Virus record (IMG/VR): IMGVR_UViG_2675903654_000023
Strand: one strand, 5' to 3'
Origin: a virus
Lineage: Duplodnaviria; Heunggongvirae; Uroviricota; Caudoviricetes
DNA: 11,283 nucleotides
Positions 1-11,283 of this stretch are shown piece after piece (within the stretch, counting starts at the first letter, position 1; every line of letters starts with the position of its first letter). The translations under genes and the position numbers were made by a program. Below the pieces are notes generated by a model. It made no database searches, was not told the DNA's origin, and saw only the letters and a list, made by a program, of their open reading frames with translations.

Positions 1-516
1 ATGAAATTTAAAAAATGTCTTCTGCCTGTGGCAATGTTAGCGTCATTCACTCTGGCAGGATGCCAGTCAAATGCTGACGATCATGCCGCCGATGTTTATC
101 AAACCGATCAACTGAATACCAAACAAGAAACTAAAACCGTTAATATTATTTCCATTCTTCCCGCAAAAGTTGCCGTAGACAACTCCCAAAATAAACGGAA
201 CGCACAAGCCTTCGGCGCGCTTATTGGCGCAGTCGCTGGCGGTGTTATCGGCCACAACGTCGGTTCTGGCAGCAATTCCGGAACGACGGCAGGGGCAGTT
301 GGCGGCGGAGCTGTAGGCGCGGCAGTGGGTTCTATGGTGAATGATAAAACCTTAGTGGAAGGTGTTTCTTTAACATATAAGGAAGGCACCAAAGTGTATA
401 CCTCTACCCAGGTGGGTAAAGAGTGCCAGTTTACGACAGGTTTAGCCGTTGTTATTACCACAACGTATAACGAAACGCGTATTCAGCCAAATACTAAATG
501 TCCTGAAAAGAGCTAA
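1..516 (+). CDS. Outer-membrane lipoprotein with a glycine-zipper core (YcfJ / 17-kDa-antigen-like)
   Basis: ORF from the track. The N-terminus has a signal peptide ending in a lipobox (LAGC). The central segment is Gly/Ala-rich (GAVAGGVIGH...GGGAVGAAVG), typical of glycine-zipper lipoproteins. The ATG is at window position 1, so no upstream RBS can be inspected. Confidence 0.65.
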   Translation: MKFKKCLLPVAMLASFTLAGCQSNADDHAADVYQTDQLNTKQETKTVNIISILPAKVAVDNSQNKRNAQAFGALIGAVAGGVIGHNVGSGSNSGTTAGAVGGGAVGAAVGSMVNDKTLVEGVSLTYKEGTKVYTSTQVGKECQFTTGLAVVITTTYNETRIQPNTKCPEKS

Positions 517-531
517 TAATCAGGAGGAGTC

Positions 532-1071
532 ATGAAGAAAGTTTTTCTTTGCGCCATCTTGGCCTCCTTAAGCTATCCGGCTATCGCCTCATCATTGCAG
601 GATCAACTCTCTGCTGTAGCAGAAGCTGAACAGCAAGGTAAAAATGAAGAGCAAAGGCAGCATGACGAATGGGTCGCGGAGCGCAACAGGGAAATCCAGC
701 AAGAGAAGCAACGTCGCGCAAATGCCCAGGCCGCCGCTAACAAAAGAGCGGCAACGGCAGCGGCAAATAAGAAAGCTCGTCAGGATAAACTGGACGCCGA
801 AGCCTCTGCGGACAAAAAACGCGATCAAAGTTATGAAGATGAGCTACGCAGCTTAGAGATTCAGAAACAAAAACTGGCGCTGGCAAAAGAAGAAGCCCGC
901 GTTAAGCGAGAAAACGAATTTATCGATCAGGAACTGAAGCACAAAGCTGCGCAAACCGATGTGGTGCAATCTGAAGCTGACGCCAACAGAAATATGACTG
1001 AAGGCGGTCGCGATCTGATGAAAAGCGTGGGCAAAGCAGAAGAGAACAAATCGGACAGCTGGTTTAATTAA
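532..1071 (+). CDS. Secreted/periplasmic highly charged protein of unknown function
   Basis: Strong RBS (AGGAGG) 5-6 nt upstream of the ATG at 532. N-terminal signal peptide (MKKVFLCAILASLSYPAIASS) followed by a Lys/Glu/Gln/Ala-rich low-complexity body. Starts 16 nt after the upstream lipoprotein gene, so the two are probably one operon. Confidence 0.6.
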   Translation: MKKVFLCAILASLSYPAIASSLQDQLSAVAEAEQQGKNEEQRQHDEWVAERNREIQQEKQRRANAQAAANKRAATAAANKKARQDKLDAEASADKKRDQSYEDELRSLEIQKQKLALAKEEARVKRENEFIDQELKHKAAQTDVVQSEADANRNMTEGGRDLMKSVGKAEENKSDSWFN

Positions 1072-1108
1072 TCGATGTTAGTAACTTCAAGCCTATGATT
1101 CTTGAAGA

Positions 1109-1142
1109 TAAAAAACCCTCTGTAATAACAGAGGGTTTTGTT
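1109..1142. terminator. Bidirectional intrinsic terminator between the convergent 532-1071 gene and the lysis cassette
   Basis: Seen directly: A-run, then stem CCCTCTG (1116-1122), loop TAATAA, stem CAGAGGG (1129-1135), then TTTTGTT. The hairpin plus U-run reads the same way on both strands. A second hairpin (CTTCAAG-N9-CTTGAAG, about 1084-1107) lies just upstream. Confidence 0.6.
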
Positions 1143-1290
1143 CATTCATAGTGCAGGGATTAAAATCATTCCCACTCAATTATTTACGGATACCATAACC
1201 AATTGAGTGGTAACATTTTTCCAAAGCTCAATTTTTCCCGTACCGTTTTATATACCGTCACCGGAAATCAGTACCATGAAAAATACCATG

Positions 1291-1773
1291 CTATCTGGTC
1301 AGGGTGTCATACTGTTTTTCGCAGACTCTTCCGGCTTCGGCTGCCCGGTCAGCATACTCTGCCAGTTGTCTATTTCTCTCGAGAGATTTGCTGAACACGT
1401 CGGCAAGCAAAACTCCGGTATCTGCGGCTGACGCCCCAGCGCCGACAATGGCGTTATATTGCCTGAGCTGCTCACGGATGGCAACGAGCTGTCGCTGCAA
1501 CCTGCCAGCGCGAGCGGCAGCATCAAGAGCATCACTGCGCGCCTGATCGATTCTCTGCTGCGCTTCACGTTCATTGGTCACTTTCTCCTGTTCGTAGTAC
1601 TGACGAACTTTGTCTTCTTCGGCTTTGCGGTCTTCTTCCGCCTGCGCATACCCGGCATCGTACTGGCGGCTGCCGTGTATATTCCAGGCAACCACTCCGA
1701 CGATGAACAGAGCAGCAAGCATCAACACGATAAGCAGCTGTTTCCAATATGATTTTACGAATGTCAGGATCAT
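1291..1773 (-). CDS. Rz-like i-spanin (inner-membrane lysis protein)
   Basis: N-terminal transmembrane segment ([18 protein letters not shown]) followed by a charged, coiled-coil-like periplasmic domain. Its ATG overlaps the endolysin stop in an ATGA junction at 1770-1773. It is the last gene of the lysis cassette. Confidence 0.75.
1299..1574 (-). CDS. Rz1-like o-spanin lipoprotein embedded in a different frame inside Rz
   Basis: Lies entirely within the Rz gene in another frame. Encodes a signal peptide with lipobox LALAGC and a Pro/Ser-containing mature part. The longest ORF starts at 1574; an internal ATG at 1532 ([12 protein letters not shown]...) is the more likely start. Confidence 0.55.
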   Translation of the reverse strand: MNVKRSRESIRRAVMLLMLPLALAGCSDSSLPSVSSSGNITPLSALGRQPQIPEFCLPTCSANLSREIDNWQSMLTGQPKPEESAKNSMTP

Positions 1774-2399
1774 ACCGTCAGCACCTTACTGGCAGTGATG
1801 TATCGCGCTCGCCGGTCGTCTATGCCGTTCCTGCCACCATTGATAATCAGAGTTACACGAGCAATATCGCCGGTATACTTCATGCAGCCTTTGCCGGAGA
1901 AGAACCACGCCGCGCTACGAGCCGCGTATTCGTCCTGCGCCAGCAGTTCAGGATTCTCCAGCAGGTCAACTTTCAGACCGTTTCCACAGTCACGATAGTT
2001 ATTCAAACCGGTAATCTGGATAAGCCCGCGCCCACGGTAATTCCAGCCATCGCCGGGAGCATTGTTACCCATGCGTTTGCTGTATACCAGATTTGCGATC
2101 GCGCGCTGGCGCTCAAGTGGCAATGGTGGTTCACCAGCACGGCGACCCAGTGCATTAGCCTGCCCCTGAGTGAGACGCCCAGCCCGAACGAAGTTAGCTA
2201 GACCGCTGACACTGTAGTTGAAATTCTCCTGCAACCGGGTGAAACCACCAGACTCATGCCCGACCTGAGCAATAAACATTGCCTGATCTTCGGTTTTGCT
2301 GATACCAAACTCTTTCATCGCAGAAGTTATATGCGAGAACCAGCGTGCGGCCAACGCCTCGCTAATACCAGCAGCTCGCTGGAATTGTTTAATCTCCAT
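1770..2399 (-). CDS. Phage endolysin, glycoside hydrolase family 19 (chitinase-like lysozyme)
   Basis: The protein carries motifs recalled from GH19 phage endolysins ([24 protein letters not shown]). RBS GAGG lies 7 nt upstream of the ATG at 2399. It overlaps the upstream membrane-protein gene by 11 nt and the downstream Rz gene by 4 nt. Confidence 0.85.
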
Positions 2400-2697
2400 G
2401 TTTAGACCTCGTTATTTTAAAAATCTGCACAACGTTACCGCGCGTTTTAATAACCGCAGCAAGCATGACAGCGTTGATAATGACCTCAGATAAATCCACA
2501 GCCATTGGCGTGCGTAACCAGATTGCATAAACGACACGAACAGGAATACTGGCCGCAGCAACAATCAGGAAATAAGCAATCCACCCACCCCATCTTCGGT
2601 GTTGAGATCCGTTACGCTGGAAAGTGACAACGCGAATTGCTATGCCAGTACAAATAACTGCATTGGTGATAATTAAAAAAAGGTCATGCGTTACCAT
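2389..2697 (-). CDS. Holin-like small membrane protein (three predicted transmembrane segments, charged C-terminus)
   Basis: Three hydrophobic segments and a basic C-terminal tail ([19 protein letters not shown]). Sits immediately upstream of the endolysin and overlaps it. A GGAG-type RBS precedes the ATG at 2697. Confidence 0.55.
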
Positions 2698-3097
2698 CGT
2701 CTTTTCTCCCCGGAATTAACTCGCGTGGATTATCGGAACGGTGATAGAGCCATATACCAATACGAACAGCGACAATTGCCGACACGAACGCACCTGCAGA
2801 AAATACAATCCCTTTCTCGAATGAGTCCTGCGTGATGGTTGGAATCAGGCTAGCTATGCCGATAAGAATTGATGCTGCCGGTTTGTAGAAAAGAAGGCCG
2901 CAGAGAAAGCTGAGCATCGACAGAAGAACACGACGACGGATTGGGTATTCTACTGCAGAGGTAACAAAAATTACCGCACCAGCCAAAGATCCCAAAGCGA
3001 CCTCTGGAGGAACTCCTGCTATCACCGCAGCAAGAGAACTAACGCTAAGCCACTGATTTAATGATTCACTTGTTAGACCAGCAGACATTGCAACCAC
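2684..3097 (-). CDS. Lysis-associated polytopic membrane protein (holin or antiholin candidate)
   Basis: Four to five hydrophobic segments and a charged C-terminus; it is the first gene of the lysis cassette. The longest ORF begins at a GTG (3097-3095); an ATG three codons downstream (3088-3086) has a GGTGG Shine-Dalgarno 5 nt upstream and is the more likely start. Confidence 0.5.
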   Translation of the reverse strand: MVAMSAGLTSESLNQWLSVSSLAAVIAGVPPEVALGSLAGAVIFVTSAVEYPIRRRVLLSMLSFLCGLLFYKPAASILIGIASLIPTITQDSFEKGIVFSAGAFVSAIVAVRIGIWLYHRSDNPRELIPGRKDDGNA

Positions 3098-3191
3098 CGT
3101 TTACTGTTCATGACACCCCCTTAGTTGAGTGGGTATATCATACACAATAAACCGTAAACGGATAATCAACCTAAGATTAGCCCGAACAAAG

Positions 3192-3206
3192 TTACCTTAT
3201 AGGTAA
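3192..3206. promoter_or_regulatory. Palindromic operator-like site TTACC-N5-GGTAA (copy 1 of 4)
   Basis: Seen directly: gTTACCttataGGTAAa. It lies in the AT-rich intergenic island between the lysis cassette (minus strand) and a small plus-strand ORF. Confidence 0.45.
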
Positions 3207-3271
3207 AACTCTTACTGTTGAATGTTAATTTATATAGGTTTCCCTTTCGGATGTTAAAGAGTGGGAATCGC

Positions 3272-3442
3272 ATGAACACAATAACTAAATTTGGGCACTG
3301 GTTTATCATGGCGATGGGGATTGCATGCCTGTTAATGCTAATAACAGGCATTTCCTCTGCGAAAGTTTTTGTTGGTGTTGATATCGCAATGATAGCGATA
3401 TGGCTATGGGATGAATATTCCCACTGGAAGCACAAGCAATAG
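3272..3442 (+). CDS. Hypothetical small membrane protein (56 aa, two hydrophobic segments)
   Basis: Internal ATG of track ORF 3218-3442. A purine-rich stretch (AGAGTGGGAA) precedes the ATG. Lies in an AT-rich island convergent with the tailspike gene. Coding status is uncertain. Confidence 0.3.
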   Translation: MNTITKFGHWFIMAMGIACLLMLITGISSAKVFVGVDIAMIAIWLWDEYSHWKHKQ

Positions 3443-5518
3443 CTATTTATTGGAAAATAAATTCTCAAGCTTGCTAATTCTGGCTTCCAGTTTCTGCCGC
3501 TCTCTCCGCTGATATGCAGCTTCCAGCCAGAGACATTGATCAGCACGAATGCCCCATCGGTTTCCCGCTGGCGTAACCAGCAGCCTGCCCTCAGGCTTTA
3601 CAATCTCTGTCCAGGCTTCTTTCTTGACGATTTGCTGCATTGATACATCCAAAATAGAAGAATACTCGGCAGGATGCTCAACCACTTCCTCAGGGATAAT
3701 CTCGTACTGGTCTTGCCATTCATCGTAACAGAGCAGGCCAAATCGAGTCCCGTCGATTCCTTTCGACTCGAATGCCTCTTTAACCTGTTGTGCAATAACG
3801 CCAAAATGCCAACGTGCGCCAGCCTGCCCCTTTTCTTTAATAGAATTCAGCCACTGAAAAGCGATTATTGAAACTTCCCCCCACGCGTCAAGTATTGCAT
3901 TTTCATCAACAGCCATGAATTTCGATAGCTCTGATACTTTAATCGGCTGTGATTTTTCACGGCCGTCTGAAGTATTAATTGAACCAGTGCCTGCAAAAAC
4001 GGTGCTCCAGCGGTTTACGATATCACCCAAAGGTGTTGAGTTATCATTACCAGGGGTTAACGCGCGCTGGGAGACTGCGGCAGGCTTAATCTGGAGACGC
4101 ACCTCATTTCCGGATACAAATTTTAAACTAGTGTCGCCTGTTGTACCTAAATAAGTCCCGTTTACATCAGTTGTCACAAAGCCGTGAAAGTTACCGGTCG
4201 CCCCGCCGCGCCAGCTTATGGCGTAAGTTAATTGCGACGGATCTATGCCAAATCCTGCAGCGCCATTCTGGAACATCTTGCCAAGGTTCGGAGCATAATA
4301 GCCATAGCCATTCATCTGTCGGACATTTATAGCTACGTTCGCTCCCCGAGCCGCTTTTAAATGCTCAATATAAACGCCGCTTTGTTCACCTACAATGCCA
4401 GTACTTCCAAGCAAAACATCATTGATATATACCCCTCTGCGGTCGAGTATCGTCCCGGTTCCATTATGTGATGGGGATGAATAAAATCCCTGCATGTTTT
4501 CCAGAGTTCCGCTTCCGGCGTAATTAATACGATCTTGAAAGCTGAAAGCGTGATTTTGAGCGTGGCCGCCAGTTATGATTAGCGTTGAATCAAAAGCTCC
4601 ATATCCGCCATAGTCGGAGGCCTGATTAATAACTGTCTTATCTGCGAAGGCGTGGCAGTTCGTTGGCGCGTTATCGATACGACGAGCCACGTTTATGGCG
4701 TCTCTTAGCGAATCAGGCGACGGCCATGTAGCGCCAGCCACGCCGACTGGCTGGTCGCCAACTATAAGATTTCCGTACGTGGTTGAGATGCGTAAACCGC
4801 CTGTCATTGTGTCGCCGCGCTTGTCGACTGCGTTACCTACCCTTTTGACTCCATCAGGCTGAGCCAGGGTTATCAGTACGTCAGAGGCGCTACCGCTTTG
4901 TGGAACAACAGTAATTGGATTTCCTGATGAATCGAAAGCCAATAGCTGATTTGCTCGCATCGACACGCCAGGAACTGGGCCTACATAACTCTCCGGAACC
5001 CGTAGCGTGCGGTTGAAGTTAACGTTGTTAAGCGTATCAACATAATTTTTAGTGGCTGCATCTTGGGGGGTTGAAGGATCGCGTAAGTTTCTGATGTAAT
5101 TGTTAAGCGCATCATAATAATTTGCCACGAATGACGGCTTACGCAGCGCCAAGCTAAACCAACTTCGAACCTGCTGGATCAGCATCGTTAGCTTATCAAA
5201 AGCATCCTCATGCACTTCTGCAAAGAACTTACCCTGATTACGCAAATCAGTTTCCTGCGTAACCGGGAGCTCTCGTGATATAGAAATCTGATAACCGCTA
5301 ACCAATGCCTTCGACAGAATTATATTGCCACCATTGTATCCTCCAGCCCCAGTAACTATGTAATCAGTGTCAAGAATCAGCTCTGTGATGTTCTCGTTCA
5401 GGTCAACAACCTGCACTACTAAATCAGATTTCTGGAAAATCCTGAAGGTATAAGGGAATGTCGTTGTAACACCGTTACCGGTGTATTCGTTGTGGTCAAC
5501 TTCGGTTGAGACCGTCAT
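3443..5518 (-). CDS. Tailspike / tail fibre protein with a C-terminal intramolecular chaperone (peptidase S74-like) domain
   Basis: 691 aa. The N-terminal roughly 120 aa resemble the particle-binding N-domain of podovirus tail fibres/tailspikes (YTGNGVTTTFPYTF...). The central region is Gly/Asn/Thr-rich, consistent with a beta-helix receptor-binding or depolymerase domain. The C-terminal roughly 175 aa start with an S-D-x-R-x-K motif (SDGREK, about residue 517, nt about 3968-3970), the hallmark of self-cleaving chaperone domains. RBS GGAG lies 7 nt upstream of the ATG at 5518. Confidence 0.85.
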   Translation of the reverse strand: MTVSTEVDHNEYTGNGVTTTFPYTFRIFQKSDLVVQVVDLNENITELILDTDYIVTGAGGYNGGNIILSKALVSGYQISISRELPVTQETDLRNQGKFFAEVHEDAFDKLTMLIQQVRSWFSLALRKPSFVANYYDALNNYIRNLRDPSTPQDAATKNYVDTLNNVNFNRTLRVPESYVGPVPGVSMRANQLLAFDSSGNPITVVPQSGSASDVLITLAQPDGVKRVGNAVDKRGDTMTGGLRISTTYGNLIVGDQPVGVAGATWPSPDSLRDAINVARRIDNAPTNCHAFADKTVINQASDYGGYGAFDSTLIITGGHAQNHAFSFQDRINYAGSGTLENMQGFYSSPSHNGTGTILDRRGVYINDVLLGSTGIVGEQSGVYIEHLKAARGANVAINVRQMNGYGYYAPNLGKMFQNGAAGFGIDPSQLTYAISWRGGATGNFHGFVTTDVNGTYLGTTGDTSLKFVSGNEVRLQIKPAAVSQRALTPGNDNSTPLGDIVNRWSTVFAGTGSINTSDGREKSQPIKVSELSKFMAVDENAILDAWGEVSIIAFQWLNSIKEKGQAGARWHFGVIAQQVKEAFESKGIDGTRFGLLCYDEWQDQYEIIPEEVVEHPAEYSSILDVSMQQIVKKEAWTEIVKPEGRLLVTPAGNRWGIRADQCLWLEAAYQRRERQKLEARISKLENLFSNK

Positions 5519-5674
5519 GTTAAATCTCCGGATAGTCGCAGCACCCGTTGCGCCGCATATCCGGTTATTCTATTACCTGAAAAACCACATATGGATATAT
5601 AACCCATAAATACGAACAGATATTACCTTTCAGGTGATTCGCAAAACGTGCTGGATAGCAAACAAATTATTTGA

Positions 5675-5694
5675 TACTGTATATTTATACAGTT
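5675..5694. promoter_or_regulatory. LexA (SOS) box
   Basis: Seen directly: TACTGTATATTTATACAGTT, matching the CTGT-N8-ACAG LexA consensus (TACTGTATATATATACAGTA) at 18 of 20 positions. It ends 19 nt upstream of the ATG at 5714. A possible -35 (TTGATA, 5671-5676) abuts it. Confidence 0.7.
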
Positions 5695-5713
5695 ATTGCA
5701 TGGAGAAGATAAG

Positions 5714-5971
5714 ATGCAGCAGTATCACTATCCACTGGAAGACGGATTTACCGAAAGGATTCACACGCCGGGAGGCGTCAGGTCACTGGTGGAGGGATCG
5801 CACTTGATGAAATTACTCCGGGATCTCGATAAGGATGGATTTAATGTCGATGGCCCACTTGCCGAACTGACTGCACTGATTAACTACGTCACCAGCTCAC
5901 AGATGTCTATGCGGGATCTGCAAACACATCTCGACTATTGTGCCGAACAATTACGAAAACAAACCAGATAA
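5714..5971 (+). CDS. Small stand-alone antirepressor C-domain protein (85 aa), probably SOS-controlled
   Basis: RBS GGAG (5702-5705) precedes the ATG at 5714. The protein aligns without gaps over about 72 residues with the shared C-terminal domain of the two larger antirepressor-like proteins, at roughly 45-50% identity by eye (IHTPGGV...LMKLL...DG..V.G..AELT...RDLQTH..Y). The LexA box lies immediately upstream. Confidence 0.6.
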   Translation: MQQYHYPLEDGFTERIHTPGGVRSLVEGSHLMKLLRDLDKDGFNVDGPLAELTALINYVTSSQMSMRDLQTHLDYCAEQLRKQTR

Positions 5972-5974
5972 GGT

Positions 5975-6003
5975 TTGCAATTACCAAGTGGAGTGCTTAT
6001 ATT
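5975..6003 (+). promoter_or_regulatory. Sigma70-type promoter of the plus-arm sRNA-like element
   Basis: Seen directly: -35 TTGCAA (5975-5980), 17-nt spacer, -10 TATATT (5998-6003). It begins 4 nt after the stop codon of the 85-aa gene. Confidence 0.5.
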
Positions 6004-6017
6004 TACCTTTGCGGTAA
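6003..6017. promoter_or_regulatory. Palindromic operator-like site TTACC-N5-GGTAA (copy 2 of 4), overlapping the -10/+1 of the sRNA promoter
   Basis: Seen directly: ATTTACCtttgcGGTAAAT, an extended 7-5-7 palindrome. Confidence 0.5.
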
Positions 6018-6130
6018 ATTTACATCGCACTCCTCTTGTGCCATAGTAATCGGGCACTGGCAAAATCCAGTGCCGGGATTGGCGTCCCGGATTACTACAG
6101 AGGCACATATGCCGCATAAGCGGTTTTTTT
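6010..6130 (+). ncRNA. Candidate structured small RNA / terminated leader (plus arm)
   Basis: Bounded by the promoter above and an intrinsic terminator (GCCGC-ATAA-GCGG followed by seven T, about 6111-6130). The core (about 6004-6097) is more than 95% identical to the inverted copy at 8993-9086. It contains stable hairpins (GGCACTGG-CAAAAT-CCAGTGCC and CCGGGA-TTGGCG-TCCCGG). No conserved ORF spans it. Confidence 0.5.
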
Positions 6131-6225
6131 ATGTGTAAAACGCACCTATTCTATGGTGGGCTGTGTGGGGGCACCGAAAGGTGCGCCGGGTCCTTTGTAG
6201 CCGGTTACGCCAACTCTGCACAGTT

Positions 6226-6256
6226 CACCACCAACCGATTGGCGTCGGTAGTGGTG
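6226..6256 (+). promoter_or_regulatory. Leader hairpin upstream of the Bro-N antirepressor RBS, loop UUGGCG
   Basis: Seen directly: CACCACC-A-ACCGA-TTGGCG-TCGGT-A-GTGGTG. The loop is identical to the hairpin-2 loop of the plus-arm sRNA element. The hairpin ends about 27 nt before the ATG at 6284. Confidence 0.45.
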
Positions 6257-6283
6257 ATTAACCTAACTACAAAGGTGATCACT

Positions 6284-6970
6284 ATGACTGCTAACGTAAC
6301 CCCATCTGTTTTTCATTTTGAATCAGAAGCAACCATTCGAGCCATTGTTATTGATGGAAATCCTTGGTTTGTTGCCAAAGACGTTATTAAAGCTCTTCAA
6401 CTGACAAACCCCACTATGTCAATAAAATCTCTTGATGATGATGAAAGGGCTAAATTTAACTTAGGCCGTCAAGGCGAAACCAATATTATCAACGAGTCAG
6501 GCCTCTACACACTGATCCTCCGCTGCCGCGACGCAGTGACACCAGGCACTATCCCCTACCGCTTTCGTAAATGGGTTACAGGTGAGGTTCTTCCTCAGAT
6601 CCGCCGCACCGGAAGTTACATTAAAAACTCGCTCCCGCAGGAAGAACGCATAAAGATGGTTGCCGACCAGGTAGCCAACGCCACGGCGTCAGCAGTGATG
6701 AAGGCGATGAAGATAGAGAACAAAACCTACAGCGCCCCGCTGAAGCCAGGCTACCGCAGCCTGATTCACTCGCCGTCTGGTGTTCTCGGCCTGACGGAGA
6801 ACTCACTGCTGATGAATCTGCTGAACCAGTTACAGGAAGACGGGCACGACGTATCGGGCGCGGCGGCGGAGCTGACCACCATGTTCTGCTACATCGTCGG
6901 TGTGAGCAAATGCCTGCGTGATATCCAGACGCACGCGGAGTACATCAACGACAAGGCTGGGTTCTTCTGA
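6284..6970 (+). CDS. Antirepressor-like protein: N-terminal Bro-N domain plus shared C-terminal domain
   Basis: Internal ATG of track ORF 6131-6970, with RBS AGGTGA 5 nt upstream. The N-terminus has Bro-N motifs (IRAIVIDGNPWFVAKDV...GLYTLILRCR...FRKWVTGEVLPQIRRTG). The C-terminal roughly 80 aa are identical to those of the convergent gene at 8144-8800. Confidence 0.8.
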   Translation: MTANVTPSVFHFESEATIRAIVIDGNPWFVAKDVIKALQLTNPTMSIKSLDDDERAKFNLGRQGETNIINESGLYTLILRCRDAVTPGTIPYRFRKWVTGEVLPQIRRTGSYIKNSLPQEERIKMVADQVANATASAVMKAMKIENKTYSAPLKPGYRSLIHSPSGVLGLTENSLLMNLLNQLQEDGHDVSGAAAELTTMFCYIVGVSKCLRDIQTHAEYINDKAGFF

Positions 6971-6993
6971 CGGGCGGCGGCACAGGGATGTGC
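6730..6993. repeat. Inner inverted repeat, left arm (partner 8121-8385)
   Basis: Seen directly by reverse-complement comparison. About 230 bp (6763-6993) are near-identical to the reverse complement of 8121-8352, with one mismatch noticed. Identity drops to roughly 90% over the preceding 30 bp and is then lost. It covers the shared C-domain coding sequence plus a 3' hairpin (GGCACAGGGATGTGCC). Confidence 0.85.
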
Positions 6994-7042
6994 CTTTAAA
7001 TAATTCTGTACAGATTGCAGACTGTGGGTGAATAGCGTACTA

Positions 7043-7057
7043 TTACCTCAAGGGTAA
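7043..7057. promoter_or_regulatory. Palindromic operator-like site TTACC-N5-GGTAA (copy 3 of 4), upstream of the central module
   Basis: Seen directly: aTTACCtcaagGGTAAa. It is followed by a second inverted repeat (ACGGATT-N14-AATCCGT, 7059-7086) that overlaps a candidate promoter. Confidence 0.45.
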
Positions 7058-7063
7058 ACGGAT

Positions 7064-7093
7064 TGGTTTCATTTTTATTAATCCGTGTAATGA
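7064..7093 (+). promoter_or_regulatory. Candidate promoter of the central two-gene module
   Basis: Possible -35 TTGGTT (7064-7069), 18-nt spacer, -10 TAATGA (7088-7093). This is a weak call from reading the sequence only. Confidence 0.3.
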
Positions 7094-7117
7094 ACTTATG
7101 AGATATGAGGTAATGTC

Positions 7118-7297
7118 ATGCGAAACGAAAAATTGCAGATGCGTAGAGCGCAAGCTGCCGCAAGACGTTCTTTCAATGGAAGCGTAGAGTACGTAAAAGT
7201 TACTATGACAAAAGATCACGCAAGTCGCGTATCCCGCGCTTTCTTTGATTCTCGTAACAATAAGGAAAATTATGAGTTCGTCTGCGTCGCAGAATGA
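7118..7297 (+). CDS. Small basic protein (59 aa), candidate antitoxin or regulator of the central module
   Basis: Absent from the ORF track, presumably below its length cut-off; hand-translated as MRNEKLQMRRAQAAARRSFNGSVEYVKVTMTKDHASRVSRAFFDSRNNKENYEFVCVAE. Strong RBS GAGG 7 nt upstream of the ATG at 7118. Its 3' end overlaps the start of the next gene by 26 nt in a different frame. Confidence 0.45.
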   Translation: MRNEKLQMRRAQAAARRSFNGSVEYVKVTMTKDHASRVSRAFFDSRNNKENYEFVCVAE

Positions 7298-7817
7298 TAA
7301 AAATCAAGTTGTCAGATATAAGGGTCGAGTGTTGCATACGCAAAATTTCTCGGCCCTTTGTGCATCTGATCTTGAGCTGAAGAAAGTATCTGATGCCTTT
7401 ACCCAGTATTGGAAAACGGGATACCATCCATCTCTTGGTAAAGATGCTGCATTTGCTCGTCCGACAGAAATGCTTAAACTAAATGTCAGGCATACTCATG
7501 TCGATAACCAAGACTATATTCCAGAAGATAGTGATAAAAAACACACTGGTAAAAAATCATCTTGGGATGCATGGAAAAATATAGCGTCTGTACAAGTAAA
7601 ATGCATACCAACAAGTGATTGCTTTTTAGTTTATTCGGTAAATCACAATCGTGATGCGCTGGTTATGTTTTTTGTTGACGCAGATGCTCACAACATAACT
7701 GAGCAAGAAGAGTTTAAAGAGGAAGCAATCACTATCAGTTATCAATTCTTTGAGAAAACAAAAACAGAACCAATGCCTTTAGAAGAAGATCTTTTTTCTG
7801 ATAAATGGAAGGAATAG
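7272..7817 (+). CDS. Hypothetical protein (181 aa), candidate toxin; weak YafO-like resemblance
   Basis: Internal ATG of track ORF 7245-7817, with RBS AAGGA 5 nt upstream. AT-rich coding sequence. Segments (GKDAAF...LNVRHTHV...CFLVYSV...ALVMFFVDADAH) resemble motifs I recall from YafO-family toxins; this is from memory and unverified. An intrinsic terminator follows directly. Confidence 0.55.
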   Translation: MSSSASQNDKNQVVRYKGRVLHTQNFSALCASDLELKKVSDAFTQYWKTGYHPSLGKDAAFARPTEMLKLNVRHTHVDNQDYIPEDSDKKHTGKKSSWDAWKNIASVQVKCIPTSDCFLVYSVNHNRDALVMFFVDADAHNITEQEEFKEEAITISYQFFEKTKTEPMPLEEDLFSDKWKE

Positions 7818-7837
7818 CCCGCAGCGCGGGCTTTTTT
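7817..7837 (+). terminator. Intrinsic terminator of the central module
   Basis: Seen directly: stem GCCCGC (7817-7822), loop AGC, stem GCGGGC (7826-7831), then six T (7832-7837). It overlaps the stop codon. Confidence 0.7.
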
Positions 7838-7909
7838 GTGGACGAAACAAAAGTCAGTGCTACACTCATTGACGCCACATTGAGGTGGCTTATAGATGGA
7901 AATTTCACA

Positions 7910-8071
7910 ATGAAAAAAGCATTTGCTGCACTGTTCGTTTTGTTGTCTCTGGTAGCTTCAACTCAGGCCTTTGCCGGTCGTTGTCAGCACGACAGCGATA
8001 CTGCCGCTGACGGCTCCCGCTGCGGTGGGCGTTCTGCGGATTCCCGCCCGGGCGGCGGTGGCATTCGTTAA
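7910..8071 (+). CDS. Hypothetical small secreted peptide (53 aa precursor, about 31 aa mature, two Cys), possibly leaderless
   Basis: Internal ATG of track ORF 7805-8071. Signal peptide MKKAFAALFVLLSLVASTQAFA followed by a Gly/Arg/Asp-rich tail. A candidate promoter (TTGACG 7869-7874, TATAGA 7891-7896) would place the transcript start only a few nt before the ATG. No convincing Shine-Dalgarno. Coding status is uncertain. Confidence 0.3.
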   Translation: MKKAFAALFVLLSLVASTQAFAGRCQHDSDTAADGSRCGGRSADSRPGGGGIR

Positions 8072-8094
8072 AAACAAGGCCGCGAAAGCGGCCT
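8070..8094 (-). terminator. Candidate intrinsic terminator downstream of the AntA-type antirepressor gene
   Basis: Plus strand AGGCCGC-GAAA-GCGGCCT (8077-8094). On the minus strand this hairpin is followed by TGTTTTT. A 12-bp perfect palindrome GTGACATGTCAC (8095-8106) lies adjacent. Confidence 0.4.
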
Positions 8095-8120
8095 GTGACA
8101 TGTCACGCTAGTTTCGTTTT

Positions 8121-8385
8121 GCACGTCCCTGTGCCGCCGCCCGTCAGAAGAACCCAGCCTTGTCGTTGATGTACTCCGCGTGCGTCTGGATATCACGCAG
8201 GCATTTGCTCACACCGACGATGTAGCAGAACATGGTGGTCAGCTCCGCCGCCGCGCCCGATACGTCGTGCCCGTCTTCCTGTAACTGGTTCAGCAGATTC
8301 ATCAGCAGTGAGTTCTCCGTCAGGCCGAGAACACCAGACGGCGAGTGAATCAAACTGCGGTAGCCGGGCTTCAGTGGGGCGCTGT
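8121..8385. repeat. Inner inverted repeat, right arm (partner 6730-6993)
   Basis: Reverse complement is near-identical to 6763-6993; see the left-arm entry. Confidence 0.85.
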
Positions 8386-8800
8386 ATTCTTTTTTGTCTT
8401 CCAGCTTGATCGCCTCCATAATGGCGGGCATGAAGCCTGACAAGACCTTCTCCACTTTTGTTTCTTGTTGTCTTAAACGTTTCTCGCATTCAATGAAGTA
8501 GCGTCGTACCTGACGACCTTTTTCGTTACGCTCGACCATCGCCAGCTCTTTGGCTGTATCAAGGGTGAGGTGGTACTCTTTGCGGTTGTGGCCGCCTCTA
8601 CCAGATGTTTGCTTTCCCAAATTGGAAAGCAAAATATAGTCTTGATTTTCAATGAATTCGTATTCTGATATGCGATTTGTAATCCATGCTGCAAACACCT
8701 TTTTAACACCTAAAAAAGCGTGCAGATCGCGGGCATTACAAAGTAGGGCTGTTTCGTTAGATATAGTGCCGTTGAATACGGGGATGAGTTGAGCGTTCAT
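8144..8800 (-). CDS. Antirepressor-like protein: N-terminal AntA-type domain plus shared C-terminal domain
   Basis: The N-terminus matches the AntA/AntB antirepressor N-domain pattern (LIPVFNGT...[10 protein letters not shown]...W...EYEF...[27 protein letters not shown]). The C-terminal roughly 80 aa are identical to those of the 6284-6970 product. RBS GGAG 8 nt upstream of the ATG at 8800. Confidence 0.85.
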
Positions 8801-8828
8801 GATGGCGTCTCCACTTAGCGAATTACAT

Positions 8829-8859
8829 CACCACCGCTGAGACCAATCAGATGGTGGTG
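8829..8859 (-). promoter_or_regulatory. Leader hairpin upstream of the AntA-type antirepressor RBS, loop UUGGUC
   Basis: Minus-strand reading: CACCACC-AT-CTGA-TTGGTC-TCAG-C-GGTGGTG. The loop is identical to the hairpin-2 loop of the minus-arm sRNA element, and the stem differs from the plus-arm leader by compensatory changes. Confidence 0.45.
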
Positions 8860-8958
8860 AACTGAACGGAGTTGGTCTTACCGGCCTAAGTGGTACCGGC
8901 GTCCTTTCGGACCCCCATTCAGCCCACCATAATTCTGGCATGACTGTGCTATACGCAT

Positions 8959-9080
8959 AAAAAAAACCACGTCTGGCGTGGTATGCGCCACTTAGTAATC
9001 CGGGAGACCAATCCCGGCACTGGATTTTGCCAGTGCATGATTACTATGGCACAAGAGGAGTGCGATGTAAATTTACCGCA
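8959..9080 (-). ncRNA. Candidate structured small RNA / terminated leader (minus arm)
   Basis: Inverted copy of the 6010-6130 element. Its own intrinsic terminator on the minus strand is ACCACG-CCAGA-CGTGGT followed by eight T (plus coordinates about 8959-8982), different in sequence from the plus-arm terminator. Hairpin-2 reads CCGGGA-TTGGTC-TCCCGG. Confidence 0.5.
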
Positions 9081-9087
9081 AAGGTAA
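9073..9087. promoter_or_regulatory. Palindromic operator-like site TTACC-N5-GGTAA (copy 4 of 4), overlapping the -10/+1 of the minus-arm sRNA promoter
   Basis: Seen directly: TTTACCgcaaaGGTAA. It is part of the outer inverted repeat. Confidence 0.5.
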
Positions 9088-9116
9088 TGATAAGCGCTAA
9101 GAAATATTAAAATCAA
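9087..9116 (-). promoter_or_regulatory. Sigma70-type promoter of the minus-arm sRNA-like element
   Basis: Minus-strand reading: -35 TTGATT (plus 9111-9116), 18-nt spacer, -10 TATCAT (plus 9087-9092). Sequence upstream of the -10 is not homologous to the plus-arm promoter, yet a promoter is retained. Confidence 0.45.
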
Positions 9117-9234
9117 CCATATTTGGTTAATGCGTATAAAAGAGCCAGCAGCGAGAAATTGTGCCGCGACGTAAAATAACGAGCATCTGCTGGCTTACAA
9201 CCAGCGATGTTTCAAATTTGTCACTATTATCAAC

Positions 9235-9582
9235 GTGCCATTCCACGGCGCAGAGCTTTATGTTGTCAATCACAACGGCGAACCGTATACCCCAATGAAA
9301 CCTATCGTTGAGGGAATGGGGCTAGACTGGAAATCTCAACATAAGAAGATTTCTCAACGCTTCTCGAAGGGTATGGTGGAAATCACCATACCTTCTGCCG
9401 GTGGGGTGCAAGCCATGATTTGTATGGCTTTACGAAAATTGGCAGCTTGGTTGAACAGCATCAGCCCTAACAAAGTCCGCCCTGAAATCCGCGAAAGTAT
9501 TGAAACATCAACCGTATCGATATCGACACGGTTGATTATGACGGTAACTTATTTCCGTGTGTCCTATTTCTCCCGCCACTAA
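9235..9582 (+). pseudogene. Probable remnant of an antirepressor N-terminal (P22_AR_N-like) domain gene
   Basis: The track ORF starts at a GTG with no RBS. Residues about 8-85 (LYVVNHNGEPYTPMKPIVEGMGLDWKSQHKKISQRF...LRKLAAWLNSISPNKVRPEIRE) resemble antirepressor N-terminal domains as I recall them. The last roughly 30 residues look like out-of-frame read-through. It ends back-to-back with the convergent 98-aa gene. Confidence 0.35.
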
Positions 9583-9879
9583 CTAATTATATTTGTCTTT
9601 AAAAATTTCATGGAATGATTGAGAGTAAGACTTGCCATACTTCAAATAACATTCTTCATCCAACTTTCTTAATGAACTTCGAACCTGTTCGTGGCATACA
9701 GCAAAAAAAACAAGTCCGCCGCCTATTAATACCCCTATTGATATTGGGTTCGCAACATCCCATAAAAAATCGGCTAACAGAGCAAATACCCCACCGCCGC
9801 CAATAAATGCCCCTATAGCTCGGTTCGTTTTAGCTTGCTCATAGCGTCTCTCTAACTCACTAAACTCTTTAATATCCAT
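9583..9879 (-). CDS. Small two-pass inner-membrane protein (98 aa) with glycine-zipper segments
   Basis: RBS GAGGTG 7 nt upstream of the ATG at 9879. Two hydrophobic segments rich in GxxxG (AIGAFIGGGGVFALLADFLW and ISIGVLIGGGLVFFAV). AT-rich coding sequence, immediately downstream of the large virion-protein gene. Confidence 0.6.
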   Translation of the reverse strand: MDIKEFSELERRYEQAKTNRAIGAFIGGGGVFALLADFLWDVANPISIGVLIGGGLVFFAVCHEQVRSSLRKLDEECYLKYGKSYSQSFHEIFKDKYN

Positions 9880-9897
9880 ATAAGCACCTCTATAAAA

Positions 9898-11283
9898 TTA
9901 CTTCATCACCGGATCCACCTGGTTTATTAGTGGCGCAATCCAGAACAGGTTATTGCCGGGTATCAGGGTTCGGACATTATGCACAATACGATCACCGGCA
10001 TCACCATTCAACACTCCTGCGGTCACATCAATGATGCTATCCGCAAGACCAAATGACGGTCCGAATAGAGATCCTACGAATCCACGACTGGCATACCTAG
10101 ACTGTGTGCCAGTGCCAAATAAAGCCCCCAGCCCAACAGCACCACCAGTAGCCTTTTCAGCCATGTTGTTATATTCCATCAATGGCCCAAGAATACCGGA
10201 TCTATCTATACCCTCAAGCACCAGCTTCTCTGGTGACCAGTCAACATTTTTCCCTTTCGATGCTTCTTTTAGCGCATAGACCAGTGAGCCAAGAGCAATC
10301 TGAAATGCAGTGCCATAATAAAATTGCGCAGTTCCTTCCTGTAACCCACCAAGTAGCGCACGGTTGTATGAAGCCGTTGTGAATGATTTAAACTGAAATA
10401 TCGTTCGCCCCATTGGAGTACTCGCCCATAAAGGTGTGTCACCAATACCGGGGGTGATGATAGTGTTATTAACGTCTTTCAGAACCGCTGACTGGAATAC
10501 TCCGGCAACGTACTGATCGTCCCATTTATCAAAGTTACCAATGTGCCATCCATCAATTACCTCACCATGTTTCTCGAACTCACTGCGAATACGCGCAGCC
10601 ATATTGTCGTTGATACCGAGTTTTGCCATGCGACGTGCAGAAAACGCACCAGACAAAATACCGTCTGACGTGAGCATTCCGTTCATGGATTTGTTTATGT
10701 CATTAAATCGATCCATGAGTGTCAGCTTGCCGAAGGCATCAGTAATTCGCTCCATTCCTGCTTCGACTGCTGTTGTCCTGGAAGAACTGTCAACAAGATC
10801 ACCAATTGCACGAGAACGTGAATGTAGTACAGCTTCCAATCCAATCCCCATCTTCAACATCTCTTCTTTGCTGGCCTTAAATGCCGGTGATTGGGATATC
10901 TGAGAAGCATAGCCTTTCATGGTGTTACGGAAACCATTAACCATAACCCCTCTGGCCAGATCTGGAATAGCTGATACTGTCATTCCACCGAGTTTGGTCG
11001 TGAAGTTCACATCCCGCAGAAAAGCGCCAGCACGAACAAAAAACGAAGACGGATCATCAGGCATACCATATGTACCAACAAGACGATCGCGTAATGCTGT
11101 TATGTCTCTGAGATCATTTGCTCTTGATTTTGAAAGTCTGGACTGTTCTTTCCGTAATTCCTTTTCGTACTTTCGCATTAATGAATCGAGTTTACCCTGA
11201 GGAACAACTTCACCATTGCTCTCATAACGTGCTTTCAGATTTGCCACACTTTCGTCATATTTCGCCTTTATTTTTTCAGGCAC
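9898..11283 (-). CDS. Large phage protein, 5'-truncated by the window edge; probably virion-associated, function unassigned
   Basis: Open reading frame running to the window edge, so the N-terminus lies outside. The sequence read has a charged N-terminal part and a Gly-rich hydrophobic stretch near the C-terminus (GGAVGLGALFGTGT). Its position directly upstream of the accessory module and tailspike on the same strand suggests a late-operon gene. Confidence 0.6.
   Translation of the reverse strand: MPEKIKAKYDESVANLKARYESNGEVVPQGKLDSLMRKYEKELRKEQSRLSKSRANDLRDITALRDRLVGTYGMPDDPSSFFVRAGAFLRDVNFTTKLGGMTVSAIPDLARGVMVNGFRNTMKGYASQISQSPAFKASKEEMLKMGIGLEAVLHSRSRAIGDLVDSSSRTTAVEAGMERITDAFGKLTLMDRFNDINKSMNGMLTSDGILSGAFSARRMAKLGINDNMAARIRSEFEKHGEVIDGWHIGNFDKWDDQYVAGVFQSAVLKDVNNTIITPGIGDTPLWASTPMGRTIFQFKSFTTASYNRALLGGLQEGTAQFYYGTAFQIALGSLVYALKEASKGKNVDWSPEKLVLEGIDRSGILGPLMEYNNMAEKATGGAVGLGALFGTGTQSRYASRGFVGSLFGPSFGLADSIIDVTAGVLNGDAGDRIVHNVRTLIPGNNLFWIAPLINQVDPVMK

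What the first reader, a model, noticed from the sequence alone, without database searches (positions are those of the whole stretch)
9583..9879. AT-rich small two-pass membrane protein just downstream of the virion-protein gene
A 98-aa protein with two glycine-zipper hydrophobic segments is encoded directly after the large late gene, with a strong RBS and an AT-rich composition. Small inner-membrane proteins at this position in temperate phages are often superinfection-exclusion or injection-blocking factors. That is only a positional analogy; the protein has no motif I recognise.
Basis: inference. Interest (0 to 1): 0.45.

Follow-up and report, generated by a model that had tools for sequence, protein, structure and literature searches.

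The report
Optional small membrane-hairpin gene ending ejection operon
This is a real, selectively maintained but optional prophage gene for a 98-residue two-helix inner-membrane protein of unknown function. It sits at the very end of the DNA-ejection-protein operon, and its most plausible, still untested, role is blocking DNA entry by other phages.

Summary
Window 9583-9879 (minus strand) encodes a 98-aa protein with two hydrophobic helices, a GAGGTG ribosome-binding site and 38% GC against 46-48% in the flanks. It starts 18 bp after the stop of the last internal-virion (ejection) protein gene of an epsilon15/TL-2011b-like E. coli prophage.

The gene is real. Seven differences from a second E. 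coli allele are all synonymous, dN/dS is 0.06-0.13, and about 18 homologue clusters share a cytoplasmic LDxxC[YF]xK[YF]GKxYxxS motif.

The family (PHROG 21905, function unknown) has no Pfam, NCBIfam, PADLOC or PDB match. It is absent from 50,697 sequenced phages. In prophages of Escherichia, Citrobacter and Serratia it is almost always the last cistron after the ejection genes.

It is optional cargo:
- 43 E. coli genomes and phage TL-2011b have the same ejection-gene end without it.
- ST131-type prophages acquired it together with a 51-bp remnant of that gene.
- It is AT-rich in every locus.

Superinfection exclusion at DNA entry, in the manner of T4 Imm or P22 SieA, is the best guess (about 0.35). 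No promoter of its own was found, so a late-lytic role remains a serious rival.

Interest is modest.

The parts
9583..9879 (-). CDS of the 98-aa helical-hairpin inner-membrane protein (PHROG 21905 family; RefSeq WP_001555166.1 'hypothetical protein')
   Evidence: Purifying selection is shown and family conservation.
9885..9890 (-). Shine-Dalgarno sequence GAGGTG, 5 nt upstream of the ATG
   Evidence: read directly from the sequence
9760..9819 (-). codons 21-40: transmembrane helix 1 (AIGAFIGGGGVFALLADFLW)
   Evidence: hydropathy scan; AF2 helix 3-40
9694..9744 (-). codons 46-62: transmembrane helix 2 (ISIGVLIGGGLVFFAVC), holding the family-invariant G53 and V57
9616..9663 (-). codons 73-88: the most conserved stretch, the cytoplasmic motif LDxxC[YF]xK[YF]GKxYxxS (invariant L73, C77, K83, Y85, S88)
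   Evidence: alignment A2
9716..9738 (.). copy 1 of a 23-nt internal direct repeat encoding the IGxxIGGG core of helix 2. Its partner lies at 9794-9816, 78 nt away. Recombination between the two copies explains the 72-aa single-helix variant P0002.
9794..9816 (.). copy 2 of the 23-nt internal direct repeat (core of helix 1)
9703..9710 (.). A8/T8 homopolymer inside the helix-2 codons. The frameshifted database variants P0003 and P0005 break at or near this run.
9507..9536 (-). 13-bp-stem hairpin 47 nt after the stop codon, followed by a weak U-tract; a possible terminator of the cassette
   Evidence: region folds at -31.5 kcal/mol, z = -3.2. It was not called by the strict terminator scan.
9898..9948 (-). 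last 51 bp of the ejection-protein gene. In 34 ST131-type E. coli prophages this piece survives as a non-coding remnant directly in front of the small gene, which marks the left edge of the transferred cassette.
9898..11283 (-). 3' 461 codons of the last internal virion / ejection protein gene (1007 aa in full copies). The C-terminal region carries Gly-rich hydrophobic stretches at residues 321-338 and 401-427 of the fragment.
   Evidence: PHROG 16310 (7e-245) and PHROG 342 'internal virion protein' (3e-107); full length; hydropathy
9235..9582 (+). convergent, truncated P22-type antirepressor gene (P22_AR_N only) abutting the small gene's stop codon; the right-hand neighbour of the cassette

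Best explanation
Shown: ORF 9583-9879(-) is a genuine gene under purifying selection. It encodes an N-in/C-in helical-hairpin inner-membrane protein. The hairpin has two helices with GxxxG/GGG faces, a 5-residue periplasmic turn, and a small conserved cytoplasmic helical bundle formed by the N-tail and the LDxxC[YF]xK[YF]GKxYxxS C-tail.

Shown: it belongs to a rare uncharacterised family. That family is found in temperate podovirus prophages of Enterobacterales that have T7-type internal-core genes, and it occupies the last cistron of the ejection-protein operon. This is the slot that epsilon15 fills with an unrelated two-helix gp18.

Shown: the gene is optional, AT-rich and exchanged horizontally between phages.

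Inferred: the protein works in the inner membrane of the cell that carries the phage. There it interferes with membrane insertion of the last ejection protein of an incoming related podovirus, probably through helix-helix packing within the membrane. DNA entry would then be blocked. This would be superinfection exclusion in the manner of T4 Imm and P22 SieA.

Inferred: it is made at least with the late operon, and possibly at a low level from the prophage.
For: Real gene: 7 of 7 differences from the UTME-9 allele are synonymous, and dN/dS is 0.06-0.13. Eighteen clusters at 50% identity turn up among 1.84 billion representatives, with 8 invariant residues.

Membrane hairpin.

Accessory, mobile cargo:
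- TL-2011b has a 99.3% identical ejection-protein C-terminus (100% identical DNA from window 9904) but no such gene.
- 43 E. coli genomes have the ejection-gene end without the gene, and 38 of 5426 have the gene.
- In 34 of those 38 genomes the gene sits behind a 51-bp remnant of the window-type ejection gene. The resident ejection protein of those prophages is only 45% identical.
- The gene is 7-24 GC points below its flanks in every syntenic locus.
- The small proteins diverge far faster than their neighbours, for example 32% against 86%.

Linkage to the ejection machinery: the gene lies 8-20 bp after the last ejection gene in loci from Escherichia, Citrobacter, Serratia and metagenomes.

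Found only in prophage and metagenome settings: no match in 50,697 phage records.

One homologue (L014) is a stand-alone unit with 280 bp of upstream spacer and a terminator, so the protein can function apart from a virion operon.

The same slot in relatives holds other envelope-directed cargo.

Precedent: P22 sieA adjoins ejection gene 16. [quoted passage not shown] The gp16-type ejection proteins insert into the inner membrane through C-terminal helices (PMC8954989). The neighbouring gene here has Gly-rich hydrophobic C-terminal stretches.
Against: - No sequence or profile similarity to SieA, to any Pfam or NCBIfam family, or to any PADLOC defence model.
- The gene is co-oriented with, and nearly abuts, a late gene. 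No sigma-70-like promoter was found upstream here or in four homologous loci above chance level. Lysogen expression, which classic exclusion genes need, is therefore unsupported.
- Only about 5 residues face the periplasm.
- Identity of the small protein does not track identity of the neighbouring ejection protein (Spearman 0.28, not significant), so there is no sign of specific co-evolution.
- Several database copies are frameshifted or deleted.
Confidence: 0.35

Rival explanations
1. It is a late-lytic accessory membrane protein serving the phage's own cycle. It would be made with the ejection proteins as the last cistron of their operon. It might shield the producer cell's inner membrane from premature insertion of the membrane-active ejection protein, or it might tune lysis timing in a holin- or antiholin-like way.
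For: - It is on the same strand, 8-20 bp after the ejection gene, in nearly all loci. No promoter of its own was found, and a rho-independent terminator follows right after it in L004, L007 and L017.
- epsilon15 has an unrelated 64-aa two-helix gp18 in exactly this slot, followed by the annotated operon terminator.
- Its size, two helices, N-in/C-in topology and charged C-tail fit the generic class II holin description (my own knowledge of holin classes).
Against: - It is dispensable. TL-2011b, an isolated phage, and 43 E. coli prophages carry the same ejection-protein C-terminus without it.
- It is kept intact behind a non-cognate (45% identical) ejection protein and an intervening 282-aa gene in ST131-type prophages.
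- A stand-alone copy exists.
- A complete lysis cassette with two holin-family genes lies elsewhere, at 1291-3097.
- A specific conserved cytoplasmic motif is unlike holin tails.
- There is no Pfam holin match.
Confidence: 0.25
2. It is some other lysogenic-conversion or defence cargo acting in the membrane. It could be an abortive-infection effector or small membrane toxin, or a modulator of a host membrane protein unrelated to DNA entry.
For: - It has the signatures of optional cargo: it is optional, AT-rich and rapidly diversifying.
- The region between the ejection and tail-fibre genes is a cargo zone that also holds a YafO-like toxin gene and several antirepressor genes.
- A stand-alone homologue has its own terminator.
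Against: - There is no match to any PADLOC model.
- The near-universal attachment to the ejection-gene 3' end is unexplained by this reading.
- No partner gene (antitoxin or sensor) is consistently adjacent.
Confidence: 0.2
3. It is a small virion-borne ejection protein packaged with the internal core, a fourth conduit component.
For: It is encoded in the ejection-protein operon with tight spacing. Podoviruses do eject small core-associated proteins (PMC11784390, title and abstract only).
Against: - It is optional among phages with near-identical core proteins.
- It is a strongly hydrophobic integral-membrane hairpin.
- A stand-alone copy exists outside any operon.
- The family is absent from all sequenced phage isolates.
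Confidence: 0.06
4. It is not a gene: a chance ORF in AT-rich spacer DNA.
For: It is short and has no domain hit.
Against: - All 7 differences from the UTME-9 allele are synonymous, and dN/dS is low.
- Homologues down to 26% identity are conserved.
- It has a strong ribosome-binding site.
- It matches PHROG 21905 over its full length at 1e-67.
Confidence: 0.01

Closest known systems
P22 SieA (superinfection exclusion A; types A-C)
   Same: - It is an inner-membrane protein of a temperate podovirus.
- Its gene adjoins the last ejection-protein gene, ahead of an antirepressor region and the tailspike or tail-fibre gene.
- It has a conserved cytoplasmic C-terminal motif.
- The family is very divergent within itself (PMC10883804).
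   Different: - SieA is 162-164 aa with 3-4 helices and a FxRYPxEAxxFNK motif.
- Its gene is convergent to gene 16 and has its own promoter.
- There is no detectable homology to the window protein.
- The function of the window protein is untested.
T4 Imm (immunity to superinfection)
   Same: It is a small inner-membrane protein of about 83 aa with two predicted helices. It blocks DNA transfer across the inner membrane (my own knowledge; listed as an injection inhibitor in PMC11436027).
   Different: - Imm is an early gene of a lytic myovirus.
- There is no Pfam match at E <= 0.1. Whether Pfam holds an Imm model (Imm_superinfect, as I recall) was not checked, and no direct comparison with T4 Imm was made.
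- The genomic setting is different.
epsilon15 gp18
   Same: It occupies the same slot: it directly follows the last ejection-protein gene (gp17) on the same strand and is the last cistron before the operon terminator. It is small, with two hydrophobic helices.
   Different: It is 64 aa and unrelated in sequence, has no cytoplasmic tail motif, and its function is also unknown.
HK97 gp15 moron (superinfection exclusion)
   Same: It is an optional small inner-membrane protein gene sitting co-oriented inside a late structural operon. It blocks DNA entry of related phages (Cumby et al. 2012, cited in PMC11436027; details from my own knowledge).
   Different: It belongs to a siphovirus and its target involves the tape-measure protein and PtsG. 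The moron there has its own promoter and terminator. The sequences were not compared here.
Class II holins / pinholin S21
   Same: They are of similar size, with two helices, N-in/C-in topology, Gly-rich helix faces and a charged C-terminus (my own knowledge).
   Different: The window gene is not next to the endolysin, and the prophage has its own two holin-family genes at 2389-3097. There is no Pfam holin match. The window protein has a conserved structured cytoplasmic motif.

Membership tests
PHROG 21905 (function unknown) | full-length match to the family profile | tested here: met
   E = 1.2e-67, residues 1-98 against profile positions 1-98 of 98
P22 SieA family | sequence or profile homology, including the FxRYPxEAxxFNK cytoplasmic motif | tested here: not met
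   hhalign of family alignment A2 against P22 SieA gives probability 0.2% and E 0.3. The motif is absent from the sequence.
P22 SieA family | three or four transmembrane helices, about 160-200 aa | tested here: not met
   98 aa with two helices. SieA features are taken from PMC10883804.
P22 SieA family | gene adjacent to the last ejection-protein gene | tested here: met
   There are 18 bp between the genes here. P22 sieA lies 22 bp from gene 16, but on the opposite strand.
P22 SieA family | expressed from the prophage by its own promoter | tested here: inconclusive
   No consensus promoter was found on the coding strand upstream in the window or in four homologous loci. A consensus scan is weak evidence, and no transcript data are available.
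P22 SieA family | blocks DNA injection by related phages | not testable with these tools
   needs infection assays
T4 Imm | match to a Pfam model of the Imm family | tested here: inconclusive
   There were 0 Pfam families at E <= 0.1. I did not verify that Pfam holds an Imm model, and no direct comparison with T4 Imm was made.
T4 Imm | small inner-membrane protein with two helices | tested here: met
   (prediction only)
Moron (extra gene in a late operon; Juhala/Hendrix sense) | present in some phages and absent from close relatives between the same flanking genes | tested here: met
   TL-2011b and 43 E. coli genomes lack it, and 38 carry it
Moron (extra gene in a late operon; Juhala/Hendrix sense) | nucleotide composition distinct from the flanks | tested here: met
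   38.4% against 45.5% and 47.6% GC here; 7-24 points lower in every syntenic locus
Moron (extra gene in a late operon; Juhala/Hendrix sense) | own promoter and terminator | tested here: inconclusive
   A terminator follows the gene in L004, L007, L017 and L014, and a hairpin lies at 9507-9536 here. No promoter was found.
Class II holins | two helices, N-in/C-in, charged C-terminal tail | tested here: met
Class II holins | encoded in the lysis cassette next to the endolysin; matches a holin family | tested here: not met
   The lysis cassette is at 1291-3097, with two holin-family genes. There is no Pfam holin match. Homologous loci also have separate holins.
PADLOC defence systems | match to any defence-protein model | tested here: not met
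   0 families at E <= 1
HK97 gp15 exclusion protein | sequence homology | not tested
   The sequence was not at hand. The only PHROG hits are to families of unknown function.

The most novel reading that the evidence does not exclude
The family is a new class of ejection-conduit blockers, far smaller than SieA, that travels at the 3' end of the ejection-protein operon of epsilon15-like and related temperate podoviruses. A 98-residue helical hairpin would pack, through its GxxxG/GGG faces, against the Gly-rich membrane-inserting C-terminal helices of the incoming gp16-type ejection protein and stop the inner-membrane channel from forming. That would give a minimal, tractable model for how exclusion proteins jam a podovirus ejectosome. 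It would also explain why this operon end is a recombination hot spot for envelope-directed cargo.
Probability: 0.3. Interest if true: 0.6.

Novelty: new variant of a known kind. Interest (0 to 1): 0.35.

Why it matters
If the protein blocks DNA entry, it would be a second, unrelated and much simpler example of an inner-membrane protein that targets the podovirus ejection conduit. How that conduit assembles in the inner membrane is still poorly understood.

The gene is carried by a prophage common in pandemic E. coli ST131-type strains, so it could shape which temperate or therapeutic podoviruses can infect them.

If it instead serves the late lytic cycle, it would point to an unrecognised optional helper for membrane-active ejection proteins.

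Either way the immediate value is modest. The result is a well-delimited candidate family with clear synteny, not a demonstrated function.

Tried and rejected
- **Domain and family searches.** Pfam, NCBIfam and PADLOC gave nothing for the protein or its Citrobacter homologue.
- **Solved structures.** A PDB sequence-profile search gave only noise, with E >= 0.28.
- **Fold searches.** Foldseek against PDB and BFVD returned only generic helical hairpins. The best viral hit was an unnamed 106-aa protein at E 1.2e-3, which I could not follow up. The afdb50 library was unavailable.
- **Sequenced phages.** tblastn of three family members against 50,697 phage records found no match.
- **SieA homology.** hhalign against P22 SieA was negative.
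- **More loci.** The search for related loci with the whole-family alignment failed because no stretch was conserved enough. A degenerate motif pattern found nothing in the GTDB species genomes. In IMG/VR and the metagenomes it found only E. coli-type copies plus L028 and L035.
- **Promoter.** Consensus scans in five loci gave nothing above chance on the coding strand just upstream.
- **Co-evolution.** The correlation between small-protein identity and ejection-protein identity was weak and not significant. I therefore dropped the idea of a specific cognate pair.
- **Literature.** There were no hits for the RefSeq accession. The HK97 gp15 paper is not held.
- **Chance ORF.** Rejected on the selection data.

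Full report
**Setting.** The window begins with the E. coli chromosomal genes yfgH (1-516) and yfgI (532-1071). It then runs into the right arm of an epsilon15/TL-2011b-like podovirus prophage, read on the minus strand:
- Rz with an embedded Rz1 (1291-1773);
- a GH19 endolysin (1770-2399);
- two holin-family genes (2389-3097);
- a tail fibre with an endosialidase-chaperone domain (3443-5518);
- a homologue of epsilon15 gp19 (5696-5971, + strand);
- a cargo zone of Bro-N, AntA and P22-type antirepressor genes plus a YafO-like toxin gene (6131-9582);
- the target ORF (9583-9879);
- the last 461 codons of a large internal virion protein gene (9898-11283).

The large protein matches PHROG 16310 at 7e-245 and PHROG 342 'internal virion protein' at 3e-107. 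Full-length copies are 1007 aa and follow an SLT-domain protein and a T7 gp14-family core protein. It is therefore the last ejection protein of a T7-style core. The window appears to be IMG/VR contig UViG_2693429700_000024.

- The ORF has 98 codons and starts with ATG. GAGGTG lies 5 nt upstream, and the start is 18 bp after the TAA of the ejection-protein gene.
- GC is 38.4%, against 45.5% upstream and 47.6% downstream.
- Hydropathy gives two segments (residues 21-40 and 46-62) joined by DVANP. There is no K or R in the turn, 5 K/R in the N-tail and 7 K/R in the C-tail, which indicates an N-in/C-in hairpin.
- AlphaFold2 on a 12-sequence alignment gives a helical hairpin (H3-40, H45-81) plus a short C-terminal helix, with mean pLDDT 76.7.
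- Both helices carry IGxxIGGGxVF, so there are GxxxG motifs but no strict glycine zipper. These cores are encoded by a 23-nt direct repeat (9716-9738 and 9794-9816).

**It is a real gene.**
- The allele in E. coli UTME-9 differs at 7 nucleotides, all in third codon positions and all synonymous.
- Nei-Gojobori dN/dS is 0.13 against the Citrobacter copy and 0.06 for L007 versus L035.
- An exhaustive phmmer search of 1.84 billion cluster representatives found 18 clusters. Nearly all complete members are about 100 aa.
- Twelve members at 26-60% identity share G30, G53, V57, L73, C77, K83, Y85 and S88. The most conserved stretch is the cytoplasmic LDxxC[YF]xK[YF]GKxYxxS.
- The family corresponds to PHROG 21905, whose function is unknown.
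- Pfam, NCBIfam, PADLOC, a PDB profile search and Foldseek (PDB, BFVD) gave nothing informative.

**Where the family lives.** Members lie on the same strand, 8-20 bp after the last large ejection-protein gene, in all of these:
- E. coli (window, L032, L034, L036);
- Citrobacter braakii (L003);
- Serratia (L004, L005);
- several metagenome contigs (L006-L009, L017, L028, L035).

This holds even though what follows differs from locus to locus: terminase genes, a tailspike gene or an antirepressor zone. A rho-independent terminator follows the gene in L004, L007 and L017. In L006 it follows the next gene, a small lipoprotein gene. Phage epsilon15 has an unrelated 64-aa two-helix gp18 in exactly this slot, followed by the annotated operon terminator.

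There are two exceptions. P0009 (L014) is a stand-alone unit with about 280 bp of upstream spacer and its own terminator. P0013 (L016) follows a 119-aa ORF. No family member was found by tblastn in 50,697 sequenced phages. The contexts that could be read are prophages or unassigned contigs.

**It is optional, mobile cargo.**
- Phage TL-2011b is 100% identical in DNA from window position 9904 onward, and its ejection-protein C-terminus is 99.3% identical. It nevertheless lacks the gene. Instead, a convergent gene for a 187-aa membrane-anchored protein abuts the ejection gene.
- Among 5426 complete E. coli genomes, 38 carry the gene, and 43 have the same ejection-gene 3' end without it.
- In 34 of the 38 carriers (ST131-type prophages such as MCJCHV-1), the gene is preceded by a non-coding 51-bp remnant of the window-type ejection gene (9898-9948). 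That remnant follows an unrelated 282-aa signal-peptide protein gene, and the resident ejection protein has a C-terminus only 45% identical. The gene was therefore imported with a scrap of its former neighbour and is kept intact away from its original partner.
- In every syntenic locus the small gene is 7-24 GC points below its flanks; in L006 it is 28% against 52%.
- The small proteins diverge far faster than the adjacent ejection-protein C-termini. For L004 versus L017 the figures are 32% against 86%. For L006 versus L007 they are 58% against 90%.
- The two identities are not significantly rank-correlated (Spearman 0.28; Pearson 0.50, p = 0.02).
- In related phages the slot holds other cargo. 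There is a 282-aa secreted protein in EC.W1-9 and a 204-aa protein in a Klebsiella phage. There is nothing in lytic Vibrio relatives.

**Mechanism.** What is shown is an integral inner-membrane hairpin with almost no periplasmic exposure and a conserved small cytoplasmic bundle. It is encoded as optional cargo fused to the end of the ejection-protein operon.

The best-supported inference is superinfection exclusion at the DNA-entry step.
- gp16-type ejection proteins are thought to breach the inner membrane with C-terminal helices (PMC8954989).
- The neighbouring gene here has Gly-rich hydrophobic C-terminal stretches.
[quoted passage not shown] - T4 Imm is a comparably small two-helix injection blocker (my own knowledge; PMC11436027).

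A hairpin with GxxxG/GGG faces could pack against the incoming helices within the membrane.

The main weakness is expression. P22 sieA is convergent and has its own promoter. This gene is co-oriented, nearly abuts a late gene, and shows no consensus promoter in five loci. It may therefore be made only late in infection. That keeps open a late-lytic role, such as protecting the producer membrane from its own ejection protein or tuning lysis. Against that rival stand the gene's dispensability, its retention behind a non-cognate ejection protein, the stand-alone homologue and the separate complete lysis cassette. Other membrane-acting cargo functions, and less likely a virion component, cannot be excluded.

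**Comparison with known systems.**
- By sequence, the protein is a member only of PHROG 21905.
- It fails the sequence and architecture tests for SieA, and it matches no Pfam holin family and no PADLOC defence model. For T4 Imm there is only the negative Pfam search, and no direct comparison was made.
- It meets the presence/absence and composition criteria of a moron, but not demonstrably the own-promoter criterion.
- It works most like Imm or SieA if the inference is right, and positionally it is the counterpart of epsilon15 gp18.

**Verdict.** This is a real and tidy but functionally unproven candidate. I rate it a new variant of a known kind, a small inner-membrane prophage cargo protein that is a probable entry blocker. 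Interest is 0.35. Its interpretation is plausible and now better framed, but it remains untested.

Noticed in passing
window 5992-6097 / 8993-9098, 6184-6258 / 8827-8901 and 6715-6993 / 8121-8399: Nested inverted repeats (106 nt at 93%, 75 nt at 73%, 279 nt at 96%) make two mirrored antirepressor cassettes: Bro-N Ant at 6131-6970 (+) and AntA at 8144-8800 (-). The two share an almost identical C-terminal domain, which also occurs in the epsilon15 gp19 homologue at 5696-5971. The arrangement could allow inversion or recombination of the 1.1-kb segment between them.
   Followed up: partly
window 7245-7817 (+): A 190-aa protein with a YafO-toxin match (Pfam PF13957, 9e-6, just above the cutoff; PHROG 1651). 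RefSeq names its counterpart in UTME-9 a type II toxin-antitoxin YafO family toxin. It sits between the inverted repeats. I did not look for a partner antitoxin.
   Followed up: no
window 9235-9582 (+): A truncated P22-type antirepressor gene with the P22_AR_N domain only. It is 98% identical to the ant gene of phage CUS-3 over 9400-9498, and RefSeq annotates it as a pseudogene missing its C-terminus. Its stop codon directly abuts the stop of the small membrane gene, so the cassette seems to have replaced the rest of ant.
   Followed up: partly
window 9703-9710 and 9716-9738 / 9794-9816: An A8/T8 run and a 23-nt direct repeat inside the small gene coincide with database variants. There are frameshifted 69-73-aa forms (P0003, P0005) and a 72-aa in-frame deletion (P0002) that removes exactly the 26 codons between the repeats. 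Whether these are real inactivation, phase variation or sequencing errors is unknown.
   Followed up: partly
L028 7296-7580: In this IMG/VR prophage the small gene (P0008) follows a 1129-aa ejection protein. It is itself followed by an ORF whose product resembles the C-terminal end of the other (824-aa) ejection-protein type (...LQEYFSPGYLRKMEKR...). This is a second remnant showing that the operon end is a recombination junction.
   Followed up: partly
window 1291-1773 and 1299-1574 (-): An Rz-like spanin gene (DUF2514) has a second ORF embedded in another frame. That ORF's product begins with a lipoprotein-type signal (…LALAGCSD…), which looks like an Rz1 o-spanin. The prophage/host junction lies between 1071 and 1291, next to yfgI.
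   Followed up: no
L002 7420-7983 (TL-2011b), L001 20375-21223 (MCJCHV-1), L006 10335-10715: Other cargo in or next to the same slot is also directed at the envelope. TL-2011b has a convergent gene for a 187-aa N-terminally anchored protein. MCJCHV-1 has a 282-aa protein with a signal peptide. L006 has a 126-aa probable lipoprotein. None of them has a Pfam match.
   Followed up: partly
window 3166-3546: An AT-rich stretch of about 340 bp (38-40% GC) lies between the holin genes and the tail-fibre gene. It holds only a 126-codon GTG ORF of odd composition, which is probably spacer or a decayed gene.
   Followed up: no
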